The notes beneath the pieces were generated by a model. That model ran no database searches, was not told the DNA's origin, and worked only from the letters and a program-made list of their open reading frames with translations. DNA of 47,731 nucleotides, taken from the sequence record MZ501087. One strand, 5' to 3'. The stretch is from Escherichia phage JulesPiccard. The position numbers were made by a program, and so were the translations under genes. Within the stretch, counting starts at the first letter, position 1. The number at the start of each line of letters is the position of its first letter. Positions 1-47,731 of this stretch are shown here, piece by piece.

Positions 1-507
1 ATGAGCAAAGCAGCATTAAAGATGGGTGAGGGAAATTTCAAGGCGCTTTACAACAAGAAGTATGGCGATATTGCGATGGTGGCTATTAACCGCAAGTACA
101 CGCCTGAGGAAGTTTTCGATTTCGCTGTTCGATACTTCTCCTGGGCTGAGACTGAGGCAATCAAAGCAATTGAGACGGCGGCATTCCAGGGTGTGGTTAG
201 TGAGAGCCTTGTGCACAAGCCTCGAGTATTCACATTAACCGGGCTGGCGCTCTTTATGGGTGTTAATATCAATAGATTCGCACGCTGGCGTACTGAGGCT
301 GGTTACTCTGATGTGATGGAATTCATTGATAACGTAATCTACGAGCAGAAATACCAGCTTGGCGTTGCTGGTATCATCAACTCCACCATCGTGGGGAAAG
401 AATTGGGAATTGATAAGCCGCAGGAGATTACCATCAGCAACAACTCCACAGCCAACGACGTTGATAGCATGAAGGAAGCGCTGGAATCTGTTATTAGTAA
501 GCTGTGA
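1..507 (+). CDS. putative terminase small subunit (starts at window edge)
   Basis: 168-aa ORF directly upstream of the terminase large subunit; call is positional, no diagnostic motif. Confidence 0.4.
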   Translation: MSKAALKMGEGNFKALYNKKYGDIAMVAINRKYTPEEVFDFAVRYFSWAETEAIKAIETAAFQGVVSESLVHKPRVFTLTGLALFMGVNINRFARWRTEAGYSDVMEFIDNVIYEQKYQLGVAGIINSTIVGKELGIDKPQEITISNNSTANDVDSMKEALESVISKL

Positions 508-608
508 TAAAACGAGGGTATAACAATGAAAGGCTTGATTAAACTATTCATGATGTATTATCTATTAACTAGCGTATCTCTTTGTGTCTTTATGTTGGTG
601 GTTAAATT

Positions 609-2177
609 ATGGCTAATTTAGTATGGGAAGAAATGACCATTCAGGAAAAGATGGCCGTCAAGGCGATATCAGAACACAGCTTCGAGGGCTTTCTTCGTTG
701 CTGGTTCCAAATCACACAGGGCGAGCGATACATCCCTAACTGGCATCACAAATATCTATGCAGAATCATTGACGAGATTATTGCAGGTGAGCGCAAGGAC
801 ACCATCATCAACATAGCGCCGGGCAGCGGAAAGACAGAAATAGCTTCAATTCACTTTCCTGCCTACTCTATGGTTAAGCTGAAGAAGGTGCGGAACCTTA
901 ATATCTCCTTTGCCGACTCATTGGTTAAGCGTAACTCCAAGCGCGTACGTGACCTTATCAAATCTCAAGAATTTCAATCACTCTGGCCATGCAAGTTTGG
1001 TACGTGCAAAGACGATGAGCTTCAGGTTCTTGACGAGAGTGGCAAGGTTAGATTTGAGTCAATATCAAAGGCGGCTGGAGGTCAGATTACAGGCGCTCGA
1101 GGTGGCTATATAACAGAAACATACAGCGGGGCAGTTCTATTAGATGATTTCGACAAGCCGGCCGACATGCTATCTCAGGTCTACCGAACTAACAATCACG
1201 TAATGCTTAAGAACACGATTCGCTCACGTCGAGCTAGTTCTGTAAAAGGCAAGGCGACACCAATCATTTCGATACAGCAGCGATTGCACGTCAATGACTC
1301 AACCTGGTTCATGATGGAAGGAGGGATGGGTATTGATTTCGATCTGATTAAGATACCAGCATTAGTTACTGAGGATTACATCGATTCACTTCCTGACTGG
1401 ATTAAAGAGCAGTTTGCGGAAGACGTTTTGAGTGGTGAGTACATTGAGCGAGATGGGGTAAAGTACTATAGCTACTTCCCTAAAAAGGAATCCGTGCACG
1501 ACCTAGTTGCGATGTGGGATAGTGACCCGTACACTTTCCTTAGCCAGTATCAACAGGAACCTGTAGCTCTCGGCGGCAATCTGATTAACGTGGATTGGTT
1601 CCAGCGCCTTAGTGACACATTCAGACCTCCAGCTAAGTATGATTATCGATTCATCACGGCTGATACGGCGATGACAACTAAAAGCTATAGTGACTTCTCT
1701 GTGTTGCAACTTTGGGGCTATAAGGATGCCAGGATTTACCTTCTTGACCAACGCAGAGGCAAATGGGAGGCACCAGAGTTACAGGCTGAATTGCTTGAGT
1801 TTGAGAAGTCCGCAAGGGCCACCAGTCAGCAAAATGGAATTCTTCGAAAGATTATCGTCGAGAAGAAAGCATCTGGTATCGGTCTTATTCAATCAGCAAG
1901 TCGAGTTATGCGAACGCCAGTCGAGCCATACGTTCCGGATAACGACAAGCTGACCAGGGTAATGAGTGCGCTACCGCAGATTAAGGCCGGTAACGTCGTT
2001 CTTCCAGGGTCAGCGACATGGCTAAATGGTTTGCTTACGGAGATTGCATCTTTCACAGCAGACGACTCACACAAGCATGACGACCAAATTGACTGCCTAA
2101 CAATGGCAATCAACCTGGTACTTAACATTGCAGATGACCCTAAATCGCGGATGTTACGCCTTGCAGGAATTAAATAG
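609..2177 (+). CDS. terL: terminase large subunit
   Basis: 522 aa; N-terminal P-loop-like APGSGKTE; size and position before portal; C-terminal acidic nuclease-like region. Confidence 0.8.
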   Translation: MANLVWEEMTIQEKMAVKAISEHSFEGFLRCWFQITQGERYIPNWHHKYLCRIIDEIIAGERKDTIINIAPGSGKTEIASIHFPAYSMVKLKKVRNLNISFADSLVKRNSKRVRDLIKSQEFQSLWPCKFGTCKDDELQVLDESGKVRFESISKAAGGQITGARGGYITETYSGAVLLDDFDKPADMLSQVYRTNNHVMLKNTIRSRRASSVKGKATPIISIQQRLHVNDSTWFMMEGGMGIDFDLIKIPALVTEDYIDSLPDWIKEQFAEDVLSGEYIERDGVKYYSYFPKKESVHDLVAMWDSDPYTFLSQYQQEPVALGGNLINVDWFQRLSDTFRPPAKYDYRFITADTAMTTKSYSDFSVLQLWGYKDARIYLLDQRRGKWEAPELQAELLEFEKSARATSQQNGILRKIIVEKKASGIGLIQSASRVMRTPVEPYVPDNDKLTRVMSALPQIKAGNVVLPGSATWLNGLLTEIASFTADDSHKHDDQIDCLTMAINLVLNIADDPKSRMLRLAGIK

Positions 2178-2217
2178 CACGAATTGCCAAACACAAAAGC
2201 CACGGATGGCGTATAGT
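2175..2217 (+). promoter_or_regulatory. conserved promoter/operator element (TAGCA-N5-TGCCA ... TATAGT)
   Basis: family motif; TAG is terL stop. Confidence 0.55.
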
Positions 2218-2247
2218 CACTTCACACAAACGAGAGGAGTTAAACAA

Positions 2248-2625
2248 ATGACAAACACTTCAAAGGCTGTATATATTGGGAACAATGATGACAAGTATTG
2301 TGGATTCACTCCGGGAAATGAATACGACGTTTGCGTTCTTGATGATGGATTTTTGGGGGTTTACGATGATGATGATATTCACCGTTGCATTAAAAACGGA
2401 ACGTTACACGAGTTCAAGCTCGATTGTGAGGATGGTCATTTTGTAACTGAGACTGAGTGCGAAGTCATGCCGCCTATCGACAATAAAAAGCCAGAGCTTA
2501 GATATTACATAAATGGTCATGAGGTTGACATGGTTGAGTTCGGAAATGTGCGCTATACTGTAGAGCAGCTTAATGAGGATGGCGTAAAATGCGACACAAT
2601 CAAGTTCGAAGTAAAATTCGAGTAA
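2248..2625 (+). CDS. hypothetical protein, cargo gene (paralog of 14371..14745)
   Basis: ATG 2248 after RBS GAGAGGAG; preceded by promoter element at 2175 and followed by terminator; C-terminus IKFEVKFE matches IDFEVSFE of 14371..14745. Confidence 0.6.
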   Translation: MTNTSKAVYIGNNDDKYCGFTPGNEYDVCVLDDGFLGVYDDDDIHRCIKNGTLHEFKLDCEDGHFVTETECEVMPPIDNKKPELRYYINGHEVDMVEFGNVRYTVEQLNEDGVKCDTIKFEVKFE

Positions 2626-2646
2626 CCACAAAAGCTGTGATAAACT

Positions 2647-2669
2647 AGCCCCTGTTATGGGGCTTTTTA
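2647..2669 (+). terminator. intrinsic terminator
   Basis: hairpin GCCCC-TGTTAT-GGGGC then TTTTT. Confidence 0.7.
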
Positions 2670-2681
2670 TTGGAGAAAAAC

Positions 2682-3944
2682 ATGGTCAAGACAGACAGCT
2701 ACGCCAATATCTTTCTCGGCGGCAGTGATGGTAGTGAGATTTACGGGAGTTTGCAGAATCAGGCGCCCACAATTCTGGCCTCGCTTTATGCTGACAATGC
2801 TCTGGTGCGTCGAATTATCGACACAATACCGGAGACAGCATTAGCGGCAGGATTCCACATTGATGGTATTGATGATGAATCTGAATTCTGGTCTCACTGG
2901 GACGACCTGGAGCTAACAAAACACATCAATGAAGCCTGGTCATGGGCTAGATTGTTCGGTGGGTCTGCAATTGTTGCTATCGTTAAGGACAATAGGGCGC
3001 TAACAAGTCCGGTCAGAGAAGGTGCCGAGCTTGAAACGGTTCGCGTTTACGACCGCACACAAGTAAAAGTACAAACCCGAGAGGAGAACCCACGCAACTC
3101 GCGCTTTGGTAAGCCGCTAACCTATCGCATCACAACAAACGAAAGCGATATGTTCTATGATGTGCATTACACCCGCATTCACATCATTGACGGAGAGCGA
3201 GTCCCTAACGTAATGCGCCGTCAGAATGATGGATGGGGTAGAAGTGTTCTTTCTAGTGATATTCTTGACTCAATCAAGGATTACACGAACTGTGAACGAC
3301 TTGCCACGCAATTACTGAAGCGTAAGCAGCAGGCGGTCTGGAAGGCGAAAGGGCTTGCTGAGTTGTGTGATGACAGCGAAGGATTTGGCGCGGCTCGATT
3401 ACGACTTGCTCAGGTTGATAACAATAGTGGCGTGGGTCAGGCAATTGGCATTGACGCAGAATCTGAAGAGTACAGTGTTCTAAACTCTGATATCGGCGGG
3501 ATTGATGCGTTTCTGGATAAGAAGTTTGACCGAATCGTTGCTCTGAGCGGCATTCATGAAATCATCCTGAAGAACAAGAACGTTGGCGGTGTATCTTCAA
3601 GCCAGAATACGGCGCTTGAGACATTCCACAAGCTGGTTGACCGCAAGCGTAATGCTGAGCTTCTGCCTATTCTTGAGTTCTTAATCCCGTTCATTGTTAA
3701 TGTAGAAGAATGGTCAGTAGAGTTTAATCCTTTAGCGCAGGAGTCGAGCAAGGATAAAGCAGAGATTCTGGAGAAGAACGTAAACAGCATTGCGGCACTA
3801 ATTGCAGCTGGCGCTATGGATACTAACGAGGCTCGTGATACACTACGAACTATCGCACCAGAGATTAAGATTGGTGATGGAAATATCGAACCTGAAGAAC
3901 CATCTAAGGAAGTAATCGCGACGACAGAGGAATCTAATGAATGA
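2682..3944 (+). CDS. portal protein
   Basis: 420 aa, downstream of terL; ATG 2682 after GGAGAAAAAC; acidic C-terminus; size and position typical. Confidence 0.7.
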   Translation: MVKTDSYANIFLGGSDGSEIYGSLQNQAPTILASLYADNALVRRIIDTIPETALAAGFHIDGIDDESEFWSHWDDLELTKHINEAWSWARLFGGSAIVAIVKDNRALTSPVREGAELETVRVYDRTQVKVQTREENPRNSRFGKPLTYRITTNESDMFYDVHYTRIHIIDGERVPNVMRRQNDGWGRSVLSSDILDSIKDYTNCERLATQLLKRKQQAVWKAKGLAELCDDSEGFGAARLRLAQVDNNSGVGQAIGIDAESEEYSVLNSDIGGIDAFLDKKFDRIVALSGIHEIILKNKNVGGVSSSQNTALETFHKLVDRKRNAELLPILEFLIPFIVNVEEWSVEFNPLAQESSKDKAEILEKNVNSIAALIAAGAMDTNEARDTLRTIAPEIKIGDGNIEPEEPSKEVIATTEESNE

Positions 3945-3977
3945 TGAATTTGATGGATTTTAGTGAGGAGAATTGGG

Positions 3978-5066
3978 ATGTATAAAGTCCGCTATGACAG
4001 CGCAAAGTTTAAGGCAACAATCGACGAGAATGGATTCTTAGTCGATACGCCTGTGGTAGCGCGCCTCGGCGTGCAAGTCTACTACATGGAGGATGGTCGC
4101 ACGGTTCGAGAGTTTCGCCCAGCAGAGGAAGTTTTCAAGGATGAATCCCTCGCAAGCTACCAGGGTAAGCCAATGACCCTGGATCACGTCTTCGTTAACT
4201 CTGAGAACGCTAAAGAGGTGGTAGTAGGTTCAGTTTCTGGCAAAGCTGAACCTCTTGGCAGTTCAGTGGTTGCGCCAATCGTTATTTACGACAACGCAGC
4301 CATTCAGGAAGCTATGGCAGGTAACGCCAAGGAGTTGTCAGTCGGATACTCTGCAATTCTTGACGAAACCCCAGGATGGGGAGACCCTGCTACTGGCGAG
4401 TACATCCTTAAATCTGATGCTGATGAGAAATTCGATGCACCAGAAGGATGGCAGGAGTTCGACGCAATTCAGCGTGACATTAAAGTGAACCATCTCGCAA
4501 TGGTATATCGCGGTCGCGCAGGTATTGCCAAATTGAATATGGACGGTGAGCAGGAAAACCCGTATACTACTGACGTTGATATCAATAAAGAGGATAAACA
4601 GGAAATGATTAAGATTAAACTCGACGGCGCGCAGGAATTTGAGGTCGCACCGGAAGTCGCTTCTCACATCGAAGCGCTGAACGCAAAGGCTGATACCGCA
4701 ATCGCAGAGCGCGACGCACTGAAAGCTAAAGTAGACGCAATGCCTGCCGAAATCGAGGCTGCCGTAGCTAAAGCTAAAGCAGACGCTGAAGCACTAGCTG
4801 CCCTGGTTGCTGTTGCCGCTGAAGCTGGTGTGAAAGCTGACGGTCTGGATGCTAAAGGCATTAAAGTTGCTTACGTTAAAGAAGTCTCCGGCCTTGATGT
4901 TGCTGAGAAATCCGACGCGTACATCGACGCAGCGTTCGACATTGCCAAAGATTCTGATAAAATGGCTGAAGTACGTAAAGCAACTAACGCTTCCAACAAA
5001 TCTGACAGCGCCGATGAGCCTAAGAAATTAGACCCGCGTGCTCGTTTAGCTAAAATTAAGAAATAA
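3978..5066 (+). CDS. putative prohead protease / scaffolding protein
   Basis: RBS GAGGAG 7 nt before ATG 3978; C-terminal Ala/Glu/Lys-rich predicted coiled coil typical of scaffolds; between portal and capsid. Confidence 0.55.
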   Translation: MYKVRYDSAKFKATIDENGFLVDTPVVARLGVQVYYMEDGRTVREFRPAEEVFKDESLASYQGKPMTLDHVFVNSENAKEVVVGSVSGKAEPLGSSVVAPIVIYDNAAIQEAMAGNAKELSVGYSAILDETPGWGDPATGEYILKSDADEKFDAPEGWQEFDAIQRDIKVNHLAMVYRGRAGIAKLNMDGEQENPYTTDVDINKEDKQEMIKIKLDGAQEFEVAPEVASHIEALNAKADTAIAERDALKAKVDAMPAEIEAAVAKAKADAEALAALVAVAAEAGVKADGLDAKGIKVAYVKEVSGLDVAEKSDAYIDAAFDIAKDSDKMAEVRKATNASNKSDSADEPKKLDPRARLAKIKK

Positions 5067-5078
5067 GGAGTTATAAAC

Positions 5079-5600
5079 ATGGCAATTCGTTCCGTAGCAC
5101 TGGCTGGTATGGTTTCTGATACCTCTCTGTATAACATCGACGGCGCTTGCGTAGTTGGTGGTAGTGATGCAATTCCGGTTGGTACTGTTGTTGGAGTTAC
5201 ATCCGCTCAGCCTGTGGATGGTCACAAGGTTGTTGGCCTCCCTGCTGTGACTGGCACACCAGTTAAACCTTATGGTGTTGTTGTTAAATCTCATTACGAG
5301 ACACCGGATGGCACCGCTCGCGTAAATGAAGCAGTTAACGTAATGACTCATGGTCGAATCTGGGTTCGAACCACTTTAGAAGCTGCGCCAGATTTTGGTA
5401 GTAAGGTTTTCGTAAACGCAAGTGGCGTTGTTGCTACCGAAGCAGCAGGCACTACTTGGGAGACTGGCTTTACATTTGCTGGCGGTTATGTGTCTGCCTA
5501 TGCTGGCGGCGCCAACCCAATTCAGCAAGGAGAAAGCGTTGATGGTGCACTAGTTGAGGTTCAGCTTATTCAATCCGCAGACTCAACTGTTGCAGCTTAA
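5079..5600 (+). CDS. putative head decoration/structural protein
   Basis: RBS TAAGGAG; Gly/Val/Thr-rich 173 aa in head module; followed by intrinsic terminator. Confidence 0.4.
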   Translation: MAIRSVALAGMVSDTSLYNIDGACVVGGSDAIPVGTVVGVTSAQPVDGHKVVGLPAVTGTPVKPYGVVVKSHYETPDGTARVNEAVNVMTHGRIWVRTTLEAAPDFGSKVFVNASGVVATEAAGTTWETGFTFAGGYVSAYAGGANPIQQGESVDGALVEVQLIQSADSTVAA

Positions 5601-5606
5601 TTAGAT

Positions 5607-5626
5607 GGCCCTTCGGGGCCTTTTTT
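5607..5626 (+). terminator. intrinsic terminator
   Basis: GGCCC-TTCG-GGGCC then TTTTTT. Confidence 0.75.
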
Positions 5627-5642
5627 ACTATATGGGGATTTT

Positions 5643-5867
5643 ATGATAAAAATATTTTCTGGTGACTTCGAGTTCGCACATGAGGCTGATGCATTCCTTA
5701 ATGATGCAATTTCCTCAGGATTCAAATATCTAGTCAGGTCGCTGAGCAAATCACCAATGATTCAGGCCTATAGTCGCAGCGATACAACTCCAGGAAAAGG
5801 GGTTATAAGAAAGGATGGAGTGAGAGTTTTGGGAGTGGCCCTATCTGACGACCCTAGATGTGGATAA
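5643..5867 (+). CDS. hypothetical protein
   Basis: 74-aa ORF between terminators in head module. Confidence 0.35.
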   Translation: MIKIFSGDFEFAHEADAFLNDAISSGFKYLVRSLSKSPMIQAYSRSDTTPGKGVIRKDGVRVLGVALSDDPRCG

Positions 5868-5963
5868 CTGGTTGATGAATTTTCTGTTTTTAAGTCAGCG
5901 GAGTATGAGGAGTATACTCATGAGATTGATGGTGTATGGGTTAACTATATCCACAATGACTTC

Positions 5964-6185
5964 GTGAGTAAATTAAATGATGGTTGGAGAACGGTTACAG
6001 ACAGCGCATCCCCGCTAACCCACCACCCTCAGGTGTTGACGTGGTCATGGGAGTACAACTACTATTACACAAGATCATCATCAACTTATGGTATTTGCTT
6101 TTTAGCTAGGTTTGCAAATCATGATTCAACTAAAAAATCTGGCTGGGCCTTAGTTAAGTACGAAGAGGTAGAAGCGCCACAGTAA
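5964..6185 (+). CDS. hypothetical protein
   Basis: 73-aa ORF followed by terminator hairpin at 6190. Confidence 0.35.
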   Translation: MSKLNDGWRTVTDSASPLTHHPQVLTWSWEYNYYYTRSSSTYGICFLARFANHDSTKKSGWALVKYEEVEAPQ

Positions 6186-6189
6186 ATAA

Positions 6190-6209
6190 AGCCTCCTTCG
6201 GGAGGTTTT
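6190..6209 (+). terminator. intrinsic terminator
   Basis: CCTCC-TTCG-GGAGG then TTTT. Confidence 0.65.
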
Positions 6210-6285
6210 ACCGCCACCATTGCGTGGGCTAAAAACTCGTGTATAATGAACCCGTAGACACCTAACTGAAAAGGAACAATAAAGA

Positions 6286-7230
6286 ATGGCCATTAAATTT
6301 GATGCAGAACAAGCAAAAATCACCGCCCACCTCGAGCAAATGGGCGTAGATAAAGCAGATGCCGCTGGTATCTGGACCGTTAATCAGCTTACCGCTGCAC
6401 TGAATCGTGCTTACGAGAAAGAGTATGCAGAGAACTCTGTCGTTAATATCTTCCCTGTAACAAATGAAATCCCTGGTCACGCGAAGTATTTCGAATATCC
6501 AGAATTCGACGGTGTTGGTATCGCTCAGATTATCGCTGATTACTCTGACGACCTGCCTCTGGTTGACGCTTTCATGACTGAGAAGCAAGGTAAAGTATTC
6601 CGTTTCGGTAACGCATTCCTGATTTCTACTGATGAAATTAAAGCTGGCGCTGCAACTGGTCAGTCTCTGTCAACTCGCAAACAAGCGCTGGCATTCGAAG
6701 CGCACGACAACCTGTTGGACAAACTGGTTTGGTCTGGTTCCGCTCCGCACGGTATCGTAAGCGTATTCGATCAGCCGAACATCAACAACGTTGTTGCAAC
6801 TCCAAACTGGAGCGTCCCGCAGAACGCAATTGATGACGTAACCGCGATGATTGATGCAGTTGAATCTTCAACTCAGGGCTTACATCATGTGACTGACATT
6901 CTGCTTCCAGCCTCTGCTCGCCGAGTAATGCAGCAACTGGTTCCGCAGACAAACCTGAGTTACGGCGAATTGTTCACTCGTAACAACTCGGGCCTGACTA
7001 TTCGCTTCTTGCAGTTCCTGGATAACTACGATGGAGCGGGTGGTAAAGCTGCTCTGGCGTTTGAAAAGAGTCCACTCAATATGTCTATCGAGATTCCAGA
7101 AGCTACTAACGTTCTTCCTGGTCAACCGAAAGATTTGCACTTTAAGTACCCTGTAACATCTAAAGCGACAGGTTTGATTGTTTATCGCCCTCTGACGATG
7201 GCAGTAATCAAAGGCATTACCTTCGCGTAA
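6286..7230 (+). CDS. major capsid protein
   Basis: 314 aa, RBS AAAGGAAC, flanked by strong terminators (high-expression unit), position in head module. Confidence 0.65.
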   Translation: MAIKFDAEQAKITAHLEQMGVDKADAAGIWTVNQLTAALNRAYEKEYAENSVVNIFPVTNEIPGHAKYFEYPEFDGVGIAQIIADYSDDLPLVDAFMTEKQGKVFRFGNAFLISTDEIKAGAATGQSLSTRKQALAFEAHDNLLDKLVWSGSAPHGIVSVFDQPNINNVVATPNWSVPQNAIDDVTAMIDAVESSTQGLHHVTDILLPASARRVMQQLVPQTNLSYGELFTRNNSGLTIRFLQFLDNYDGAGGKAALAFEKSPLNMSIEIPEATNVLPGQPKDLHFKYPVTSKATGLIVYRPLTMAVIKGITFA

Positions 7231-7236
7231 TAAATC

Positions 7237-7258
7237 GCCCTCTTCGGAGGGCTTTTTT
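7237..7258 (+). terminator. intrinsic terminator after capsid gene
   Basis: GCCCTC-TTCG-GAGGGC then TTTTTT. Confidence 0.75.
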
Positions 7259-7323
7259 ACGTCTGTACCAAATGGAATTGTTGGGTTATAATCACTCAAT
7301 CAGATAAACAAAGGAGAAAAAAA

Positions 7324-7569
7324 ATGATTCGCTTAGAACACACTGGCGCTTGCCTTATCGTCTACAAGGGTGAGAAATATTTGCCTGGTGATACTTTCGA
7401 GGTTGATGCAATTTGCGACGGACTCAAGCGCCTAATCGCAGAGGGTAAGCTCACCATTGAGGGTGACGCTAAGGCAACCAAGCAGATCGCGCAGGAAATT
7501 GTTAGCAAGAAGAAGCGCAAAGAACCGAAAACCATCTCCGAAGCTGAGACTGGTAACGAGTACAAATAA
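7324..7569 (+). CDS. hypothetical protein (Lys-rich C-terminus)
   Basis: RBS AAAGGAGAAAAAAA before ATG; own terminator. Confidence 0.45.
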   Translation: MIRLEHTGACLIVYKGEKYLPGDTFEVDAICDGLKRLIAEGKLTIEGDAKATKQIAQEIVSKKKRKEPKTISEAETGNEYK

Positions 7570-7574
7570 CAAAA

Positions 7575-7596
7575 GGGCGCTTCGGCGTCCTTTATT
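7575..7596 (+). terminator. intrinsic terminator
   Basis: GGGCGC-TTCG-GCGTCC then TTTATT. Confidence 0.6.
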
Positions 7597-7609
7597 GTAT
7601 GGAGCTAAT

Positions 7610-8011
7610 ATGAATGATGCAATTTTGGCGTTTATGCGATCGCTTGTTCCTGCGCTTAAAGCGGTGGATGACGAATCAATTAATGTATGGATCGATTTGG
7701 CACGTCTCTACGTATGTGAGAGCAAGTTTGGCAATGATGCTGATCGCGCTGTGGGCCTTTATGCCTTGCACCTGATGCTTTCTGATGGCGCATTTAAGGG
7801 TGAGAATGAAGGCTTGGAAACATACAGTCGTAGAATGGCAAGTTATGCACTGAGCGGTGAGTTCTCTATCACTTATGATAATCAATCAGCAATCCAGGGT
7901 GACTTATCATCTTCCTCATGGGGTCGTATGTACAAGGCACTTCTCCGCAAGAAAGGTGGTGGCTTTGGTTTGATTACTTCCGCTCGTAGCGGTGGGTGCG
8001 GTTGCCGATGA
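7610..8011 (+). CDS. putative head-tail connector protein
   Basis: ATG 7610 after GGAG; position between capsid and tail genes. Confidence 0.45.
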   Translation: MNDAILAFMRSLVPALKAVDDESINVWIDLARLYVCESKFGNDADRAVGLYALHLMLSDGAFKGENEGLETYSRRMASYALSGEFSITYDNQSAIQGDLSSSSWGRMYKALLRKKGGGFGLITSARSGGCGCR

Positions 8012-8379
8012 ACTACAACGAAATAGAATCAATCACTCGTGCTGGCATTAACTTCTTTAGTGATGCCAGCGGCGTTTATGAAATGAGTACGGGAGCTGGA
8101 TATGTTGAAATCGTTAACGGCGTTGAGGTTGAGGTTCCTTCGCAAACATTTCAGCTAAAGGGCTTGGTGCGAGAAATCAAGACGCGAGATATCGATGGCG
8201 AGTTTATCCAGTTTGGCGATAAGCGCGGAATCTTCACGGCCCAGGTGGAAATCAAGCAGGGTTATCAGATTAAGGTTGATGGTGAGACTTTTGTTGTTGT
8301 TGACCCGCGCCCTGTTAAACCAACTGGCACGGTTGTTGGCTACCGTCCAATTCTTCGTAGGGTGGCTACTTATGGCTAG
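8008..8379 (+). CDS. putative head-tail joining protein
   Basis: ATGA overlap with upstream gene (translational coupling). Confidence 0.45.
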   Translation: MNYNEIESITRAGINFFSDASGVYEMSTGAGYVEIVNGVEVEVPSQTFQLKGLVREIKTRDIDGEFIQFGDKRGIFTAQVEIKQGYQIKVDGETFVVVDPRPVKPTGTVVGYRPILRRVATYG

Positions 8380-8809
8380 GAATATTGGAAGCGTGGTTAC
8401 GTTTGAAAAATCTATTGCTGACTGGATTGACAGAGCGGAGGATGGTTTTGGGATTGTGGTAGCCAATACGGTTATCAAGACAGCCAGCGCAATTGTTGAC
8501 CTTTCTCCTGTCGACACTGGTAGGTTTAAGGCTAACTGGCAAATCACCGCAAACTCGCCAGCCCAGCAGTCACTAAACGAGTACGACCAGACTGGCGGTC
8601 AGACAAAAACATACCTCGCCAGACAGGCGAGAGCGGTTGCCAACTCAAAAGCTACAAGTGTTATTTATATTACCAACCGACTTGACTACGCGGCTGATCT
8701 TGAGTACGGCGCATCAAACCAGGCTCCATCCGGTGTTTTAGGTGTGGTGCAAGCAAGGTTGGGTAGGTATTTTCAAGAGGCAGTGGAGGAGGCGCGTCGT
8801 GCAATATGA
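8372..8809 (+). CDS. putative neck/tail completion protein
   Basis: 145 aa, overlaps upstream stop; position in connector module. Confidence 0.45.
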   Translation: MARNIGSVVTFEKSIADWIDRAEDGFGIVVANTVIKTASAIVDLSPVDTGRFKANWQITANSPAQQSLNEYDQTGGQTKTYLARQARAVANSKATSVIYITNRLDYAADLEYGASNQAPSGVLGVVQARLGRYFQEAVEEARRAI

Positions 8810-9200
8810 ATTATCATTAGCAGCAAGGAAGTTCGTCAACGATTTGCTGGTAAGTGAATTTCCAGTCAGGTATCCAGTTGCTTGGGAGAATGCTGCATTT
8901 ACCCCTCCTGCAGACGGATCAATCTGGCTTAAGTACGACTACACAGAGGCAGACACCGTAACCTATGGGCTTAGCCGAAAGTGCAAATACTACGTAGGCA
9001 TGGTGCAGATTTCTGTTTTCTTCAGTCCTGGCACTGGAATTGATAAGCCGAGACAAATCGCTAATCAATTGGCAGAATCTATCGTTGATGGTACAATACT
9101 TGACAGCGGGACCATTTATGAGTCTGGAGTTGTTAACCCGGTTATCAAATCCAAGTCTGGGTGGTTTATCCCGGTTCGTTTTTATGTTCGTCTAGACTAA
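8799..9200 (+). CDS. putative tail terminator/minor tail protein (GTG start uncertain)
   Basis: RBS AGGAGG 6 nt before GTG 8799; alternative ATG 8742 lies inside upstream gene. Confidence 0.4.
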   Translation: MQYELSLAARKFVNDLLVSEFPVRYPVAWENAAFTPPADGSIWLKYDYTEADTVTYGLSRKCKYYVGMVQISVFFSPGTGIDKPRQIANQLAESIVDGTILDSGTIYESGVVNPVIKSKSGWFIPVRFYVRLD

Positions 9201-9214
9201 CAAAAGGAAAATAC

Positions 9215-9871
9215 ATGGCCCATTTATCAAACGGCACCCAAGTCTTCGTAGAAGGCTCTCGTGGTGATGCTATTTCTGTCACTGCAATCTCTAACGCCTC
9301 CAGACCAGTTCTAACCGTTGACGATGCTTCTGGCGTTGTTGTTGGTGATTACCTGTTGTTTACAGCATCTGCTTCTACACTACTTGCTGATAAGCAAGTT
9401 CGAGTTACCGCTGTAACTGGTAACTCAATCACTGTTGAAGGTATCGATACCTCTAACACCACAAAATTCCCAACTGGCTTAACTGGTGAGGTAGTTAAGA
9501 TTCTTTCCTGGTTCGAAGTTCCGTGTGTTCAGGACGTATCCACTGACGGTGGAGAGCAGCAGTTTGTTAACTTCCAGTGCCTTTCTGATGATCGTGAACA
9601 GCAGATTCCGACCTATAAATCTGCCGTAACAAACACCTTTACCTTCGCTCATGAGTACACTAACCCGGTTTATCCGGTTCTGCGTGAATATGATGAGTCT
9701 GGTCAGGTTGTCGCGATTCGACTGTATGTTCCACGCGCCCAGGAAATGCGCTTGCAGTCCGGCACTATCGCTTTCAACGACACCCCCACCATTGGTGTTA
9801 ACGAAATCGAAACGGTATCCATCGCAGTATCCATTCGTGGTCGCTTGTCCTCTGTGGCAGCTGAAGTTTAA
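9215..9871 (+). CDS. major tail protein
   Basis: 218 aa, RBS AAGGA, directly upstream of G/GT chaperones and tape measure, followed by strong terminator. Confidence 0.6.
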   Translation: MAHLSNGTQVFVEGSRGDAISVTAISNASRPVLTVDDASGVVVGDYLLFTASASTLLADKQVRVTAVTGNSITVEGIDTSNTTKFPTGLTGEVVKILSWFEVPCVQDVSTDGGEQQFVNFQCLSDDREQQIPTYKSAVTNTFTFAHEYTNPVYPVLREYDESGQVVAIRLYVPRAQEMRLQSGTIAFNDTPTIGVNEIETVSIAVSIRGRLSSVAAEV

Positions 9872-9878
9872 AACACAA

Positions 9879-9900
9879 ACCCTCTTCGGAGGGTTTTTTA
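9879..9900 (+). terminator. intrinsic terminator after major tail gene
   Basis: ACCCTC-TTCG-GAGGGT then TTTTTT. Confidence 0.75.
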
Positions 9901-9905
9901 TTGCA

Positions 9906-9948
9906 TAGCATTTTTTGATAAAGCATTAATTTAATCTTCCTGTATAGT
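9906..9948 (+). promoter_or_regulatory. conserved promoter/operator element
   Basis: TAGCATTTTTTGATAAA ... TATAGT ... CATCGAAACGAAATGAG leader. Confidence 0.55.
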
Positions 9949-9981
9949 TACCTCATCGAAACGAAATGAGAGATTAAAGAA

Positions 9982-10230
9982 ATGAATAACGTTAAAAACA
10001 TCATCAAGCTCGCTGCGGTTCTGGTTGCTTTTTATGCAGTGATTCAGATTGTTAATCCAACCGGCGAGGCTGATGCAAATAGCAAGGCAAACAAATATGC
10101 CGTTGAATTTGCTAAAGCTGAGCGAGCATGTCAGTCGCTTGTAGGTGGTAAAGTTGACCAAATCATGAAATATGGCAAAGAGGTTTGCAAGGACTCAGCC
10201 GCTAAGATTGCAAAAGAAAACACTAAGTAA
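9982..10230 (+). CDS. small membrane protein
   Basis: hydrophobic N-terminal segment LAAVLVAFYAVIQIV; own promoter element at 9906. Confidence 0.45.
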   Translation: MNNVKNIIKLAAVLVAFYAVIQIVNPTGEADANSKANKYAVEFAKAERACQSLVGGKVDQIMKYGKEVCKDSAAKIAKENTK

Positions 10231-10269
10231 TAGAATACATACTCACAAACAATAAGAGGATTAACTAAG

Positions 10270-10584
10270 ATGGCAAAGTTCAAACTTTCACTGGCGGCAC
10301 TTCCTGACTTTAAGCTGCCTGTAAAATTCAAGCTAGCTAACGACCAGGATGTAGAGGTTATTTTTACAGTCAAGCACAAGAAGACATCGGAACTTCAGGA
10401 GTTGCTACAGAAAGAAGACTTGAGTACCAAAGAATTGATTATGGCAATCGCCTCTGATTGGGATCTGGAAGAAGAATTTAATGAAGAAAACGTCATCGAG
10501 TTTGCTGATTTATTCCCATCCTCCACAGTTGCGCTTACTACCGCTTATATGCAAGCGCTCGCTGGTCAACGAGTAAAAAACTAA
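10270..10584 (+). CDS. tail assembly chaperone (gpG-like)
   Basis: ~100-aa acidic protein just upstream of tape measure; slippery heptamer at its 3' end. Confidence 0.65.
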   Translation: MAKFKLSLAALPDFKLPVKFKLANDQDVEVIFTVKHKKTSELQELLQKEDLSTKELIMAIASDWDLEEEFNEENVIEFADLFPSSTVALTTAYMQALAGQRVKN

Positions 10585-10904
10585 AACGAGCGGTGTATCT
10601 CCAGTACCAGTCAGACCCAACCGATGCCGAGCTGGAAGCTATTGGGATGCGCCGCTCTGATTATGAAGATGAAGAGCCTGAGGTTTTACACTTCGACGAC
10701 AACATGATGAAGGCGTGGGACATTTACTGTTCAATGGCCACGCAATGGAGGGTTGGAGCTAACGGAGCTACAGGGCTAGATTACAACGTGCTAAACTTCC
10801 TCTTTAGAGTGTATAATGTCTCAGAAGAAGAATTGGTGCTCAGCGATTTACGCATCCTTGAAGCTAAGGCTCTTGAGATGATGGATAACCTGAGAAAAAA
10901 ATAA
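10270..10904 (+). CDS. tail assembly chaperone fusion (gpGT-like) via programmed -1 frameshift
   Basis: heptamer A_AAA_AAC at 10575..10581 immediately before G stop; -1 frame stays open to 10904. Confidence 0.55.
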
Positions 10905-10925
10905 CCCGCTTCGGCGGGTTTTCTA
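10904..10925 (+). terminator. terminator/attenuator between GT chaperone and tape measure
   Basis: ACCCGC-TTCG-GCGGGT then TTTCT. Confidence 0.55.
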
Positions 10926-10939
10926 TTATGGAGGCTTAG

Positions 10940-13915
10940 ATGGCAACAAATGAATTAGCCGGAATCACACTAGCCGTAGATGTCTCGCAAGTGGACAGGG
11001 GCACTCAATCCCTGCAAAAGTTCAGACAGGCTAACCAACAAGCGGCCTCTGGGATTAGTGAGTTCGTTGATGCCGAGAAGGTTGCAAGAATCCAGGCGAG
11101 AGACACCGCTAGATCGCTAGCGGAACAGCAAGCGTCACTAGCTAAGTTGCAAACAGCGATTGATCCAACAGCTGCAAAGTTCCGAAAACTTCAGGAAGCT
11201 GCCGCCGCTTTGGACAAGGCTTTCGCCGCTGGAGTGGTTCCTGATGAGGAGTTTTTCCGCTTAGGCGAGGCACTTGAAACGCAGAATGCAAAGCTCGCTC
11301 GCTCTCGCGCAGCTCTCACTGAAGAGGGTAGGGCAGCGGCTCAAGCAGCAAAGGAGAAAGCGAAAGCACAGGCGGCGGCGGATAGATTTATTGCATCACT
11401 TGAACGCCAGGCTCAGGCTGCAACATTGACGCGCGAGGAGTATTTAAAGTTACAGGCAGCACAGCTTGGCGTTAGTTCTCAGGCCGCGCCTATTATTGAC
11501 AGAATCGCCGAAGCTTCAGAGAGGGCTAATGTTCAATTAGCGAACCAAAGCAAGGCCTTTCAGAAGTCAGGGCTAAGCGCCGGTCAATACAAGAATGCCA
11601 TTAGCCAGTTGCCAGCACAGATTACAGATATTGGAACATCACTTGCTGGCGGCATTCCGATTTGGCTTATTGCAATTCAACAGGGTGGGCAGATCAAGGA
11701 TGCATTTGGCGGTATTGGTAACACCTTTAGGTTTGCCCTTGCTGCGCTAAATCCTTTTAATGTTGCCGTTGGTGTTCTTGGTGGTGCCCTTGTAGCTCTC
11801 GGTGTTGGTGCGGCTCAGGCTGAAAGTGAATTTAGAGCATTAAACTCTGCGATTGCATTCTCAAACAACTCGACAATTACGTCAATCTCGCAAGTTAGGC
11901 AGTTAGTTAGCTCTGTTTCTGATGCCACTGGCGCCACCAGGGGCCTTGTGACTAGCATCGCAACAAGCCTTATTGAGCAAGGAAACCTTACGCTAACGCA
12001 GATTGATAAGATTACTAAATCAACCGCGAGATGGGCGCAGTTGACAGGTAGGGATGCGAAGGAGATTGCTGGTTACTATAACCAGATTGCAAGCGACCCA
12101 ATCCAGGGTTTAGTTGATTTGGATAAGCGATTTAACTTCCTCACGCAGGGGCAGTTGACGACAATCGAGAACCTGAGAAAGACAAGGGGAGAAGTTGAGG
12201 CTGTTACCGCTGCTATTGATATTTTCAGTAAGTCGCAGGAAGCCAACCTTAACGACATTGCAGCACAGTTAACTCCGCTTGAGTTAGCCTGGAATGATTT
12301 CAAAAAGTACATCTCTGATATCTGGGATGCAATTAGCCGTAGAACGGTTGGGGCGCTAAACCTGTTTGTTGACGTAATAGCTGGAACCATTGAGCAAATT
12401 AGGGTCTTCATTAACCAGGGCGATGTGCTGATTGGTGAATTCGTAATTAGTGCAACGCAGGCATTGCAGAACATTCCTGGTCTTGATGGTGTTGGTGATG
12501 ATGTTATCAAGAGTCAGCAGAAGATTATCGATGCCGCTAAGAAGCAAAACCTTGAGCTAGAAAAGTCTATCAGGGAGCGAGATGCCAGAATAAGAGAAGG
12601 GGAGCTTGGTTACGTTACTCGCAGAGAAAATCAGAACACCAATGAGCAATCAGGTACTGATGAGGAATTTGCAAAAAGGAAGAAGGCACTTCAGGATGAG
12701 CTTGACGCGATCAAGAAAAACAGGAAAGAAGAAAATGGTAGGGTTAAAGAGCAAAGAGACCTAACAATAGGTTATGAATCTGGCGTTCTGGCGCTTCAGG
12801 CTCAGCTAAAAGTTCTTCAGGAAAACAGGGATATCGGCGCAGTAATAAGTAACGAGCGCAAGCAGTACCTTCAGGAAGAGGCTAAATTCAGGATTCTTGA
12901 GCAGAGACAACTTGATGGCTCAATAACCAAAGAGCAGGCAAGGCTTCTCATTGAAAAGGATAAGGTTCTTGAATTGGCAAGGCAGAAGGCTGAGCTAGGT
13001 GATCAGATTGTTTTGCAGGAGCGAGCCAATAAGTTAGCTGAAGATAACAGGAAGAAGATTCTTCAGATTAACAATGAAGCAAACAACATTGATTTAGGCG
13101 CTGCATTGTCATCTCGCGAGCAGCAAAGACTTAAAGAGATTCAGGCTCTTGAGTCCAATCAGGTTAACGCTGGTGGTTCTCTTGAAGACGTAGATTTTCA
13201 GCAACTCCTCGAAGCAAGACGTAATTTTTATGCTCAGGAAGATGCGCTACGTGAAAACTGGCTTGCTGGCGTGAATCAATCCTTTGCTGACTGGGCTGAG
13301 AGCGCTACAGATGCCTTCTCAATTGCTGGAAGTTTAACCACCACCGTATTTGAGGGTATTACCGACCAGATTACCAACCTGGTAACAACTGGTGAGACTA
13401 ACTTCAGGGAATTTACCGTTAGCATTCTTAAGCAGATTGCTAAGATTGCAACCCAGCTTCTTATTGTCAAGGCTATTGAGTCCAGCTTAAGTAGCTTCGG
13501 TGGTACTGGTGGCGCTATTGGTTCAATTGCTTCTGGTTTAGGGTTCGCTAGCGGCGGCTACACTGGAGATGGTGGAAAATATCAGCCAGCAGGCACGGTT
13601 CATCGTGGAGAGTTTGTATTCACAAAAGAAGCGACAAGCCGAATTGGTGTTAAGAACCTTTATGCATTAATGAAAGGTTACGCAAACGGTGGTATTGTTG
13701 GTGGTACTTCTGGTTATGCTGGTGGCGGATTGGTTTCTGGTGGCCCTAATGTTGATGTTAGCGGTATAACTGTTAACGTGAACTCGGGGGTAGGTAGCGA
13801 CCCAGAGCAAGCTAAGGCATTGCAAAGTGGCGTCAAGGCAATCGTAGCGGAAGAGATTGCTCAGTCCTTCCAGCAGGGTGGGCGAGCTTATCAGTACCTT
13901 CGTGGATTCAACTAA
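10940..13915 (+). CDS. tail tape measure protein
   Basis: 991 aa, Ala/Gln-rich coiled coils, hydrophobic segments, Gly-rich C-terminus; RBS GGAGG. Confidence 0.85.
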   Translation: MATNELAGITLAVDVSQVDRGTQSLQKFRQANQQAASGISEFVDAEKVARIQARDTARSLAEQQASLAKLQTAIDPTAAKFRKLQEAAAALDKAFAAGVVPDEEFFRLGEALETQNAKLARSRAALTEEGRAAAQAAKEKAKAQAAADRFIASLERQAQAATLTREEYLKLQAAQLGVSSQAAPIIDRIAEASERANVQLANQSKAFQKSGLSAGQYKNAISQLPAQITDIGTSLAGGIPIWLIAIQQGGQIKDAFGGIGNTFRFALAALNPFNVAVGVLGGALVALGVGAAQAESEFRALNSAIAFSNNSTITSISQVRQLVSSVSDATGATRGLVTSIATSLIEQGNLTLTQIDKITKSTARWAQLTGRDAKEIAGYYNQIASDPIQGLVDLDKRFNFLTQGQLTTIENLRKTRGEVEAVTAAIDIFSKSQEANLNDIAAQLTPLELAWNDFKKYISDIWDAISRRTVGALNLFVDVIAGTIEQIRVFINQGDVLIGEFVISATQALQNIPGLDGVGDDVIKSQQKIIDAAKKQNLELEKSIRERDARIREGELGYVTRRENQNTNEQSGTDEEFAKRKKALQDELDAIKKNRKEENGRVKEQRDLTIGYESGVLALQAQLKVLQENRDIGAVISNERKQYLQEEAKFRILEQRQLDGSITKEQARLLIEKDKVLELARQKAELGDQIVLQERANKLAEDNRKKILQINNEANNIDLGAALSSREQQRLKEIQALESNQVNAGGSLEDVDFQQLLEARRNFYAQEDALRENWLAGVNQSFADWAESATDAFSIAGSLTTTVFEGITDQITNLVTTGETNFREFTVSILKQIAKIATQLLIVKAIESSLSSFGGTGGAIGSIASGLGFASGGYTGDGGKYQPAGTVHRGEFVFTKEATSRIGVKNLYALMKGYANGGIVGGTSGYAGGGLVSGGPNVDVSGITVNVNSGVGSDPEQAKALQSGVKAIVAEEIAQSFQQGGRAYQYLRGFN

Positions 13916-13920
13916 TTAAT

Positions 13921-13945
13921 GGGGCTTCGGCCCCTAAGGATTTTT
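13921..13945 (+). terminator. hairpin (possible attenuator) after tape measure
   Basis: GGGGC-TTCG-GCCCC followed by TAAGGATTTTT. Confidence 0.4.
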
Positions 13946-14296
13946 ATGGCAATTGATACATTTACCTGGTGTACTCAGATTCAAGGTGGCTCAGCCTCCT
14001 TTAGTAACACGAATAACGTTCGCATAGTTAGCTTTGGCAATGGTTATGAACAGCGTGGGACTGGCGGCTACCGAAGCAACAAGCGAAGTTACCAGATGAC
14101 CTACACTAACAAGGACTGGCGTAATGTGATGGATTTCTGTTTCAACCACATCATCACTCCATTCTTCTGGACTACGCCGCAAGGTGATACGTCAATGTTT
14201 GTGATCCAGCAGGATAGCATTAGCGTTACACCACTCAGTAATGAAGTTCAGACTGTAAGCATGCAATTCGTGGAAGTCTTTAGCTCAATGCGTTAA
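13946..14296 (+). CDS. minor tail protein (lambda gpM-like)
   Basis: 116 aa immediately after tape measure; conserved lambda-like order H-M-L-K-I-J. Confidence 0.6.
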   Translation: MAIDTFTWCTQIQGGSASFSNTNNVRIVSFGNGYEQRGTGGYRSNKRSYQMTYTNKDWRNVMDFCFNHIITPFFWTTPQGDTSMFVIQQDSISVTPLSNEVQTVSMQFVEVFSSMR

Positions 14297-14297
14297 A

Positions 14298-14340
14298 TAG
14301 CACTTTTTGCTAAACAGTATTGACATGGATGTCGTATATT
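14298..14340 (+). promoter_or_regulatory. conserved promoter/operator element
   Basis: TAGCACTTTTTGCTAAA, 22 bp, TATATT; leader ACAAAACGAGAGGAGG. Confidence 0.55.
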
Positions 14341-14370
14341 TAATTCAACAAAACGAGAGGAGGATATGAT

Positions 14371-14745
14371 ATGAAGGCTATTTTTAAAGGATCTGCTGGT
14401 AGTGAATTCCTGGTTAAGCGCAACTTTACAGTTGGCAAGGAGTATGATCTGGAAGATGCCAAATTCGGTTTTTACATAACTCAGGATAATCAAGGCAAAA
14501 GCTTGATTTTTCAGAATGGAGTTGATTACACATTTGATTTAGTTGTTGCTGATAGCTTTATCAAGAGCACTGTATGCGAAGATTCAGGCAATGAGGTGGT
14601 AAAGCGCAATGAGAACAAGATGGTCTACCGAATGAATGGTGTAGATGTGACTTGTGACTACTTTAGCGAAAAGCTGTTAGAGGTTGAGTTACTTAAAGCT
14701 AAAGGCGTTTCGGTATTTATCGACTTCGAAGTTAGTTTTGAATAG
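14371..14745 (+). CDS. hypothetical protein, cargo gene (paralog of 2248..2625)
   Basis: RBS GAGAGGAGG; own promoter element at 14298 and terminator at 14765; C-terminal IDFEVSFE. Confidence 0.6.
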   Translation: MKAIFKGSAGSEFLVKRNFTVGKEYDLEDAKFGFYITQDNQGKSLIFQNGVDYTFDLVVADSFIKSTVCEDSGNEVVKRNENKMVYRMNGVDVTCDYFSEKLLEVELLKAKGVSVFIDFEVSFE

Positions 14746-14763
14746 TTAAGGATGATGTTAAAC

Positions 14764-14793
14764 TAGGTCAATCGAGAGATTGGCCTTTTTTTA
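14764..14793 (+). terminator. intrinsic terminator after cargo gene
   Basis: imperfect hairpin plus TTTTTTT. Confidence 0.5.
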
Positions 14794-14805
14794 TTGGAGA
14801 AAATC

Positions 14806-15561
14806 ATGTTAAGTCCAAAGTTTGAAAATCAGTTGCAAAGCCTTTTCCCTGGCGAGATTGTAACTCTAATCCAGGTTGACGGCACGTCCTTCGGAAGTCT
14901 CGTTTACAATTTCCACAATGAGAACATTTCATACACACCTGAAGAAATCATGCTAGCCCAAATGAATGGTGAGCCACTACCAGAGAAAACCATCACCTTT
15001 CGTGGTGAAGAGTACGGCCCAAGACCTTTTGGAATCTCGGGCATAAATATGACCTCTGACGGCAAGGCAAACAAGGTTACGCTAACAGTATCAAACGTAG
15101 ACCAGCGCATTAGCGCATTGATTCGCACATACAACGGACTTGTTAAAGCTAAGGTTACCATCTGGATTACTACGCGAGATAACATCAATGAAGACGGAAG
15201 CATTGCTGATGGGGATTATCGCAGATTCGTTTACTTCATTGAGCGACCAAAGCAGGTTGACTACAAGACGGCATCATTTGAGCTAAGCAGCCCGATGGAT
15301 ATGGATGGTATTTACATTCCTGCTCGACTTGTTCAGTCTGTTTGCTATTTCGCCTCTAGGGGTTGGTATCGTAGCGGTAATGGTTGCGCTTATGCTGGAA
15401 ACAGATACTTCAACAAGGATGACGAGCCAGTATCAGACCCTTCATTAGACTTCTGCGCAGGAACTGTTAACAGTTGCAAGCTTAGATTTGGTGAGAATAA
15501 TCAGTTAGATTTCGGCGGTTGCGCTGCAGCAAGCCTTCAGGCTAAAGCTAATCAATCATAG
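14806..15561 (+). CDS. minor tail protein (lambda gpL-like)
   Basis: 251 aa with C-terminal Cys cluster (CYFA..CAYAG..CAG..C..CAAA) as in Fe-S binding gpL; position. Confidence 0.7.
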   Translation: MLSPKFENQLQSLFPGEIVTLIQVDGTSFGSLVYNFHNENISYTPEEIMLAQMNGEPLPEKTITFRGEEYGPRPFGISGINMTSDGKANKVTLTVSNVDQRISALIRTYNGLVKAKVTIWITTRDNINEDGSIADGDYRRFVYFIERPKQVDYKTASFELSSPMDMDGIYIPARLVQSVCYFASRGWYRSGNGCAYAGNRYFNKDDEPVSDPSLDFCAGTVNSCKLRFGENNQLDFGGCAAASLQAKANQS

Positions 15562-15606
15562 CACTTTTTGTTAAGAGGATGGTCCAGACTTGGGCTATCC
15601 TATAAT
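15559..15606 (+). promoter_or_regulatory. conserved promoter/operator element (upstream of HNH gene)
   Basis: TAGCACTTTTTGTTAAG ... TATAAT. Confidence 0.5.
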
Positions 15607-15628
15607 CTCTTATATTGGTGGTTAAAAT

Positions 15629-16111
15629 ATGAATTGGAATGATTACTTTAGATATGAAAGCGGCAACCTATACTGGTTGACAAAGAGAAAGGGAGTTAGA
15701 GCAAGTGGACTTGCCGGCTATTCAAGGAAGGACGGTTATGTTCAGGTTAGAGTTTCAGGAAAAGCCTTCCTTGCGCACAGAATTATATGGGAAATGCATA
15801 ATGGATTGATACCAGAAGGCATGGAGATAGATCACATAAACCACAACCCAGGAGACAATTCAATCGAAAATCTTAGGGTCGTCACATGCAAAGACAATCA
15901 AATGAATAGACCAATCAGGCTGTTGAGTAAAAGCGGCTTTAACGGTGTCACTTGGCACAAAAAATCAAAAAAATGGCAGGCAACGGCAAGAGTTAATGGA
16001 AAAACAAGATACTTCGGTCTGTTTGATGATCCAATCGATGCCTCAAAGGCAATGCGTTCATTTTTTATGGAAAATAATTTCCATCCAAATCATGGGGAAA
16101 AACGATGTTAA
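15629..16111 (+). CDS. HNH homing endonuclease (HNH plus AP2-like DNA-binding region)
   Basis: LAHRIIWEMHNGLIPEGMEIDHINHNPGDNSIENLRVVTCKDNQ (HNH motif); GVTWHKKSKKWQA..NGK..YFGLFD (AP2-like); own promoter element. Confidence 0.8.
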   Translation: MNWNDYFRYESGNLYWLTKRKGVRASGLAGYSRKDGYVQVRVSGKAFLAHRIIWEMHNGLIPEGMEIDHINHNPGDNSIENLRVVTCKDNQMNRPIRLLSKSGFNGVTWHKKSKKWQATARVNGKTRYFGLFDDPIDASKAMRSFFMENNFHPNHGEKRC

Positions 16112-16863
16112 CACCAAAAGTTAAACTAGAAATCTTCCAGCACGCAAAGGAAGTTTACCCGCACGAATGCTGTGGGGTTGTCACACAGAAGGGTCGAGCC
16201 CAGAAATATCACAGAATCACCAATGCCAGCAAAGACCCTGAAAATGAGTTTATCCTTGATTCAAATGAGTATGCAGATGTTCTCTTTGAGTTAGCTCACA
16301 ATGAATCTATTGTTTATGTAGTTCACTCTCACACTGGTGACGGTGCCACAACAAGACCCAGTCCTGCGGATATCTGTAGCTGTAATGAATGCGAGATTCC
16401 TTACGTTATTGTAAGCATTCCTGAGGGAGACATGCGGATTCTTGAGCCATCAAAAATGCCACTGATTGGTCGGCCGTGGGGTTTGGGTAGCTTTGATTGC
16501 TGGGAGTTGGTTATGGCATTTCACAAGAAATACGGCGTCAAACTGAATGACTATCGCGTTAATTACCCGTGGTGGGAGAAGAAGTACGGAGAAAATATCT
16601 ATGATGACAACTGGATTAAGGAAGGTTTTGATCTGGTAAAAACTTCGGATATTCCTGTTGGCTCAATGATTATGATGCAGGTGCAAAGCGAGGTTACAAA
16701 CCACGCCGGAATCTACATTGGCAATAACAGGTTCATCCACCATCTCTATGGTAAAATGAGCTCTGTTGATATCTACTCCGATTACTGGCGAGAGCGCACC
16801 GTGAGAATCGTTCGTCACAAGGATTTACCAGAGGATGTAATTTATGACCCAGAAACTGATTGA
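16105..16863 (+). CDS. tail assembly protein (lambda gpK-like; JAB/MPN plus NlpC/P60-like)
   Basis: HSHTGDG..SPAD (JAMM-like) and downstream Cys/His region; position after L. Confidence 0.7.
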   Translation: MLTPKVKLEIFQHAKEVYPHECCGVVTQKGRAQKYHRITNASKDPENEFILDSNEYADVLFELAHNESIVYVVHSHTGDGATTRPSPADICSCNECEIPYVIVSIPEGDMRILEPSKMPLIGRPWGLGSFDCWELVMAFHKKYGVKLNDYRVNYPWWEKKYGENIYDDNWIKEGFDLVKTSDIPVGSMIMMQVQSEVTNHAGIYIGNNRFIHHLYGKMSSVDIYSDYWRERTVRIVRHKDLPEDVIYDPETD

Positions 16864-17416
16864 TATTAAGTTAGGCCTGTCTCTAGGCCGTAAGTTTGGC
16901 AAGATTCACCAAATGGCGGTGAGTAGCGTGCCAGAGGCTATGCGAGCGCTTTGTTCTCAGATTCCAGCATTCAAAGAATTTATGAACAGTCATGTTGGTC
17001 AAAATACTAGATATGCAATTTTCGTTGATGGCAAAAATGTGAATGAACATAGAATTTCTGATTTCAGTGCCGTTCAGGAGATACGCATCTTACCAATACC
17101 TCAAGGTCGAAAGTCTGGCGGTTTGTTTCAGACAATACTAGGCGCCGCGCTTATCACGGTTGGCATCTTCACTGGCCAGATTTATCTTGTCGGTGCTGGT
17201 GTATCTTTGGCTGCTGGTGGTATTGCGCAATTACTTTCACCACAGGCAACTGGTTTGAAGACCCAGGACAACCAAACAAGCAACCGCGCATCATACGCAT
17301 TTGGCTCTGCTGTTAACACGGTAGCTGCTGGTTATCCGGTTTGCTTACCTTATGGATATCGAACGGTTGGCGGATCCGTGTTTAGTGCCGGATCGTATAG
17401 TGAAGACATTGCTTAA
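16844..17416 (+). CDS. tail assembly protein (lambda gpI-like)
   Basis: 190 aa with C-terminal Gly/Ala-rich hydrophobic region; overlaps K; precedes J. Confidence 0.6.
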   Translation: MTQKLIDIKLGLSLGRKFGKIHQMAVSSVPEAMRALCSQIPAFKEFMNSHVGQNTRYAIFVDGKNVNEHRISDFSAVQEIRILPIPQGRKSGGLFQTILGAALITVGIFTGQIYLVGAGVSLAAGGIAQLLSPQATGLKTQDNQTSNRASYAFGSAVNTVAAGYPVCLPYGYRTVGGSVFSAGSYSEDIA

Positions 17417-17424
17417 ATACCATA

Positions 17425-17446
17425 CCCGCCTAGTGCGGGTTTTTTA
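17425..17446 (+). terminator. intrinsic terminator
   Basis: CCCGC-CTAGT-GCGGG then TTTTTT. Confidence 0.7.
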
Positions 17447-17457
17447 TTTAGTGTAGA

Positions 17458-20400
17458 ATGGCGCAAATGATCAAAACAAACATGAGGCTTTGTGATATGG
17501 CTGAAGAGATTAAGATTTATGGTGCTAAAGGCGGTAGCCAGAAGCAACACCAACCAGTGGAGCAGGAAGATAACCTTATTTCACTTAACAAGGTTAAGGT
17601 GTTACTTGCGGTTGCTGACGGAGAGGTGGACCCTAACTTCTCATTGAAGGATTTATACCTTGCTGACGTTCCGGTACAAAACCAGAATGGCACATACAAC
17701 TATGAAGGAGTTCGAGCCGAGTTTAGGGCTGGTACGCAGTATCAGGATTACATCGCTGGGCTTGATGGTGCAAACTCGGAGATTCAGGCTTCAAGGGAAA
17801 TCACAAACGATACCCCGTACATCATTGCGGTTAACAATACTCAGCTATCAGCAATTCGAGTTAAACTCTTTTGGCCCAGACTAGTTAAGCAAGAAAGTAA
17901 CGGAGACCTTGTTGGAACTACTTGCGAGTACGCAATTGACCTGTCTGTTAATGGTGGCGCTTACCAGGAATACACTCGGGGAGTTGCTAACGGCAAGACA
18001 ACTACAGGTTACGATCGCAGCATTCGTGTAAACCTTCCTGCTGAATTTGATAGCGCACTGGTTCGCATCCGCAAGATTACAGCGGACTCAACGAGTAGCA
18101 CACTGGTAAACGGAATGCAAATTACAACCTATCAGGAAGTAATCGACGCTAAATTTCGCTACCCTCTTACGGCTCTGGTTTATGTTGAGTTTGGTTCTGA
18201 CCTTTTTCCTAACGGGATCCCGACAATCTCAATCAAGAAGCGCTGGAAGCTAATTCAGGTTCCGACAAACTACAACCCAGAGACCAGGACTTACAGCGGC
18301 ACATGGAATGGCCTGTTCAAAATGGCATGGTCAAACAACCCAGCCTGGGTTCTTTATGATCTAGTGACAAATCGCCGCTATGGCCTTGACCAGCGAGAGT
18401 TGGGTGTAGAGATTGATAAGTGGGGGCTGTATGAAGCGGCGCAATTCTGTGACCAGATGGTTCCAGATGGCAAGGGTGGCTTAGAGCCGAGATACCTTTG
18501 CGATATGGTTGTTCAAAACAAGGTTGAGGCATACACACTAATTCGTGATATCTGTTCAATCTTCCGTGGACTAACTTTCTATGATGGCGAAAAGATTGGC
18601 ATCGTTGTTGATAAGCCTCGCAATCCATCATACATCTTCACGAATGATAACGTTGTAAACGGATTATTCAGCCGCACATTTGCCAGCGATAAGAGTCTTT
18701 ACACTACCGCGAACGTACAGTTTGACGATGTGGAGAACAACTATCAGCAAGATGTTGAGCCGGTATTTGAACTGGAAGCAACTCGCCGATTCGGGTTTAA
18801 TCCAGTCGATCTTACGGCAATCGGATGTACTCGCAGAAGTGAAGCAAACAGACGCGGCAGGTGGCTCCTGAAAACAAACCTGAGAAGCGAAACTATCAGC
18901 TTCACTACCGGATTGGAAGGCATGATTCCGATGATTGGTGAGGTTATCGCGGTCAACGATGCAGCATGGTCGAGCAACTATCAGTTAAACCTTTCCGGTC
19001 GTATTGAATCAGTGCAGGGATTGCAGGTTTTTACACCGTTTAAAGTTGACGCGGCGCCGGGTGACAGAATTCTTCTGAACAAGCCAGACGGGAGCCCGGA
19101 GGCGAGAACTATTGCAAGCGTTTCGGAAGATGGTAGGACGATTAACCTGAACACGGCGTTCAGCTTTGTAGCTCAACCTGATACTGTGTTCGCAATCGAT
19201 AAGGACAATCTGGCGCTTCAGCAGTATGTTGTGACCGGGATTCAAAAAGCAGATTCTGACGGTTCGGATTCATTCCAGTACACAATTACCGCTGTAGAGT
19301 ATGACCCAAACAAGTACGACGAGATTGATTATGGCGTAAACATTGTTGACCGCCCAACTTCAATTGTAGAGCCTGACAGATTGTCGCCACCTGAGAATTT
19401 AACAGTATCAAGCTACAGCAAGATTGTTCAGGGCTTATCAGTTGAGACGATGGTGATTGGCTGGGACAAGGCGCCATACGCTAAAACCTACAATGTTCAG
19501 TGGAGGAAAGAAAATGGCAACTGGATTAACGTACCAAGAACAGCTAGCACAGAGGTTGATATCGAAGGTATTTACGCAGGAATCTATGACGTTAGGGTTC
19601 GAAGCGTATCAGATACTGAAAACGTGTCTGCCTGGTCTGACATTGTAACGGTATCGCTAACTGGCAAGATTGGTCGCCCGTCGGCACCTACAGTTATCAC
19701 GGCATCAACTGATGAAGTGTTTGGCATCCGTGTTAAGTGGGGATTCCCTGAGGGCTCTGGTGACACTGCTTACACTGAACTTCAGCAGGTTCCTGATAAT
19801 GGTGATGGTACTTATAATCCTGATAATGCAAGTTTACTTACGTTACTTCCGTATCCGGCCTATGAATACTGGCACACGCCAATTCAGCCTGGCAAGGTTA
19901 TCTGGTATCGCGCAAGATTGATTGACAGAATCGGGAACACCTCTGATTGGTCTGATTTCGCGAGAGGCATGAGTACTGATGATGCCAACATAATCAACGA
20001 TTACATCAAGGTTGATATTGAGGGTTCGGAAGGATTCAAATATCTCGAGCAGAATGCGATTCAAAAGAACCAGGATGTTCAGAACCAAGCCGAGGCAATT
20101 ATCGAGAACGCATTGGCAAACGATACTGATGTTCGCCGCATGACAAAGGAGAATGGCGCCAGAAAGGCTGAGTTTGTTCAAGCAGTGAATCTCATAGCTG
20201 ATGAAACTCAGGCGCGTGTAGAGGCTCTTACGCAGCTTAAGTCACAGATTGATGACGAGATTGTTGGTCAGATTACAATGATTGAAACGGCGCTGGCTAC
20301 AGAGACTGAAGCTAGAGCAACGGCTGACACTCAGCTATCAGCAAGGATTGGTGATAACGAGGCCGCTCTAAACCAGAAGCTGGACGCATTCTCTAACGCA

Positions 20401-20853
20401 ACATCAACCGGTGTGCAGTACGGAATTAGTCTTGGCCTGAAATACAATGGACAGACTTATTCATCCGGTATGAGCATGGAGCTTGTTGGAACTGGTGATA
20501 ATGTTCGCAGTCAATTCATTTTTGACGCAAACAGATTCGCAATCAGTAACGGCATTGGTTCTGGTTCCGGTCAGTGGCAACTCCCCTTCGTTGTCGAGAA
20601 CGGAAACGTAATCATCCAGAGCGCGGTAATCGGCGATGGCTCAATCAGTAACGCGAAGATTGGAAACTTTATTCAGTCCAATAACTATGTAGCTAACACT
20701 ACTGGATGGAGACTTGATAAAGGCGGCACATTCGAGAATAACGGGTTCACACCTGGTGAAGGTAGAATGAAGCAGACTAACCAGACAATTTCGGTTGCTG
20801 ATGCTAACGGAAGGCTTCGTGTTCAGATTGGTCGTTTAACTGGAGTGTACTAA
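17458..20853 (+). CDS. central tail fiber / host specificity protein (lambda gpJ-like)
   Basis: 1131 aa, largest tail tip protein after I; internal repeat-like segments; start may be ATG 17498. Confidence 0.8.
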   Translation: MAQMIKTNMRLCDMAEEIKIYGAKGGSQKQHQPVEQEDNLISLNKVKVLLAVADGEVDPNFSLKDLYLADVPVQNQNGTYNYEGVRAEFRAGTQYQDYIAGLDGANSEIQASREITNDTPYIIAVNNTQLSAIRVKLFWPRLVKQESNGDLVGTTCEYAIDLSVNGGAYQEYTRGVANGKTTTGYDRSIRVNLPAEFDSALVRIRKITADSTSSTLVNGMQITTYQEVIDAKFRYPLTALVYVEFGSDLFPNGIPTISIKKRWKLIQVPTNYNPETRTYSGTWNGLFKMAWSNNPAWVLYDLVTNRRYGLDQRELGVEIDKWGLYEAAQFCDQMVPDGKGGLEPRYLCDMVVQNKVEAYTLIRDICSIFRGLTFYDGEKIGIVVDKPRNPSYIFTNDNVVNGLFSRTFASDKSLYTTANVQFDDVENNYQQDVEPVFELEATRRFGFNPVDLTAIGCTRRSEANRRGRWLLKTNLRSETISFTTGLEGMIPMIGEVIAVNDAAWSSNYQLNLSGRIESVQGLQVFTPFKVDAAPGDRILLNKPDGSPEARTIASVSEDGRTINLNTAFSFVAQPDTVFAIDKDNLALQQYVVTGIQKADSDGSDSFQYTITAVEYDPNKYDEIDYGVNIVDRPTSIVEPDRLSPPENLTVSSYSKIVQGLSVETMVIGWDKAPYAKTYNVQWRKENGNWINVPRTASTEVDIEGIYAGIYDVRVRSVSDTENVSAWSDIVTVSLTGKIGRPSAPTVITASTDEVFGIRVKWGFPEGSGDTAYTELQQVPDNGDGTYNPDNASLLTLLPYPAYEYWHTPIQPGKVIWYRARLIDRIGNTSDWSDFARGMSTDDANIINDYIKVDIEGSEGFKYLEQNAIQKNQDVQNQAEAIIENALANDTDVRRMTKENGARKAEFVQAVNLIADETQARVEALTQLKSQIDDEIVGQITMIETALATETEARATADTQLSARIGDNEAALNQKLDAFSNATSTGVQYGISLGLKYNGQTYSSGMSMELVGTGDNVRSQFIFDANRFAISNGIGSGSGQWQLPFVVENGNVIIQSAVIGDGSISNAKIGNFIQSNNYVANTTGWRLDKGGTFENNGFTPGEGRMKQTNQTISVADANGRLRVQIGRLTGVY

Positions 20854-20900
20854 GTGATAGAATTGGCAAATGGATTTGCCTCTTTCAATTGGAGATAATT

Positions 20901-21209
20901 ATGGCTGAGTATGGAATTGCAACATATGATGCAAATGGTAATTACAATAACTATGGGATTAAGCCAGTGACGGTTGTTGGTGTTGTTAAACTCAATGAGG
21001 GTCAAACGTCCGGATCTTATACTTACAGCATCCCTTCTGGATACAAAGTTGGTTACTTTATAACCCTTGATTCCGCAAACACGCCAAACAATGGCAGGAA
21101 CATAAGTGCGTCCGGCAACTCAATAACAATAACACCAAGCAATTCAACAGGACCAAACTACTACGCGGCAAGCGAGTGTGAAATGGTCGTTTATTTGGAG
21201 AAAGCATAA
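20901..21209 (+). CDS. hypothetical tail-associated protein
   Basis: RBS GGAG before ATG 20901; N-terminus MAEYG resembles next gene (MADYG). Confidence 0.45.
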   Translation: MAEYGIATYDANGNYNNYGIKPVTVVGVVKLNEGQTSGSYTYSIPSGYKVGYFITLDSANTPNNGRNISASGNSITITPSNSTGPNYYAASECEMVVYLEKA

Positions 21210-21880
21210 TGGCAGATTACGGAGCTATAATTGATGTGAATGGAAACCCATTTATCACACCTGCATCAACTCCATTTTGTCTATATGGAAAATATACCTA
21301 CCAATCATCTGGCAACAGTGCTGCTCACAGCGTTACTCAATACATACCGATTGATTCAAGCTATCCGGTTTGCGCATTCTTGAAAACCAGCAATACTGAG
21401 CAAGGTACGGCGGTGATAGCATATGCAATACGTAGCGGCGCGAATGCTGGAACTCTGTACGTGAATGGAACGAACTATTCAGGCCAATCATTCACTCTAA
21501 CCGTTTATGTTTTCGCTATATTCCCGCAAACCCTTCCGGCTTGGGGTATGGCGATATGGGATGCTAACGGGAAATTGGTTCTTACGAACGAAAGCAGGGT
21601 TCTTAGCGACCTGGAGACAGTACCAGGCTCAGGTTACACACTTGATTATACATATAATGGTAGTTACGCCGTTTCCCCGAGGGCGCTTGGTGCGGTTAAC
21701 GTTTATCAGGTGCAGAACGGACAGCAGATTATAAGGAGCGCAACGGCTGGTGTTTCTTGCAGATTTGATGGTTCACGAACAAGAATAAATGCGGTCCCTC
21801 TTATTAATGGAAGCGCCGCGAGTGGGGGTACTTCAAACGGTGGGCTTGTAACGGCGATCAATACAGCGGCATACGATTAA
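21209..21880 (+). CDS. hypothetical tail-associated protein
   Basis: 223 aa, Gly/Asn/Ser/Thr-rich; followed by bidirectional terminator. Confidence 0.45.
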   Translation: MADYGAIIDVNGNPFITPASTPFCLYGKYTYQSSGNSAAHSVTQYIPIDSSYPVCAFLKTSNTEQGTAVIAYAIRSGANAGTLYVNGTNYSGQSFTLTVYVFAIFPQTLPAWGMAIWDANGKLVLTNESRVLSDLETVPGSGYTLDYTYNGSYAVSPRALGAVNVYQVQNGQQIIRSATAGVSCRFDGSRTRINAVPLINGSAASGGTSNGGLVTAINTAAYD

Positions 21881-21903
21881 GCCCCTTTCGGGGCTTTTCT
21901 TTT
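21880..21903. terminator. bidirectional terminator between convergent genes
   Basis: GCCCC-TTTC-GGGGC flanked by T-run. Confidence 0.65.
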
Positions 21904-22132
21904 ACATTGAGCAATCGTGAGACTTAAAGTTATTCTCTGATACGTAGTGGAACGAGAATGGGTATCCAGCACGCAATATCATCTCCTCACCGCGCATCTG
22001 AGAGCCAAAAACATAAACCGAGTACTCTGCTCCACCTGATTCATAAATCGCAGTACATGTGCGCTCTGGCATCGTAGAGCAACCACTCAGGAGTAATGCC
22101 GCAATAGTAATGATCTTCTTCATATTTCTCAC
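21902..22132 (-). CDS. small lipoprotein (candidate superinfection-exclusion, Cor/Llp-like)
   Basis: signal peptide plus lipobox LLSGCS; 76 aa; RBS AAGGTGAG; just after tail fiber genes. Confidence 0.6.
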   Translation of the reverse strand: MRNMKKIITIAALLLSGCSTMPERTCTAIYESGGAEYSVYVFGSQMRGEEMILRAGYPFSFHYVSENNFKSHDCSM

Positions 22133-22133
22133 C

Positions 22134-22238
22134 TTAGAAACCGTTAAAATTAGAAGCCAGCATCAGAACCCAAACCAAGAAACCAGTTACAGCAGTGCCG
22201 GCGACCAGGGAGATTGAGTTGTTGATTAAGTTAGTCAT
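22134..22238 (-). CDS. small hydrophobic peptide (34 aa), co-operonic with lipoprotein
   Basis: MTNLINNSISLVAGTAVTGFLVWVLMLASNFNGF; below ORF-track threshold; promoter element upstream on minus strand. Confidence 0.35.
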   Translation of the reverse strand: MTNLINNSISLVAGTAVTGFLVWVLMLASNFNGF

Positions 22239-22277
22239 TTTGTACCCCTCATTAAGTTGTTTCGTTTCGATGGAGTA

Positions 22278-22320
22278 ATAGTATCGCATCCTTGCGAGCA
22301 GTGTTTAGCAATTCGTGCTA
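22278..22320 (-). promoter_or_regulatory. conserved promoter/operator element (drives lipoprotein operon)
   Basis: minus strand TAGCACGAATTGCTAAAC-N-TACTAT-TACTCCATCGAAACGAAAC. Confidence 0.55.
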
Positions 22321-22339
22321 TTGCATACACGTAACCGTT

Positions 22340-22640
22340 GTAACTCGATGTATACAATCTCATCCGCGAAAAATGATATACGCCCTGTTACGCCAATTTA
22401 CGCATTAGTTACATTAAAATATCTATATATATCAACCTTTTACTCTTATTATTATTATTATATATATTACTGTGTATATCATGTAACTACTTCTATAGAG
22501 CGTTCCGGTTATAATTTTAATATCATGTGGATTTATACAGTATTGCGCGGTAGCTATAACAATGCACCATCAGCGATAAACGGTATACACGATATACACA
22601 CTAGTTACATTGAGCTATAGCTGGGCTGAGGTGCTAAAAG
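22340..22640. repeat. AT-rich control-region repeat, copy 1 (contains (TTA)5 at 22446..22460)
   Basis: shares ATATCTATATATATCAACCTTTTA-(TTA)n-TATA core and TACATTGAGCTATAGCTGGGG tail with 39745..40060. Confidence 0.6.
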
Positions 22641-22978
22641 CCGTAACCAATGGCAATGCCTACACGCAATTACAAAGATTCACGCGTAAGTTTGAATCAA
22701 CGATTGGCAAAACCAATTGGACTGGCTACGGTGCCGAATATATAGTTAAATCATCGAAAGCAATCAACCAGAGAGATACAGAAATGACCTACTACATTAT
22801 CAAAGAGAAAAACAACGCACTTTTCGGCGATTGCTATTTTGGTGGCCCTGCTGGATACACCACAAATAAGAGCGAAGCTGACCGATTCGAGACCAAAGAA
22901 GAAGCCCGAGATGTGCTGACCGGGTACTTCACTGAAGAAGATTTGAAGTCTGTTAAAGTGGTTAAGATCAAGGGGTGA
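22610..22978 (+). CDS. hypothetical protein (start uncertain, TTG/GTG)
   Basis: 122-aa ORF heading the recombination operon; no in-frame ATG near 5' end. Confidence 0.4.
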   Translation: MSYSWAEVLKAVTNGNAYTQLQRFTRKFESTIGKTNWTGYGAEYIVKSSKAINQRDTEMTYYIIKEKNNALFGDCYFGGPAGYTTNKSEADRFETKEEARDVLTGYFTEEDLKSVKVVKIKG

Positions 22979-22981
22979 GTT

Positions 22982-23947
22982 ATGAGCTTTAAGGTTTTTA
23001 CGCGAGAGGAGCTAAGTAACGAGGCCTATCACGCTGAGACTGAACACATCTCCGGTAGCTCGCTTGTTGAGATTATCCAGGGCTCACCAGCTAAGTGGAA
23101 GTTCAAGCAACGAAATAATGATAGCAAGGCGCTTAAGTTTGGAACCTTAAGCCACACTATGATTTTGGAACAAGATGTATTCGATAAAGAATACCTTCGC
23201 GCAACAGACCTTGATGCAATCGAGGGATTAATTACAAGCCAGGCTGGATTGTCGGCAGCGCTTAAAAAAGTTGGTGTAGCTGGAGCGTCTGGGAAAGGAT
23301 ATGTCGAACTCATAGAGATGATGTATCGATCTGGTGAGGATTGGCCTGTTAAGTGGCTAATTGAGCAGCAGGAGAGCGCACAGGCGCTTGTGGAGGGTAA
23401 GGAGCTTGTTAGCGCAGCGGACTACGATAAAGTTATGGCAATGCGTGAAGTTCTTTGCAATATTCCTGCTTACGATAAGATTGTTAACAGTGAAACGGCG
23501 CAGAAAGAGTTATCAATATTTGGTGAGATTCTCGGGGTTGGCGTGAAGATTCGAATTGACCATGTTGACGTTGTTGATGGCGTAGTTCGCATCACAGATT
23601 ACAAAACGACAGCAGACGCAAGCCCTGAAGGATTTGGTAAGTCGGCATTCTCACACGGATACCTTGCAAAAATGACCCTTCAGAGAGATCTGTTTGTGAA
23701 GGCGTTTAACGAGAAGCGCAAGGTTGTCGTGGGATTGCTAGCGCAGGAGAAGGTAGAGCCATATCTCCCAATGCTTTACACCTTAACGGATGAGCAACTT
23801 CGAATCGGCCGCTTGCAGTACCTTGAGGCGCTAGCCACTTATAAGAAGTGCAAGGAGCTTGATATTTGGCCTGGCTACTCGAATGGCATTACAGAGCAAG
23901 AGCTATTGGTTCCTGAGTGGGCTCTAAAACAATACAAAGAAATCTAA
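22982..23947 (+). CDS. PD-(D/E)xK family exonuclease (recombination exonuclease)
   Basis: RIDHVDVVDGVVRITDYKTTA motif; adjacent to annealing protein and SSB. Confidence 0.65.
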   Translation: MSFKVFTREELSNEAYHAETEHISGSSLVEIIQGSPAKWKFKQRNNDSKALKFGTLSHTMILEQDVFDKEYLRATDLDAIEGLITSQAGLSAALKKVGVAGASGKGYVELIEMMYRSGEDWPVKWLIEQQESAQALVEGKELVSAADYDKVMAMREVLCNIPAYDKIVNSETAQKELSIFGEILGVGVKIRIDHVDVVDGVVRITDYKTTADASPEGFGKSAFSHGYLAKMTLQRDLFVKAFNEKRKVVVGLLAQEKVEPYLPMLYTLTDEQLRIGRLQYLEALATYKKCKELDIWPGYSNGITEQELLVPEWALKQYKEI

Positions 23948-23948
23948 A

Positions 23949-23991
23949 CAGCACAAATTGCTAAAGACAAAATTAAAAGGTGGGGTATGAT
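23949..23991 (+). promoter_or_regulatory. conserved promoter/operator element
   Basis: CAGCACAAATTGCTAAA ... TATGAT-TACCCCATCAAAAACGAACGAGG. Confidence 0.5.
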
Positions 23992-24020
23992 TACCCCATC
24001 AAAAACGAACGAGGTTAAAG

Positions 24021-24671
24021 ATGCAAATTTCAGAATCATGCAAGTCAATTCTAAACGCACTGCACACTGCTAAATCGCTATTTGCGAAGGCTGAAAAGTC
24101 TAAGCAGAACTCGCACCTAAAAAACAAGTACGCAACCCTTGAAGACGTACTAGCGGCTGTTGAGCCTGGTTTAGATGAGTGCGGTCTTGTTATGTTCCAG
24201 AGCGTTCTTGATGATGAGCAAACGAATCGCATGAAGGTTGAGACAAAGCTGTTCCATGCTGAGTCAGGGGAGTGGGTTAGCTTCTTAATGATAGTCCCAA
24301 TTAGCAAGAATGATGCTCAGGGTTATGGCTCCGCATTAACATACGCTCGACGTTACGGAATCACAGCGGCATTGGGACTTAGTCAAGCAGATGATGATGG
24401 CAATCTCGCAGCGAAAGGTGTTAAGGATTTCAAACGGGAACTTGAGAAGTGCAACACATTAGATGAGCTTCGTAATGTCTGGAAGGATGCCAAGCAGTCA
24501 CTTGACGCGGCAGGATGGAAGGTCTTTGAGCCTCATATTATTGAGCGCAAGGCAGAGATTGAAGCAAATGCAGCAACTGGCTTCAATCCAGCAACACCAA
24601 AGAAAGTTGCAGAAAAAAGTAGTATTGATGAAAAGCCTGAAGCAGAATCACAACAAATCGACACATTCTAA
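24021..24671 (+). CDS. ssDNA annealing protein (ERF-like)
   Basis: KNKYATLEDVL and GSALTYARRYG segments; context between exonuclease and SSB. Confidence 0.5.
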   Translation: MQISESCKSILNALHTAKSLFAKAEKSKQNSHLKNKYATLEDVLAAVEPGLDECGLVMFQSVLDDEQTNRMKVETKLFHAESGEWVSFLMIVPISKNDAQGYGSALTYARRYGITAALGLSQADDDGNLAAKGVKDFKRELEKCNTLDELRNVWKDAKQSLDAAGWKVFEPHIIERKAEIEANAATGFNPATPKKVAEKSSIDEKPEAESQQIDTF

Positions 24672-24713
24672 ATTTAACGGGGCTGCGGCCCCAACAAGCA
24701 GAGAGATAAAAAC

Positions 24714-25133
24714 ATGCACGTAATTACTGGTCAGATTCGCCGCGCTCCATTCACCAAAGAAGGACAGAACGCCAATGGTAGCTGGAAAATGTTTGCGGTT
24801 GATTTGAGTGAGCGATACAAGGATAAGGATGGTAATAATCATTACACCAACTATCGCGCAGTTTTCTTCGCTAAAGAGTCAATGTTAGATTGGTATAATG
24901 AAGCATTTCAAGAGGGTAAAATTGTTAGCGTTAGCGCTGAAAGCCTGGCTGTTGATGTTCGGGATAAAGATGGCAAGACTTACGTAACGGTCAATATGAA
25001 CAACCCTAGACTTGAGTTTAGCCAACGTGGTGATTCAGCACCACAACAGAAGGCGCAAAAGCAACCACAGCAACAGCAGAATCAACAGCAACCGCAACAG
25101 CAACAACAGTTTAATGAAGACATTCCATTCTAA
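24714..25133 (+). CDS. ssb: single-stranded DNA-binding protein
   Basis: OB-fold-sized N-domain, Gln-rich linker, C-terminal acidic tip ending DIPF as in bacterial SSB. Confidence 0.7.
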   Translation: MHVITGQIRRAPFTKEGQNANGSWKMFAVDLSERYKDKDGNNHYTNYRAVFFAKESMLDWYNEAFQEGKIVSVSAESLAVDVRDKDGKTYVTVNMNNPRLEFSQRGDSAPQQKAQKQPQQQQNQQQPQQQQQFNEDIPF

Positions 25134-25135
25134 AT

Positions 25136-25164
25136 ATAAAGCCCCTTTCGGGGCTTTTTTTATT
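25136..25164. terminator. bidirectional terminator (SSB / tailspike convergent)
   Basis: AAA-GCCCC-TTTC-GGGGC-TTTTTTT. Confidence 0.75.
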
Positions 25165-27274
25165 TTGCAATCCAGGTGCCTGGCGTTCCTGATGATGTGC
25201 AAATCCACTTTTCAATAAATGATGTTCCGCTTGGGTTTATGTTGTAAACAATATCACCAGCAACCCAGGTTAATGTTGTCGGAGCCGCTCCACCATAAGC
25301 TGTCGCCCTTGATTTGTTGTCAGTTCTGGTTAAAGATCCAAGTATGCTTGGGTTTGTTGCTGTATCGAATCTATTTCCATAGAAAGTTAAATATGGAAGC
25401 CCATCACCATACATCCTAACTGATGTGTCCGTAGTATTGGCTGATTCATTTCCAATTATAACCATACCTTGTGAATTCCATGTTATATTTCTATAAAAAC
25501 CATCAAAATAACAATTAATTATTGAGTTTTTTGATGTGTTTGCATCTATAGCAACATCCGTAGTTGATTCCCCTCCATGAGTGAATCTACAGCCTTTGTA
25601 TCTTACATTTACACCTCCAAAACCAACTTTTGAACACTCAGCTACAATGTCTGATATCTCAACTCCACCACCTCCAGAGAAAGAGAAAAGCTGCCCAACA
25701 TTTGTCGCAGATGAAGAGCTAAATGAGCAGTTGGTCGCGTTATAAAAAGAAACGCATGGAGTTGCGAGCCTATTTCCAATCTGCTTAAGAACAAAGTTAG
25801 AGCAAACTATGTTAGACCCCTGTATTGAAACCATTGCGCTATTGGGTTGCGAGTTCCTGTAAATTGATGTGTTTGATAAGTTAATGCTATTTAATCCACC
25901 CTCCTCGTTGTAAACATAAACGTCTATTTTTTGGTTGTTTGAAGACTGAACTCCAGATATCAATATTGATGATGAACTGGATACATCATCATTCTGCGAG
26001 TAAACCCTTAATCCATACTCTGTATTGTTGTTTGTCGTGACATTGGAAACAATTGACCCAACACATCGCCACAACAAAATACCCCTACCAAGATTGTTAG
26101 CTGGAGCAACACCAGTGTTACCATTGTAGTTAAACTTTCCTGATAGTATTGAGTTATTGAAACCATCACGATCTTGAATTCCGCAAACTAGATTATTAAA
26201 AGACCTTGCTTTATCAATGATCATGTTGCGACATGATACCATCCTTAATCCATCTTGTGATCCCTTAGTTATGATGCAACCATCAACAAGTCCATACTCG
26301 CAGTTTTCCAATAGAATCATGTGTCCGTTGCCTGACGTGTTATCAAGACCTGTCCCAACAAATCTACCTCCAATTATAGAGAAGTTGTTTGCGTAGCTAG
26401 CTCTCCATGCCGCAGTAACCAATTCACTTGTTAGCTGAATAGTTGAAGTGCCAAGCACTATATAATGCCCTGATCTGATCGTAACCTGCTTGCTTTGAAT
26501 GTAGGTTCCAGCCGGAAAATAAACATTTAGAGAGGAGTTAAGCGCTGAGATAATGGCGTCAGAATCATCAGTAACACCATCACCCTTTGCGCCAAAGTCC
26601 TTAACACTAACGAATCCCCTTGATGATATTTCACCCTTTGAGTAAACATCAAGGTTCTGCCTTGCTAGTGGCTTGTCTGTTAAGTCTGAGAGCGCCAAAT
26701 CTTTTCTTAGTAGGTTCTGCGTGTCAAGTGACGCCGCATAATCTGCCGCCTCCTGCGCTGAAGTTGCTGCCGCGTCTTTGGCTGATAGTGCGCTGGTTGC
26801 ACTTGCTGCCGCTGCATTCTTATCGGTGGTCACTTGGGCGGCATCATTTGCAACCTGTGCCCCAATAGAAACAACATCACCATGCTGCGCGTCTACCTGA
26901 GCTACCTTTGATTCAAAATCCGCAGAGTCAAAGTTATTGAAAGCATCAACAGCATCTGCAATCTCAGTTTCACGTGACTGATAGTAACGCAATGTTTCGG
27001 CAACATCCTGAGCTAAACCCTGAACGGTAATCCCATCATGAGCAAGGATCGCGTAACCAGTCCCAGCAGGAACAGTTTCAGAATTAGGATTATAAACATT
27101 AATCTGCGTATCGCTGATAATTTCTGAGATGGTGTAAATTTGTACTGGTTCAGTTTTAAATACAATTGTGGCGCCTGCCCTGATAAGAGTAAGAGGCGCC
27201 TTCCATGTCGTTCCTACGCCAGTCACCTCGCCATTTTCTACTAGTGACGCTGTTCCTAAGTCATAAATTGCCAT
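25160..27274 (-). CDS. tailspike / depolymerase (right-handed beta-helix, pectate-lyase-like)
   Basis: 704 aa; KDFGAKGDGVTDDSDAI motif; repetitive Asn/Ser/Gly/Ile-rich beta-helix-like segments; Ala-rich N-terminal adapter. Confidence 0.75.
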   Translation of the reverse strand: MAIYDLGTASLVENGEVTGVGTTWKAPLTLIRAGATIVFKTEPVQIYTISEIISDTQINVYNPNSETVPAGTGYAILAHDGITVQGLAQDVAETLRYYQSRETEIADAVDAFNNFDSADFESKVAQVDAQHGDVVSIGAQVANDAAQVTTDKNAAAASATSALSAKDAAATSAQEAADYAASLDTQNLLRKDLALSDLTDKPLARQNLDVYSKGEISSRGFVSVKDFGAKGDGVTDDSDAIISALNSSLNVYFPAGTYIQSKQVTIRSGHYIVLGTSTIQLTSELVTAAWRASYANNFSIIGGRFVGTGLDNTSGNGHMILLENCEYGLVDGCIITKGSQDGLRMVSCRNMIIDKARSFNNLVCGIQDRDGFNNSILSGKFNYNGNTGVAPANNLGRGILLWRCVGSIVSNVTTNNNTEYGLRVYSQNDDVSSSSSILISGVQSSNNQKIDVYVYNEEGGLNSINLSNTSIYRNSQPNSAMVSIQGSNIVCSNFVLKQIGNRLATPCVSFYNATNCSFSSSSATNVGQLFSFSGGGGVEISDIVAECSKVGFGGVNVRYKGCRFTHGGESTTDVAIDANTSKNSIINCYFDGFYRNITWNSQGMVIIGNESANTTDTSVRMYGDGLPYLTFYGNRFDTATNPSILGSLTRTDNKSRATAYGGAAPTTLTWVAGDIVYNINPSGTSFIEKWICTSSGTPGTWIAK

Positions 27275-27296
27275 TGTAAAGTCTCCATTTGTAAAA

Positions 27297-27311
27297 TAGC
27301 ACAGATTGCTA
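27297..27311. promoter_or_regulatory. isolated operator palindrome TAGCA-CAGAT-TGCTA at tailspike 5' end
   Basis: perfect 5-bp inverted repeat with 5-bp spacer, 22 bp upstream of tailspike ATG on minus strand. Confidence 0.45.
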
Positions 27312-27337
27312 AGTTGGATTGTAGCAGCTTTCAGACA

Positions 27338-27360
27338 TAAAAAAACCTCCCGTGGGAGGT
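27338..27360 (-). terminator. minus-strand intrinsic terminator after primase gene
   Basis: plus strand AAAAAA-CCTCCC-GTG-GGAGG. Confidence 0.65.
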
Positions 27361-28283
27361 TAGTCTAATAACTCGCTTGCTTTGTATATTCGCTTTCTTA
27401 TGCCTGACTTGAAAAAATTATCATCATTTGGTAATACCACATCAAGATTGCGATCGTCAGCAACAGCAAGTAATTCAAAATTATGGCGAGTACAAGCGAT
27501 GCGTAACTTGTGGTTTCTAAGCGCGTAAGCAACCATTTCCATATTATAACTGGAGTGACAAACAAGTACGCAGCGGTTGCCAGTACCAAGATGAACGTGA
27601 ACACCATCAATCCAATTGTCGACAAGATAAGCGTACTCATCATCTTTAAGAGAGCCAATAACAGCAACTGACTGGCGAGTGTAATCTTTTGCAGCATAAC
27701 TAACATCTCCCTCTTCATTGATAAACATTACATTGCACATTTCCTCTGATATACCGTCACTATAAGCCATAAAGCACGGTATTGCGTGTATTAGTTCGCC
27801 TGATTTTGCTCTACCAACATCAAATCCAAACTCGCTATAGATTCCCTCGTATGTACTGAGTGGGGTTGATTCTACTCTTTTGGTCCTTCCCATTATCTCC
27901 AGGCATCTTTCGTGGTCAATCTGAGCGCCCATCTTGTATGGTGATGTTCTTGATGCTTGCTTGTTTGCTTTGTTAACCACCTCGACGGGGATTAGGTTTA
28001 ACCACTCACCTAGAGCATCGATACATTCGCTGAACGACTCCCCTCGCAGTTTCTGGACCCAAAGAATTCCATCACCTGAGCCGCATTGGTTGCAAATAAT
28101 ACCACCATCACCAGGCTCGCTAACTTTGTCGGTCCATCTTGCGCGATCGTTTCCGCCGCAATAAATGCATGGTTGATGCTTCTTGGTCTGGAAGAACTTT
28201 GGGTCAGCGCCGCAGATATTAATAAGTGCCTTATCCCACAGGCCGCGCATTCTTGGTAGAACCTCTTTCTTATCGTAGTGCAT
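27360..28283 (-). CDS. putative DNA primase (zinc-ribbon type)
   Basis: CIYCGG..(x25)..CNQCGSGDG zinc-binding pattern near N-terminus; replication-module context. Confidence 0.45.
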   Translation of the reverse strand: MHYDKKEVLPRMRGLWDKALINICGADPKFFQTKKHQPCIYCGGNDRARWTDKVSEPGDGGIICNQCGSGDGILWVQKLRGESFSECIDALGEWLNLIPVEVVNKANKQASRTSPYKMGAQIDHERCLEIMGRTKRVESTPLSTYEGIYSEFGFDVGRAKSGELIHAIPCFMAYSDGISEEMCNVMFINEEGDVSYAAKDYTRQSVAVIGSLKDDEYAYLVDNWIDGVHVHLGTGNRCVLVCHSSYNMEMVAYALRNHKLRIACTRHNFELLAVADDRNLDVVLPNDDNFFKSGIRKRIYKASELLD

Positions 28284-28302
28284 ATCAATCTATCTCTTAA
28301 CA

Positions 28303-28337
28303 AATAAAAAAAGGATGTACCGATTATGGCACATCCC
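28303..28337 (-). terminator. minus-strand hairpin plus T-run upstream of primase gene (possible attenuator)
   Basis: plus strand AAAAAAA-GGATGT-N-ACATCC. Confidence 0.4.
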
Positions 28338-28366
28338 ATTACTTACTCTTTAACTTTTCGTGCTAC

Positions 28367-28555
28367 TTAAATTACAAAGTGATGAGTCATTCTTAGAGAC
28401 AAAAAAGACTCAAGATACCCCTCAATTACTTCCTTTTTACCAGTTTTTTTGTTGTAGGCGTATGGAATTCCTCTGCTGTTATCAACTTTACCAACAAATT
28501 TGTCGCCATCAACGTTAAAGATTGCTACGAATTTACATTTAGGGAATTTGTTCAT
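28367..28555 (-). CDS. hypothetical protein
   Basis: 62-aa ORF between HTH gene and primase. Confidence 0.35.
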   Translation of the reverse strand: MNKFPKCKFVAIFNVDGDKFVGKVDNSRGIPYAYNKKTGKKEVIEGYLESFLSLRMTHHFVI

Positions 28556-28604
28556 TTTGTATATCCTTGTTTAGTTTATCTGCTTTCGATGTGTTAACTA
28601 TACC

Positions 28605-29090
28605 TCATCCATGAGATATGTCTTTAGCTTTTCGTGCTGCTTCGTTAGCAGCCTTAATTTTACGCCATGATCGACATTCTGGTTTGGTTGCTAACTCGGA
28701 TTCAGTAACCACACGCAGCATGTGACGCTTTTTGCAACGCAGCGTAAGAGGCTTTCCATTGCCGTCGAATTGCAGATCTGGTCGGCAGAATGTAGCGCGA
28801 AAACCTTCTCCGGTTCGTTTGTAGTAGTTGTGAGATAGCTGAGCGCCACGTGCAGAGATCATGCCACGCTTAAACCACTCTTCTACAGCCTGCGGCGTCA
28901 CCTTTAACTGCTTTGCGATATTCGCCTTTGTGCCGAAGAAATCAAGGAGCATCTCAAGCCGCGCGCGTAGCCCAGCCCTTACCTCATCTTTCAAAACGTA
29001 GTAACCTGAAGGTCGTTTCCGCTGCTTTTTATCTTCAGTGCGGATGGTTCCGTTATTGCCGTTAGTGGTTCGCTTATCAACTGCATTCAT
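28605..29090 (-). CDS. putative DNA-binding protein (HTH)
   Basis: basic 161-aa protein with HTH-like IAKQLKVTPQAVEEWFKRG; first gene of a divergent operon; palindromic operator in its upstream region. Confidence 0.45.
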   Translation of the reverse strand: MNAVDKRTTNGNNGTIRTEDKKQRKRPSGYYVLKDEVRAGLRARLEMLLDFFGTKANIAKQLKVTPQAVEEWFKRGMISARGAQLSHNYYKRTGEGFRATFCRPDLQFDGNGKPLTLRCKKRHMLRVVTESELATKPECRSWRKIKAANEAARKAKDISHG

Positions 29091-29103
29091 TTTATTACCT
29101 CAA

Positions 29104-29145
29104 TAGCATTTTTTGTTAAAAGTCATTCTGATTTGATGGTAGTAT
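29104..29145 (+). promoter_or_regulatory. conserved promoter/operator element in divergent region (HTH gene / helicase)
   Basis: TAGCATTTTTTGTTAAA ... TAGTAT. Confidence 0.5.
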
Positions 29146-29191
29146 TGTACTCAATTAAACGCTACAAGACAATTTTTATAGGAATTTAGAT

Positions 29192-31186
29192 ATGTTGCCT
29201 ATCGAGAAGCTGGTTGCCAACTTTGATAAAGAGAGAATTAAACAGATTCAGAAAGATTACCAGTTTGGCGAGATAACACCTTACGAGTTCCAGTGCGTTA
29301 CATTTGATGCAATTGGGAAAGCCATTGGCAAGTATGAGGCTCCATTTATCGCAGACCTTTCCGTGTCTGCGGGCAAGACAATAATTCTGGCTATGATTGG
29401 TAAGCGCATGGAGCAATTGGGGTTGCCTTATATGGTGCTCTCTCGCCAGTCAGAGATAATCAGCCAGAACTCAGAAGAGCTTCGCAACTTCGGCATCCGT
29501 AACAGCGTCTATTGCGCTGGTCTTAACGTTAAATCAGTTTACTACCCAACCATAGTTGCTAGTGAGGGTACGGCAGCCAACGGCTTGTTTAAGGGGCTTG
29601 GTGATTATGTTCCGGCAGTTATCGCTATCGATGAATGCCACATGGTCGATCACATGGATATCGTGGAAGCTGAAGAGAACGAAGAAACATTTGAGCAAAT
29701 GAGCACAAAGAAAGGTGAGATGGTATTCAAGGATGGCGTTAACACTGGTTTGATTGGTACAGGTCGCGCACAATACACGCTAATAATTACCGAAATGAAA
29801 CGTCGTTGCCGTGAGAAATACGGGCGGGAGCTTCGCATCTTTGGCCTTACTGGCAGCCCATATCGTAACAACGATCATATCGTCGTTAGTAATCCAAACA
29901 TCCGTGGTTTCTGGCGCAAGACGGTAATACAAGTACCAACCAATTACCTTGTTGATTTGGGGTTCGTTGTGCCAACTGTTTACGGTGAGGTTGGCGATTT
30001 GGGTTACGATCTTAGTGAGTTTGCGCCAGATGGAAGTGACGGAATTAAGGATTTTAGCAAAAAAGAAATGGATGCGATGGAGGAGAAAATCCACCAAAAC
30101 CAATCAATGACTCAAAAGATTATGCAATTTGCCGCAAAGTTCATGGAGACTCGCAACGCAGCGCTTGTGACATGCTCTGGTAAGCGTCACTGTGAAGAAG
30201 CGGCAGCGGCGCTTCCTGAGGGTGTGACCTGGGCTATAGTAACCGACTCTACAGGTGAGAAAAAGCGCCGTGAGATTCTGGCTGACGCTTCAGAAGGTAA
30301 GTATAAGTTCATCTTTCAGATTGGTTGCCTCACAACCGGAGTGAACGTCCCACCGTGGGATACATCAATCATTCTGCGCAAGGTTGGTAGCATCACGTTA
30401 CTTATTCAGCTTTTGGGTCGAGGCATGCGAATTCTTAAGAAGAAGCATAAAGAAATGGGCATGGTTAAGGACGACCACGTGGTTCTAGACTTCGCTGGAA
30501 CACTTGACGACATGGCAGAGTTGTACTTTGACCCAATCATAGAGGAGGTGCAGGACCAGAAGTTTAAATCATCACGCAAGGGAAACGATGAGCCGAGGGT
30601 TTGCCCGGCCTGCAGCTATGAGAACTCACCATTCGCTCGTCGATGCAATAACGTAATTGACGGGAGGCGTTGTGAACATTTTTTTAAATTTCGCTTATGT
30701 GAAGATATAGAGGACCACCAGACAAAAGTTACTGTTAAGAAAGGTTGTGGTGAGAAGAATGATATTGCCGCTAAAAACTGCCGCTGCTGCGGAGAAATGC
30801 TTATTGACCCTAACGCAAAGTTGTCTGGAAAGATGTATCGAAAAGGTGACTGGTTGAGAGTTTACGGATTCAGTATTGGGTTAACTAAAAACCAAGCCGG
30901 AATCGTTGCTCGCTATGAAATAATGGCTCACAGCGGGGATAGGTTTGTTGCTTACGAAACTTTCTTCCCAGAGAGTGACCATCGCGTTTGTTCCGTTAAG
31001 TGGAAGGCATTTTGCCAGGCGCACATCCAGAACAAAACAGAAGCATTTCGCATCGGAAGACTTCGAAACGCCAAAATGATTATGACTAACGCAATTCAAT
31101 TTCGTGAGCCAATGCGAGTGACTCATAGAAAGAACCAGAAGGGGCAGGACATTATTGCAAACAAATCTTTTACTATGGATGATTGA
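29192..31186 (+). CDS. superfamily-2 DNA helicase
   Basis: Walker A SVSAGKT, DECH box (IAIDECHMV), C-terminal Cys-rich zinc-ribbon-like region. Confidence 0.75.
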   Translation: MLPIEKLVANFDKERIKQIQKDYQFGEITPYEFQCVTFDAIGKAIGKYEAPFIADLSVSAGKTIILAMIGKRMEQLGLPYMVLSRQSEIISQNSEELRNFGIRNSVYCAGLNVKSVYYPTIVASEGTAANGLFKGLGDYVPAVIAIDECHMVDHMDIVEAEENEETFEQMSTKKGEMVFKDGVNTGLIGTGRAQYTLIITEMKRRCREKYGRELRIFGLTGSPYRNNDHIVVSNPNIRGFWRKTVIQVPTNYLVDLGFVVPTVYGEVGDLGYDLSEFAPDGSDGIKDFSKKEMDAMEEKIHQNQSMTQKIMQFAAKFMETRNAALVTCSGKRHCEEAAAALPEGVTWAIVTDSTGEKKRREILADASEGKYKFIFQIGCLTTGVNVPPWDTSIILRKVGSITLLIQLLGRGMRILKKKHKEMGMVKDDHVVLDFAGTLDDMAELYFDPIIEEVQDQKFKSSRKGNDEPRVCPACSYENSPFARRCNNVIDGRRCEHFFKFRLCEDIEDHQTKVTVKKGCGEKNDIAAKNCRCCGEMLIDPNAKLSGKMYRKGDWLRVYGFSIGLTKNQAGIVARYEIMAHSGDRFVAYETFFPESDHRVCSVKWKAFCQAHIQNKTEAFRIGRLRNAKMIMTNAIQFREPMRVTHRKNQKGQDIIANKSFTMDD

Positions 31187-31187
31187 T

Positions 31188-31607
31188 ATGAATATTACAG
31201 ACAAAGTTGATTACATTGAGTTTTACCCGGGCCCGGTTAAGTCATGCCCCAAAGAGGACGACGAACAGATCTTTTGCTCTGATTGGGTTAAGTACCATTA
31301 TCCTCAGATTATCTATTGGCATACCGTTAATGAGGGGAAGAAATCAATGTGCGCAGCCAGAAAGGATGCAGCAAAAGGCCTCCTTAAAGGCGTATCAGAC
31401 TGCCTATTTCTAATACCTGAACCATTGCGAGGAAGGTATCCATTTGGCGCAATAGAGCTAAAGAGGGCAGGGAAAACGCAGGCTAGTCCAGTCAGCGAAG
31501 ATCAGAAGGCATTCCTGAAGAGCGTAAGAGAATCAGGCGGCTTCTCGGCTGTGGCCTACGGTCGTGAAGGTTTTCTTGCGGCGTTCAGAGAAATGATTTC
31601 AAAATAG
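31188..31607 (+). CDS. VRR-NUC domain nuclease
   Basis: GVSDCLFLIP..GAIELKR (D..ELK nuclease motif); 1-nt gap after helicase stop. Confidence 0.6.
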   Translation: MNITDKVDYIEFYPGPVKSCPKEDDEQIFCSDWVKYHYPQIIYWHTVNEGKKSMCAARKDAAKGLLKGVSDCLFLIPEPLRGRYPFGAIELKRAGKTQASPVSEDQKAFLKSVRESGGFSAVAYGREGFLAAFREMISK

Positions 31608-31647
31608 CACTAATTGCTAAAGAGATTTCGCAGGGATGCGATATAGT
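31605..31647 (+). promoter_or_regulatory. conserved promoter/operator element
   Basis: TAGCACTAATTGCTAAAG-N-TATAGT-TACTCCATCGAAACGAAAC. Confidence 0.55.
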
Positions 31648-31683
31648 TACTCCATCGAAACGAAACACAGAGAGAGAAACAAA

Positions 31684-31878
31684 ATGGCTACTATCTTTAC
31701 TGGTAAAATCTACGAATCACGCAAGACTGGTTATGAATATGAATTAGTAATCACCGCTGAGGGTTATGTTCTTGACGATGGTGAGGGTTATGCTTTCGAA
31801 GTAAGCCCAACTTACAAGGATGATTTGGAGACTGTTAAAAACGCATTTGGCGAAAAATTTGATGAGGTATCAGAATGA
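31684..31878 (+). CDS. hypothetical protein
   Basis: ATG after conserved leader and RBS GAGAGAGAAAC; promoter element at 31605. Confidence 0.45.
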   Translation: MATIFTGKIYESRKTGYEYELVITAEGYVLDDGEGYAFEVSPTYKDDLETVKNAFGEKFDEVSE

Positions 31879-32033
31879 GAGAGGCAATCGTAAACTGGAA
31901 AAACGGAGAAGATTCAAAGTTCTTCTTCAATACACTCTCACAATACATTGATAAGATTGTTTTCGTAATTGATGGCGGGTGTGAGGTTATTGTGCCTATA
32001 AAGCTAATAGATGGATTGGGAGTATCTGAATAA
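31875..32033 (+). CDS. hypothetical protein (52 aa)
   Basis: ATGA overlap with upstream gene; below ORF-track threshold. Confidence 0.3.
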   Translation: MREAIVNWKNGEDSKFFFNTLSQYIDKIVFVIDGGCEVIVPIKLIDGLGVSE

Positions 32034-32251
32034 TGAAATTAACATTTGATAAGCAATGGGAACTCTTTCAGGCAATGGTGGCTCAGGAGTTGAGCAAAGC
32101 TGGATATAAACATGATGTTTGGGATTTGGCTTGGTGTCTTGATTATAGTTTCGAGGAAGACTACCTGAACACCGATATCGAAACATGGCGCGACCGTATG
32201 GTTTCTGATATCCAAGAAATGAAAAAAGATTGCCCTGAGGATTTCTTATGA
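32033..32251 (+). CDS. hypothetical protein
   Basis: 72-aa ORF, TAATG overlap coupling. Confidence 0.4.
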   Translation: MKLTFDKQWELFQAMVAQELSKAGYKHDVWDLAWCLDYSFEEDYLNTDIETWRDRMVSDIQEMKKDCPEDFL

Positions 32252-32448
32252 TTGGCATCTGCGTAAAAACAAATGGAAGTTTTACTTTATTCGATGAGTA
32301 CGAGATTAATTTTGGCGATGATTTTTATTCAGACAAGATTGTAGTAATGAGCGATGATGGATGGAATTACATTATTGATTATCAAGGTGATGGCTACTAC
32401 GGGTGCGTAGACGCGAAAGGAAAAGAAGTTAGTTTCTTGGTTGAATAG
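32248..32448 (+). CDS. hypothetical protein
   Basis: 66-aa ORF, ATGA overlap; stop TAG forms part of promoter element at 32446. Confidence 0.4.
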   Translation: MIGICVKTNGSFTLFDEYEINFGDDFYSDKIVVMSDDGWNYIIDYQGDGYYGCVDAKGKEVSFLVE

Positions 32449-32488
32449 CATTTTTTGTTAAAACTAAAATCCAGGGATGGATTATATT
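32446..32488 (+). promoter_or_regulatory. conserved promoter/operator element
   Basis: TAGCATTTTTTGTTAAA ... TATATT. Confidence 0.5.
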
Positions 32489-32518
32489 AAACACATCAAC
32501 AACGGAGAGGATTAAGAG

Positions 32519-32644
32519 ATGAAAATTGTAGACAAAGAGATGCTTGACCTTGCTCAAATTTACTCAAAGGCAGCAGTAAATCAGGGTTGTGACTACCTCT
32601 GGATGTGTGCTAAAGAATACCTGAAAATGGCATACGGATTATGA
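32519..32644 (+). CDS. hypothetical protein (41 aa)
   Basis: ATG after RBS GGAGAGG and conserved leader; overlaps next gene by ATGA. Confidence 0.3.
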   Translation: MKIVDKEMLDLAQIYSKAAVNQGCDYLWMCAKEYLKMAYGL

Positions 32645-32889
32645 TAGTTGAAACCGGACGCGCCGCAGTATGGTCGCATTGTGGAGAGGCTGGACTTCAA
32701 GATGATATTAAGCAGATATCCCGCTTCTTTGATATAAAAGATATCAGCGTTGTCTTTAATGGTAAATTATCTTACATGGATGAGCGACCAAGAAAATACG
32801 TAAGAGTTAAGCCGGGCGTCAGGATTGATGTTAACGAGTTCCTCAAGGCTGAGGGATACAAGTTTAAGATAACGAAGCCTAAGGATTAA
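32641..32889 (+). CDS. hypothetical protein
   Basis: 82-aa ORF, translationally coupled. Confidence 0.4.
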   Translation: MIVETGRAAVWSHCGEAGLQDDIKQISRFFDIKDISVVFNGKLSYMDERPRKYVRVKPGVRIDVNEFLKAEGYKFKITKPKD

Positions 32890-32891
32890 GT

Positions 32892-33143
32892 ATGTTGGGT
32901 TTAGATTTTCAGCCAGAGCATTACGATTTGGTTCATGGGCAAAGCGGTGCGAAGTTTAGGGCGATACCTATTGCTGACTGGTTCCCTCCTGACTATGTGG
33001 ATGTGAACGCAAAAACTAAAGACGGAAAGTGGGTGCAGATTTACTACTCTCCAGCGTGCGGAAACCTTTGCATGACCGACCTTGAGCGAAAGTTAGCAAT
33101 TAGTGCGGAAGTGATAGGCTACTGGTTGAAAGAGGTTGAATGA
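32892..33143 (+). CDS. hypothetical protein
   Basis: 83-aa ORF. Confidence 0.4.
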   Translation: MLGLDFQPEHYDLVHGQSGAKFRAIPIADWFPPDYVDVNAKTKDGKWVQIYYSPACGNLCMTDLERKLAISAEVIGYWLKEVE

Positions 33144-33226
33144 CGAGCCTAATACTAGTAGCATCGTTACCACTGTTTAGCTTTACTATCTTATACTTTA
33201 TCGCAATGAATTAAGGAACTTATATA

Positions 33227-34357
33227 ATGGCAACTGCAAAAATTACCAACGAAGAACTGCGCGAAGAACTGGCTAATGGCATGACCAACAAAGCTATCGC
33301 AGAGAAGTACGGAATGAATATTCGCAATGTCGAATTGCGTCGTAGTAAATTAGCTAAGAGTGGAGAGTTGCACGGAAACCCAGGTATCAAGAAGTTAGTT
33401 CCTGACGGTTATTTGGTCAAAGGTACGTCAACCATGATTGATGCGGATGGCAACGAGAAGATTCGCTGGGTTAAGACCTCAATTGATAATGAGCGACTTG
33501 AGGTTTTAATGGAGCAAGCTCGAGAAGCATTCTGCTCTGATTTGCCAAAAGCAGATGCGGTAATCCACTCAGGTAATGAGGTCAACTCTGAGTTAATGAC
33601 TCTTTACCCTATTTTCGATATCCATATTGGCATGATGGCGCATCGCCATGAGTCCGGCGAAAATTATGACACGAACACCGCTGAGAAATTAATGGGATCA
33701 TATTTTGACCATGCAATTTCCGTATCACCAGCCTCAGAGAAAGCCGTGATTTTAGTTGGTGGTGATTTCCTTCACTCCGATGGGTTGGAATCGGTAACTC
33801 CAGCAAGCGGACACTGCCTTGATCAAGATAGTCGATATGCCAAGTTAGTTTATGTTGCTATTCGCTCGATTCGTTGCGCCGTAGAGAAGATGCTTAAGAA
33901 GCATAAGAATGTCGAGATTCAGATTATAGAGGGCAATCACGACCAGAGTGGTATGATTTGGCTCCGTGCGGCAATGGCTGCATTTTATGAAAACGAGAAT
34001 CGCGTGTTTGTTGATACCAGTCCGGCAATCATGCACAAGACGCGATTTGGCTCAACATTACTTGGTTACACTCACGGTCACACCATGAAGAAAGCCGAGG
34101 GTAGACTTGCAGCAATGGCTACCGACTACCGCAAAGACTTTGGTGAATGTGAGTTTGTTTACTGCCACTCCGGCCATTTCCATCACGCAACTGTTACAGA
34201 GTGCACTCTTGGGATTGACGAGGTTCACCCAGCGCTGGCTAGTAAGGATGCGTATGCAGCTCGAGGAGGGTGGCGCTCATATCGCCAAGCTGCCGCAATC
34301 ATCTATCACAAGGAGTTCGGTGAGGTTGGTAGGCATATTTATCGCCCAGGCATGTAA
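33227..34357 (+). CDS. calcineurin-like metallophosphoesterase with N-terminal HTH-like region
   Basis: motifs DIHIG, GGDFLHSDG, EGNHD, GYTHGH, HSGHFHH; N-terminal MTNKAIAEKYGMNIRNVELRRSK. Confidence 0.6.
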   Translation: MATAKITNEELREELANGMTNKAIAEKYGMNIRNVELRRSKLAKSGELHGNPGIKKLVPDGYLVKGTSTMIDADGNEKIRWVKTSIDNERLEVLMEQAREAFCSDLPKADAVIHSGNEVNSELMTLYPIFDIHIGMMAHRHESGENYDTNTAEKLMGSYFDHAISVSPASEKAVILVGGDFLHSDGLESVTPASGHCLDQDSRYAKLVYVAIRSIRCAVEKMLKKHKNVEIQIIEGNHDQSGMIWLRAAMAAFYENENRVFVDTSPAIMHKTRFGSTLLGYTHGHTMKKAEGRLAAMATDYRKDFGECEFVYCHSGHFHHATVTECTLGIDEVHPALASKDAYAARGGWRSYRQAAAIIYHKEFGEVGRHIYRPGM

Positions 34358-34358
34358 G

Positions 34359-34401
34359 TAGCACTTTTTGCCTAAAGGATGCCGTAGAAATACGGCATAA
34401 T
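34359..34401 (+). promoter_or_regulatory. conserved promoter/operator element
   Basis: TAGCACTTTTTGCCTAAA ... CATAAT ... AAATCGAAACGAGATG. Confidence 0.5.
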
Positions 34402-34442
34402 CACCAAATCGAAACGAGATGAACTAAACCAGGAAACACAAA

Positions 34443-34619
34443 ATGACTAAGATGATTTATTGCACCAAGAACAACTCCAAGACTCTGCCGTTTACTGTCA
34501 ACCAGCCGTACAATGCGGAGTACCAGGGTGATGGATATTTCAAGATTTACGGCGATGACATGACGTGGATTTTAGCGCCGATTGATGGTTCGCTGGTTGA
34601 ATTTATTATCGCTGACTAG
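34443..34619 (+). CDS. hypothetical protein (58 aa)
   Basis: ATG after conserved leader; promoter element 34359; terminator follows. Confidence 0.35.
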   Translation: MTKMIYCTKNNSKTLPFTVNQPYNAEYQGDGYFKIYGDDMTWILAPIDGSLVEFIIAD

Positions 34620-34644
34620 CGCAGCAAAAACATAGCGTTAAACA

Positions 34645-34670
34645 CGGGGGGGCTTTTGGCTCCCTTTTTT
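34645..34670 (+). terminator. intrinsic terminator before lysis cassette
   Basis: G-rich hairpin then TTTTTTT. Confidence 0.5.
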
Positions 34671-34749
34671 TATGCTTCTTTTCCGAGCAGGTCTAATGTA
34701 TCATTCTTTTACTAACTTAAGCATTGACAAATAAATAAAGGTGGATCAC

Positions 34750-34965
34750 ATGAGGGAAGTCATTAACGCCGCTACAGCATCAACTGGCGGCGCTGCTTTT
34801 ACTGGTGCGGCAACTGGTCAAATGACTATAGCAATAATCAGCCTTATCGCTCTGATTATTTTTGGTGCCTGGGGAGCGTACTGGAAGTTCAAGGATAGCC
34901 AGGCTATTCGCCGAGCGCTTGAATCAGGGGATCTAAAAACAGCACTAAAGATAAGGAGCAAGTAA
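34750..34965 (+). CDS. holin (probable pinholin)
   Basis: 71 aa, Gly/Ala-rich then hydrophobic TMD, charged C-terminus; directly upstream of SAR endolysin. Confidence 0.6.
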   Translation: MREVINAATASTGGAAFTGAATGQMTIAIISLIALIIFGAWGAYWKFKDSQAIRRALESGDLKTALKIRSK

Positions 34966-35451
34966 ATGAAGCAGAAGATAGCCATTACCGCGGCTACGGC
35001 TGCGGCTATATACATCGCGGCGCCGCTTATTGAACTTGTGGAGGGTGTAGAGAATAAGCCATACATGGACATTGCCGGAATTCCTACGGTCTGCGCAGGT
35101 ATCACTGGGCCTGACGTGACATGGGGTAAAACTTACAGTAACAGAGAGTGTCGCAACCTTCTTGAGAAGCACATCCAGATTCATGGAAAGCATGTTCAGA
35201 ATGCCGTTACCTATCCAATCGCACCTCAGACAAGGGCGGCTTTAATCAGCTTCAGTTATAATGTTGGTGGCTCAGCAATGAGGAATTCTACCGCTGTGAG
35301 ACTAATTAACCAGGGTAAGATTGAGCAGGGTTGTAAGGCTCTCGGGATGTGGAATAAAGCTACCGTTAATGGCAGGAAGGTTGTGGTTAAGGGATTGGTA
35401 AACCGCCGGAATCAGGAGATTAAATTATGTTTAAGTGGATTGCAGCGTTAG
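34966..35451 (+). CDS. SAR endolysin (lysozyme, T4/P1-Lyz-like)
   Basis: N-terminal Ala-rich weak TMD (IAITAATAAAIYIAAPLI) then catalytic E-x8-D-x5-T (VENKPYMDIAGIPT). Confidence 0.75.
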   Translation: MKQKIAITAATAAAIYIAAPLIELVEGVENKPYMDIAGIPTVCAGITGPDVTWGKTYSNRECRNLLEKHIQIHGKHVQNAVTYPIAPQTRAALISFSYNVGGSAMRNSTAVRLINQGKIEQGCKALGMWNKATVNGRKVVVKGLVNRRNQEIKLCLSGLQR

Positions 35452-35816
35452 TAATGTGCGTAGCTTTGTCTGGATGTTCAGCAACTGATGCACTGACCGG
35501 ATTGATTGGCAGCAAGCCGGAGGTTACAGCTCAGGCCGGGGCAGAGAATAACAAGGTTGGAGTTGGGTTAACGAATAAGGTCGACTCTAGTAACTCCAGT
35601 GATGCCACTGTTAAGGATTCCAGCGTAGGCTCTCTGGATAGCTCGAGTGGGAAAAAGACTGCTGACAATTCGATTAAGGCCTCAACAATTACCGCCGAAA
35701 AGATTGAAATTACCAATAACGAATCATCCGCGCTTCCGTGGGTTGGAACAGGAGCAATGGGTTTGTTGGTTTTAATTCTCATGGCATTAATCTTAAGACG
35801 TAAAAAAGCCTCCTAA
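35427..35816 (+). CDS. unimolecular spanin (u-spanin)
   Basis: N-terminal lipoprotein signal with lipobox LSGCS plus C-terminal TMD followed by RRKK; start embedded in end of endolysin gene. Confidence 0.65.
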   Translation: MFKWIAALVMCVALSGCSATDALTGLIGSKPEVTAQAGAENNKVGVGLTNKVDSSNSSDATVKDSSVGSLDSSSGKKTADNSIKASTITAEKIEITNNESSALPWVGTGAMGLLVLILMALILRRKKAS

Positions 35817-35834
35817 TGGAGGCTATATTTTTAT
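35801..35834. terminator. bidirectional terminator (lysis cassette / minus operon)
   Basis: AAAAA-GCCTCC-TAAT-GGAGGC-TATATTTTTA. Confidence 0.7.
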
Positions 35835-36166
35835 CCAAATAACTCGTCGTCCGTCATTGTTCCTATATTCATCATCTCTTTTATGTACTTGCTTTGATAC
35901 CCGTTAAGCGCCTCGAAGTTAAACTCAAATGGTCTTTTCAAGCTACCCTTGCTAACAAACTCACCACACTTACCATCAATGTATCCAGCAGTTAGCATTT
36001 TTGCACAAAATTCCTTTGATGCGGCACTGCAAAACTCTCTGTGCGACAAACCAGCCGCTTTGCTGAATCTCTCAGAGTCCTTGTGTTTGTAGATGAATCG
36101 CGCCAAATGCTGGCGCGTAAAGTAGGAATAAGATTCACAGAATCGGTACACGTCAAGGATGAACAT
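35831..36166 (-). CDS. hypothetical protein
   Basis: 111-aa ORF, RBS AGGAG; last gene of minus-strand operon. Confidence 0.45.
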   Translation of the reverse strand: MFILDVYRFCESYSYFTRQHLARFIYKHKDSERFSKAAGLSHREFCSAASKEFCAKMLTAGYIDGKCGEFVSKGSLKRPFEFNFEALNGYQSKYIKEMMNIGTMTDDELFG

Positions 36167-36168
36167 AA

Positions 36169-36255
36169 TTAACTCCTGAGTACTGCCAAAACAAATAGAA
36201 GCATCGAAATTGTTACAACAACACCAAGTATTATCAATAGTATCGATTCAATCAT
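36169..36255 (-). CDS. possible 28-aa hydrophobic micro-protein
   Basis: MIESILLIILGVVVTISMLLFVLAVLRS between two minus-strand genes; not in ORF track. Confidence 0.25.
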   Translation of the reverse strand: MIESILLIILGVVVTISMLLFVLAVLRS

Positions 36256-36258
36256 AAG

Positions 36259-37842
36259 TCACCCCAGCAATCGTGGATTAATGTAAACTTTATCACCAAT
36301 CAGGCACGTGTAGTTTTTCTCATCAAGCATTGGCAGCAGGTGATCTTTAATCTTAGTCATCACTCCAGCCTGAGCTTCGAATGGTTTGACCTTACGAGCA
36401 GCTTCATATAGAGAACGAACGCCTACTACGCCTTTCCCGTTCCTGCCTTGTTTAATCAGAATATCAATCAGCTTATTCATCTCGGCATTGTCTCCAGCGT
36501 GACCAGCGGCGTTGGCAGATGACAGATAAGTCTTGCTAAGTTCCTGGAACATAATTACAGCCTCCTGCATTGTGTCCAACTCAATCTCCCTGGACTTCTG
36601 TGGACTCCCGCCGTTAGGGTTGAACCAGTTGCGAATAGTGTGAAGAACCGCAGCGATTCTGATAGCCTGCTTATCGAACTTGCCTAACGCACCGCGCAAC
36701 ATTGTGTGTGAATACTTCCCGCCGTCCGCGAGGTGAGGCTCCATTTCCTGACGCGCTCGGTTGAGATATTTCATTGCTGAGTTGCTCACTGTCAACTTAA
36801 CATCTTGCTCATTCATGATTTCGTGAACCAGTCGGAAGTAATCAGCCTTTAGTCCACCATCAATTGGCTCGTATGTTGATTCACCATTTTCATCAACGAA
36901 TACACGCTCGCCCAGGAATGACTTTTCACGTACAAGCAGGAAACGTTCCGACACACCAATACCACGCGCACCAGCATTCATGATCGCGTTTATTGTTTCA
37001 TCCTGCGCAATTACTGAGATGCAACCCATAGCAAAGAAACTCATGTTGTTCTCTGCATTCGCGCGAGCGATAGATACGTGCCCACCATCCCATGCTTTAA
37101 GAACAAGTTCGCTGTTCGTTTTCTTAGAGCCATCACCATAGGTCATGCCAAGCAGTGAGTTAACACTCGTTGCCTCATCCGAGATAACCGCGAAGTTACC
37201 CTGGCGGTTGTTTATTCGTGCCAGGCCTTCAGGTGTGGTGTCTGATACCGGGAATACGATATCGCACAACTTCTCCAGTTTTTCCTCTAGCTCCTCCTTT
37301 TCCTCAAATAGGGAGGCCATCTCTGAAGGAGATTTTTCCTGCTTCATCTCTTTGGATAATGCGGATAGTTTTGCCATAATCTTTTTGCGCTCACGCTTGC
37401 GAACTTCATTCAGTCGCTCGGTCTCAGCAATCATTGGAGCAATCGAAAGTGAGTTGATGGCTGATTTACCAGTTGATGGCGGCTGACTGGTCACGACGTA
37501 AAGCGAAGTCGGTTGCTGAGTTCCATGATACTCGACAGTAAAGCGGCCCAGCATCGCAGCAGAAATACACCCCAGGAAGTGCATATAGGCTGAAGACTCT
37601 GGGAACTGAACGGAGCGGGCAATGTTGGCAGAAAGTTTACCAACAACATCAATATCATTACCGAGTGAGATTACGGGGTACTTGTCATTAGCGGAATCAA
37701 TCTCTACGGGCGCCTTCCAGAACGATTGAGACTGTCGATAGCCATTGGCATTAATAGCGACTCGCAGGGGTGGGAGGTTGTCTGCGGCAGCAATTGCCAT
37801 AACCTGTTCAACAGATAGCTTATCTTCGTTGAAATCAAACAT
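36259..37842 (-). CDS. large hypothetical protein (Walker-A-like STGKS motif)
   Basis: 527 aa; QPPSTGKSA; own promoter element on minus strand at 37873..37915; N- and C-termini duplicated in 40684..41223. Confidence 0.55.
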   Translation of the reverse strand: MFDFNEDKLSVEQVMAIAAADNLPPLRVAINANGYRQSQSFWKAPVEIDSANDKYPVISLGNDIDVVGKLSANIARSVQFPESSAYMHFLGCISAAMLGRFTVEYHGTQQPTSLYVVTSQPPSTGKSAINSLSIAPMIAETERLNEVRKRERKKIMAKLSALSKEMKQEKSPSEMASLFEEKEELEEKLEKLCDIVFPVSDTTPEGLARINNRQGNFAVISDEATSVNSLLGMTYGDGSKKTNSELVLKAWDGGHVSIARANAENNMSFFAMGCISVIAQDETINAIMNAGARGIGVSERFLLVREKSFLGERVFVDENGESTYEPIDGGLKADYFRLVHEIMNEQDVKLTVSNSAMKYLNRARQEMEPHLADGGKYSHTMLRGALGKFDKQAIRIAAVLHTIRNWFNPNGGSPQKSREIELDTMQEAVIMFQELSKTYLSSANAAGHAGDNAEMNKLIDILIKQGRNGKGVVGVRSLYEAARKVKPFEAQAGVMTKIKDHLLPMLDEKNYTCLIGDKVYINPRLLG

Positions 37843-37872
37843 TACTTCTCTCCGTGTTGTTTCTGAGCGGCC

Positions 37873-37915
37873 ATTATATCAACGGCCGCCTATAATTCAT
37901 TATCAATTTGTGCTA
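37873..37915 (-). promoter_or_regulatory. conserved promoter/operator element (drives 527-aa gene)
   Basis: minus strand TAGCACAAATTGATAAT-N-TATAAT; leader CAGAAACAACACGGAGAG. Confidence 0.5.
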
Positions 37916-37916
37916 T

Positions 37917-38270
37917 TTACAGGTATTGCGCTTCAAATCTGTAGTCACCGCACACTGTAACAAAGCCAACCTCTTCGTCACGGTATAGCTGCCAGGCATT
38001 GCCTTCTCTATCGTAAACGTATCCAGCAAACTGCCCAAGACCTGCATGAATGGCAACTTGATACCTCTTCCCTTCGGTAAAGTACTTGCGAATAGATGAG
38101 CGATGGTTAACCTTTGTGCAGTAAATAGTTTTGGTCTTGATATACTTACCGCGCCCTTCAATGTTAATCCATTTGCCATCTTTCTTGATTTGCTCTACAC
38201 CATCTTTAACGCGAGCTTTGTATAATACGTTTTCGTTGCTAATCCAGTTCTTTGTCAGTGTAGTAGTCAT
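37917..38270 (-). CDS. hypothetical protein
   Basis: ORF with ATG MTTTLTKNW; ATGA overlap with upstream gene. Confidence 0.45.
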   Translation of the reverse strand: MTTTLTKNWISNENVLYKARVKDGVEQIKKDGKWINIEGRGKYIKTKTIYCTKVNHRSSIRKYFTEGKRYQVAIHAGLGQFAGYVYDREGNAWQLYRDEEVGFVTVCGDYRFEAQYL

Positions 38271-38431
38271 TTTGTTACTCTCTTCGTTGTCCACATGAAT
38301 TTGTTAGGTACTGATTTGCGCACGATTCGCACAGCAATCTTGTCAAACTTCTGAACTAAACCGTAAATCTTCCCATCAAGTGAGGAGCGGTAAACAGCCT
38401 CTTCCATTGCGTCGTAAAAGTTGTCGAACAT
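38267..38431 (-). CDS. hypothetical protein (54 aa)
   Basis: MFDNFYDAMEEAVY...; fills gap between neighbouring minus genes. Confidence 0.3.
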   Translation of the reverse strand: MFDNFYDAMEEAVYRSSLDGKIYGLVQKFDKIAVRIVRKSVPNKFMWTTKRVTK

Positions 38432-38434
38432 TTT

Positions 38435-38626
38435 CTATCTCTTTGTTGCGTAAGTAATATTGCCCGCTGGAGTTGAGCATGTGATATCAAGTGGTTTGCT
38501 GTTGTGCTTAATTGTCTTGCTCTGCTCTCTAGCTGTCAAAACTGAATCAATAATCCTTTGGATGATAACCTTATCTCGTTTGCTTGACAGCTTCCATCGT
38601 TTCGTTAAAGTTTTTATGTCTTGCAT
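38435..38626 (-). CDS. hypothetical protein
   Basis: 63-aa basic protein, RBS GGGAGATG; promoter element on minus strand upstream. Confidence 0.45.
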   Translation of the reverse strand: MQDIKTLTKRWKLSSKRDKVIIQRIIDSVLTAREQSKTIKHNSKPLDITCSTPAGNITYATKR

Positions 38627-38652
38627 TTCACATCTCCCGTTTCAATGAGATG

Positions 38653-38695
38653 AATATACATGAAAAGCCCCGAAGGGATTTAGCGATTCGTGCTA
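38653..38695 (-). promoter_or_regulatory. conserved promoter/operator element (internal to minus operon)
   Basis: minus strand TAGCACGAATCGCTAAA-(hairpin CCCTTCGGGG)-TATATT-CATCTCATTGAAACGGGAGATG. Confidence 0.5.
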
Positions 38696-38841
38696 TTGCG
38701 TGCTTTTTCTATCGCCCTTAGCATAATCTCATGACTATCAAGCAAGTCTTCTCGGAACCAATCCCCGCATGGCCAGCCCTTTCCGCTGTAGGCGCTGATG
38801 ACCTCCAGATCGAAATAATTTATCTCAGATGGTAATAGCAT
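38680..38841 (-). CDS. hypothetical protein (53 aa)
   Basis: MLLPSEINYFDLEV...; stop codon inside promoter element. Confidence 0.3.
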   Translation of the reverse strand: MLLPSEINYFDLEVISAYSGKGWPCGDWFREDLLDSHEIMLRAIEKARNSTNR

Positions 38842-38844
38842 TAC

Positions 38845-39036
38845 TCAGGCCTCCATAATGTATTCAAACTCTGATGTAAACAGTGGAAGCTCCCTTCCGG
38901 AAGGAGTCTTGATACTAACCCCGCCGGACTCATACTGTCGCATAACCTCGTAAGAACCTCCAATCTCAACTCCGTAGAATTCTCTCTCGTATTTGCCGTG
39001 TTTCGTTTGAAAGCTGATTAATTTAATTTTCATCAT
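38845..39036 (-). CDS. hypothetical protein
   Basis: 63-aa ORF in tightly packed minus operon. Confidence 0.4.
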   Translation of the reverse strand: MMKIKLISFQTKHGKYEREFYGVEIGGSYEVMRQYESGGVSIKTPSGRELPLFTSEFEYIMEA

Positions 39037-39272
39037 TTCACCTCATTAAAGGTTGCAATACCAGGGATAAACATTCCAACCTTCCAGCCCGCAATGGCAA
39101 TCCATCCAGAGTCGTGCTTGTGCGGTCGCTCAGCGCCATTAATCACCCACTCGTTCGGGATTGTCTTGCCGTTAATGATTAGCGGCTCAGCGTCGTATGC
39201 AGAGCCTTTGACGAATGGTGTTAATACCTTCTTGTCTGTACTTGTAATAACGTTAGTGCAGCGAATTTTCAT
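39033..39272 (-). CDS. hypothetical protein
   Basis: start MKIRCT after GAGGA RBS. Confidence 0.4.
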   Translation of the reverse strand: MKIRCTNVITSTDKKVLTPFVKGSAYDAEPLIINGKTIPNEWVINGAERPHKHDSGWIAIAGWKVGMFIPGIATFNEVK

Positions 39273-39282
39273 ATCCAAATCC

Positions 39283-39462
39283 TCAAATAAATGGTAGGCA
39301 TTCGTCACAGCCAAGTCCATCACAGCACAGGAATTCATCTTCTGACTGGAATTGCTTAGCCAAATCTATATCCAACTTTCCTCGCACCACAAGTTCCGTG
39401 TAATCCTCGTTAAGCCCAATCAGTGCGCATTCTTGGCGTAACTCATCTTTATCAATCTTCAT
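39283..39462 (-). CDS. hypothetical protein (Cys-rich C-terminus)
   Basis: MKIDKDEL...; first gene after minus-strand promoter element at 39490..39533. Confidence 0.4.
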   Translation of the reverse strand: MKIDKDELRQECALIGLNEDYTELVVRGKLDIDLAKQFQSEDEFLCCDGLGCDECLPFI

Positions 39463-39489
39463 ATCCACCCCCTCGTTGTTGATGAGTTG

Positions 39490-39533
39490 ACTATACCCTC
39501 GCCAGACCATAACGTCATTAACAAAAAGTGCTA
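39490..39533 (-). promoter_or_regulatory. conserved promoter/operator element (heads minus operon)
   Basis: minus strand TAGCACTTTTTGTTAAT ... TATAGT ... CAACAACGAGGGGG. Confidence 0.5.
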
Positions 39534-39544
39534 TTCGTCAGATT

Positions 39545-39660
39545 TATGGATTGTTGCAGATATTGCAATGATTCACATGATTATTGCACATATAGCAATA
39601 TTGCTTCAGATGCAATGATGTTTTTGATTGTTGCGAAAAGTGAAATGAAGGGGTGAGTGA
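39545..39660. repeat. iteron-like cluster of TTGCA/TGCAA motifs
   Basis: about 7 ATTGCA/TGCAAT units at roughly helical spacing. Confidence 0.45.
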
Positions 39661-39744
39661 GCGAATGATAGATGGATGGACTACCATACAAGTTGATTTT
39701 GATTCTTCTTGAGCAACTTTGCGCATACGCGTTATAAAGGTTAT

Positions 39745-40060
39745 GCCATGTAGATGAAATCTCACTCCGCAGGAATCGTGTACGCCTATCACGCAGGATT
39801 ACGCAATGGTTACGTAATAATATCTATATATATCAACCTTTTAGTGTTATTATTATTATTATTATTATATACGTGTATATAGTGTAGATAGTGGATATTG
39901 GATATTGCGATAGTTTTCTATGATTTTTTCCTACACTTGTAGGAATGTGACTACACTGTAGGAATAAATAGGCATATATGGGCCACCCCTCCATAAAAAC
40001 TTATCTACAATCTGTACACGGCTTTACATTGAGCTATATCTGGGGTTGGTAGCTGAAAAG
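39745..40060. repeat. AT-rich control-region repeat, copy 2 (contains (TTA)6 at 39847..39864)
   Basis: same core and tail as copy 1; lies in 620-bp divergent intergenic region. Confidence 0.6.
39930..39962. promoter_or_regulatory. two adjacent palindromic sites CCTACACTTGTAGG and CTACACTGTAGG
   Basis: direct repeat of an inverted repeat, operator-like. Confidence 0.4.
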
Positions 40061-40094
40061 CGTAAATAAATTGAATTCAACCACAAATAACGCT

Positions 40095-40122
40095 TGATAA
40101 CATGTAACCTCGATGATATTAT
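40095..40122 (+). promoter_or_regulatory. sigma70-like promoter (TTGATA-N16-TATTAT)
   Basis: near-consensus hexamers upstream of 40163 gene. Confidence 0.45.
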
Positions 40123-40162
40123 GCACCCATATTAACGAAGGCAACAATCAGGAGTAATATCT

Positions 40163-40684
40163 ATGTCGAATCGAATTCAGCCAGTAAGCCTTGGTGATGT
40201 TATCCGCTACATGGCCAAGCAGGCACTTAAGACTGACAACCGAACTTTTCATGTCCCAATCCATCTTATAGCTCGCCAGGTGTACGGACTAACGTCTGAT
40301 GATATGGGCCGAATCAGCACTGAAGATCTCGAGACTGGTGGCAAATACAGCTTGGCAAAGTTGAAAGCGTCATATGTCTCTAACACAGTTGCAAGGATGC
40401 CGGAGATTCAGGAGGCGAACGTTCGGGCCAAGCTATCAATCAAGGACGGAGACTTCGGGGATGATGTTGATGTTCGATGCGCATACATCACCTTGGTAGA
40501 TGGGGCAATTCAGAAAGGAAAGAGAGTGAAGGCCAACAACCAGGTTGCAGAGAAGGCGGTGAACGACTTTAAGGATAGAATCCTCAAGCTAATGCCATCC
40601 GTGACTGAGTTTGAAGGAGGCGAGATCACTGGAGCCATTAAGGCAATTAAGATGTACCAGGAAATGATTAAGGAGACAAAATAA
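40163..40684 (+). CDS. hypothetical protein
   Basis: RBS AGGAG; sigma70-like promoter TTGATA-N16-TATTAT upstream. Confidence 0.5.
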   Translation: MSNRIQPVSLGDVIRYMAKQALKTDNRTFHVPIHLIARQVYGLTSDDMGRISTEDLETGGKYSLAKLKASYVSNTVARMPEIQEANVRAKLSIKDGDFGDDVDVRCAYITLVDGAIQKGKRVKANNQVAEKAVNDFKDRILKLMPSVTEFEGGEITGAIKAIKMYQEMIKETK

Positions 40685-41223
40685 TGGGGATGTTTGATTT
40701 TACCGAAGAGAAGCTGACAGATGAGCAGATTATGCAGATTGCTGCGCGGGATGGACTTCCTCCGCTACGAGTTGCAATCAATGCCAATGGATATCGCCAG
40801 TCTCAATCATTCTGGTGTAGTGTTGAGGAGTTGCTCTGCGCAAAGCTCGACAGCAAGTCGGGCGTAGTTGTGCTAAAAATTCACGACCAGAGCAGGAACG
40901 GTAAAGGGGTTGTAGGAATTAGATCAACATATGAAGCGCTGAGAAAGGTCAAGCCATTTGCCGGACTCAACGGAGTCATGCATGACCTGAAAAATAACAT
41001 CCTGCCATCGCTACAGGACGTAGGAATCATCTGCCTCATTGGAGATAAAATTTACGTGCATCCATACATCATTGGCATGCATGCGATAGAAGTTGAAGAG
41101 TGGTGCGACCCATGTCCTGCTGTTGAGCAAGATACTAGACTACCATACCACTTGCGTTATAGTGAGGAAGAGGTGGAGATGGCGATGGACTTGTATCGTA
41201 GATGGAATGCTGTTGGGAAATGA
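40684..41223 (+). CDS. truncated paralog of the 527-aa protein (N- and C-terminal segments only)
   Basis: N-terminus MFDFTEEKLTDEQIMQIAARDGLPPLRVAINANGYRQSQSFW and C-terminus RNGKGVVGIRSTYEALRKVKPF..CLIGDKIYV match ends of 36259..37842. Confidence 0.55.
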   Translation: MGMFDFTEEKLTDEQIMQIAARDGLPPLRVAINANGYRQSQSFWCSVEELLCAKLDSKSGVVVLKIHDQSRNGKGVVGIRSTYEALRKVKPFAGLNGVMHDLKNNILPSLQDVGIICLIGDKIYVHPYIIGMHAIEVEEWCDPCPAVEQDTRLPYHLRYSEEEVEMAMDLYRRWNAVGK

Positions 41224-41243
41224 AGCCAATCCTGAACGGTGAA

Positions 41244-41286
41244 TAGCAATAATTGCTAAACAATTGATCGGGTAGTCAGCTATGAT
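41244..41286 (+). promoter_or_regulatory. conserved promoter/operator element
   Basis: TAGCAATAATTGCTAAAC ... TATGAT-TACCCCATC. Confidence 0.55.
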
Positions 41287-41310
41287 TACCCCATCTACAA
41301 CAAAGAGGAA

Positions 41311-41520
41311 ATGAAGATGGAAAATATTCGTATTGAAGATGTTTACGTTGACCAGGCTGAGGTCAGCATCACAAAAAGAGATCGTGGTGCCGTTGTATCT
41401 CTGGATTTCGACCCTGATGAATACGGAGATTGTCAGACGCTGATGCAATACAGTCCAGACCAGGCGCGCAAGCTGGCGGCGGCATTAATTCTGGCGGCTG
41501 ATGAGGCAGAGAAGCAATGA
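41311..41520 (+). CDS. hypothetical small protein (paralog pair member)
   Basis: C-terminus ARKLAAALILAADEAEKQ resembles next gene. Confidence 0.45.
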   Translation: MKMENIRIEDVYVDQAEVSITKRDRGAVVSLDFDPDEYGDCQTLMQYSPDQARKLAAALILAADEAEKQ

Positions 41521-41631
41521 GTAGTCATCACAATGAGCACGTAATGCAGCTCTACCGACATAATCTCAAGTCACTTGGTCGGTTGGGTAGGTAAAATAAC
41601 GGGCCTTTACAGGCCCATTTAGAGGTGTTAT

Positions 41632-41817
41632 ATGAGCAACGGAATCATTATAAAATCTGGCGACAGGATTCTTATTGAGGCGCGCAGAAATGTCGTTGAA
41701 CTTGAAACAGAAAATGACTATGCGTTCATGACTCCAGAGCAGGCGCTTGAACTTGCAGCCGCCCTTGTATCTGCGGCGAATGAAGCCAACAACCAGCTCG
41801 GGAGCGCCCAGGCATGA
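41632..41817 (+). CDS. hypothetical small protein (paralog pair member)
   Basis: C-terminus ALELAAALVSAANEANNQ; RBS AGAGGTG. Confidence 0.45.
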   Translation: MSNGIIIKSGDRILIEARRNVVELETENDYAFMTPEQALELAAALVSAANEANNQLGSAQA

Positions 41818-42038
41818 AGAAGCATCGCATTGTGATGATCAGGACTGAGACGGCGTTCGGCGATCCGTGTCACAGTACTGTCGATGCGTTCGTGAGTGAG
41901 CTTGCGGCTGGTCCAGGGAAAACCGTCCAAGATGACAAATACGGCGTCGCAGATGAATTGACGAAGAAAAGCAAATTCACTTTCGGTAGCAATTTCGGTG
42001 AAGGCAAAGCGCTTACCATGTCAACTGCGAAAATGTAG
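41814..42038 (+). CDS. hypothetical protein, ends at in-frame TAG
   Basis: 74 aa; same frame as downstream Met-less ORF. Confidence 0.4.
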   Translation: MKKHRIVMIRTETAFGDPCHSTVDAFVSELAAGPGKTVQDDKYGVADELTKKSKFTFGSNFGEGKALTMSTAKM

Positions 42039-42077
42039 CCACGAATCGGCGGTTACGGATATGTCAATCGTCACATA

Positions 42078-42377
42078 TTGGCGGTTAGCGAATGCGAATC
42101 GGCACGCGATCGCAAGGTGGCTGTTTGCTATTGCGTTGGTGGCAATGAGTTCATCAATGGTTGCGAATGCGAGTATGAAGTTGATGAGCGCGAGGCGGGG
42201 TGTGAGCCGCGCATTATTCATATCGTACAAGATGCATTCGTCTCTGACTTAAAAGGTGATCACCGCTGGGAATCTGTTAAGTTTGGAAAGCTTAACATTG
42301 ATGGAAAAGATCTTGGCGATGCATACGCAATCATAAATCCTGATGGCGGCGTAGTGGCTCAGTTCTACATCAAATAG
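42078..42377 (+). CDS. Cys-rich hypothetical protein (no ATG; TTG start or readthrough product)
   Basis: open frame from 42039 with no Met; CYC..C.C motifs; stop TAG forms promoter element 42375. Confidence 0.35.
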   Translation: MAVSECESARDRKVAVCYCVGGNEFINGCECEYEVDEREAGCEPRIIHIVQDAFVSDLKGDHRWESVKFGKLNIDGKDLGDAYAIINPDGGVVAQFYIK

Positions 42378-42417
42378 CACGATTTGTTAAAAGGGGATTC
42401 ATCCTGACTGGTATAAT
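42375..42417 (+). promoter_or_regulatory. conserved promoter/operator element
   Basis: TAGCACGATTTGTTAAA-N22-TATAAT. Confidence 0.55.
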
Positions 42418-42450
42418 CCCCACATCAACCACACGAATGGAAGTTAACAA

Positions 42451-42990
42451 ATGAATCAGATGTACACCATGATTAAGCAACACCTGAACACCGAGGCAAT
42501 CAACAAGCCAGTCTACGTGTTTGACTACGACGGCACGCTGTCGGACGGATCGCATCGCTTGCATAAGTTGCCGACAAAGGATTTACACCTCACTGAGTCA
42601 TGGTCTGAATTCAATCGACTGTCAGAATATGATGAACCTATCGAATCAACCATTCAGGTGATGAATAGCCTGTACGACTCTGGCGCATACATCATCATCC
42701 TAACCGGGCGGTCAGACGAGGTGTGTGAAATTTCGACTCAGTGGCTTCATGATGCTAAAGCAAAATATAACGTAATGGTCATGCGCCAGGCTGATGACAA
42801 CAGAAAGGATACAATCATCAAAGAGGAGTTCTTGCGCTACATTGGCTTGCATCGAATTACGGCAGCATTCGATGATAGCCCTAACGTGGTTGCGCACTTC
42901 CGAAGCCTGGGCATCACTACCTATCAGGTTTGCGACTATGGCGATAAGCTACACGCTGGAGTCGGATCGCATGGCGTTCATCATAAGTGA
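42451..42990 (+). CDS. HAD-family 3'-phosphatase (T4 Pnk phosphatase-domain-like)
   Basis: FDYDGTL (DxDGT), IILTGR, RKDTIIKEEF, AFDDSPNVV collinear with the T4 polynucleotide kinase C-terminal domain as recalled. Confidence 0.65.
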   Translation: MNQMYTMIKQHLNTEAINKPVYVFDYDGTLSDGSHRLHKLPTKDLHLTESWSEFNRLSEYDEPIESTIQVMNSLYDSGAYIIILTGRSDEVCEISTQWLHDAKAKYNVMVMRQADDNRKDTIIKEEFLRYIGLHRITAAFDDSPNVVAHFRSLGITTYQVCDYGDKLHAGVGSHGVHHK

Positions 42991-43110
42991 CGATATACGA
43001 ACATAAATTCAGTAGCAGGGGTATTGATATGCTCCTGCACTATGTAGACGAAAAATACGCAAATCTCATGCTTAAGACGCATGGTGGCACAATAACGAGG
43101 ATTAACATCA

Positions 43111-43743
43111 ATGGCTAAAATAATCATTCTTAATGGACCGGCAGGTATTGGAAAGGACACTATCGGAAACGCGCTTGCAGCAGATTACAATTGCAACCTG
43201 GTAAGTTTCAAGCGTCCTATGTTTGATATCGCATCCTCAATACTAGGCGCTTTAGCCTTCAGCAAATTCATCACCGCTTATAATGACCGAGATCAGAAAG
43301 AGCGTCCTCAGGAATTTCTTGGTGGAAAGACATGCCGTGAGTTCATGATCTGGATTAGCGAATCAGTAGTTAAGCCGCTTTTAGGCGATAGGCAGTTCGG
43401 TAAGTTGATGAGCGAACATATCCAGATGCGTGACGAAGGCTTTACGTTTGTTTGCACTGATGGCGGTTTCCCTGATGAGGTTATTCAGCTAGTGGAAGAT
43501 GGACACGATGTTACCCTTGTACGCTTATTTATGGATGGTAAGACATTCGCTGGCGATAGTCGTGATTACATCCGAATCAAGGAATCGCACTTCCCTGATT
43601 ACCATGCCTACCAGGAGCATGATGTTCATCTAGTCAATGGTGATATTTATGGCGGTGTTCTGTCGGTAGCTGATGCTTGCGGTATTGGCTCACCAGTTCC
43701 AGAGGTTGATGTTTACGAGTGGGAAGATGGATTACCCTGGTAA
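43111..43743 (+). CDS. P-loop nucleotide kinase (dNMP-kinase-like)
   Basis: N-terminal IILNGPAGIGKDT P-loop at residue ~7. Confidence 0.5.
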   Translation: MAKIIILNGPAGIGKDTIGNALAADYNCNLVSFKRPMFDIASSILGALAFSKFITAYNDRDQKERPQEFLGGKTCREFMIWISESVVKPLLGDRQFGKLMSEHIQMRDEGFTFVCTDGGFPDEVIQLVEDGHDVTLVRLFMDGKTFAGDSRDYIRIKESHFPDYHAYQEHDVHLVNGDIYGGVLSVADACGIGSPVPEVDVYEWEDGLPW

Positions 43744-43744
43744 A

Positions 43745-43787
43745 TAGCACGAATCGCCAAAGCCGCTCCGGCGGGTTTTGTTATAGT
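43745..43787 (+). promoter_or_regulatory. conserved promoter/operator element with embedded GC hairpin
   Basis: TAGCACGAATCGCCAAAGCCGCTCCGGCGGGTTTTGTTATAGT. Confidence 0.5.
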
Positions 43788-43819
43788 TAGTTCACACCAA
43801 ACGAGAGGAAGTAGAAGAA

Positions 43820-44011
43820 ATGATTACAATTAACCTGTCAGAAGAAATGGCTGCTGACCTTATTGATTCACTAAGCCTGGTTAAAATTCGATACGGGACT
43901 TACAACAGAAGCGAATCAATAAAGGAAGTGGTAAAGCAAGTTAAACAGCAGGTCGAAGCGGCCAAAATCGAATTGCAGAACACCCCATACGATTTTAATA
44001 AAGGTGAGTAA
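43820..44011 (+). CDS. hypothetical small protein (tandem paralog 1)
   Basis: MITINLSEEMAADL. Confidence 0.45.
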   Translation: MITINLSEEMAADLIDSLSLVKIRYGTYNRSESIKEVVKQVKQQVEAAKIELQNTPYDFNKGE

Positions 44012-44012
44012 G

Positions 44013-44231
44013 ATGATTACAATTAACCTGTCAGACAAGCAAGCAGCAGAACTTAAATCCATGTTATCAATCTTTGAGAAGCCAAATGACCGAGCAATTG
44101 CAAAAGAGGTTATCTCTCAGATCAACAACCAGCAATTCGACGTCAGTGACTTCGAGTCATCACGTCAATATGAAGCGATGAGTGTCAACGCTGCATACCT
44201 GGTTAACTGGGATAAGGCGACTAAGCAATGA
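44013..44231 (+). CDS. hypothetical small protein (tandem paralog 2)
   Basis: MITINLSDKQAAEL; RBS AAGGTGAG. Confidence 0.45.
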   Translation: MITINLSDKQAAELKSMLSIFEKPNDRAIAKEVISQINNQQFDVSDFESSRQYEAMSVNAAYLVNWDKATKQ

Positions 44232-44365
44232 TTTACGTTCACACTTACTACACTGCAAAGTTTAATAGCGTGAAGAATGTTAGTGTTCACGAAAGCTACG
44301 AGAGCGCAAAAGCTCAATGGTTGGTTCTCGGCGGTGATATTAATTCATATAGAGTCGATGAATAG
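44228..44365 (+). CDS. hypothetical protein (45 aa)
   Basis: ATGA overlap; stop TAG forms promoter element 44363. Confidence 0.3.
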   Translation: MIYVHTYYTAKFNSVKNVSVHESYESAKAQWLVLGGDINSYRVDE

Positions 44366-44405
44366 CAAGAATTGCTAAAACAGCATTGGGGTAATTTGTT
44401 ATAGT
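44363..44405 (+). promoter_or_regulatory. conserved promoter/operator element
   Basis: TAGCAAGAATTGCTAAAA ... TATAGT-TACCCCATAGAAACGAATGAGG. Confidence 0.55.
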
Positions 44406-44435
44406 TACCCCATAGAAACGAATGAGGAAGAAGAG

Positions 44436-44648
44436 ATGAAAATTGAAATTATCGACGTGGATTACCAGGTGGACCAGGAAATTCCTACTCTGCGCGACTG
44501 TGGTTTCCGGGTTGGAGATATAGTAGAGGTGATTGGTTACTACGATGATGGCGACATTTCAATCCCTGCAATCCGTGAGACTGAGTTCGCCAATATCGGA
44601 GATGAAATCAGTATTTGCGAGCATGAATACAGGGGGGTAGAGAAATGA
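44436..44648 (+). CDS. hypothetical protein
   Basis: RBS GAGGAAG; 70 aa acidic. Confidence 0.45.
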   Translation: MKIEIIDVDYQVDQEIPTLRDCGFRVGDIVEVIGYYDDGDISIPAIRETEFANIGDEISICEHEYRGVEK

Positions 44649-44827
44649 TTAAGTTCGAGCAAAGCGAACCTAAGCTACAGGCTAACCACTTCGATGGCTA
44701 CTCAACATTCATCATTGCCCAGGCGTACGGAATGCGTGAAGACCCACAGGTCCACACAATCCACTTAACCGAAGAGCAGGCTAGAGAGTTGGCTTACGAA
44801 ATTCTAGAGCAATTGAATAAGATTTAA
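44645..44827 (+). CDS. hypothetical protein
   Basis: 60 aa, ATGA overlap. Confidence 0.4.
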   Translation: MIKFEQSEPKLQANHFDGYSTFIIAQAYGMREDPQVHTIHLTEEQARELAYEILEQLNKI

Positions 44828-44876
44828 CGCGCCTAAAACGCACTATGACGAAAGATAATTTAAGTAAGGTGATTCT

Positions 44877-45162
44877 ATGATTAAAGCTGTTTTTGTTGCT
44901 GAGGATGACGATTATCTAGGCCTAAAGACACATGACGTGATCTATGTTGAACCATTAAAAAATGGTGATGGCTATATCTACACTGATAAATTTGGCGTGC
45001 GTCTTTTTATTGAGCGATGGGAAATTGAGGAGATTAGTGGTGAGTAACGAAAGCCCCGTAGAGTGGTGCAAGAGAATGCAGGACGAGGCCAAGACGAGCG
45101 AAGAGGCAATGGCTTACTACGAGCTTGCGAAAATGTGGATGGAGCGGGAGAAGAAGGAATGA
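44877..45162 (+). CDS. hypothetical protein
   Basis: 95-aa ORF (ATG 44877) extending the tracked 44962 ORF. Confidence 0.4.
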
Positions 45163-45302
45163 GCTTCACTGAATATGTTATCGCATGTGAGAGAATTGTG
45201 TTTGACATGAAAACCTTTCACTGGTTCATCATTAAGGATTTAATCAAGCCTTATAAGCAAGGCGTTACGCCAGAACAGTTTGTTAAGTCATTCTATAAAT
45301 AA
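45159..45302 (+). CDS. hypothetical protein (47 aa)
   Basis: ATGA overlap; MSFTEYVIACERIVF... Confidence 0.3.
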   Translation: MSFTEYVIACERIVFDMKTFHWFIIKDLIKPYKQGVTPEQFVKSFYK

Positions 45303-45328
45303 TCTTATCAGAAAGAGAGAGAAACAAA

Positions 45329-45526
45329 ATGTGGATCAACATTAAAGAAGAGATGCCTGGCAGCGAGGATGTTTTGGTTTATTGCTCAGACACAAGAGAG
45401 CAGATGGTTGGGTTCCACAAGGGGAGAGGTCTTTTTCAGTTCTTTTTCATGAATGGGGTGGAGGGAGTTTGCAAACCAACGCATTGGATGCCGCTACCAG
45501 AAGGTCCAGATAGCACGAATTGCTAA
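45329..45526 (+). CDS. hypothetical protein
   Basis: RBS AGAGAGAGAAAC; 65 aa. Confidence 0.45.
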   Translation: MWINIKEEMPGSEDVLVYCSDTREQMVGFHKGRGLFQFFFMNGVEGVCKPTHWMPLPEGPDSTNC

Positions 45527-45553
45527 ACACGCTCGCCACGGATGGCATATAAT
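45511..45553 (+). promoter_or_regulatory. conserved promoter/operator element
   Basis: TAGCACGAATTGCTAAAC-N-TATAAT-TACCCCATCAACACAACGAGAG. Confidence 0.55.
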
Positions 45554-45583
45554 TACCCCATCAACACAACGAGAGATTGAGAG

Positions 45584-45823
45584 ATGTTTGGATTAAATGA
45601 AGCGATGTTTAATGCTGTAAAGCGCCAGGCTAAAAAGCTCAACGATAAGTATGAGACACTAAGCAAACTGGACCGCAAGAATGACAAGCTAGTTGCTGGA
45701 GTTATAACTGAGATTTGGCAGCCCGTTTCTACGGTAATCAGCAGAGATCGCTTTGTGTGGGTAGCTGGTTACTTGCGAGGCCGGGTTGGTCACGACGAGA
45801 ATGGGAATAGCCTTTATGAGTAA
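45584..45823 (+). CDS. hypothetical protein
   Basis: RBS GAGAGATTGAGAG; promoter element 45511. Confidence 0.45.
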   Translation: MFGLNEAMFNAVKRQAKKLNDKYETLSKLDRKNDKLVAGVITEIWQPVSTVISRDRFVWVAGYLRGRVGHDENGNSLYE

Positions 45824-45923
45824 GTTTATTGATTGTGTTATTTACGCGTGGTGCTTGGCGCTGGCTTCAGCCTCGGTTATGTTAATAATTGCTGCGATTA
45901 TGATGATGGGTGGGTATGTATGA
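45816..45923 (+). CDS. possible 35-aa hydrophobic micro-protein
   Basis: MSKFIDCVIYAWCLALASASVMLIIAAIMMMGGYV; overlaps neighbours by start/stop. Confidence 0.25.
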   Translation: MSKFIDCVIYAWCLALASASVMLIIAAIMMMGGYV

Positions 45924-46108
45924 GTAATTGCAACAAGCACCACTATTACTACGCATACGAGTCGAAATTGGAGAAGTCTGACATTGATGGGATTAGATAT
46001 GGATGGGCTGACGCAACGGCGCCATGCATCTTCGTAGGAATGAAAATGGCATTCTACGTTTGCAGTAAGTGCCACAACATACTTATCACCGAGAGGCTGA
46101 GTAAATGA
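45920..46108 (+). CDS. small zinc-ribbon-like protein (paralog 1)
   Basis: CNKHHY...CSKCHN motif pair. Confidence 0.45.
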   Translation: MSNCNKHHYYYAYESKLEKSDIDGIRYGWADATAPCIFVGMKMAFYVCSKCHNILITERLSK

Positions 46109-46169
46109 GTGAACTAACAATCTGGTTTATCGCAGGGCTGGTTACTTGGGCTTACTTTATGGAGGCAGC

Positions 46170-46406
46170 ATGAGAACATTGAGGCAGATTTTAAACGGAT
46201 GCAAGAAGCATCATTACACTTACTTTCGTGACATTAAATGGTTCGAGGATGCTAATCGTTTAGATGGCTACAAGACAAAGTTAATATGCAAGAAGTGCCA
46301 CCATGTTGAGAACAGTAAGGTAGATATGATGATTTGCCGTAGCACACTCGACGAAGTTCATTATGCAAAGGCCAGAAGGCTCAAAAAACTAGTTGCCAGA
46401 CCGTAA
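46170..46406 (+). CDS. small zinc-ribbon-like protein (paralog 2)
   Basis: CKKHHY...CKKCHH motif pair; RBS GGAGG. Confidence 0.45.
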   Translation: MRTLRQILNGCKKHHYTYFRDIKWFEDANRLDGYKTKLICKKCHHVENSKVDMMICRSTLDEVHYAKARRLKKLVARP

Positions 46407-46448
46407 TTGTTAAAAAGAACTTGCACCACTGACCGGAATTATATAATA
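46401..46448 (+). promoter_or_regulatory. variant promoter element upstream of structured RNA/tRNA region
   Basis: TTGTTAAAA ... TATATAAT ... ACGTAGACAAACGAGG; left half-site degenerate. Confidence 0.35.
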
Positions 46449-46454
46449 TTAACC

Positions 46455-46810
46455 ACGTAGACAAACGAGGCCACTAAGTGGCAACGGCGCACGGAGCGCA
46501 CTACGCGGTAAGTCCGCTGCTCATTAAGTAGCGTATGCGGCGCATCTGGTCCATGAGGATAAGGCGTAAACCTCAACCAACTTCCCAGTATGGGCTTTAT
46601 TCCCTTAGGGACTTGAAGACCTAGCGCAAATAGGCCGACATGGTCCAAGTCGAAAAAACTGACCAGACCTGAGCACGTCATTAAAAGAGCTTTCTGTTAA
46701 TCGGTCGTTTCAGGCGACCCCGGAGCCGTAACCGGGATTTATATGGGTGGCATTTATGTCATCTTGTAAATTGGTCGTAAAGGCGACCCCGGAATCATAA
46801 CCGGGACTCA
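46455..46810 (+). ncRNA. candidate structured non-coding RNA region upstream of tRNA
   Basis: non-coding GC-rich stretch with multiple local hairpins and two ~40-nt direct repeats (46693..46735, 46763..46805: GGTCG-loop-CGACC plus CCCGG-loop-CCGGG); variant promoter upstream. Confidence 0.3.
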
Positions 46811-46816
46811 TTCAAA

Positions 46817-46894
46817 GCTCTGCTAGCTCAATTGGATAGCAGCAACGACCTTCTAAGTCGTAGGTTACTGGTTCGAATCCAGTGCGGAGCGCCA
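46817..46894 (+). tRNA. tRNA-Arg (anticodon UCU), CCA encoded
   Basis: 7-bp acceptor stem GCTCTGC/GCGGAGC (one G-U), anticodon stem ACGAC/GTCGT with loop CTTCTAA, T-arm ACTGG-TTCGAAT-CCAGT, D-loop with GG, 3' GCCA; D-stem has only 3 pairs. Confidence 0.75.
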
Positions 46895-46921
46895 AATTAA
46901 ACCAATAATCCTGGGGGATTT

Positions 46922-47104
46922 ATGAAAACTGTAACATTCATCGTAAAAGATTCAGGGACGGGAACCGTTCAGAAGTTTAACGCGAAATTAACCTACAACA
47001 AAGGTGGAAGTAAAGAAGTTAGAGGCTCACTGGGCGGCGTGATGGTTGAGGCTCGACTCCCGATTATCTACCCTGATGACGAGCGCCGCAATGTGGGACG
47101 TTAA
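46922..47104 (+). CDS. hypothetical protein
   Basis: 60-aa ORF after tRNA, RBS GGGGGATTTATG weak. Confidence 0.35.
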   Translation: MKTVTFIVKDSGTGTVQKFNAKLTYNKGGSKEVRGSLGGVMVEARLPIIYPDDERRNVGR

Positions 47105-47120
47105 ACTTTCAATCAGACTA

Positions 47121-47273
47121 ATGGGCCGAAGTTGCAAGAATTGCACTCAAGATTATATCGCGTCAGTTGCCGCAATCAGCGCTGAGGATGCGGTAGCGAA
47201 AGTAAAAGAGTTGTCAGGCGCTGATCCAGACACTCACAAATTCCTGGTAGCTTACGTTCGTGAGCGAAAGTAA
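47121..47273 (+). CDS. hypothetical protein (50 aa)
   Basis: in-frame ATG of tracked ORF 47046..47273 not overlapping upstream gene; terminator follows. Confidence 0.3.
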   Translation: MGRSCKNCTQDYIASVAAISAEDAVAKVKELSGADPDTHKFLVAYVRERK

Positions 47274-47317
47274 AAAGTGTTATACCCTCGTTAAGTTCCG
47301 TTTCTCTCGTTGTTTTT

Positions 47318-47342
47318 AGCCCTCGCTTGAGGGCTTTTTTTC
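47318..47342 (+). terminator. intrinsic terminator
   Basis: AGCCCTC-GCTTG-AGGGCT then TTTTTT. Confidence 0.7.
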
Positions 47343-47351
47343 GCCCGCATG

Positions 47352-47380
47352 TTGACAACAATATATAGGTGCATTAGTAT
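47352..47380 (+). promoter_or_regulatory. sigma70-like promoter (TTGACA-N17-TAGTAT)
   Basis: consensus -35 with 17-bp spacer. Confidence 0.5.
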
Positions 47381-47421
47381 TAACTCATCGGGGCGACCCA
47401 CTAACCAGAAGGAGATTCAAA

Positions 47422-47658
47422 ATGATTACATTAAAAGCAATTCACAAAGACGGTAGCGAGCAGGTTTTTGAAGTTAAGAATTTTGGCTACAGAGCTACGC
47501 AGAACCGTATTGATGCTGTTGATTGCGATTGCCAACCTTTCAGTATTTACCTTAATGATGACTCAGTTGCTATTGTGTACGCAATGAACTCAAGAGGGGC
47601 AACTATTGGTAAATACTCTCTTATTGAGTCGGTAGGACTACGAGATTACATATCTTAA
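47422..47658 (+). CDS. hypothetical protein
   Basis: RBS AAGGAGA; sigma70-like promoter upstream; terminator downstream. Confidence 0.5.
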   Translation: MITLKAIHKDGSEQVFEVKNFGYRATQNRIDAVDCDCQPFSIYLNDDSVAIVYAMNSRGATIGKYSLIESVGLRDYIS

Positions 47659-47664
47659 ATTAGA

Positions 47665-47687
47665 GCCCCTTAATTGGGGCTTTTTTA
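47665..47687 (+). terminator. intrinsic terminator
   Basis: GCCCC-TTAATT-GGGGC then TTTTTT. Confidence 0.75.
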
Positions 47688-47731
47688 CGCCTGTAACATG
47701 GTATAATATAACATCAACAAAGGAGGATTAA

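Follow-up and report, generated by a model that had tools for sequence, protein, structure and literature searches.

The palindrome before the lateral tail fiber gene of Escherichia phage JulesPiccard: probably a reversed copy of a marbox-like promoter element

The lateral tail fibers of Drexlerviridae are encoded at a locus between the SSB and primase genes, which was described as a family-wide position (Maffei et al. 2021, PMC8594841, S1C Fig legend). T1 gp26, Rtp rtp50 and the fibers of the BASEL phages Bas01-13 share with their JulesPiccard counterpart this locus, the coding strand and a conserved N-terminus, as well as a variable distal part and flanking terminators. Other described counterparts are the capsule depolymerases of T1-like Klebsiella phages (7VYV, 7VZ3, 7LZJ), built on the same adapter-shaft-beta-helix plan, and the podovirus tailspikes (Sf6, HK620, Det7 gp208) together with phi29 gp12, which form a right-handed parallel beta-helix as the JulesPiccard protein does.

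A second group of relevant systems consists of the E. coli promoters bearing a marbox, the site of MarA, SoxS and Rob, with the consensus 5'-gcactaattgctaaa-3' (PMC5684230). In class II promoters a forward marbox overlaps the -35 region, with its center between positions -36 and -55, and repression is associated with marboxes that fall within -35 to +25 of a promoter, e.g. that of pbpG (PMC12052159). The micF promoter of E. coli has the marbox ACAGCACTGAATGTCAAAAC, then 18 nt, then TAGAAT, and the center of this marbox lies at about -41.

The DNA analyzed here (the window), 47,731 nt long, is the genome of Escherichia phage JulesPiccard (MZ501087.1, an accession that occurs in PMC13035648). 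The tail fiber gene and the parts of its product are as follows.

25160..27274, minus strand: coding sequence of the lateral tail fiber (tailspike), 704 aa, stop codon included, ATG start
26975..27274, minus strand: N-terminal virion-attachment (adapter) domain, about aa 1-100
26654..26974, minus strand: Ala-rich helical shaft, about aa 101-207, from the AF2 helices
25355..26617, minus strand: right-handed parallel beta-helix, putative glycan-binding or depolymerase module, about aa 220-640, from PF12708 and PF13229
25163..25354, minus strand: C-terminal beta domain, about aa 641-704, from AF2 and homology

The product of the 704-aa open reading frame is 100% identical to the protein that carries the annotation 'lateral tail fiber protein' in JulesPiccard, a phage of the BASEL collection; it is the lateral tail fiber (tailspike) of a T1/Rtp-like siphovirus of the Braunvirinae. 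An earlier reading, made from the sequence only, had recognized in this minus-strand frame a tailspike with a pectate-lyase-like beta-helix, and both the domain search and the predicted fold agree with it. PF12708 (pectate-lyase-like) spans aa 221-427 (E 4.4e-11; 43.4 bits versus the Pfam cut-off of 27), a segment which includes KDFGAKGDGVTDD at aa 224-236, and pLDDT in the AF2 model exceeds 90 over aa 220-704. Foldseek matched the beta-helix, with probability 1.00, to tailspikes and pectate-lyase-fold enzymes (AlgE4, PfbA, and the Sf6, HK620, Det7 and phi29 gp12 tailspikes; E 1e-10 to 1e-6). For the solved podovirus tailspikes and phi29 gp12 the E values were 1e-8 to 1e-6; however, identity to them is only 11-16%, and their adapter is different. 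The C-terminal beta domain is separately common to tail proteins of Dickeya and Arthrobacter phages.

The N-terminal part has a different kinship. Across Drexlerviridae, the adapter (about aa 1-100) is the sole conserved part of the tail fiber, and a tblastn search with the N-terminus retrieved 900 phage records matching aa 1 to about 130, mostly of T1-like phages of Escherichia, Klebsiella and Shigella. Residues 1 to about 175 match PHROG tail fiber families, and aa 1-175 match the solved Klebsiella phage depolymerases 7VYV, 7VZ3 and 7LZJ (E about 1e-33), whose catalytic parts, in contrast to these homologous 175 residues, are unrelated to the JulesPiccard beta-helix. The shaft helices (90-113, 117-164 and 169-195) were modeled by AF2 with low confidence. 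Pfam, AF2 and Foldseek agree on the fold, and the protein is of the tailspike receptor-binding type, with an N-terminal adapter and a beta-helix. It would be fixed to the virion by aa 1 to about 210, comprising the family-conserved adapter and the helical shaft, and its aa ~220-704, that is the beta-helix and the small C-terminal domain, would bind a surface polysaccharide of the host. The distal part probably also cleaves or modifies this polysaccharide, some fibers of this kind being known to bind only. Of its acidic residues, E419, D430 and D451 do not vary among 32 homologs and D368 hardly does; no characterized homolog was found from which roles could be assigned to them. It is plausible that the putative tailspike module sets the capsule or O-antigen specificity; it would represent a new glycan-specific module, of possible use in serotype targeting or phage engineering. 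The tailspike itself is ordinary and belongs to an already published family, and the interest of the locus lies in the reading of the marbox-like element described below.

Upstream on the plus strand, the neighbors of the gene are ERF (PF04404) and a protein of 139 aa whose counterparts in the relatives SU57, Rtp and Sin4 bear the annotation SSB, and on the other side lies a primase gene with a PF08273 zinc ribbon. The fiber gene adjoins recombination genes and primase and is convergent with SSB, which is the arrangement of Drexlerviridae lateral fiber genes; the same position and orientation occur in T1, Rtp, SU57, ETEP102, AugustePiccard, DTL, CJ19, SH6, BIFF and SG01. The sequence-only reading had presented the gene as inverted, embedded in the replication module and far from the tail module. 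The gene is no inverted insertion into that module, since this is the usual family locus and strand, found in ten relatives and published (PMC8594841). The distance is relative only, as the last tail genes end at about 21.9 kb, about 3.3 kb off. Judged from gene order, the locus is neither a local inversion nor an insertion.

The layout proposed before, in which the replication module would have received the whole gene recently, as a receptor-binding cassette in inverted orientation, has hardly any chance of being correct and is already contradicted by synteny. It might appeal to the terminators on both sides and the gene's own promoter, due to which the gene would be orientation-independent, and to the different neighborhood in Webervirus Sin4 (gpJ, tail fiber gene, ssb, erf, exo), where the fiber gene and SSB are co-directional. 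However, relatives across subfamilies share with JulesPiccard, at about 85% nucleotide identity, the gene's position and orientation as well as its 5' end, its leader and both terminators; replacement is limited to the distal two thirds of the gene (the 3' part), and Sin4 differs in the recombination block, not in the orientation of the fiber gene relative to the tail genes.

Exchange inside the gene is another matter. DNA homology to relatives ends at codons ~100-215, and exchange is confined to what lies beyond them. The comparison with relatives that had been suggested for locating an exchange breakpoint revealed nested ones: megablast matches end within the shaft at aa ~99, 105, 115, 134 and 147, and the last group ends at aa ~212-216 (26627-26641), just distal to the shaft, in the linker before the beta-helix. 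In Rtp the gene is annotated with the words 'beta-helix fold; similarity to T1 gp26 limited to N-terminal region'. The beta-helix also recurs in phages and prophages that are unrelated and in which a different adapter precedes it; its uncharacterized homologs (34-47% identity) carry PF09008, PF18668 or PF03906, which we take to be N-terminal adapters of podovirus tailspikes or tail fibers. Horizontal exchange of the distal receptor-binding module, as proposed earlier, is thus upheld by homology that stops within the gene and by the recurrence of the beta-helix behind other adapters, and the distal part would have been gained by recombination inside the tail fiber gene. In contrast to the other Drexlerviridae lateral fibers, no close relative of the distal beta-helix was found among deposited phages, the best being at 44% (Escherichia phage KKP 3715, 71 kb) and 34% (Enterobacter phage fGh-Ecl02); one metagenomic relative is 89% identical.

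The regulatory features around the gene are listed below.

27334..27361, minus strand: Rho-independent terminator of the primase gene, hairpin 27361-27344 of 7 bp, then TTTTTATG
27318..27326, minus strand: predicted extended -10 promoter TGcTACAAT, without -35, predicted start at about 27311
27296..27315, plus strand: marbox-like element ATAGCACAGATTGCTAAGTT, containing the palindrome 27297-27311, opposite to the tail fiber gene, at positions +1 to +15 or so of the predicted mRNA
27283..27286, minus strand: Shine-Dalgarno sequence GGAG, 8 nt before the ATG; SU57 has a ribosome-binding site annotated at this position
25138..25157, no single strand: convergent SSB/tail fiber terminator hairpin, 8 bp, then TTTTATTTT on the plus strand and a weaker TTTATATTT on the minus strand

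Terminators bracketing the gene, noticed already in the sequence-only reading, were confirmed as hairpins at 25138-25157 (plus) and 27361-27344 (minus), each GC-rich and accompanied by a T tract, as in Rho-independent terminators; in the region, 7 terminator-like sites occur versus 2.7 expected. The stop codon of the tail fiber lies within the T tract of the convergent terminator, and at this site both T1 and ETEP102 have terminators annotated on both strands. The primase terminator, conserved and annotated in SU57 and ETEP102, insulates the tail fiber gene from the leftward early operon. Between a terminator and the tail fiber ATG, the TGnTAnnnT motif is kept in SU57, Rtp, DTL, ETEP102, CJ19, AugustePiccard, T1, SH6, BIFF, Sin4 and SG01. 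Such conservation, which extends to 12 phages from no fewer than 5 genera or subfamilies and holds even where the flanking sequence cannot be aligned, argues for TGcTACAAT being a promoter. The gene would then form an insulated one-gene unit, in which the primase terminator is followed by the extended -10, a leader of about 37 nt, GGAG and the ATG, and which is closed by the convergent SSB terminator. Late expression of the tail fiber, suggested earlier, is possible.

The palindrome TAGCACAGATTGCTA is situated at 27297-27311, 22 nt (27275-27296) from the ATG. A perfect palindrome 22 bp before the ATG, devoid of the usual -10 and leader, had been reported in the sequence-only reading, and correctly so: the site at 27297 is the sole copy without TAnnnT 21-23 nt away in either orientation. 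That this palindrome is a dedicated operator is not supported, as it appears to be one copy of a marbox-like promoter element occurring throughout the genome, here reversed over the predicted start. We consider it rather likely, on the basis of sequence comparisons, that the lateral fiber gene stands at its family locus preceded by a reversed copy of the element that generally lies upstream of the phage's promoters, which would be indistinguishable from a MarA/SoxS/Rob site. TAGCA-N5-TGCTA occurs 7 times in the window versus 0.09 expected (7 was reached in 0 of 100 shuffles), and about 18 palindrome sites are found when one mismatch is allowed. Matches to the marbox consensus with at most 3 mismatches number 17 in the window versus 2.2 expected; the site at 31607 agrees with the consensus at 15 of 15 positions, and the other sites besides the tail fiber copy at 13-15. 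About 18 copies are forward and exactly 18 bp from a -10 hexamer, which is class II geometry and the very distance seen at micF. The number of near-consensus sites, about 18 per 47.7-kb phage genome, may be compared with the 33 MarA ChIP-seq peaks reported (PMC5684230).

The same sites could alternatively be operators of a phage-encoded dimeric HTH regulator which binds all copies, their likeness to the marbox being coincidental or reflecting mimicry or competition. This explanation, although on the whole doubtful, has a concrete candidate, namely a Cro-like 161-aa protein (28605-29090), homologous to T1 gp23 and Rtp rtp52, with a P22_Cro-like HTH and a match to PHROG 2856, 'transcriptional regulator' (E 3e-83). 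Seven sites show TAGCA-N5-TGCTA as a perfect dyad, which would also suit a dimeric phage regulator and in this respect speaks against the marbox reading, and the copy at 29104 lies between the regulator gene and the divergent helicase gene, in the regulator's own leader, which is a classic autoregulatory layout found also in T1 (at 36445). However, the two halves are unequally conserved: the left half, TAGCA, is nearly invariant, and the right half, TG(C/T/A)TA, varies (including TGTTA, TGATA and TGCCA). The flanks are likewise asymmetric and oriented relative to the -10, as in asymmetric recognition. A dimeric repressor would call for a dyad wherever the site is conserved, and the sites of Sin4 and SG01 keep GCAC-N7-AAAC and have lost the dyad. 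Also the exact 15/15 match to the host marbox with micF spacing speaks against such an operator, and the need for a phage-made activator at almost every promoter would leave the first round of transcription unexplained. Phage sites differ from the host consensus in fixing positions that are free in the latter (ATA before GCAC and TT before GCTA), and it is these phage-specific positions that give rise to the dyad. Returning to the marbox reading, a purely host-factor model is made uncertain by the reported sequestration of Rob, most of which is said to be inactive in cells that are not under stress (PMC5684230). A tblastn search with an approximate MarA probe gave no convincing phage-encoded MarA-like or AraC-family protein, the best match (E 0.024) lying inside the terminase gene.

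The tail fiber copy departs from this general pattern. With 12 of 15 positions matching, GCACAGATTGCTAAG agrees less well with the marbox consensus than the equivalent sites in SU57, Rtp and T1, which reach 14 of 15; this speaks against the marbox reading. The copy is reversed in all relatives infecting E. coli that were examined. Unlike class II elements of the micF type, it is reversed and located about 6 bp downstream of the -10, over the transcription start instead of at about -42. One could suppose that it serves as a forward promoter of the plus strand, producing an RNA that is antisense to the primase gene with its terminator and is unrelated to tail fiber expression, as it fits the oriented consensus A-TAGCAC-nnA-TTGCTA-A like the functional promoters do. 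However, at the fixed distance of 22 nt the window has GACATA, SU57 and Rtp have GTCATA or GGCATA, and T1 has TACCTG; none of these is a TAnnnT, and neither a leader nor an open reading frame follows. With a -10 absent in every relative, this very improbable candidate was rejected.

Similarly poor are the prospects of the palindrome acting as RNA, i.e. as a 5'-terminal stem-loop stabilizing the tail fiber mRNA. If transcription starts at about 27311, the first 15 nt could form a stem-loop in which 5 bp enclose 5 nt; the stem would be weak, however (-3.6 kcal/mol). Moreover, the sequence is conserved in relatives, not covarying, and recurs ahead of about 18 other promoters, where it is not transcribed, which indicates that conservation acts on the DNA sequence.

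If the tail fiber copy is indeed a reversed marbox, it most likely damps transcription of the gene. Marboxes that repress from within core promoters, as at pbpG, likewise lie between -35 and +25, and repression at the JulesPiccard promoter, as well as its negative sign, would follow by analogy with them. A putative factor bound over the predicted transcription start would most likely hinder RNA polymerase, so that the tail fiber, a low-copy virion protein, would be kept at low or delayed expression. In the Klebsiella (Sin4) and Cronobacter (SG01) relatives the extended -10 promoter is kept with no marbox after it; thus, the element is dispensable for tail fiber expression in some lineages.

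A wider picture, which we offer tentatively and regard as possible rather than likely, would have most genes of T1-like coliphages driven by class II marbox promoters and so wired to host MarA/SoxS/Rob or to a phage mimic. The tail fiber alone would be repressed, by the reversed box, and relieved as the factor is diluted over replicating genomes with about 18 high-affinity sites each, which would constitute a titration timer for a late gene. Were the marbox reading true, a family of virulent phages, common contaminants of laboratories and fermentations, would use host antibiotic-stress regulators at its promoters, and the receptor-binding fiber would be regulated in the opposite sense to other phage genes. 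Inducers of MarA/SoxS/Rob (salicylate, oxidants, bile salts) would then alter phage gene expression, with a bearing on combinations of phage and antibiotics. No description of a marbox-like palindrome in T1-like phages was found in a literature search whose scope did not extend to the Rtp and T1 genome papers.

Several other interpretations of the promoter sequences were rejected. TTGCTA is not a -35 element, given its fixed 22-nt spacer to the -10 and no -10 at 16-18 nt, and a sigma-32 reading of the CCCCAT leader was discarded on spacing. A hairpin enclosing the -10 is not a universal promoter feature, being clear at just 4-5 of 16 JulesPiccard promoters. Finally, a scan of IMG/VR with the composite promoter pattern returned 118 stretches, many of them on contigs of 45-52 kb.

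The palindrome TAGCACAGATTGCTA at 27297-27311, which the sequence-only reading had placed 22 bp upstream of the ATG of the tailspike gene, does lie 22 nt from that ATG, and this one unusual detail opens a wider observation on the promoters of this phage, worth an experiment. TAGCA-N5-TGCTA occurs 7 times in the window, against 0.09 expected, and with one mismatch allowed about 18 sites are found. Apart from one site inside a gene and the copy before the fibre gene (the tail-fibre copy), they share an oriented architecture consisting of a-TAGCAC-nnW-TTG(C/T)TA-AAc, 22 nt, a TATAGT-like hexamer, a short leader, an RBS and ATG, the distance from box to hexamer being exactly 22 nt, or 21 or 23 at two sites. 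T1 has 15 promoters of this architecture.

Element sites in the window (minus-strand sites marked)
2175
9906
14298
15559
22306 (-)
23949
28623 (-)
29104
31605
32446
37901 (-)
38681 (-)
39519 (-)
41244
42375
43747
44363
45511

The core of the element corresponds to the published consensus marbox, 5'-gcactaattgctaaa-3' (PMC5684230), the binding site of E. coli MarA, SoxS and Rob; the site at 31607 matches it at 15/15 positions and five others at 14/15, and 17 window sites fall within three mismatches of it, compared with 2.2 expected. In a class II marbox promoter a forward box overlaps the -35, with its centre between -36 and -55 (PMC12052159). Such a promoter, that of E. coli K-12 micF, reads ACAGCACTGAATGTCAAAAC, 18 nt, TAGAAT, and in the phage promoters, under the same counting, 18 nt likewise separate the 20-bp box from the -10. 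The micF site has its centre near -41 (PMC8811837), the phage element near -42. Variation within the element falls in the right half, TG(C/T/A)TA, and hardly touches the left. In Klebsiella phage Sin4 (GGCACAAATAGCTAAAC) and in SG01 (TAGCACGAAAAGCTAAAC) GCAC-N7-AAAC is retained, with the same spacing to TATAGT/TATCAT as at the window sites, and the dyad is gone. These sequences indicate that the dyad is one particular form of the marbox and that selection does not act on the dyad itself. A fuller marbox consensus, AYnGCACnnWnnRYYAAAY, was reportedly proposed by Martin and colleagues in 1999, and the phage sites fit this form too. The literature searched contained no paper with these sequences or with a link between marboxes and phage promoters; an earlier description in the T1 or Rtp genome papers is possible.

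Sequence, spacing and orientation argue for host MarA, SoxS or Rob as the putative binder of the element, and these proteins are conserved in Enterobacteriaceae (PMC5684230); a tblastn probe for an AraC-family protein in the phage, a weak test, gave nothing convincing. Binding of the dyad by a phage-encoded dimer is a serious rival, because the phage encodes a conserved Cro-like HTH regulator (28605-29090) and box 29104 lies within the leader of its gene. In the divergent control region 29090-29192 this box stands between the regulator and helicase genes, in class II position for the latter, and the layout recurs in T1 at 36445; the region looks autoregulatory. The box is also located downstream of a minus-strand TTGTCT-17-TACAAT promoter.

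The terminators said to bracket the fibre gene were recovered by a terminator scan:

25138-25157, plus strand, terminator
27361-27344, minus strand, terminator on the primase side

From the latter, the minus strand reads GGAGGTTTTTTTATGTCTGAAAGC-TGcTACAAT-CCAACT-TAGCAATCTGTGCTA-TTTTACAAATGGAGACTTTACA-ATG, and an extended -10 motif, TGnTAnnnT, is present at the equivalent place in every relative compared.

Extended -10 motifs of the fibre gene
TGcTACAAT in SU57, Rtp and DTL
TGaTACAAT in AugustePiccard
TGcTATACT in ETEP102 and CJ19
TGaTAAAAT in T1, SH6 and BIFF
TGcTATTAT in Sin4 and SG01, where not only the flanking sequence but also the adjoining gene is different

Because this motif is conserved across contexts that cannot be aligned, we infer that the fibre gene is read from its own -35-independent promoter, with a predicted start near 27311. 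That the palindrome lacks the usual -10 was likewise upheld: alone among the sites in the window, the tail-fibre copy has no -10-like hexamer at the fixed spacing, whichever way it is read. Its asymmetric flanks orient it away from the fibre gene, as they do in all E. coli-phage relatives examined. A plus-strand promoter at this place is unlikely, since no relative has a -10 there. The copy starts 6 nt past the extended -10 hexamer and therefore covers the predicted transcript from about +1 to +15. Any protein occupying it would be likely to impede RNA polymerase, an effect reported for marboxes overlapping core promoters (PMC12052159). Action of the palindrome as a 5' RNA hairpin is an unlikely reading: the hairpin is weak, at -3.6 kcal/mol, and the sequence shows no covariation. 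No box follows the tail-fibre promoters of Sin4 and SG01, and the marbox copy is therefore a lineage-specific addition. Boxes outside the class II position are also found in T1, at 8363, 15071 and 18835 of its own stretch; the genes behind them are those of the terminase small subunit, the major head protein and a tape-measure-region gene, and at the head-protein promoter the box lies reversed within a TTGACG-16-TATTAT spacer. These boxes lend some support to the earlier suggestion of a class of genes under different regulation, and in T1 they hint at separate control of the structural genes as a class.

All the features described earlier were recovered at the positions given for them. The fibre protein is what it had been taken for, a 704-aa minus-strand beta-helix tailspike (ORF 25160..27274), with KDFGAKGDGVTDD at residues 224-236 and Pfam PF12708 (pectate-lyase-like) at residues 221-427, above the curated cut-off. 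In a C-terminal query it was 100% identical to the entry "lateral tail fiber protein [Escherichia phage JulesPiccard]". Residues 1-175 resemble solved depolymerases of Klebsiella T1-like phages (7VYV, 7VZ3 and 7LZJ; E ~1e-33), several PHROG tail-fibre families also match aa 1-~175, and 900 phage records, nearly all from T1-like phages of enterobacteria, match the N-terminal 205 residues. AlphaFold2, with 32 homologues in the alignment, modelled residues 220-704 at pLDDT >90 as a long beta-helix leading into a small beta domain; for the N-terminus the model is poor, owing to the shallow alignment in that part. Foldseek against the PDB matched pectate-lyase-fold proteins and phage tailspikes with probability 1.00 at only 11-18% identity (AlgE4, PfbA, Det7 gp208, Sf6, HK620 and phi29 gp12). 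E419, D430 and D451 are invariant among homologues and D368 is nearly so, and these may be regarded as candidate catalytic residues.

The picture of an inverted gene embedded in the replication module is not supported, since the arrangement is normal for the family. SU57, ETEP102, Rtp, AugustePiccard, DTL, CJ19, T1, SH6 and BIFF all carry exonuclease, ERF and SSB on one strand, followed on the opposite one by tail fibre, primase and regulator, and after these by helicase. In SG01, compared over the regulator-to-tail-fibre stretch, the primase-then-tail-fibre order is kept and the annotated regulator gene is on the strand opposite primase. Maffei et al. (2021) described the fibre locus between conserved, syntenic recombination and primase/helicase genes, with conservation within the fibre gene limited to its 5' end, and the Rtp record already notes for this gene a beta-helix fold and a resemblance to T1 gp26 confined to the N-terminal region. 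The tailspike has thus been described in print before, as have its position and mosaic make-up. In Sin4 (NC_049847.1 25500-34300) gpJ comes first, and on the strand opposite to it follow the fibre gene and then ssb, erf and exo. The exo-erf-ssb block of this Webervirus is located beyond the fibre gene and on its strand, so that the fibre gene adjoins gpJ in convergent orientation; lineages therefore differ in the recombination block, not in fibre orientation relative to the tail genes. By gene order, it is the recombination module, not the fibre gene, that moved between lineages.

Horizontal exchange of the receptor-binding module stands, although not with the whole gene as its unit, since the junction lies inside the gene. 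Megablast matches to relatives span only window ~26630-27500, and their left ends are nested (codon equivalents ~99, 105, 115, 134, 147 and 212-216), the endpoint at codons 212-216, found in five phages, being immediately N-terminal to the beta-helix. A search of 50,697 phage records with the distal 496 residues gave only two full-length relatives, one from an Escherichia phage of 71 kb, at 44%, and one from an Enterobacter phage of 153 kb, at 34%. In a large protein collection the distal module, at 34-47% identity, recurs fused behind different N-terminal domains, the carriers being E. coli and Enterobacter phages and prophages. What had been noticed is an ordinary feature, correctly recognised, and its evolutionary reading is partly wrong. 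The C-terminal ~140 residues (aa ~562-704; window 25163-25590) share 41-45% identity with Dickeya and Arthrobacter phage tail proteins without the remaining beta-helix, which suggests that this domain may be separately mobile.

JulesPiccard (MZ501087.1), a phage of the BASEL collection, is classified in the subfamily Braunvirinae of Drexlerviridae, and SU57, A110b, BEK2/3, JeanPiccard and Rtp show ~86% nucleotide identity to the window. MG065688.1 (Campylobacter phage A110b) and PP134917.1 (Pseudomonas phage PsgS01F) were ~86% identical over 77-80% of a 24-kb query, and PsgS01F equalled the E. coli phage record UALMA_PCEc3 in length, coverage, identity and bit score; the hosts named for A110b and PsgS01F are probably wrong, or due to contamination.

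At some element promoters a perfect inverted repeat of 6-9 bp encloses the -10 hexamer in its loop.

Repeats with the -10 in the loop
23970-23995, window
37865-37890 (-), window
41265-41290, window
44385-44410, window
3550-3580, T1 stretch
4360-4390, T1 stretch
4880-4910, T1 stretch
~205-230, Sin4 (stretch L010)

The repeats differ from site to site (GGGGTAA/TTACCCC, GGCGGCC/GGCCGCT, AAGGCC/GGCCTT, GTGCGCA/TGCGCA), and the variation is therefore compensatory; fold z-scores are -4.5 to -6.5. Other promoters carry instead a small hairpin, CCA-NGGA-TGG, immediately before the -10. The -10 hairpins could reflect RNA processing of read-through transcripts, DNA structure, or terminator overlap. An odd promoter-terminator juxtaposition occurs at 28312-28363 (-), upstream of the primase gene, where a marbox-like element, GCACGAAAAGTTAAA (28349), is directly followed by a strong terminator hairpin (28337-28312).

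Follow-up and report, generated by a model that had tools for sequence, protein, structure and literature searches.

A helix-turn-helix metallophosphoesterase gene of Escherichia phage JulesPiccard belongs to a widespread phage family with a possible role in DNA metabolism

The bas03_0050 locus

The window analyzed here is the whole 47,731-nucleotide stretch of record MZ501087, from Escherichia phage JulesPiccard. This phage is Bas03 of the BASEL collection, a Braunvirinae-like member of the Drexlerviridae, and its nearest genomes are those of T1/Rtp-like coliphages at ~85–89% nucleotide identity. Its plus strand carries a complete gene preceded by a Shine-Dalgarno sequence (Table 1), and the 376-residue reading frame claimed for this position in an earlier note, from ATG through the stop codon, is exact. 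The encoded protein is 100% identical to the database entry bas03_0050, labeled 'hypothetical protein bas03_0050'. Database identity, a full-length match to the phage family phrog_704 and the presence of tblastn homologues in other phages together indicate that bas03_0050 is a real gene rather than a chance open reading frame. Two records assigned to other hosts, Campylobacter phage A110b (MG065688.1) and Pseudomonas phage PsgS01F (PP134917.1), share ~88% nucleotide identity across the gene. A110b resembles JulesPiccard also over 24 kb, and the 44,679 bp PsgS01F record is equal in length to an E. coli phage record that gave the same match statistics; both host assignments look doubtful and may stem from contaminating coliphages.

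The gene lies in a rightward block containing a phrog_16 helicase (29192–31186), a VRR-NUC-like ORF (31188–31607), several small ORFs and then bas03_0050 itself. The longest reading of the VRR-NUC-like ORF (31155–31607, plus strand) starts from a TTG overlapping the 3' end of the helicase gene, and the ATG at 31188 is the likelier start. This ORF matches phrog_824, and the genes at the same position in related phages carry VRR-NUC nuclease annotations. On the 3' side of bas03_0050 are a 58-residue ORF (34443–34619, phrog_4788), a hairpin and then a holin-endolysin-spanin cassette. Gene order around bas03_0050 is conserved across the Drexlerviridae subfamilies.

A search near bas03_0050 for sites that a helix-turn-helix (HTH) protein might recognize yielded no convincing palindrome. 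It did reveal a repeated promoter-like element, without a link to bas03_0050, in which GGATGnGnTATAGTTAnnnCATCGAAA is followed ~25 nt later by ACAAAATG, placed at the start codon of the ORF downstream. Every copy is oriented with local transcription, and the element may represent a phage-specific promoter and leader. A weaker copy separates the bas03_0050 stop codon from the 58-residue ORF, so this small ORF may have its own promoter.

Table 1. Coordinates of bas03_0050, its encoded modules and motifs, and nearby regulatory-like elements in the window
Feature	Position	Strand	Remarks
bas03_0050, complete gene	33227..34357	+	ATG start, 376 aa plus stop; order HTH, hairpin, helix, metallophosphoesterase
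Shine-Dalgarno AAGGA	33213..33217	+	9 nt 5' of the ATG; read directly from the sequence
Three-helix HTH, residues 8–44 (helices 8–16, 21–28, 32–44)	33248..33358	+	LuxR/GerE/resolvase-like, basic, fast-diverging across the family
Beta-hairpin, residues 64–84	33416..33478	+	Conserved; G75 and W81 nearly invariant; present also in HTH-less homologues
Long helix, residues 86–103	33482..33535	+	Joins N-terminal module to catalytic core
Metallophosphoesterase core, residues 120–376	33584..34354	+	Predicted alpha/beta sandwich, pLDDT mostly >90
Motif I, DIHIG, residues 131–135	33617..33631	+	D131, H133 invariant; DxHxG form as in Mre11/SbcD
Motif II, GGDFLHSDG, residues 178–186	33758..33784	+	D180 invariant, H183 nearly; GDxLH form as in Mre11/SbcD
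Family-specific insert HSDGLESVTPASGHCLDQDSR, residues 183–203	33773..33835	+	Best conserved family segment; pattern HxD...TPxSGHxLDxDxR
Motif III, EGNHD, residues 235–239	33929..33943	+	N237, H238 invariant
Motif IV, GYTHGH, residues 280–285	34064..34081	+	H283 invariant
Motif V, HSGHFHH, residues 314–320	34166..34186	+	G316, H319 invariant; H317 nearly
Promoter-like element, strong copies	22265-22291, 28584-28610, 31634-31660	-, -, +	3 copies vs 0.01 expected by chance
Promoter-like element, weaker copies	32472-32506, 34394-34446	+, +	
Terminator-like hairpin	34646-34666	+	Strong, 9-bp stem, T-run; directly after the 58-residue ORF
Bidirectional terminator-like hairpin	35807-35824	both	After the spanin gene, where convergent leftward genes begin

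An N-terminal HTH module and a metallophosphoesterase core

The predicted structure of bas03_0050 contains two parts, an N-terminal module and a catalytic core. The AlphaFold2 model (mean pLDDT 83.8, pTM 0.71) was built from a 103-sequence alignment that spans drexlerviruses, jerseyviruses and roseophages and goes as low as 26% identity, and assigns the three HTH helices pLDDT values of 82–88. A separate model of residues 1–112 gives identical elements, namely the three helices, the hairpin and the long helix, and the predicted HTH fold superposes on LuxR/GerE-type HTH domains bound to DNA. The earlier note had read the string MTNKAIAEKYGMNIRNVELRRSK, at residues 19–41, as part of an HTH-like prefix of ~25 residues; structure prediction supports a genuine three-helix HTH fold, whereas the proposed size is too small, since the whole module spans ~120 residues. 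The Pfam GerE model scores 13.7 bits on bas03_0050 itself, under its gathering cut-off of 23.5. Among 120 family representatives, Pfam HTH models match at the equivalent position in many cases (HTH_1 in 24, HTH_8 in 22, HTH_50 in 13, Sigma70_r4_2 in 10 with a best E of 1.5e-9, and GerE in four with a best E of 2.4e-8), and such matches recur in representatives of six divergent clades. The HTH family that is matched differs from relative to relative, and the subtype is therefore not fixed.

The HTH segment is occupied in 96% of family representatives and is the fastest-changing of the compared parts: median identity to the window protein is 16% for the HTH, 39% for the core, 48% for the hairpin and 57% for the insert at residues 183–203. 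The charge of the segment is nonetheless conserved, with a median net value of +5 from the second through the third helix, positive in 96% of 144 representatives, against a median of −5 for the core. This pattern fits a nucleic-acid-binding module, and the HTH of bas03_0050 may bind DNA. The hairpin and long helix belong with the catalytic domain, since a 317-residue Campylobacter phage homologue that lacks the HTH aligns from residue 66 of the query. Megablast matches to other phages are mosaic. Rtp, ACG-M12, IME253 and relatives share only nucleotides 1–323 of the gene (residues 1–108; 33227–33549 in the window) at 87–90% identity, and ESCO41, P818 and others share only nucleotides 172/193–1131 (33398–34357). 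Thus, the N-terminal and catalytic modules recombine independently among drexlerviruses.

All five motif strings that had been quoted as a full calcineurin-like set are present at the expected places. Together with the predicted alpha/beta sandwich they give the protein the characters of the metallophosphoesterase (MPE) superfamily, which are the motifs DxH, GDxx[D/H], GNH[D/E], H and GHxH on this fold. Alignments of 103, 147 and 120 sequences, reaching ~26–31% identity, show the metal-ligand residues intact: D131, H133, D180, N237, H238, H283, G316 and H319 are invariant, and H317, H183, G236 and D239 nearly so. The Pfam scores fall below the gathering thresholds (Metallophos_2, PF12850, 19.8 bits against 27; Metallophos, PF00149, 15.7 against 21.5). 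The family is thus too divergent for these models, which explains the 'hypothetical protein' labels. The insert is modeled at moderate pLDDT (66–76). No equivalent of it was identified in Mre11, SbcD or DP1, and it may form an extra substrate or metal site.

Several comparisons bear on the kind of MPE that this core represents. First, in the family profile, motifs I–II (tDlHlGm, lGDflHyd) align to those of Thermotoga maritima Mre11/SbcD (sDwHLG, tGDlLHs). Second, the folds of DP1, SbcD and Mre11 rank above those of Pnkp and lambda-type phosphatases. Third, distant phage relatives of ~400 residues in a viral structure library are often automatically annotated as 'DNA polymerase II small subunit' or SbcD. 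At the sequence level, matches to Mre11/SbcD are non-significant (E 0.2–0.7), the best of them (T. maritima, E = 0.2) covering motifs I–II only, and no SbcD or Mre11 model in Pfam or NCBIfam matches bas03_0050. The core therefore resembles the nuclease branch of MPEs yet falls outside Mre11/SbcD as these models delimit it, so that of the two affinities weighed earlier, Mre11/SbcD-like or protein-phosphatase-like, the former is favored by the predicted fold but not by any significant sequence match. A Ser/Thr/Tyr protein phosphatase similar to the lambda enzyme NinI is highly improbable: one Xanthomonas homologue is recorded as 'protein phosphatase (phage lambda like)' and occupies a nin-region-like position beside Q, but bas03_0050 has neither the PPP signatures GDxVDRG and GNHE nor a close PPP fold of the lambda phosphatase/NinI type.

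Family, genomic contexts and alternative roles

The fusion of an HTH to a phosphoesterase, which the earlier note considered unusual, turned out to be the canonical form of a very large phage family. Residues 4–376 match positions 2–388 of the 390-position phrog_704 profile ('DNA repair exonuclease') at E = 6.9e-151, and phrog_704 members have the same domain order, motifs and length, with no structural difference from bas03_0050. The family extends through Drexlerviridae, Jerseyvirus, Dhillonvirus, roseophages and others. Homologues were found by tblastn in 2,017 phage records, with at least 80% of the protein covered in 1,942, and among 1.84 billion cluster representatives (clusters at 50% identity), searched exhaustively, 4,722 clusters matched at E ≤1e-3 and 1,064 at ≤1e-30. 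Nearly all of the 150 matches listed in the cluster search are 370–420 residues long. Relatives already carry annotations such as 'HTH-type regulator/nuclease SbcD' and 'winged helix-turn-helix domain-containing protein / metallophosphoesterase'. bas03_0050 is thus an ordinary member, with an architecture that public databases already list and annotate, and the HTH-MPE design, common to thousands of phages, is real but ordinary. The phrog_704 name derives from fold similarity; a full-text literature search returned genome announcements or papers on host defense MPEs, and no functional or experimental study of the phrog_704 HTH-MPE family.

The genomic contexts of homologues, surveyed in annotated records because an alignment-based locus search returned drexlerviruses only, are varied, with no universally linked partner gene among them. 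In weberviruses and Pantoea phage AAS23, a HAD-type 3'-phosphatase/polynucleotide kinase (PNK) and a P-loop (dNMP) kinase lie directly 3' of the HTH-MPE gene (Klebsiella phage Roth84, retrieved locus 5672–6738; AAS23, retrieved locus 7971–9058); the equivalent slot in JulesPiccard holds only the 58-residue ORF. An N4-like roseophage encodes its homologue between DNA polymerase A and primase. In Campylobacter phage F336 the 317-residue HTH-less homologue directly follows DNA ligase, near a Holliday-junction resolvase (retrieved locus 2654–4951), an arrangement that echoes the bacterial ligase-associated PdeM/MPE clusters, the source of the best, though weak, sequence matches. The early genes that surround the homologue of a Vibrio zobellvirus include ones for PIN-like, HAD and dual-specificity phosphatase proteins, and jerseyviruses carry their homologue in a small opposite-strand cassette within the tail genes. 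The homologue in Xanthomonas phage PBR31 directly follows the Q antiterminator, and those of Dhillonvirus and roseophage prophages stand at the end of the genome or prophage, after the lysis genes. DNA metabolism is the commonest theme among the neighbors, and the boundary with late genes is the second.

The PNK and kinase neighbors of some relatives raise the possibility of an end-healing or nucleotide phosphodiesterase, in which the MPE would remove 2',3'-cyclic or 3'-phosphate ends, or hydrolyze (cyclic) nucleotides, in concert with the downstream HAD phosphatase and P-loop kinase in nucleic-acid repair or nucleotide recycling. The phosphatase domain of bacterial Pnkp and gp66 of mycobacteriophage D29 offer parallels. 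However, the two genes are absent from the window and from most clades, and are thus not obligate partners. The lower rank of Pnkp and lambda-type folds also counts against such a role, as does the PdeM/'Nuclease MPE' model TIGR04123, which reaches 18.1 bits against a cut-off of 150 and over residues 218–254 only; the match to PDB 6nvo is similarly weak (E = 0.64). An enzyme of this type is therefore considered unlikely.

The second theme invites a different reading, that the protein is mainly a transcription regulator whose HTH acts on phage promoters or operators at the late-gene switch, with the MPE as a sensor or modulator in the manner of other HTH-enzyme fusions such as BirA and NadR. 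The late-gene boundary position recurs in several unrelated phages, as in PBR31 beside Q, and in Drexlerviridae, Dhillonvirus, Vibrio phages and roseophages the homologues have lysis or packaging genes next to them. Similarity links the HTH to regulatory HTHs of the sigma region 4, LuxR and Fis types, its fast divergence would be expected if it tracked lineage-specific DNA sites, and a conserved promoter-like element is repeated in the window. Against this, the catalytic residues are all invariant, which indicates an enzyme rather than a degenerate sensor, and HTH-less homologues retain the catalytic module, which points to an enzymatic core function. Moreover, drexlerviruses carry a separate predicted transcriptional regulator, and the search near the gene identified no binding site. 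A mainly regulatory protein is thus quite unlikely.

It is also conceivable that the enzyme serves in anti-defense by destroying nucleotide immune signals, such as cyclic oligonucleotides, m6-dAMP or similar molecules, although we regard this as very unlikely. Phages are known to encode phosphodiesterases against signaling defenses, MPE and HAD genes are paired in nucleotide-sensing or nucleotide-processing defense systems (Metis, PUA-Cal-HAD), and some relatives of bas03_0050 have an adjacent HAD phosphatase. Nevertheless, a small-molecule hydrolase would have little use for a conserved basic HTH, and the gene is a syntenic core gene rather than a variable accessory one. PADLOC models gave no match beyond a chance-level Cas6b, and the literature offered no support.

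Proposed function and comparison with known enzymes

The reading we favor, at a little short of an even chance, is that bas03_0050 encodes a nuclease of phage DNA metabolism, a stand-alone Mn2+-dependent DNA phosphodiesterase tethered by its HTH, for which degradation of host DNA is the leading candidate role. The protein would be a binuclear-metal phosphodiesterase, probably using Mn2+, whose Mre11/SbcD/DP1-like nuclease core acts on DNA without a Rad50/SbcC-type ATPase. Its own basic N-terminal HTH would bring the enzyme to DNA, and the conserved hairpin and helix would be built onto the catalytic domain. The gene belongs to the core set of T1-like phages and of numerous further siphoviruses and podoviruses, and would serve DNA metabolism in lytic growth. 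The likeliest role would be breakdown of host DNA, to supply nucleotides and shut down the host, and the next likeliest the processing of DNA ends or intermediates in replication and recombination. DNA as the substrate, DNA binding by the HTH and the biological role are inferences. An enzyme packaged in the virion and ejected with the DNA was considered and set aside: gp38 of phage AAS23, a bas03_0050 orthologue with 63% identity, was detected in virion LC-MS/MS by one peptide (2.67% coverage), a probable carry-over.

The interest of bas03_0050 lies not in any oddity of its sequence but in its being a widespread Drexlerviridae core gene, present in thousands of other phages, on which the literature search found no functional study. 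If an Mre11-like core works alone by means of its own HTH, this would extend what is known of MPE nuclease targeting. The Tunavirinae phage Bas12 is restricted by PUA-Cal-HAD, whose trigger is the m6-dAMP that arises when the phage induces breakdown of host DNA; this suggests that host DNA degradation occurs in at least some T1-like phages. A host-DNA-degrading enzyme of the T1 family, if identified, would tie into work on defense systems that sense genome degradation.

Comparison with cellular MPE nucleases reveals both shared and distinct features. Similar to bas03_0050, Mre11/SbcD enzymes (3qg5 and 2q8u from T. maritima, 7dog from Staphylococcus aureus, 6s6v from E. coli) have the DxHxG and GDxLH forms of motifs I and II. 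Unlike bas03_0050, they lack the N-terminal HTH, hairpin and helix and the insert at residues 183–203. Only 57 residues follow motif V in the AlphaFold2 model, so bas03_0050 has no C-terminal capping domain. No Rad50/SbcC-type ATPase was found among window ORFs of at least 150 residues, the scanned neighbors, or 73 of the 82 annotated features of RobRod40, the closest relative, for which the scan covered the retrieved 45 kb of the 47.6-kb genome. The archaeal PolD small subunit DP1 (5ihe), a 3'-5' proofreading exonuclease, is 13% identical to bas03_0050. DP1 acts within a polymerase together with DP2, and no DNA polymerase gene is annotated in the same 45 kb of RobRod40. The N-terminal addition of DP1 is an OB fold, whereas that of bas03_0050 is an HTH.

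Two phage systems set a precedent for the destruction of host DNA. The Cluster A MPE gp48 of mycobacteriophage A10ZJ24 has phosphodiesterase and DNase activities. It breaks down DNA both in vitro and in vivo, including that of the host, and productive infection of Mycobacterium tuberculosis depends on it (PMC12287305). Like bas03_0050, gp48 is a phage MPE with all five motifs, but its far smaller size, with motif I as early as residue 10, leaves no room for the HTH, hairpin and helix module. In phage T5, genetic evidence shows that host DNA degradation requires A1, which works jointly with the DNA-binding A2 (record annotation; bioRxiv 10.64898/2026.01.13.699316). The C-terminal half of A1, encoded at 1706–3376 on the minus strand of the retrieved T5 locus, contains MPE-like motifs (GDIH, SNHD, VHGH, GHTH) recognizable by eye only. 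A1 differs in its atypical motif II, its different 290-residue N-terminal region, its pre-early expression class and its further roles in DNA transfer. Homology between the bas03_0050 family and A1 was rejected, as hhalign gave a probability of 0.25% and Pfam searches were empty for both A1 and A2, and the comparison is kept as an analogy. As such, T5 A1 with its separate small DNA-binding A2 forms a split parallel to the fused HTH of bas03_0050. A bolder extension, which we hold to be doubtful, is that the HTH-MPE, whose fast-evolving HTH could additionally confer sequence or self/non-self selectivity, is the host-chromosome-degrading enzyme of T1-like phages, a one-polypeptide equivalent of T5 A1 plus A2 and a self-targeting Mre11-like nuclease without Rad50, and the source of the dNMP/m6-dAMP pool sensed by Metis and PUA-Cal-HAD.

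Follow-up and report, generated by a model that had tools for sequence, protein, structure and literature searches.

The window, by which we mean the whole stretch of DNA analysed (47,731 nucleotides), is from Escherichia phage JulesPiccard (Bas03, Drexlerviridae), a T1-like coliphage. The two open reading frames singled out in a preliminary description of the sequence are both present at the coordinates it gave; they code for proteins of 527 and 179 amino acids (aa), lie in inverted orientation at a distance of 2.8 kb, and flank a conserved non-coding element made up of iterons and AT-rich sequence. The genes and sites at this locus are as follows:

36259..37842, minus strand: replicative helicase gene, 527 aa, predicted DUF3987/MCM-like AAA+ protein with a C-terminal winged helix
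37873..37917, minus strand: helicase promoter region, read from the sequence as an AATAGCACAAATTGATAAT element followed by TGaTATAAT
39740..40075, no strand assigned: conserved non-coding element between divergent operons, candidate origin or regulatory site
40094..40122, plus strand: promoter-like site for the operon of the DUF7174 gene and the short gene (TTGATA, 17 nt, TGaTATTAT; without the AATAGCA element)
40163..40684, plus strand: DUF7174 gene (PF23796, E 4.9e-51), the upstream partner of the short gene
40684..41223, plus strand: short mosaic gene, 179 aa, bas03_0065, phrog_7327, a 100% match to the JulesPiccard protein

An Rfam scan of the whole window found one tRNA and nothing else, and GC skew across the window tracks the direction of transcription and gives no origin position.

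Judged by its sequence and predicted fold, the 527-aa protein is a DUF3987/MCM-like SF6 helicase, with unwinding predicted from its family. Residues 81-430 match PF13148 (DUF3987; E 3.7e-42, 145 bits, where the cutoff is 27 bits), and the predicted fold is an MCM-type AAA+ fold. The STGKS sequence, previously called P-loop-like, is the Walker A motif of the AAA+ core (residues 123-127) and is accompanied by a Walker B motif, ISDEAT (residues 220-225); across 30 helicase homologues there is no variation at G125, K126, S221 or E223, nor in the Walker A stretch Q120-S127 (QPPSTGKS, encoded at 37462-37485). DUF3987 proteins have been described as replicative helicases of SF6 that carry a wHTH at the C-terminus (PMC4889955), and for one of them, the distant member AgaPH, helicase activity was shown along with binding to its primase (PMC11724360).

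Comparison with the 179-aa protein divides the two products into these modules:

37690..37842, minus strand: helicase N-module, residues 1-51; three short helices, acidic; common to the short gene
36484..37689, minus strand: helicase AAA+ motor with lid, residues 52-453; does not align to the short protein and is absent from it
36262..36483, minus strand: helicase C-module, residues 454-527; basic winged helix; common to the short gene
40690..40842, plus strand: N-module of the short protein, residues 3-53; homologous to helicase 1-51
40855..41076, plus strand: winged-helix module of the short protein, residues 58-131; homologous to helicase 454-527
41077..41220, plus strand: tail specific to the short protein, residues 132-179; no helicase counterpart

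The similarity at both ends, first noticed from the sequence alone, is significant. With BLASTP, helicase residues 1-51 align to residues 3-53 of the short protein (71% identity, E 1e-21) and residues 465-527 to 69-131 (57% identity, E 3e-23); hhalign widens the second block to residues 58-131 against helicase 454-527 (probability 99.5%, 49% identity over 74 columns). Neither program aligned anything to helicase residues 52-453, which bears out the earlier statement that some 400 central residues are missing from the short copy. The relationship extends to DNA, where two colinear blocks on opposite strands, one of 126 nt and one of 177 nt, have identities of 76% and 69%, respectively. These sequence comparisons support the conclusion that the short gene and the helicase gene are paralogous at both ends, the entire motor (about residues 52-453) having been removed from the short gene. 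Two details of the preliminary description had to be corrected: the open reading frame begins MGMFDF, at an ATG (40684) that overlaps the upstream stop, and the protein does not end in CLIGDKIYV, since residue 131 is the last with homology and is followed by a tail of 48 residues (132-179).

An ancient inverted duplication followed by internal deletion had been proposed. The inversion and the loss of the motor stand, and synonymous sites between the short gene and the helicase gene in JulesPiccard are near saturation (dS about 1.1), but in phylogenetic terms the duplication is not very ancient. The modules of the short protein are nearer to helicases of the Braunvirinae/Rogunavirinae clade (C block 52-59%, N block 68-75% identity) than to those of the 73%-identity group (36-38% and 52%, respectively), and full-length short copies were found in about 106 phage records versus 900 with the helicase.

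Structure prediction gave the same division. The helicase model contains three helices at the N-terminus (residues 11-21, 25-33 and 36-41; module pI 4.9) and a C-terminal winged helix (helix 451-468, strand 472-474, helices 475-482 and 494-508, beta hairpin 512-521; module pI 9.6, net charge +5). The AF2 model of the 179-aa protein (pLDDT 81, pTM 0.68) is one compact unit of N-terminal helices plus winged helix, and superposes at 1.3 A with the BFVD model of a 52%-identical orthologue. Its winged helix has the H1-S1-H2-H3-S2-wing-S3 topology and a pI of 9.7 and a net charge of +5, so that the winged helix is basic, and the N-module acidic, in both proteins; fold matches of the winged helix also include the protein binders RPA32C, kleisins and STN1. 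In our own reading, the A-x3-G-x-S/P-x3-V pattern and the three predicted helices make the N-module HTH-like. The N-modules of the JulesPiccard helicase and short protein match no Pfam family, HTH or otherwise, at E <= 10, and both N-modules of L028, a genome considered below, gave weak non-HTH Pfam matches only (MliC and DUF6160). The tail is predicted to be a disordered stretch followed by an amphipathic helix (161-178), with low pLDDT at 144-153, and varies among relatives: 140-aa forms are without it and type C has a different one. Its first 14 residues align, weakly but in register, with the beginning of the gene located downstream of the helicase; at an hhalign E of 0.1, this is a hint of derivation only.

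The short protein matches phrog_7327 from residue 3 to 175 (profile positions 1-173 of 179; E 2.4e-69), a family that carries no annotation in PHROGs, and our literature search returned no description of phrog_7327 deriving from helicase ends. It has no Pfam hit at E <= 0.1, hence no PF13148 or ATPase domain, and no sequence-level relatives in PDB, Pfam, NCBIfam or PADLOC. Against PADLOC models, neither it nor the DUF7174 protein had a match at E <= 1; searches with DUF7174 found nothing in PDB or NCBIfam.

In the genomes examined, the short gene is invariably placed right after the DUF7174 gene, whose TAA stop overlaps the short-gene ATG by 1 nt (TAATG), with AAGGAG 8 nt upstream. The overlap is identical in all seven genomes examined, L028 among them, and the two genes, as their sequence arrangement indicates, are a translationally coupled pair. 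The promoter-like site of this operon is without the operator-like AATAGCA element that the helicase promoter and 15 other sites have. In the window there are 16 copies of AATAGCAnnnnTTGnTAAA, the one at the helicase promoter among them, where 0.05 would be expected. In the non-coding element at 39740..40075, TTACGC-type repeats recur at a spacing of about 11 bp, and there are also an AT-rich (TTA)n tract and palindromic repeats that come in pairs; the element matches no Rfam family, its position is kept in five other phages, and a second copy lies at 22340-22660, in another divergent promoter region.

The 179-aa reading frame is a real gene: it occurs in more than 100 phages, its dN/dS is about 0.2, and its ribosome-binding site and 1-nt overlap with DUF7174 are conserved. 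A profile search returned 304 homologues, the full-length ones being about 165-190 aa among the matches listed. The gene is under purifying selection (dN/dS 0.13-0.48 between orthologues, with dS saturated), and the corresponding values for the helicase are 0.02-0.04. Clustering at 50% identity yields about 10 clusters of short proteins versus one of helicases, and the two-module architecture is retained across these clusters, even where identity falls to 21-40%. Within the main clade, the winged helix of the short protein has drifted to about 50% identity and that of the helicase is about 90% conserved; such drift could mean that the original target was lost or, just as well, that packing constraints were relaxed. 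Of the 900 helicase-bearing records, 129 have a helicase with 90% identity or more, roughly the short-gene clade. Some close relatives are without the gene: Sd1 has a 93.5% identical helicase and a DUF7174 gene, T145P1 also lacks the short gene (the helicases of these relatives are 93-97% identical), and it is absent from T1 as from most of the 900. Frameshifted or truncated copies also exist (L016, L012 and the 140-aa forms). The counts (about 106 versus 129 of 900) and these relatives argue that the short gene is accessory rather than an obligatory loader.

In L028, a single deep genome pair and the only source of this signal, 8-14 lineage-specific residues are common to the short and long proteins, and the control pattern occurs at 0-2 sites. 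The shared residues cluster in the motifs with the strongest conservation (ANGYRQ to ANGMRY, GKGVVG to GKGFVS, CLIGDK to CMIDDR); the most conserved part of the short family is PPLRVAINANGY..W. Synonymous sites of the pair are saturated (pS 0.86), third codon positions carry no signal, and the putative iterons of L028 are without visible change where the protein motifs change. An old gene-conversion event could also account for the covariation. For the other divergent short proteins the contigs end before the helicase, so they supply no further pairs, and a scan with the L028 protein for more deep pairs found nothing. Within the main clade, where the helicases group tightly together in the tree, we rejected concerted evolution or recent gene conversion: identity of a short protein to its own and to other helicases is mostly within 3 points, with a maximum of 7 (C block).

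The reading that we favour, tentatively and at somewhat less than even confidence, is that the short protein, lacking a motor, acts early in infection at the sites where the helicase docks on DNA or protein, as a competitor or as an adaptor. The helicase gene would have been duplicated and the duplicate would have lost the entire AAA+ core in frame, retaining the acidic three-helix module and the basic winged helix, a domain that in related self-loading helicases has a part in origin recognition or regulation. The DUF7174 and short proteins would be made together, through coupled translation from a promoter without the operator-like element, and the short protein would then take a DNA site, a partner protein, or both, that the helicase termini use. 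Since it would hold these targets and be unable to unwind, it might tune when, where and how much helicase is recruited, as an accessory modulator of replication initiation and not an essential loader. What the analysis shows directly is homology, domain content, fold, conservation, selection, synteny and distribution; binding to the targets of the helicase and an effect on replication are what we infer. The accessory status, purifying selection, a promoter class of its own and covariation with the helicase of its own genome are all consistent with the earlier suggestion of a regulator or decoy. We counted against the competitor or adaptor reading that main-clade short proteins show no preference for their own over other helicases, as well as the unchanged L028 iterons, the N-module without a Pfam match and the winged-helix drift.

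The short protein might instead display the exposed end modules of the helicase as a decoy and so draw a host immune sensor or inhibitor, one that recognises these termini, off the working helicase, which we consider unlikely. The patchy, accessory distribution would suit such a role, as would a promoter without the element common to the helicase and 15 other promoters, a diversity much above that of the helicase (about 10 clusters versus one, and a dN/dS about ten times higher) and retention of the lineage-specific residues of its own helicase, as expected of a mimic. However, a good mimic would have to stay close to the surface of the helicase, whereas the winged helix stands at about 50% identity; selection at a dN/dS of 0.2 is purifying and not diversifying, there is no match to PADLOC or another family, and a literature search on defence systems sensing this helicase found none documented.

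Alternatively, the module pair may have been co-opted, together with DUF7174, as a site-specific DNA-binding regulator of early-region transcription or DNA organisation, uncoupled from the helicase. A basic winged helix next to an HTH-like N-module points that way, and so do the repeat-rich divergent promoter region that adjoins the gene and is duplicated at a second such region, the strict coupling to DUF7174, the strong divergence from the helicase winged helix and the acquisition of its own tail. If the two were uncoupled, however, the L028 covariation with the cognate helicase would be unexpected; the motifs best conserved in the short family are precisely the ones it has in common with the helicase, and the N-module matches no HTH family. 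We regard this reading as improbable, too.

It is quite doubtful that the short protein and DUF7174 form a helicase-born factor for origin selection, marking the elements at about 22.4 kb and 39.8 kb and recruiting or restraining the helicase, by way of modules of the same kind as the helicase ends, as a minimal, co-evolved viral partner of ORC/Cdc6 type. More doubtful is an obligatory role, in which an origin-bound short protein would recruit the helicase by contacts between like modules, by analogy with ORC/Cdc6 and MCM: the helicase is MCM-like and an origin-like element adjoins, but Sd1, T145P1 (with 93-97% identical helicases) and most of the 900 phages, T1 included, do without the gene, its frameshifted and truncated copies exist, and the related SaPI Rep helicases load themselves (PMC9371898). 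That the gene is a non-functional rearrangement remnant, open by chance, is already disfavoured and highly improbable, since the missing family annotation, variable tail and damaged copies are outweighed by a dN/dS of 0.13-0.48 at saturated dS, an architecture kept across about 10 clusters at 21-40% identity, a conserved ribosome-binding site and translational coupling, and a confident predicted fold.

The start of replication in T1-like phages (Drexlerviridae), which are frequent contaminants of laboratories and fermentations and candidates for phage therapy, is essentially uncharacterised. A helicase copy consisting of the ends only sets apart the two modules in which targeting information most probably resides, and so offers an experimental handle on the targets of the helicase ends, the location of the origin and the control of loading. 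If the L028 covariation reflects co-evolution, the shared motifs mark a surface that determines specificity. The locus also illustrates a route to a viral regulator, by duplication of an enzyme and in-frame deletion of its catalytic core; eukaryotic viruses obtain a comparable result by splicing.

Among known systems, the 527-aa protein shares with the DUF3987 (PF13148) or SF6 helicases (AgaPH, N4 dns, SCCmec Cch) the Pfam match, Walker A and B motifs, predicted MCM-like fold and winged helix; the 179-aa protein shares the ancestry of the two end modules, without the ATPase domain or PF13148, and is not a helicase. The SaPI Rep/PriRep proteins (PDB 7OLA, 8TCH) are self-loading initiator helicases with sequence identity of only about 10%. 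Their C-terminal winged helix recognises the iterons of the origin, and full activity depends on it (PMC9371898); the accessible part of this source mentions no stand-alone winged-helix paralogue. The JulesPiccard element is a candidate origin only. Unlike ORC/Cdc6 and the archaeal winged-helix-only initiator-like proteins, the short protein lacks an AAA+ domain and descends from a helicase, not an initiator; there is no sequence similarity, and the likeness is confined to the lid and winged-helix domain and is generic, with matches to MarR, histone H1, RPA32C and kleisins as well. Viral variants that lose a motor or effector and keep binding domains include papillomavirus E8^E2, the truncated Rep and T-antigen isoforms of parvoviruses and polyomaviruses, and geminivirus RepA, all made from one gene by splicing or alternative starts. 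Unlike these, the short gene is a separate, inverted and diverged copy with an in-frame internal deletion. The logic may nevertheless be shared, in that a shorter protein keeps the terminal targeting modules of a replication protein and, by analogy, would modulate it.

Both open reading frames compared in the preliminary description were found where it had placed them, and we refer to them, with a third gene, as follows.

36259-37842, minus strand: helicase gene (527 aa)
40163-40684, plus strand: DUF7174 gene
40684-41223, plus strand: short gene (179 aa)

The similarity claimed for their ends held up: BLASTP aligned helicase residues 1-51 with short protein residues 3-53 (N-module; 71% identity, E 1e-21) and helicase residues 465-527 with short protein residues 69-131 (57%, E 3e-23), and when profiles built from 40 short proteins and 30 helicases were compared, the C-terminal block grew to 74 columns, pairing short protein residues 58-131 with helicase residues 454-527 (probability 99.5%). 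At the DNA level, too, the two genes can still be aligned, one block of 126 nt being 76% and another of 177 nt 69% identical; the alignment begins exactly at their ATGTTTGAT, and the proteins have in common the motifs PPLRVAINANGY, KGVVGxRS..RKVKPF and CLIGDKxY. As had been proposed, the centre of the helicase (~52-453; motor) is without counterpart in the short protein. The earlier account of the short protein was right about the homology to the helicase ends and wrong about its start, which is actually MGMFDF; nor does the protein end at CLIGDKIYV, since it runs on into a 48-residue tail that is absent from the helicase.

At 100% identity, the short protein matches bas03_0065, a hypothetical protein of Escherichia phage JulesPiccard; this T1-like siphovirus (Drexlerviridae) belongs to the BASEL collection, and its closest sequenced relatives in this part of the genome are Braunvirinae and Rogunavirinae phages. 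The short protein had no match in Pfam, NCBIfam or PADLOC; it is a full-length member of phrog_7327 (function not annotated) and cross-matches the helicase PHROG in two stretches. The helicase matches Pfam DUF3987 (E 3.7e-42) and phrog_2373, "DNA helicase".

Structure prediction of both products yielded N-terminal helices and a winged helix in each. The AlphaFold2 model of the helicase (pLDDT 89.6, pTM 0.87; 30-sequence alignment) begins with three short helices (11-41), from which a linker leads to the alpha/beta ATPase core containing both Walker A (STGKS) and Walker B (SDEAT); the lid is helical, and residues 451-521 form a winged helix at the C-terminus. In the model of the short protein (pLDDT 81, pTM 0.68; 40 homologues) three N-terminal helices (13-43) are joined by a short linker to a canonical winged helix (57-125); beyond it come two small helices, then residues 144-153, which are disordered, and finally an amphipathic helix at the C-terminus (161-178). 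A public model, made independently for the 140-aa orthologue of phage DTL, fits onto it at 1.3 A across 134 columns, so the modelled compact arrangement of N-module and winged helix is reproducible. The winged helices of the two paralogues are both basic (pI about 9.6, net +5), their N-modules both acidic (pI 4.6-4.9). The N-module reads like a putative helix-turn-helix (A-x3-G-x-S/P-x3-V); an HTH profile search with this module gave no supporting match. The first ~14 tail residues (MHAIEVEEWCDPCP; 41077-41120) are in register with the first 14 of a YdbL-like gene (MFILDVYRFCESYS; 36125-36166, minus strand; hhalign E 0.1), which is immediately 3' of the helicase stop in several relatives and lies ~92 nt beyond it in the window. 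This hints that the duplicated segment may have run on into the YdbL-like gene with loss of the stop codon.

DUF3987 proteins are counted among the MCM-related replicative helicases of superfamily 6, bear a winged helix at the C-terminus and usually have a primase partner (PMC4889955), a picture with which the modelled architecture of the phage helicase agrees. For one member, 5'-3' DNA unwinding and binding to its own primase-polymerase have been demonstrated (PMC11724360). In SaPI Reps the C-terminal winged helix reads origin iterons flanking an AT-rich tract and is needed for full ATPase and helicase activity (PMC9371898). Elsewhere, the phage genome encodes a separate zinc-ribbon primase (27360-28283), an SNF2-like helicase, VRR-NUC, Erf and an exonuclease; no DNA polymerase was found among the scanned ORFs of the window.

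A profile search with the short protein returned 304 homologues, the full-length ones among the matches listed being ~165-190 aa long. Against 1.84 billion representative proteins there were only 51 matches, about 10 of them full-length short proteins that form clusters of their own at 50% identity; all retain N-module, junction and winged helix, and usually the tail as well, even where identity falls to 21-40%. In comparisons of orthologues the short gene has a dN/dS of 0.13-0.48 (dN 0.113 and dS 0.458 for the window and the related sequence L003), and the helicase in the same genome pairs 0.02-0.04, unchanged when the termini alone are counted. The start codon of the short gene lies 8 nt downstream of AAGGAG and overlaps the DUF7174 stop (TAATG), a one-base overlap also present in every other genome examined (L001, L002, L028, L032, L033, L034 and L035). 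The short gene is a working gene, not debris.

The helicase occurs in 900 phage records (at least 90% identical in 129), DUF7174 in 138 and the full-length short gene in ~106. As to whether related phages carry one copy or both, which the preliminary description had raised, the answer is divided: some carry both, and the helicase stands alone in others, such as Shigella phage Sd1. Carriers of the short gene include JulesPiccard, JeanPiccard, 12210I and DTL in Braunvirinae and AHP42, AHP24 and e4/1c in Rogunavirinae, which together form one of two major Drexlerviridae clades (BASEL paper). In Tls, Klebsiella phages and other members of the second clade the short protein matches helicase ends only, as it does in T145P1; the T1 helicase is 57% identical to that of the window. 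With in-clade helicases the short modules share 52-59% identity in the C block and 68-75% in the N block, more than with helicases of the 73% group (36-38% and 52%), which places the duplication on the lineage leading to the Braunvirinae/Rogunavirinae clade.

Sd1 (L023) has a 93.5%-identical helicase and DUF7174, and an unrelated 67-aa ORF (2188-2391, minus strand), directly 3' of DUF7174, replaces the short gene. This ORF starts MFDLDE, cf. MFDFNED of the short protein and helicase, which may be a trace of replacement via recombination at the gene start. Other relatives carry altered copies.

Variants of the short gene in sequences from related phages
L016, 7001-7508: frameshifted
L012, 893-1387: possibly interrupted
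L001/L007, 7001-7423: tail-less, 140 aa

Judging by these copies, loss can affect the tail alone or the entire gene; the short gene is dispensable.

In 12 genome pairs the helicases are 92-98% identical and the short proteins only 47-82%; in L028, from a deeper lineage, the values relative to the window are 82% and 39%. The short proteins fall into three subtypes differing in junctions and tails. Over the 112 shared columns mean identity is 88.9% among helicases, 60.8% among short proteins and 59.5% between the two, and short proteins showed no preference for their own helicase. In a quartet test with L028 (two genomes x two paralogues), 8-14 sites had a state shared by one genome's two paralogues and differing from the other genome, 3-8 sites supported the short-vs-long grouping, and the control pattern had 0-2. 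The genome-specific sites concentrate in the most conserved motifs (ANGYRQ/ANGMRY, GKGVVG/GKGFVS and CLIGDK/CMIDDR). Recent gene conversion is ruled out, since the L028 paralogues have reached full saturation at synonymous sites (pS 0.86) and no signal came from third codon positions in the L028 quartets. The covariation, seen in this single lineage, could reflect co-evolution on a shared target or very old conversion.

Upstream of the helicase lie AATAGCACAAATTGATAAT and a TGaTATAAT box. The window has 16 copies of the element AATAGCAnnnnTTGnTAAA (0.05 expected), a motif that includes the palindrome TAGCA-N5-TGCTA; every copy lies ~22 nt upstream of a TATAAT-like box.

Copies of AATAGCAnnnnTTGnTAAA in the window
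Minus strand: 22304, 37899, 38679, 39517
Others: 2173, 9904, 14296, 23947, 27295, 29102, 31603, 32444, 41242, 42373, 44361, 45509

Together they resemble a promoter class spread over the phage genome, with an operator built in to which a dimeric regulator would bind; the Cro-like protein encoded at 28605-29090 is a possible candidate. One copy of the helicase-upstream element is directly 3' of the short gene stop. The DUF7174-short pair lies behind TTGATA-17-TGaTATTAT without the palindromic element, so the two paralogues are probably under different transcriptional control.

Non-coding DNA of ~550 bp separates the leftward operon, of which the helicase is the last gene, from the rightward operon of DUF7174 and the short gene. 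This stretch contains a hairpin, ATTGCA-type repeats, three to four TTACGC-like repeats at a spacing of ~11 bp, a (TTA)n tract rich in AT, and ACACTTGTAGGAAT repeats, which are palindromic and paired. An element of ~300 bp within it is duplicated at 77% identity, each copy in a divergent intergenic region.

22340-22660: one copy of the duplicated element
39740-40075: the other copy

The element also carries ATATCTATATATATCAACCTTTTA, (TTA)7-8 and GTGTATA repeats, is kept at the same position in five other phages, including L028, and matched no family in Rfam. It looks like a candidate iteron-plus-unwinding-element origin, or a regulatory site.

Several small features were observed in the same genome. 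Two adjacent genes 3' of the short gene (41311-41520 and 41632-41817) have a common C-terminal helix (59% over 22 aa, E 3e-7) and are small tandem paralogues. A repeated 5' gene end encoding MITINLSE/D... (43820-43862 and 44013-44055, also 2100-2142; 79% over 43 nt) marks another small early-region paralogue pair, and this N-terminus is also found in Sd1 (L023 1866-2105). A tRNA-Arg (anticodon TCT) lies at 46817-46894, as in related Drexlerviridae.

The short gene is established as an in-frame, motor-less paralogue retaining exactly the helicase's two peripheral modules, under purifying selection, coupled to DUF7174, in a separate promoter class, accessory, and with one case of covariation with its cognate helicase. 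As the most economical mechanism we tentatively propose that the short protein binds the targets of the helicase ends: its basic winged helix would contact DNA and its acidic N-module a protein partner, and, without unwinding, it would modulate recruitment of the helicase early in infection. That it is instead a decoy for a host factor seems unlikely to us, and we would also give little weight to a regulator whose role has drifted away from the helicase. An essential loader is quite doubtful, as close relatives do without the gene. A dead remnant is very improbable in the face of its selection and conservation. Should the helicase N-module turn out to pack against the winged helix, whether in cis or across neighbouring subunits, the short protein would amount to an independent copy of one composite domain, able to cap rings or poison them.

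The family itself is already catalogued as phrog_7327, and in the literature searched we found no description of its derivation from helicase termini. Among eukaryotic viruses, replication proteins that have lost a domain and serve as modulators are a familiar phenomenon. The case described here differs from these in that a separate, inverted and conserved gene copy of an MCM-like phage helicase consists of the two ends only.

Follow-up and report, generated by a model that had tools for sequence, protein, structure and literature searches.

The three neighbouring pairs of small genes that we describe here, in the genome of Escherichia phage JulesPiccard, are old and diverged relatives belonging to three phage-restricted families of unknown function, families that are essentially confined to the Drexlerviridae. 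We regard as probable a joint account in which six real genes, kept by purifying selection, lie in transcription units of their own, are chained through overlapping codons and come and go among phages as cassettes, the pairs themselves being older than the phage lineage that carries them. Paired small genes of this sort are commonplace in the accessory regions of phages, and they indicate neither recent duplication nor unusually fast evolution.

Three pairs of genes in the accessory block

The window that we analysed, 47,731 nucleotides in length (record MZ501087), is the complete genome of JulesPiccard (Bas03, Drexlerviridae), a T1-like virulent coliphage whose block of accessory small genes has the replication module on one side and the terminase on the other. 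A sequence-only reading had recognized in this block several tandem pairs of small paralogous early genes, between positions 41,311 and 46,406, and had taken them as products of tandem duplication with rapidly evolving host-interaction functions. The six reading frames are where that reading placed them, with ATG starts and in-frame stops, and they are identical to the GenBank CDSs bas03_0066 and bas03_0067 (A1 and A2), bas03_0073 and bas03_0074 (B1 and B2), and bas03_0084 and bas03_0085 (C1 and C2), all of them annotated as hypothetical proteins. The motifs that it quoted are all present as well: the C-terminal helices of the A proteins, the MITINLS start of both B proteins and the Cys/His motifs of both C proteins. 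Within each pair the genes are neighbours in the same orientation, although adjacency is not strict for A, where a Stp gene intervenes, or for C, where a 22-codon ORF does so.

Paralogy was examined through pairwise alignments, with a genome-wide control in which 57 small proteins (1,596 pairs) were compared by Smith-Waterman with shuffling. Of all 1,596, the claimed pairs come out first, second and third (p = 4.6e-7, 6.5e-6 and 7.4e-5); p = 7.8e-5 is attained by two genes that are not adjacent, which leaves the C pair at the edge of the noise by score alone. Family HMMs for A and B, controlled with decoys and built without the JulesPiccard copies, gave reciprocal matches, so that the claim of paralogy can be upheld firmly for these two pairs and as probable for C, where profile support is weak.

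Pair A and the Stp gene between its members

A1 (41311..41520, plus strand) encodes 69 amino acids, with a strand-rich N-terminus and a conserved Ala-rich C-terminal helix, and is a full-length member of the phrog_13316 family (E=1.9e-14, residues 3-69) with homologues in 74 phage records. A2 (41632..41817, plus strand; 61 aa) is a shortened protein of the A1 type, which matches phrog_13316 only at residues 30-57, in the region of the C-terminal helix (E=6e-4). With respect to that family it is a very rare short variant, found in four metagenomic clusters and, at the DNA level, in phage PH1062; its homologues are four proteins of 61 aa with 67-95% identity. The next gene begins with an ATG at 41814 that overlaps the stop codon of A2.

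The BLASTP match between A1 and A2 (E=3e-7, 13/22 identical) is limited to the C-terminal helices, SPDQARKLAAALILAADEAE and TPEQALELAAALVSAANEAN, respectively, and the two proteins can be aligned collinearly over their full length. The A1 family HMM detects A2 at 8.7e-6 and the A2 family HMM detects A1 at 1.5e-5, with the next decoy at 0.2-1, and these comparisons firmly support A1 and A2 as robust paralogues. Against Pfam DUF6907 (PF21848), A1 scores 19 bits and A2 13.4 bits, both under the 26-bit gathering cutoff, so neither is a DUF6907 member. The significance of the A1/A2 similarity comes mainly from one compositionally biased, Ala-rich helix of about 23 residues.

Between A1 and A2 we found an unannotated Stp homologue (41517..41594, plus strand) of 25 codons, MSSHHNEHVMQLYRHNLKSLGRLGR, whose ATG overlaps the A1 stop codon. 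It covers positions 1-25 of the 26-residue model of Pfam PF08133 with 42.6 bits (cutoff 25) and matches phrog_6763 with E=9e-14; tblastn searches with it matched 709 phage records, the T4-likes among them at 68% identity. In comparison with Stp of phage T4, the anticodon nuclease activator and EcoprrI inhibitor, the JulesPiccard peptide is a full-length member of the family. According to PMC1484252 and PMC2610378, Stp inhibits the restriction enzyme EcoprrI. This ORF stands outside the pairs; it matters as functional context, since it links a counter-defence peptide to A1 by translational coupling. A scan for terminator-like structures located a GC-rich hairpin, GGGCC-TTTACA-GGCCC (41598..41619, no strand assigned), directly 3′ of stp and 5′ of A2. 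Both stp and the hairpin are kept at 88-89% in XT34 and P818, and the order A1→stp→A2, with stp at the same position, occurs also in L013, a divergent metagenomic phage.

Pair B, a short and a long form of DUF7180

B1 (43820..44011, plus strand; 63 aa) is the short form and B2 (44013..44231, plus strand; 72 aa) the long and common form of DUF7180 (PF23805, phrog_16063), a family with no known function. Both pass the Pfam gathering cutoff of 27, B1 with 30.0 bits over residues 1-46 and B2 with 78.3 bits over residues 1-71, and both have the invariant MITINLS N-terminus and the helix pattern downstream of it. B1 was found in 12 phage records and B2 in 98; most phages have a single copy, while the short B1 and the long B2 occur together in JulesPiccard, JeanPiccard and OzMSK/Msk. 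The two proteins match each other by BLASTP (E=1e-6, 18/44 identical) and by family HMMs in both directions (B2 to B1, 4.9e-10; B1 to B2, 4.7e-4), from which we firmly take them to be robust paralogues. Their genes have 23 identical nucleotides at the 5′ ends, a stretch that varies at synonymous sites across phages, so that its conservation is at the protein level.

Pair C, putative zinc-binding proteins in a coupled gene chain

C1 and C2 are contained in a translationally coupled chain whose first gene (45584..45823, plus strand; 79 aa; phrog_303, E=1.2e-25) precedes the C slot in every related locus. Inserted between it and C1 is bas03_0083 (45816..45923, plus strand), an annotated CDS of 35 aa and hydrophobic character, whose start, ATGAGT, overlaps the stop codon of the preceding gene, and which is missing from ZL19, FP, SU57, AugustePiccard and JeanPiccard in an alignment of the junctions. 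Then comes C1 (45920..46108, plus strand; 62 aa), and between it and C2 (46170..46406, plus strand; 78 aa) lies an unannotated, hydrophobic micro-ORF of 22 codons (46105..46173, plus strand; MSELTIWFIAGLVTWAYFMEAA), which overlaps the C1 stop and C2 start codons and is kept in the five phages just named with a dN/dS of 0.12-0.16.

The C1 protein contains C4-x2-H7 … C48-x2-C51 (C-N-K-H-H-Y…C-S-K-C-H), and the C2 protein C11-x2-H14 … C40-x2-C43 (C-K-K-H-H-Y…C-K-K-C-H) together with a basic C-terminal helix. Among C1 relatives (7 phage records) K6, H7, Y9, Y11, C48 and C51 never vary, and phage ES has His in place of C4; among C2 relatives (28 phage records, and 12 clusters at 50% identity among 1.84 billion proteins) the invariant residues are K13, H14, C40 and C43, C11 is kept in >90%, and proteins of the TR1 type have a His close to that position. 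Across both families four predicted Cys/His ligands are conserved, arranged as two knuckles, with the common signature [C/H]-x(1,2)-H-x-[Y/F]…C-x-x-C, a pattern that probably defines an uncatalogued family of Cys/His proteins with a single putative zinc site.

Small zinc-ribbon and zinc-knuckle proteins likewise have two short Cys/His knuckles, here [C/H]-x(1,2)-H and C-x-x-C, which in C1 and C2 are 25-45 residues apart with an aromatic, strand-like sequence between them, and a low-confidence model of C2 places strands around the second knuckle. The first knuckle, however, reads C-x-x-H or H-x-H rather than C-x-x-C, and both the fold and the metal binding are putative. Neither protein gave a significant match to a zinc-ribbon family in Pfam, PHROG or PDB, and the score of C2 against Pfam Stc1 (PF12898; 18.2 bits, E=0.0038) is under the gathering cutoff of 24.8. 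The AlphaFold2 models, both uninformative at their low confidence, are beta-rich for C2 (pLDDT 54) and helical for C1 (pLDDT 57), and at these low pLDDT values Foldseek returned no match with E <0.001.

Promoter-like repeats ahead of each pair

Each pair has a short transcription unit to itself, headed by one copy of a promoter-like repeat that is present throughout the genome. The copy heading the A mini-operon (41240..41310, plus strand) is composed of the palindrome TAGCAataatTGCTA, TAAACA, N18, TATGAT and a leader with a Shine-Dalgarno (SD) sequence; it is a diverged copy, detected by nhmmer with a profile of the 7-copy repeat (E=1.1e-8) and by a consensus scan at 41257-41286. Further copies, likewise detected by nhmmer, head the B mini-operon (43741..43819, plus strand; E=2.7e-13), where the model ends at the B1 ATG, and the C mini-operon (45502..45583, plus strand; E=1.6e-19), where an alignment of copies also supports the element and the sequence is TAAACA-N18-TATAAT. 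Copies end at the start codons 41311, 42451, 43820, 44436 and 45584, and the palindrome TAGCA-N5-TGCTA occurs in around 16 promoter copies genome-wide. Elements of the same type also precede genes of the structural region (2166, 9903, 14289 and 23944), and the repeat is therefore no marker of an “early” class. Within the units, the genes are chained via overlapping stop and start codons.

Age, turnover and origin of the pairs

Within the pairs, amino-acid identity is 28-59%, in the aligned parts only, and the best local DNA alignments span 17-64 nt with low scores, the 5′ ends of the B genes being the only notable stretch. Each copy is far nearer to its counterparts in other phages (67-94% amino-acid identity) than to its own neighbour. 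The two marks of a recent tandem duplicate, meaningful DNA similarity and copies that are each other's closest relatives, are thus both absent. The six genes are real and under purifying selection, with dN/dS values of 0.05-0.32 overall (A1, 0.13-0.26; A2, 0.25; B1, 0.11-0.15; B2, 0.05-0.16; C1, about 0.31; C2, 0.20-0.24), figures that do not bear out the earlier description of these functions as rapidly evolving, at least at the sequence level. The fast component is instead the turnover of presence and absence among phages. Phages of the C1-only, C2-only and neither types have conserved flanks in common, and an 18-nt relic of C2 persists in the C1-only phages ZL19, FP and SU57 (in FP, 16/18 identical, a value equalled in 0/20,000 shuffles), which makes the C1…C2 arrangement ancestral and later differentially lost. 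Copy number varies by insertion or deletion of whole-gene cassettes at the overlapping-codon boundaries between genes, as seen in the ATGAGT junctions and the C2 deletion relic.

A second member of each family could also have been acquired horizontally beside a resident one, with no duplication within the genome. The sequenced phages with C1-type genes and those with C2-type genes form sets that do not overlap, and the cassettes are bordered by short shared ATGAGT junctions; B1 lies where other phages have their single DUF7180 gene, with the same upstream context, single DUF7180 proteins of 52 aa (L013, p111 and P818 types) seem to stand midway between B1 and B2, and A1 is followed by stp, hairpin and A2 in the manner of an insert. 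The relic, however, indicates that C2 was lost in the C1-only phages and that co-occurrence is ancestral in that clade, and the A and B data are as compatible with ancient duplication as with ancient stacking. We consider this route rather unlikely.

It is unlikely, too, that some pairs are not homologous at all, with convergent zinc-binding knuckles in C1 and C2 and nothing but a generic N-capped, Ala-rich helix in A1 and A2. Narrow C-family HMMs made from close relatives do not cross-detect significantly (E=0.25), hhalign is unstable at Neff ~2, and the low-confidence models of the two proteins differ; the A match is restricted to those ~23 residues by both BLASTP and HMM, and a similar helix start, [ST]-x-E-Q-A-x-E-L-A, exists in the unrelated protein of 44645-44827. 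Yet this last protein escapes the HMMs of both A and B (E=0.8-1.5), and A1 and A2, besides being collinear, both touch DUF6907 and phrog_13316. For C, BLASTP aligns C1 and C2 with E=1e-3 (15/54 identical, long gaps), and the pattern K-H-x-[YF]-x(15,50)-C-x-x-C is found in only 2/779 six-frame ORFs of the genome and exactly once, in the same slot, in 11/12 related loci; the invariant columns of both families coincide (K-H, Y, C-x-x-C), and a broader C2 profile scores C1-type proteins (0.0023 and 0.065) ahead of everything else in a set of 2,213 decoy ORFs, the next decoy being at 0.89. On these sequence comparisons, C1 and C2 are probably paralogues.

Finally, it is highly improbable that the copies arose in situ by recent tandem duplication and then diverged very rapidly in an arms race with the host: they are indeed neighbours with a common orientation, in a region that is highly variable among related phages, and B1 and B2 do keep 23 identical nucleotides, but the dN/dS values reveal no elevated rate, the A and B pairs are present in other, divergent phages, the relic makes the C pair older than the split of the C1-only phages, DNA similarity does not extend past the B stretch, itself variable at synonymous sites, and the alignments indicate grouping by type across phages. 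The tandem duplication that had been proposed for these genes, if it is taken to mean a recent local event, is not supported; the three pairs are old and predate the JulesPiccard lineage.

Possible functions and comparison with known systems

The other component of the sequence-only reading, a role in host interaction, is plausible from gene context, since the block also harbours the Stp homologue, a PNKP-type phosphatase (HAD_PNKP) and a dNMP kinase. PADLOC gave no match for these genes, the families have no relatives among solved structures, and we found no literature on families A, B or C. Tentatively, the proteins, of about 60-80 aa, would act as non-enzymatic binders or modulators, divergence in target or specificity would explain why both members of a pair are kept, and, given the neighbouring Stp, PNKP phosphatase and dNMP kinase, host takeover or counter-defence soon after infection would be their most likely setting. 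A more specific proposal, which we find unlikely, sees in each pair specificity variants of a small inhibitor that, in the manner of Stp, serves counter-defence or host takeover, each paralogue neutralising a different host factor or allele; if true, cassette gain and loss across the Drexlerviridae would tune host range. Still more speculatively, B1 and B2 could be ribbon-helix-helix-like (RHH) binders of the TAGCA-N5-TGCTA promoter palindrome, with a MITINLS strand, helix, turn and helix; searches returned no RHH Pfam family at E up to 1, and no RHH chain among the PDB phmmer and hmmsearch results at E up to 10. In the C chain, the repeating unit may be a two-gene module made of a hydrophobic micro-peptide and a zinc-binding protein.

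Hyperplastic or “moron” accessory regions are familiar from other phages, such as the early small-gene regions of T4 and T5 or the nin region of lambda, where tiny coupled ORFs of unknown function are densely packed, cassettes vary in presence and absence, and diverged paralogues occasionally occur. By analogy, the JulesPiccard block would resemble these regions, a likeness that concerns their organisation only.

Genomic setting of the paired genes

The window opens with terS and terL, and Braunvirinae coliphages (Drexlerviridae, T1-like) match it at 80-90% in patches. The six genes considered here sit in a plus-strand block of small genes (~40.1-47.7 kb) that extends from the minus-strand helicase region to the terminase: bas03_0066 and bas03_0067 (A1, 41311-41520, and A2, 41632-41817), bas03_0073 and bas03_0074 (B1, 43820-44011, and B2, 44013-44231), and bas03_0084 and bas03_0085 (C1, 45920-46108, at 100% identity, and C2, 46170-46406). 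All of them are annotated as CDS, each as a “hypothetical protein”. Roughly half of the proteins encoded by T1-like phages, small ORFs for the most part, lack a known function (PMC13164509).

The block also encodes a 179-aa protein (40684-41223, +), whose residues 69-131 share 57% identity (E=3e-21) with the last 63 residues of a 527-aa helicase-like protein (36259-37842, -), with 76% identity over 126 nt at the DNA level and matches to phrog_7327 and phrog_2373; apparently the C-terminal domain of the helicase was duplicated and is carried in a small protein of its own. Near-identical copies of these coliphage genes occur in records MG065688.1 (“Campylobacter phage A110b”) and PP134917.1 (“Pseudomonas phage PsgS01F”), the latter equal in length to a coliphage record, and the host assignments of both look doubtful.

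Paralogy of the three pairs

The sequence-only reading had proposed three tandem pairs of small early paralogues, and the six ORFs and their motifs are present as it gave them. Its pairwise relationships are borne out by alignment for A (BLASTP E=3e-7, 13/22 identical residues in the C-terminal helix) and B (E=1e-6, 18/44), and more weakly for C (E=1e-3, 15/54, gapped). As a genome-wide control, Smith-Waterman alignment with shuffling was applied to the 57 proteins of up to 130 aa, where the claimed pairs took ranks 1, 2 and 3 among 1,596 (p = 4.6e-7, 6.5e-6 and 7.4e-5). On score alone C stands at the edge of the noise, because a non-adjacent pair, 22134-22289(-) and 31636-31878(+), reaches p = 7.8e-5 in the same control. 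The similarity of this last pair (50% over 26 aa, N-terminal) was rejected as paralogy, since a promoter-like DNA repeat extends into the start of each ORF, and at least one of these starts may be miscalled. A fourth pair, 44436-44648 and 44877-45047, was likewise discarded: both have weak SH3-like matches, with an insignificant pairwise score.

Family HMMs were then built with homologues from other phages and metagenomes, leaving out the window's own copies, and its 779 six-frame ORFs served as decoys. The A1 family detected A2 at 8.7e-6 and the A2 family A1 at 1.5e-5, with the next decoy at 0.2-1, and both proteins match phrog_13316 (1.9e-14 and 6e-4, respectively). By HMM and BLAST the A1/A2 match is restricted to the Ala-rich helix; in a multiple alignment the two are collinear over their full length (IRIEDV..GD with IIIKSGD, NVVSLDFDPD with NVVELETEND, LMQYSPDQA with AFMTPEQA), so that A2 looks like a shortened A1-type protein. 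By tblastn A2 at first looked like an orphan, because the low-complexity filter masks the Ala-rich helix; the filter also cut the A1 matches at residue 51. Searches with phmmer and blastn resolved both cases, recovering for A2 four 61-aa metagenomic proteins (phmmer) and, at the DNA level, a homologue in phage PH1062 (blastn). The protein at 44645-44827, ending in HLTEEQARELAYEILEQL, was dismissed as a third A-type member (E=0.8-1.5 with the A and B family HMMs), as was an insignificant RelJ/YefM match of A in the PDB (E ~0.7).

For B, both members pass the gathering threshold of DUF7180 (PF23805; 30.0 bits for B1 and 78.3 for B2 against 27), and against the same 779 decoys the B2-family HMM finds B1 at 4.9e-10 and the B1-family HMM finds B2 at 4.7e-4. 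Some of the DUF7180 proteins that occur singly are 52-aa forms, apparently intermediate between B1 and B2.

The case of C depends on a broader profile. Neither protein matches anything in Pfam and PHROG family scans, and narrow C-family HMMs gave no cross-detection (0.25). An exhaustive profile search of 1.84 billion proteins found that the wider C2 family amounts to only 12 clusters at 50% identity. When the broadened C2 profile was run against 2,213 decoy ORFs, C1-type proteins came first (0.0023 for the copy of phage SU57, 0.065 for C1 of the window), followed by a decoy at 0.89. The columns conserved in both families are K-H, an aromatic residue at +2, a Gly ahead of the second knuckle and C-x-x-C. 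Of the 779 window ORFs, 2 contain the pattern K-H-x-[YF]-x(15,50)-C-x-x-C, and 11 of 12 related loci have it exactly once, at the corresponding slot, which speaks for its specificity and, as it was derived post hoc, is no independent test. An hhalign comparison of the C1 and C2 alignments was set aside as unreliable (E=3e-32 to 5e-5 depending on the option, Neff ~2). AlphaFold2 models from shallow alignments are uninterpretable because of their pLDDT (57 for C1, all-helical, and 54 for C2), and Foldseek retrieved nothing below E=0.001 for them in the PDB and BFVD. From these sequence comparisons, C1 and C2 are probably homologous.

Micro-genes within the pairs

The members of each pair had been regarded as adjacent, which fails for A and C, where unannotated micro-genes intervene. 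From one cassette to the next, stop and start codons overlap, and ATGAGT opens each of them. A1 and A2 are 111 nt apart, and this stretch holds an unannotated 25-codon homologue of Stp (41517-41594, +), whose ATG overlaps the A1 stop and which is directly followed by a GC-rich hairpin (41598-41619). The homologue is full length (PF08133, 42.6 bits with a cutoff of 25; phrog_6763, 9e-14) and 68% identical to the copies of T4-like phages. The same A1-stp-A2 arrangement is seen in L013, a divergent metagenomic phage contig (stp at 1533-1610). In both the window and L013, stp and A2 occur together, no stp follows A1 in phages without A2, and stp plus hairpin is present without A2 in phages XT34 and P818. 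The gene upstream of stp in phage TLS, gp04, was considered as a possible A1 and is not A1-like. The factor encoded by T4 is described as inhibiting the type Ic restriction enzyme EcoprrI and as also triggering the PrrC anticodon nuclease, against which phage tRNA repair enzymes act (PMC1484252, PMC2610378). The block studied here encodes a HAD_PNKP phosphatase and a dNMP kinase as well.

In pair C, the 54-nt “spacer” is in fact a hydrophobic ORF of 22 codons (46105-46173, +; MSELTIWFIAGLVTWAYFMEAA, with the pattern MSELTIWFIAGL[IV]TWAYF…), which is unannotated and overlaps both the C1 stop and the C2 start. Across six related phages its changes are mostly synonymous (dN/dS 0.12-0.16). Another hydrophobic ORF, the 35-aa bas03_0083 (45816-45923, +), is inserted ahead of C1 in this phage only. 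Phage FP instead carries a different small hydrophobic ORF, located downstream of its C1-type gene (L003 3802-3918), and tiny membrane-like ORFs alternate with Cys/His genes.

Age of the pairs, gain and loss

The rapid sequence evolution suggested earlier does not fit the dN/dS values of the six genes against their orthologues, all of which lie within 0.05-0.32. A recent tandem duplication is opposed by the lack of useful DNA similarity within the pairs, by their recurrence elsewhere and by a relic of C2. The sole exception in DNA similarity is found in B1 and B2, whose 5′ ends share 23 identical nt, a stretch that differs at synonymous sites across phages, so the conservation of MITINLS is at the protein level. 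Every copy is far nearer its counterpart in other phages than its neighbour; the order A1→A2 is found again in L013, and JeanPiccard and OzMSK/Msk also carry B1 and B2, most phages having a single DUF7180 gene.

The history of the C slot can be read from DNA alignments. Sequenced phages with C1-type (7 records) and C2-type genes (28 records) form sets that do not overlap. What the window has in excess of ZL19, FP and SU57 is exactly C2, and what it has in excess of AugustePiccard and JeanPiccard is exactly the 35-aa hydrophobic ORF plus C1. AugustePiccard has C2 alone and one B gene, ZL19 has C1 alone, and OzMSK lacks both C genes. In place of C2, ZL19 (L001 5178-5195), FP (L003 3968-3985) and SU57 (L004 3234-3251) keep an 18-nt relic, at a site identical in all three, of C2 codons 28-33 (window 46252-46269); in FP 16 of the 18 are identical, and none of 20,000 shuffles was as good. 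Therefore, that clade descends from an ancestor with the arrangement C1…C2, and the relic is direct evidence that C2 was lost by a later deletion. The pairs are old and their fast change is one of presence and absence, with copy number shown to differ through clean gain and loss of cassettes.

A promoter-like repeat

A repeat of ~85 nt, with ~16 genome copies (nhmmer, E below 1e-3), consists of a palindrome TAGCAcgaatTGCTA over a weak -35 (TAAACA), a TATAnT and a conserved SD leader ending at an ATG. Its sites are 2166, 9903, 14289, 22329(-), 23944, 28638(-), 31597, 32440, 34357, 38705(-), 39537(-), 41240, 42370, 43741, 44355 and 45502, and in every copy repeat and downstream gene are co-oriented, making it a candidate common phage promoter and operator. 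Five copies in the block end at the starts of A1 (41311), the PNKP phosphatase (42451), B1 (43820), a 70-aa gene (44436) and a 79-aa gene, the first of the C chain (45584), and the block is therefore a series of mini-operons, with each pair in one of its own. Copies also precede genes of the structural region, so the repeat is no marker of the “early” class claimed for these genes, and literature searches turned up no expression data for T1-like phages. Three ORFs are similar to one another (2128-2625, 14371-14745 and 34443-34619, +; E=1.7e-6 and 0.007). Repeat copies directly precede two of these, and the ORFs may be mobile or duplicated cassettes.

Downstream of C2, a tRNA-Arg with anticodon TCT (46817-46894, +) keeps its position in most related phages. 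Farther on, a strong terminator-like hairpin with a T-run (47318-47335, +) and a promoter-like TTGACA-N17-TAGTAT (47352-47380, +), just ahead of a 78-aa gene and terS, suggest that the accessory block is transcribed as a unit separate from the packaging genes.

Possible roles

Domain scans of the A, B and C proteins detected no enzymatic domain, the PADLOC defence library gave no match, and A, B, C1 and C2 drew chance-level matches alone from the PDB, by sequence as well as by profile, with no solved relative; literature searches on the three families, JulesPiccard and T1-like temporal transcription yielded nothing usable. The best-conserved parts are the terminal helix in A, the invariant strand-like N-terminal MITINLS in B and the four Cys/His positions in C. 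For B, the sequence pattern suggested an RHH-like fold, for which profile matches were none, and an EF-hand helix-loop-helix of calmodulin type for B2 (PDB, E ~0.04) was rejected, as its loop is without the D-x-D-x-D-G…E ligand pattern. Judging by size, conservation pattern and neighbours, the best-supported interpretation sees the products of the paired genes as small binders or modulators from a host-takeover and counter-defence block, with paralogues that would have been kept owing to diverged targets. A host-interaction role of the paired genes, as first proposed, is plausible.

JulesPiccard is part of the BASEL reference collection, which serves the mapping of phage-defence interactions. 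True family membership among its small genes is now sorted out, and the annotation is corrected by an embedded Stp anti-restriction peptide and a conserved micro-ORF. Cheap and concrete candidates for deletion and expression screens are bas03_0066/67, bas03_0073/74, bas03_0083-85 and stp. The novelties are modest: the Stp homologue, the micro-ORF, the C2 deletion relic, an uncatalogued Cys/His family and the promoter-like repeat. No new kind of system is revealed, and small diverged paralogues such as these are ordinary in the accessory regions of phages.

Follow-up and report, generated by a model that had tools for sequence, protein, structure and literature searches.

An in-frame TAG at 42036..42038 in the genome of Escherichia phage JulesPiccard is probably a genuine nonsense mutation, private to this lineage, which splits one continuous, non-essential accessory gene. 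The window, the whole deposited stretch of 47,731 nucleotides (MZ501087), was analyzed, and all positions refer to it unless another record is named. In the BASEL collection, this T1-like phage of the Drexlerviridae is named Bas03. Its backbone is ~85% identical to those of JeanPiccard, AugustePiccard, and RobRod40.

The interrupted locus

The disrupted gene lies on the plus strand at 41814..42377. It is a short-N-terminus allele of an orphan family of T1-like phages and has 187 codons including the TAG. Its upstream half (41814..42038, plus strand) is a 74-aa ORF that runs from ATG 41814 to the TAG and contains a GDPCHS motif and the middle module of the family. The ATG overlaps the stop codon of an upstream 61-aa ORF as ATGA. 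A Shine-Dalgarno (SD) sequence, GGGAG, is present at 41800-41804, with a duplex energy of -6.6 kcal/mol that falls in the top 5% of the background. Past the TAG, the same frame stays open from 42039 to another TAG at 42375-42377. This downstream frame (42039..42377, plus strand) consists of 112 codons plus the stop and encodes the Cys-rich C-terminal module, with six Cys residues and no Met. The first in-frame ATG, GTG, or TTG after the TAG is a TTG at 42078..42080, the first conventional start candidate, which lies 39 nt past the TAG and would give 99 aa. A conceptual fusion across the TAG has 187 aa (74 + 1 + 112). An earlier note on this DNA had described the same 74-aa ORF, Met-free Cys-rich continuation, and TTG, together with a fusion of roughly 187 aa. 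The sequence confirmed all of these features with their coordinates, as well as the arithmetic of the fusion.

In GenBank, the two halves are annotated as two hypothetical proteins, bas03_0068 (74 aa, QXV81895.1) and bas03_0069 (86 aa, QXV81896.1). The latter starts at a GTG at 42117..42119 on the plus strand. An exhaustive profile search returned database proteins identical to both, P0130 for the 74-aa ORF and P0126 (86 aa) for the frame from GTG 42117. The genome contains more than 50 same-frame open pairs split by one stop, and the bare pattern is therefore unremarkable. The pair at TAG 42036 is meaningful because both of its halves align over their whole length with homologs that are single, unbroken proteins.

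Other features were observed around the locus. The upstream 61-aa ORF (41632-41817) and a 69-aa ORF next to it (41311-41520) are paralogs with 38% identity. They share a C-terminal P(D/E)QA..LAAAL..AA.EA pattern and have a weak DUF6907/phrog_13316 match. Further upstream, a 179-aa ORF (40684-41223) matched the N-terminal 51 aa (71%) and the C-terminal 63 aa (57%) of the RobRod40 DNA helicase in a tblastn search. It resembles a helicase that has lost its core; its RobRod40 counterpart is CDS0067, and the helicase gene of JulesPiccard itself is at 36262-37842 on the minus strand. On the other side, the intergenic segment before the PNK gene (42385-42450, TTGTTAAAAGGGGATTCATCCTGACTGGTATAATCCCCAC...) has hardly changed between phages that otherwise diverge, and many Braunvirinae genomes match the locus in this segment only (query positions ~862-948). 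Its sequence resembles a conserved promoter (TTGTTA...TATAAT), and a promoter is annotated there in ETEP102.

Homologs, modules, and the glutamate column

Nucleotide homology to Nouzillyvirus genomes (ESCO41, CJ19, p111, P817, GaoY1-9D, and others) ran from 41859 through the TAG into the PNK gene. In these genomes, the region is one CDS of 233-268 aa. This homology has its left breakpoint at the GDPCHS motif (41859 on the plus strand; query position 360 in megablast), which marks a mosaic junction. With tblastn, the gene was found in 14 of 50,697 phage records, in each as one uninterrupted piece. A search of 5.8 billion proteins gave 133 matches, and in 119 of the 120 listed, the alignment spanned the TAG position and took in at least 91% of the query. 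Residues 16-187 of JulesPiccard aligned continuously with uninterrupted homologs at 60-85% identity. The length of the family is normally 240-270 aa.

At the TAG column, the 120 listed homologs had Glu (87), a gap (33), and nothing else. The TAG thus stands in place of an invariant Glu codon of the family. This codon was GAA in 10 of the 11 segment-bearing DNAs checked and GAG in one (50EP); the presence of GAG in 50EP indicates that a one-step G-to-T path from GAG to TAG exists. None of the 87 listed homologs with the segment had a stop there. The exact 74-aa and 86-aa products were found in JulesPiccard only, as clusters of one member from one contig, and a contig search gave no contig encoding the exact 74-aa or 99-aa ORF. 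No other TAG-bearing copy was found with a strict DNA pattern in viral, metagenome, and genome collections, a scan of low power, as its Glu-codon control met only one family member per collection. A looser DNA pattern for copies with TAG, TAA, or TGA gave four matches, all by chance.

A nonsense mutation was one of three options that the earlier note had proposed, and a comparison with homologs was one of its suggestions for checking them. The comparison supported this option: the relatives carry one continuous gene, the Glu at the TAG column is invariant among them, and the stop is private to JulesPiccard. The absence of Met after the TAG is a family property of an internal region of the protein.

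The family is modular. In profile positions, it has an N-terminal coiled-coil (1-90), a KYNGDPCHS motif with the middle module (95-155), and the Cys-rich C-terminal module (175-268). These modules recur in other combinations. The C-terminal module occurs as a stand-alone protein (P0115, which was found in two samples, and P0127), and fusions without the middle module also occur (P0123, P0125, and P0116). The natural stand-alone forms have ATG starts and N-terminal extensions of their own. In P0125, which is from another phage, a homolog of the 69-aa ORF is fused in frame to a KYNGEPCHS motif and the C-terminal module, indicating module shuffling at the locus.

A segment of 20 residues in the family, TAKM-E-PRSGGYGYxNRHVWA, is missing in RobRod40, XT34, and PH1062, and in about 33 of the 120 listed homologs. 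In JulesPiccard, it corresponds to 20 codons at 42024..42083 on the plus strand, which read TAKM*PRIGGYGYVNRHILA and lie between the middle and C-terminal modules. Judged from this indel and from the module combinations, the TAG sits in an optional linker between shuffled modules. Pfam, PHROGs, and PDB sequence searches with the orphan family gave nothing significant. The closest intact homolog was modeled using AlphaFold2 with a 71-sequence alignment; the model was unusable (pLDDT 48.7, pTM 0.23).

Constraint and other interrupted genes

No second stop or frameshift was found in the 112 codons after the TAG. The pairwise dN/dS (Nei-Gojobori) downstream of the TAG was 0.11-0.27 for JulesPiccard vs. 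its homologs, and the median among intact homologs was 0.20. The low dN/dS and the lack of a further lesion indicate that most of the divergence predates the stop. The undecayed downstream frame fits a recent mutation, and it fits continued expression equally well. Two private changes of JulesPiccard, Y119C and A154S, are at residues invariant in the 120 listed homologs, and both are downstream of the TAG. In changes at strictly invariant residues, the JulesPiccard allele is among the top 3 of 121. Y119C and A154S hint weakly at relaxed constraint.

The family includes two further alleles that are independently interrupted. In ETEP102 (OR979723.1, 213-1019), the TCG codon of Ser53 has become TAG, and the rest of the 268-codon frame is intact. 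This allele is annotated as two CDSs, ETEP102_10 (52 aa) and ETEP102_11 (188 aa). The larger piece has the UniRef label "SCP domain-containing protein", which was not reproduced by a Pfam scan. In the Logan contig ERR13714806_14770 (22-843), the TGG codon of Trp31 has become TGA at 112-114, the rest of the frame is intact, and the protein was called from the next Met (P0029, 238 aa). Both alleles resemble that of JulesPiccard in having one premature in-frame stop in an otherwise intact gene of the same family, but their stops are in the N-terminal coiled-coil region, not in the linker. Three premature stops at different positions, one of them a TGA, indicate that the interruptions are neither amber-specific nor position-specific.

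JeanPiccard, AugustePiccard, Msk, and A110b, the closest among the backbone relatives listed, are not among the 14 gene-carrying records. The rarity of the gene, its absence from the closest relatives, the two other interrupted alleles, and the plaques formed by JulesPiccard on MG1655 deltaRM all indicate that the gene is dispensable. Three independent premature stops in one family could also be selected loss-of-function events. Recurrent knock-out might be selected if the gene were costly or toxic on K-12 or sensed by host defence, or alternatively the two pieces might form a working protein via reinitiation; we consider this pair of possibilities unlikely. Literature searches gave nothing relevant on nonsense or escape mutants in Drexlerviridae.

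We also compared the 80 annotated proteins of RobRod40 with JulesPiccard, and 71 of them had a match. Among these, an internal TAG was found in the present gene only. A premature TAA was found at 5865-5867, in a 181-aa head-module accessory gene (5643-6185) with an upstream terminator and an SD sequence of its own. Here a GAA (Glu) codon has become TAA, changing PRCGELVDEF to PRCG*LVDEF, and no SD-bearing restart codon was found after it. Uninterrupted versions of the gene occur in RobRod40 (CDS0007, 91% aa identity) and P0121 (98%). The 48-kb contig of P0121 was considered as a close relative of JulesPiccard and rejected, as it is only 80-90% identical and stops short of the locus. Besides the two Glu-to-stop changes, stops were found in only two doubtful low-complexity RobRod40 ORFs, and one RobRod40 gene (23070-23300) aligned in two pieces, a possible frameshift.

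Two short RobRod40 "CDSs", one a low-complexity poly-Tyr ORF and the other of 31 aa, match the stretch 22348-22784 in alignments that pass through stop codons. Neither phage is likely to have these genes; the conserved DNA may have a regulatory role or pertain to the other strand. An annotation-free, six-frame ORF comparison with RobRod40, Msk, and A110b was too noisy and was discarded, as noncoding frames give spurious "interrupted ORFs". We did not read a G-to-T mutational signature into the stops, because G:C-to-T:A is a common route to stop codons and n = 4.

Translation at the TAG and competing explanations

Programmed or suppressor-mediated UAG read-through would give the 187-aa protein at useful levels. 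The same frame does run on into a conserved module, and the dispensable linker would probably accept Gln or another residue at this position. In E. coli, weak termination has been reported for UAG when the next base is C. In JulesPiccard, however, TAG is a normal terminator that ends 13 of 85 mechanically chosen ORFs, and 8 of the other 12 TAG terminators, including the gene's own terminal TAG, carry the same +4 C as TAG 42036. The predicted RNA structure around the TAG was no better than that of shuffled sequences (z = 0.29). Programmed read-through, another option of the earlier note, is not supported: the stop is unconserved, the +4 C is commonplace, and neither a stimulatory RNA structure nor any other readthrough-promoting context, which the note had suggested looking for, was found downstream. 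A suppressor tRNA with a CUA anticodon was not found in JulesPiccard either, as ARAGORN detected only a tRNA-Arg(TCT). Relatives, among them RobRod40 and the vB_EcoS-12xxx series, share this tRNA gene (46817-46894). By its genotype, MG1655 is not known to carry an amber suppressor. E. coli K-12 MG1655 deltaRM was the host for isolating the BASEL phages and for at least three rounds of plaque purification (PMC8594841). Suppression by this host is unexpected, and the suppressor-host explanation was rejected. The other premature stops include TAA and TGA, which again speaks against an amber-specific process. Qbeta A1 (UGA) and retroviral gag-pol (UAG) also have an in-frame stop between the parts of a potential fusion, but those stops are conserved and have a stimulatory context, whereas that of JulesPiccard is unique and has no special context. 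The TAG-recoded crAss-like and Lak phages likewise have in-frame TAGs inside their genes; in contrast to them, JulesPiccard lacks a suppressor tRNA, uses TAG as a normal terminator, and has one gene affected. Read-through at useful levels is very improbable. A gene-60-like bypass would have its take-off at Met74/UAG and its landing downstream, with part of the linker skipped. In its favor, the stop comes directly after the putative take-off codon, and the residues skipped would fall in a segment that is naturally absent in 33 of the 120 listed homologs. The sole nearby downstream ATG (42061-63), however, is in a different frame, which has no homology, so a hop of this type would not restore the conserved frame. 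No stable stem-loop was found, and the segment is translated as conserved protein sequence in homologs. Such a bypass can hardly be true. Of the three recoding mechanisms, programmed read-through, TAG reassignment, and bypassing, none passed the defining tests that were run.

The two halves might instead form a functional split gene, in which reinitiation at TTG 42078, ATC 42045, or GTG 42117 yields a separate C-terminal module. The in-frame start candidates after the TAG are ATC (+6 nt), ATA (+36), TTG (+39), and GTG (+78). SD-independent termination-reinitiation is known from lacI and rIIB amber mutants, and TTG 42078 is within the range documented for it in E. coli. As in the lacI restart proteins and T4 rIIB, an in-frame UUG (as well as near-cognate AUC and AUA) lies no more than ~40 nt past the UAG and lacks an SD sequence; a restart in JulesPiccard would be an analogy to those systems only. 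The position of the TAG, in a 20-aa segment missing from 33 of the 120 listed homologs and at a boundary of independently shuffled modules, would suit a split, as would the intact downstream frame with its low dN/dS and the stand-alone C-module genes with their own starts in other phages (P0115 and P0127). The SD duplex energies argue against it. They were +0.6 kcal/mol for TTG 42078, a value equalled or bettered by 90% of random NTG triplets, and -1.7 kcal/mol for GTG 42117, whereas the median of real plus-strand starts in JulesPiccard was -5.8 kcal/mol. De novo initiation at either codon is thus unlikely, and the non-canonical start that the earlier note had proposed lost its support for lack of SD pairing. 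The TTG is a W-to-L variant that is also present in seven intact homologs, e.g., TH27, indicating that it did not arise as compensation to restore the C-terminal part. A protein from GTG 42117 would miss the beginning of the conserved C-terminal module; the GTG start given to bas03_0069 probably reflects an artefact of gene calling. The natural stand-alone forms, moreover, use ATG and their own N-terminal extensions, and two invariant C-module residues are altered in the JulesPiccard allele. We give the split gene a small chance of being right. A sequencing or assembly error, with GAG as the true codon and the gene intact, would account for a stop unique to one deposited genome and for a second Glu-to-stop change of the same G-to-T type in the same assembly. 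G-to-T is a known oxidative library artefact. Artefactual G-to-T changes are of low frequency per read, however, and should lose in the consensus. Beyond the two stops, the 71 RobRod40-matched proteins showed only the stops in doubtful ORFs and the one gene in two pieces. BASEL genomes were sequenced on an Illumina NextSeq, typically at 50-100x, and ambiguities were settled by Sanger sequencing (PMC8594841). At this coverage and with Sanger sequencing, a consensus substitution error is unlikely, and we regard an error as quite improbable.

We therefore favor a nonsense mutation, and we infer both the outcome of translation at the TAG and the relative recency of the mutation. A Glu codon would have changed to TAG in the JulesPiccard lineage, most simply from GAG by a single G-to-T change. 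Translation from ATG 41814 would end at the TAG, with a 74-aa fragment as the product. The Cys-rich C-terminal module would not be made, or would be made in trace amounts only, by basal leak-through or SD-independent reinitiation. Such a low-level restart or leak-through product is possible, though unsupported. The phage would tolerate the loss because the gene is dispensable on the laboratory host. The allele resembles spontaneous or laboratory amber mutations in non-essential phage genes: one sense codon has changed to TAG, the frame is otherwise intact and conserved, the change is private to one isolate and tolerated on a non-suppressing host, and the gene is annotated as two small ORFs. 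It differs from them in that its TAG was not selected as conditional-lethal, the gene is an orphan, and the stop is in a naturally optional linker.

The finding is an ordinary one and reveals no new recoding mechanism. It corrects the annotation, as bas03_0068 and bas03_0069 are halves of one disrupted gene, not two genes. For users of the BASEL collection, Bas03 is a natural knock-out of this accessory gene and probably also of the gene at 5643-6185. These knock-outs could matter where Bas03 differs from its relatives in defence-system screens.

Follow-up and report, generated by a model that had tools for sequence, protein, structure and literature searches.

The stretch analysed here, referred to as the window, is the whole 47,731-bp sequence of Escherichia phage JulesPiccard (MZ501087), the complete genome of a T1/Rtp-like coliphage (Drexlerviridae) that has its terminase genes at the start and a gene order collinear with that of Rtp-like Drexlerviridae. 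An earlier note, made from the letters alone, had drawn attention to two neighbouring plus-strand ORFs at 42451-43743, encoding a HAD-family protein and a P-loop kinase, and both ORFs proved to be real at these coordinates. The pair belongs to the early-gene region, ahead of the packaging genes on the circular map. In the JulesPiccard record, the kinase product is labelled 'putative P-loop NTPase protein'. The features relevant to the pair are as follows.

33227..34357, plus strand: Mre11/SbcD-like metallophosphoesterase ('DNA repair exonuclease'), 376 aa, matching phrog_704, 8 kb from the pair
41517..41594, plus strand: T4 Stp homologue, 25 aa, 857 bp upstream of the phosphatase gene, membership in the module uncertain
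42409..42417, plus strand: possible extended -10 element TGgTATAAT, read by eye, 34 nt before the phosphatase start codon
42451..42990, plus strand: predicted stand-alone Pnkp-type HAD 3'-phosphatase, 179 aa, an ORF with a HAD_PNKP match
43111..43743, plus strand: predicted gp1/T5-type (d)NMP-kinase-family P-loop kinase, 210 aa, an ORF matching phrog_139
43763..43783, plus strand: weak hairpin resembling a terminator (CCGC-TCCG-GCGG, then a T-rich run), close behind the kinase stop codon
46817-46894: tRNA-Arg(tct), anticodon UCU, 3.07 kb downstream of the pair

A promoter and terminator scan around the pair gave nothing convincing. The -10 element, which we infer from reading the sequence, was not reported by the promoter consensus scan, which needs both hexamers, and shuffled sequences fold as well as the hairpin does (z -0.47), the terminator scan being silent on it as well. 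The annotation of the related phage ETEP102 places a promoter near the 5' end of a longer call of the homologous phosphatase gene, which may correspond to the TGgTATAAT element of JulesPiccard, and a terminator just past the homologous kinase gene. A 43-aa ORF at 42987-43118, within the 120-nt spacer between phosphatase and kinase, was dismissed, as this spacer measures 5-50 nt in relatives.

The stand-alone phosphatase

The 179-aa protein scores 70.7 bits (E 1.9e-19) with the Pfam family HAD_PNKP (PF25109), whose curated gathering threshold is 27.6 bits; the match spans positions 4-139 of the 143-position profile. It also matches phrog_415 (E 3e-63). A sequence search of the PDB returned only Pnkp1 and T4 Pnkp, each within the phosphatase domain, and the same two proteins gave the best fold matches, with solved Pnkp phosphatase domains being closest. 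The collinearity with the phosphatase domain of T4 polynucleotide kinase, which the earlier note had asserted, was borne out by BLASTP against T4 PseT (NC_000866): the whole protein aligned to PseT residues 136-297 at 27% identity (E 7e-13), a similarity far above chance. Its nearest relatives are T4 PseT/Pnkp (PDB 1ltq, 5uj0) and Capnocytophaga Pnkp1 (4xrp), the relationship running through the HAD phosphatase domain, which is C-terminal in T4.

The phosphatase motifs that had been read by eye, DxDGT, TGR, RKD..KEE and DD, are all present in this order, as DYDGT (D25/D27), TGR (T85/R87), RKD..KEE (R118-K119-D120 .. K124-E125-E126) and DD (D141/D142). They correspond to D165/D167, S211/R213, K253/D254/K258 (matching K119/D120/K124) and D277/D278 of PseT, respectively, and R36 corresponds to PseT R176. 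We aligned 19 sequences, comprising proteins from Drexlerviridae, Kagunavirus-like phages, RB49 and a P1-like plasmid prophage, two fusion proteins and T4 PseT itself. Residues D25, D27, R36, R87, R112, D116, K124 and D142 are invariant in this set, D120 is at least 90% conserved and position 141 is mostly Asp with a few Glu, the motif residues named in the earlier note being invariant or nearly so throughout. The residues that we take, from the T4 mutational literature, to be essential in T4 Pnkp (D165, D167, R176, R213, D254, D277 and D278) align to D25, D27, R36, R87, D120, D141 and D142. Between motifs I and II, the subfamily carries about 14 extra residues that are strongly conserved (HRLHLLP..ESW.EFN).

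The ORF is bounded by stop codons and, with its 179 aa aligning to PseT 136-297 only, contains no kinase domain; when the kinase domain of T4 PseT was used as query, nothing significant was found in the JulesPiccard genome. Judged by its sequence, the product of 42451-42990 is a 3'-phosphatase of the Pnkp type that has no kinase portion. Compared to T4 Pnkp, it stands alone, lacks the Pnk-type kinase domain and carries the 14 or so additional residues, whereas its partner kinase is of another type and is encoded downstream rather than fused upstream. An Rnl1-type ligase is not recognisable in the genome either.

Phage RB49 offers an informative case, as it encodes a complete PseT and RnlA plus a second, stand-alone phosphatase of the JulesPiccard subfamily. 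This extra protein is 36% identical to the JulesPiccard phosphatase, compared to 27% for T4 PseT, and the start codon of its gene lies within the 3' end of nrdB, which serves nucleotide metabolism. The presence of an additional phosphatase overlapping nrdB, in a phage already equipped with PseT and RnlA, is a hint that it does something else than repair tRNA, although rnlA and pseT are only 2-4 kb away.

The partner kinase

The next gene encodes a P-loop kinase, as the earlier note had proposed. The P-loop GPAGIGKDT occupies residues 9-17 (GIGKDT 12-17), and the protein matches phrog_139, 'deoxynucleoside monophosphate kinase' (E 1.2e-40), whereas its scores with Pfam and NCBIfam models all stay below the respective cut-offs. 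An exhaustive HMMER search retrieved 2,451 relatives, from which an 81-sequence alignment was built. In this alignment, N8, G14, K15, D16, R76, S83, E84, K88, F120, E123, D149 and R151 are invariant; the JulesPiccard kinase has kept every one of them and is intact. Across phage records, 1,433 match the kinase and 2,900 the phosphatase, and in some of them the kinase match is listed simply as a dNMP kinase or as hypothetical.

Searches of the PDB with the kinase, as a single sequence and as a profile, were uninformative, since they hit AAA+ proteins and adenylate kinases through the P-loop alone (1dek at E 0.015), and a fold search was required. In hhalign, the kinase-family profile aligned to T4 gp1 over gp1 residues 2-237 (E 2.3e-6, probability 89%) and to T5 Dnk with a probability of 96% over the N-terminal 50 residues only, whereas the alignment to T4 PseT was limited to the 26-residue P-loop region. 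T4 gp1 is also the best fold match, being the closest solved structure. Similarity to a Pnk-type 5'-kinase thus ends with the P-loop, and the closest fold is not that of Pnk. Further motifs shared with T5 Dnk, namely SF(K/A)xP, SPR and D..F..E, became visible only in a MAFFT alignment of the whole kinase family together with gp1 and T5 Dnk.

Using the dNMP-binding residues of gp1 listed in Table 2 of PMC10653934, we located their counterparts in the same MAFFT alignment, in which the identity to gp1 is about 14%. R68, R132, W152 and D175 of gp1 correspond to R60, R76, F96 and D117 of the kinase, and Q178, E181, D204 and H206 to F120, E123, D149 and Y153, all eight kinase residues being invariant or at least 90% conserved in the family. 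M135 of gp1 aligns to M79, which is not conserved across the family, and gp1 R177 and K37 have no counterpart at this level of identity, their places being taken by G119 and F38. Conversely, the lid motif GD..SR.Y contains an invariant pair, S150-R151, that is the family's own. In these low-identity alignments, the two arginines holding the acceptor phosphate appear conserved, and the family seems to have no conserved acidic residue at the general-base position of Pnk, which suggests that an NMP would fit better as acceptor than a 5'-OH.

By sequence and fold, this is a member of the gp1/T5-type dNMP kinases rather than a Pnk-type enzyme. With T4 gp1 (PDB 1dek/1del) and T5 Dnk it shares the GxxxxGKDT P-loop, and with gp1 also the full-length profile match, the best fold and, going by the low-identity alignment, apparently most residues of the dNMP pocket. 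It differs from gp1 in its low identity, the absence of the 36-residue gp1 insertion, the replaced R177/K37 and the distinct lid, and from both enzymes in that its subfamily is almost always found beside, or fused to, a Pnkp-type phosphatase. In the literature we found no assayed member of this subfamily. A phage-derived gp1-like kinase from Pseudomonas putida, PP_1964 (dNMPK-Pp), has dTMP kinase activity in vivo and 44 phage homologues, mostly in Enterobacteriaceae phages (PMC10653934). The JulesPiccard kinase is of the same gp1-like class, but PP_1964 resides in a genomic island replacing tmk rather than beside a phosphatase. As an alternative to end healing, the earlier note had offered a dNMP kinase next to a nucleotidase; given the gp1/T5-type family match, the kinase half of this suggestion is the better supported one.

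Linkage, fusions and a third gene

The two genes are tightly associated in other phages. We inspected 81 kinase loci (80 IMG/VR contigs and phage ETEP102) with flanks of 5-6 kb on either side: the phosphatase gene is located upstream on the same strand in 67, at a distance of 9-2,171 nt, and is missing from the flanks of the other 14. Seen from the phosphatase, the linkage is closer still, with the kinase gene following downstream on the same strand in 78 of 79 loci, often after 5-12 nt, a distance typical of translational coupling. The sole exception is Rtp. The linkage persists down to about 40% identity (42-84% kinase identity) in several phage groups and, outside Drexlerviridae, is also seen in K1ind-like siphoviruses and Erwinia phage S2. 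In addition, two natural fusion proteins combine, in the order of the genes, an N-terminal HAD_PNKP domain with a C-terminal kinase through a common conserved linker with GPELHG; one of them occurs on three contigs, of which at least two stem from different samples and one is a phage contig of 60.7 kb. Synteny and fusions support a functional link between phosphatase and kinase.

Individual phages nevertheless carry the genes singly. Rtp has the phosphatase, together with a Stp-like gene, and no kinase; DTL has the kinase only; AugustePiccard has the kinase and a 24-residue phosphatase remnant; and IME253 has neither. The BASEL paper does not mention the phosphatase and kinase genes. Such cases could mean that two unrelated jobs travel together, with the phosphatase serving RNA or DNA 3'-end healing or counter-defence, the kinase being an ordinary dNMP kinase and both being neighbours only since they are early accessory genes. 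The two family assignments are indeed independent of each other, Rtp combines the phosphatase with Stp just as DTL and AugustePiccard retain the kinase, and the kinase is widespread without the phosphatase, as in the 14 loci above and in records labelled only dNMP kinase or hypothetical. We regard this explanation as possible but doubtful: it sits poorly with a linkage that keeps order and strand in 78/79 loci over such a range of kinase identities and phage groups, with the short spacing expected for translational coupling and with two independent fusion proteins sharing a conserved linker. Furthermore, the same nuclease gene is linked to the separate as well as to the fused arrangement.

This third gene encodes, in JulesPiccard, the 376-aa protein matching phrog_704, 'DNA repair exonuclease' (E 7e-151), for which the Pfam match to Metallophos_2 is weak. 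An alignment revealed the metallophosphoesterase motifs DIHIG, GDFLHSD, GNHD, HGH and GHFHH, which we take to resemble those of Mre11/SbcD nucleases. In 27/81 kinase loci and 38/79 phosphatase loci, the gene directly precedes the pair, and on the 60.7-kb contig it directly follows the fused gene, its product being 41% identical to that of JulesPiccard (E 7e-105). Because it adjoins the phosphatase-kinase pair in other phages, the metallophosphoesterase is probably a functional partner of the pair, even though the gene is 8 kb away in JulesPiccard. The same arrangement of exonuclease, 'PNK' and dNMP kinase was described for phage KanT1 and read as extending nucleotide supply (PMC13164509).

End healing or precursor salvage

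Upstream of the pair, the ORF 41517-41594 (MSSHHNEHVMQLYRHNLKSLGRLGR) encodes a peptide that is identical to T4 Stp at 17 of 25 positions (68%; tblastn E 5e-9 within the genome), and its start codon shares the letters ATGA with the stop codon of the ORF before it. T4 Stp inhibits EcoprrI restriction, whereupon the PrrC anticodon nuclease is activated and the damage is repaired by PseT and Rnl1 (PMC2610378). As in the T4 Stp-PrrC-Pnkp-Rnl1 circuit, JulesPiccard has a Stp and a PseT-type 3'-phosphatase, here within 1 kb of each other, but it has neither a Pnk-type kinase nor a recognisable RNA ligase. Nor is Stp a regular companion of the pair within 5-6 kb: a Stp-like ORF is found 0.6-2.6 kb upstream of the phosphatase gene in only 15 of the 81 kinase loci, all IMG/VR contigs, and within 5 kb in only 11/79 phosphatase loci; in Rtp, the Stp-like gene is 450 bp downstream of the phosphatase gene. 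The co-occurrence of Stp and the so-called polynucleotide kinase is already known in the literature, and the Stevie genome paper suggested a mitigating role against anticodon nuclease for the 'polynucleotide kinase' encoded by T1-like phages (PMC4319613). The upstream Stp homologue thus keeps the counter-defence idea alive for the phosphatase. The homologue and the coupling of the two genes seen in synteny and fusions are both links beyond those drawn in the earlier note.

The tRNA gene and the ligase bear on the same question. The pair had been placed close to a phage tRNA gene, but tRNA-Arg(tct) is 3.07 kb off and is also found in IME253, which has neither gene of the pair, while other lineages carry the pair with no tRNA nearby; the association was rejected on these grounds. 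Of the 384 Arg codons in 18 long JulesPiccard ORFs, 75 are AGA, a share far above that of E. coli, so codon supply is enough to explain a tRNA-Arg(UCU). The search for a ligase elsewhere in the genome, which the earlier note had recommended, returned no recognisable RNA or DNA ligase by Pfam, synteny or tblastn, leaving room for a novel small one. Every ORF of at least 250 aa is assigned to another function, most by Pfam and the rest by synteny with IME253 (terminase, portal, protease, capsid, tape measure, tail proteins, RecE-like nuclease, primase, helicases and metallophosphoesterase). T4 Rnl1 and T5 LigA/LigB produced only noise in tblastn searches of the genome, and the annotated relative IME253 lists no ligase. 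As to the host, healed DNA nicks would be within reach of E. coli LigA, whereas E. coli RtcB joins 3'-phosphate/5'-OH ends, so end healing would work against it.

The proposal of a split T4-like pair healing cut tRNA is not supported, with a kinase of gp1/T5 type, no recognisable ligase and a tRNA gene that is independent of the pair. In a wider form, a split Pnkp in reverse order could heal ends left by host defence nucleases, for instance Stp-triggered PrrC: the phosphatase would clear the 3'-phosphate or 2',3'-cyclic phosphate, a recruited gp1-like kinase would phosphorylate 5'-OH RNA or DNA, and a host enzyme or some other partner would seal. In its favour, the phosphatase falls squarely within the Pnkp phosphatase clade, near-obligate adjacency and fusions recreate the domain content of Pnkp, and the Stp homologue is part of the same early region. 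Likewise, the metallophosphoesterase linked to the pair recalls bacterial Pnkp, which uses a metallophosphoesterase domain for end healing. On the other side, the kinase profile meets T4 Pnk in no more than the 26-residue P-loop region, and the positions that the family conserves align with the dNMP pocket of gp1, both acceptor-phosphate arginines among them, with apparently no conserved acidic residue in the place of the Pnk general base. The lack of a recognisable ligase and the expected conflict with RtcB add to this, despite the anticodon-nuclease mitigation put forward in the Stevie paper (PMC4319613). On balance, a split end-healing enzyme is less likely than a salvage module. We also give only a slim chance to a ligase-less end-processing machine composed of the phosphatase, the gp1-like kinase and the metallophosphoesterase, in which a dNMP-kinase-family enzyme would replace the 5'-kinase of Pnkp non-orthologously and which would be used against defence nucleases leaving 3'-phosphate/5'-OH ends, including Stp-triggered PrrC, with the host sealing. 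Such a non-orthologous replacement would show up as natural fusions of reverse order.

The explanation that we favour, with a probability of about 0.5, is that the pair constitutes a small, probably co-transcribed early module for DNA-precursor salvage. The kinase would convert 5'-dNMPs from broken-down host DNA to dNDPs, from which host nucleoside-diphosphate kinase would then make dNTPs. The phosphatase would strip 3'-phosphates from DNA ends and from 3'-phosphorylated deoxynucleotides, turning pdNp into pdN, exactly the presumed substrate of the kinase. Removal of 3'-phosphates may, in addition, unblock ends for the Mre11/SbcD-like nuclease and channel products to the kinase, such that the three enzymes would serve DNA-precursor salvage or DNA-end processing coupled to salvage.

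We prefer salvage because the kinase family is of the gp1/T5 type, the two genes are linked and fused, the nuclease gene abuts the pair in several lineages and also the fusion, and a ligase was not recognised; the extra RB49 phosphatase overlapping nrdB and the independent reading in the KanT1 paper (PMC13164509) point in the same direction. Several observations argue against it. The phosphatase keeps the whole end-healing active site, and no preference for mononucleotides can be read from its sequence. With gp1 R177/K37 replaced and S150-R151 being its own, the acceptor site of the kinase is not identical to that of gp1. A connection to PrrC is indicated by the Stp homologue encoded 857 bp before the phosphatase gene, and each gene can occur alone (the phosphatase in Rtp, the kinase in DTL and AugustePiccard). 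Finally, we know of no physiological source of 3'-phosphorylated DNA products in T1-like infections. Other small-molecule substrates, such as 3'-phosphorylated signalling nucleotides, would be a long shot. Overall, the interpretation given in the earlier note is partly supported.

Since the gene pair and its families are already widely annotated, the novelty is modest. However, the phosphatase is routinely labelled 'polynucleotide kinase', which is misleading for a protein without a kinase domain and suggests a tRNA-repair enzyme that is absent. Labelling the products as Pnkp-type 3'-phosphatase, dNMP-kinase-type partner and linked nuclease avoids over-reading these phages as RNA-repair proficient, and outlines a module of three genes that is simple and open to experiment, in a phage family that has been studied well. 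Natural variants of it are at hand in the BASEL collection, with both genes in JulesPiccard, the kinase only in AugustePiccard and the phosphatase only in Rtp. Should the minority reading be true, the module would represent a new end-healing architecture and a new counter-defence.

Same-subfamily phosphatases in other mobile elements

Stand-alone Pnkp-type phosphatases were also found in two other elements:
L085:3998-4474, ORF229c of the T4-like phage RB49
L086:3959-4465, stand-alone phosphatase of the P1-like plasmid prophage MH445380.1 (same subfamily, 35% identity)

In RB49 the end of nrdB runs into the start codon of ORF229c, which encodes a second Pnkp-type phosphatase and is present besides a normal pseT and rnlA. 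The MH445380.1 gene adjoins pmgS, and within the region shown no kinase gene is annotated beside it.

Genes around and associated with the phosphatase-kinase pair

The following genes accompany the pair in JulesPiccard:
33227-34357, +, metallophosphoesterase (376 aa; phrog_704, 'DNA repair exonuclease')
40163-40684, +, DUF7174 early gene (Pfam E 5e-51), function unassigned
40684-41223, +, neighbouring early gene (phrog_7327 match), function unassigned
43820-44011, +, first of two small ORFs, just 3' of the kinase
44004-44231, +, second small ORF (68% identity to Rtp rtp7)

The product of 40684-41223 gave a second, weaker match to a 'DNA helicase' PHROG, at the C-terminal end of the latter. The two small ORFs have near-identical beginnings (MITINLSEEMAADL.. 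vs ..MITINLSDKQAAEL..) and look like a tandem duplication. The metallophosphoesterase, whose N-terminal segment has a helix-turn-helix-like look, is also encoded at L170:9340-10500, and in several other phage lineages its gene directly adjoins the phosphatase-kinase pair or their fusion; in JulesPiccard, 8 kb lie between the two.

Stp-like peptide and tRNA gene

Two further features of the genome:
41517-41594, +, Stp-like 25-aa ORF (68% identity to T4 Stp)
46817-46894, +, tRNA-Arg(UCU)

The T4 Stp peptide blocks restriction by EcoprrI and triggers the anticodon nuclease PrrC (PMC2610378). The ATG of the Stp-like ORF overlaps the stop codon of the 69-aa ORF that precedes it, and Stp-like ORFs also occur in Rtp and in 15 of the kinase-encoding IMG/VR loci fetched for comparison. 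The same tRNA-Arg(UCU) is present in the related phage IME253, which lacks the phosphatase-kinase pair. Because AGA accounts for 75 of the 384 Arg codons in 18 long ORFs, this tRNA probably serves to supply a host-rare codon.
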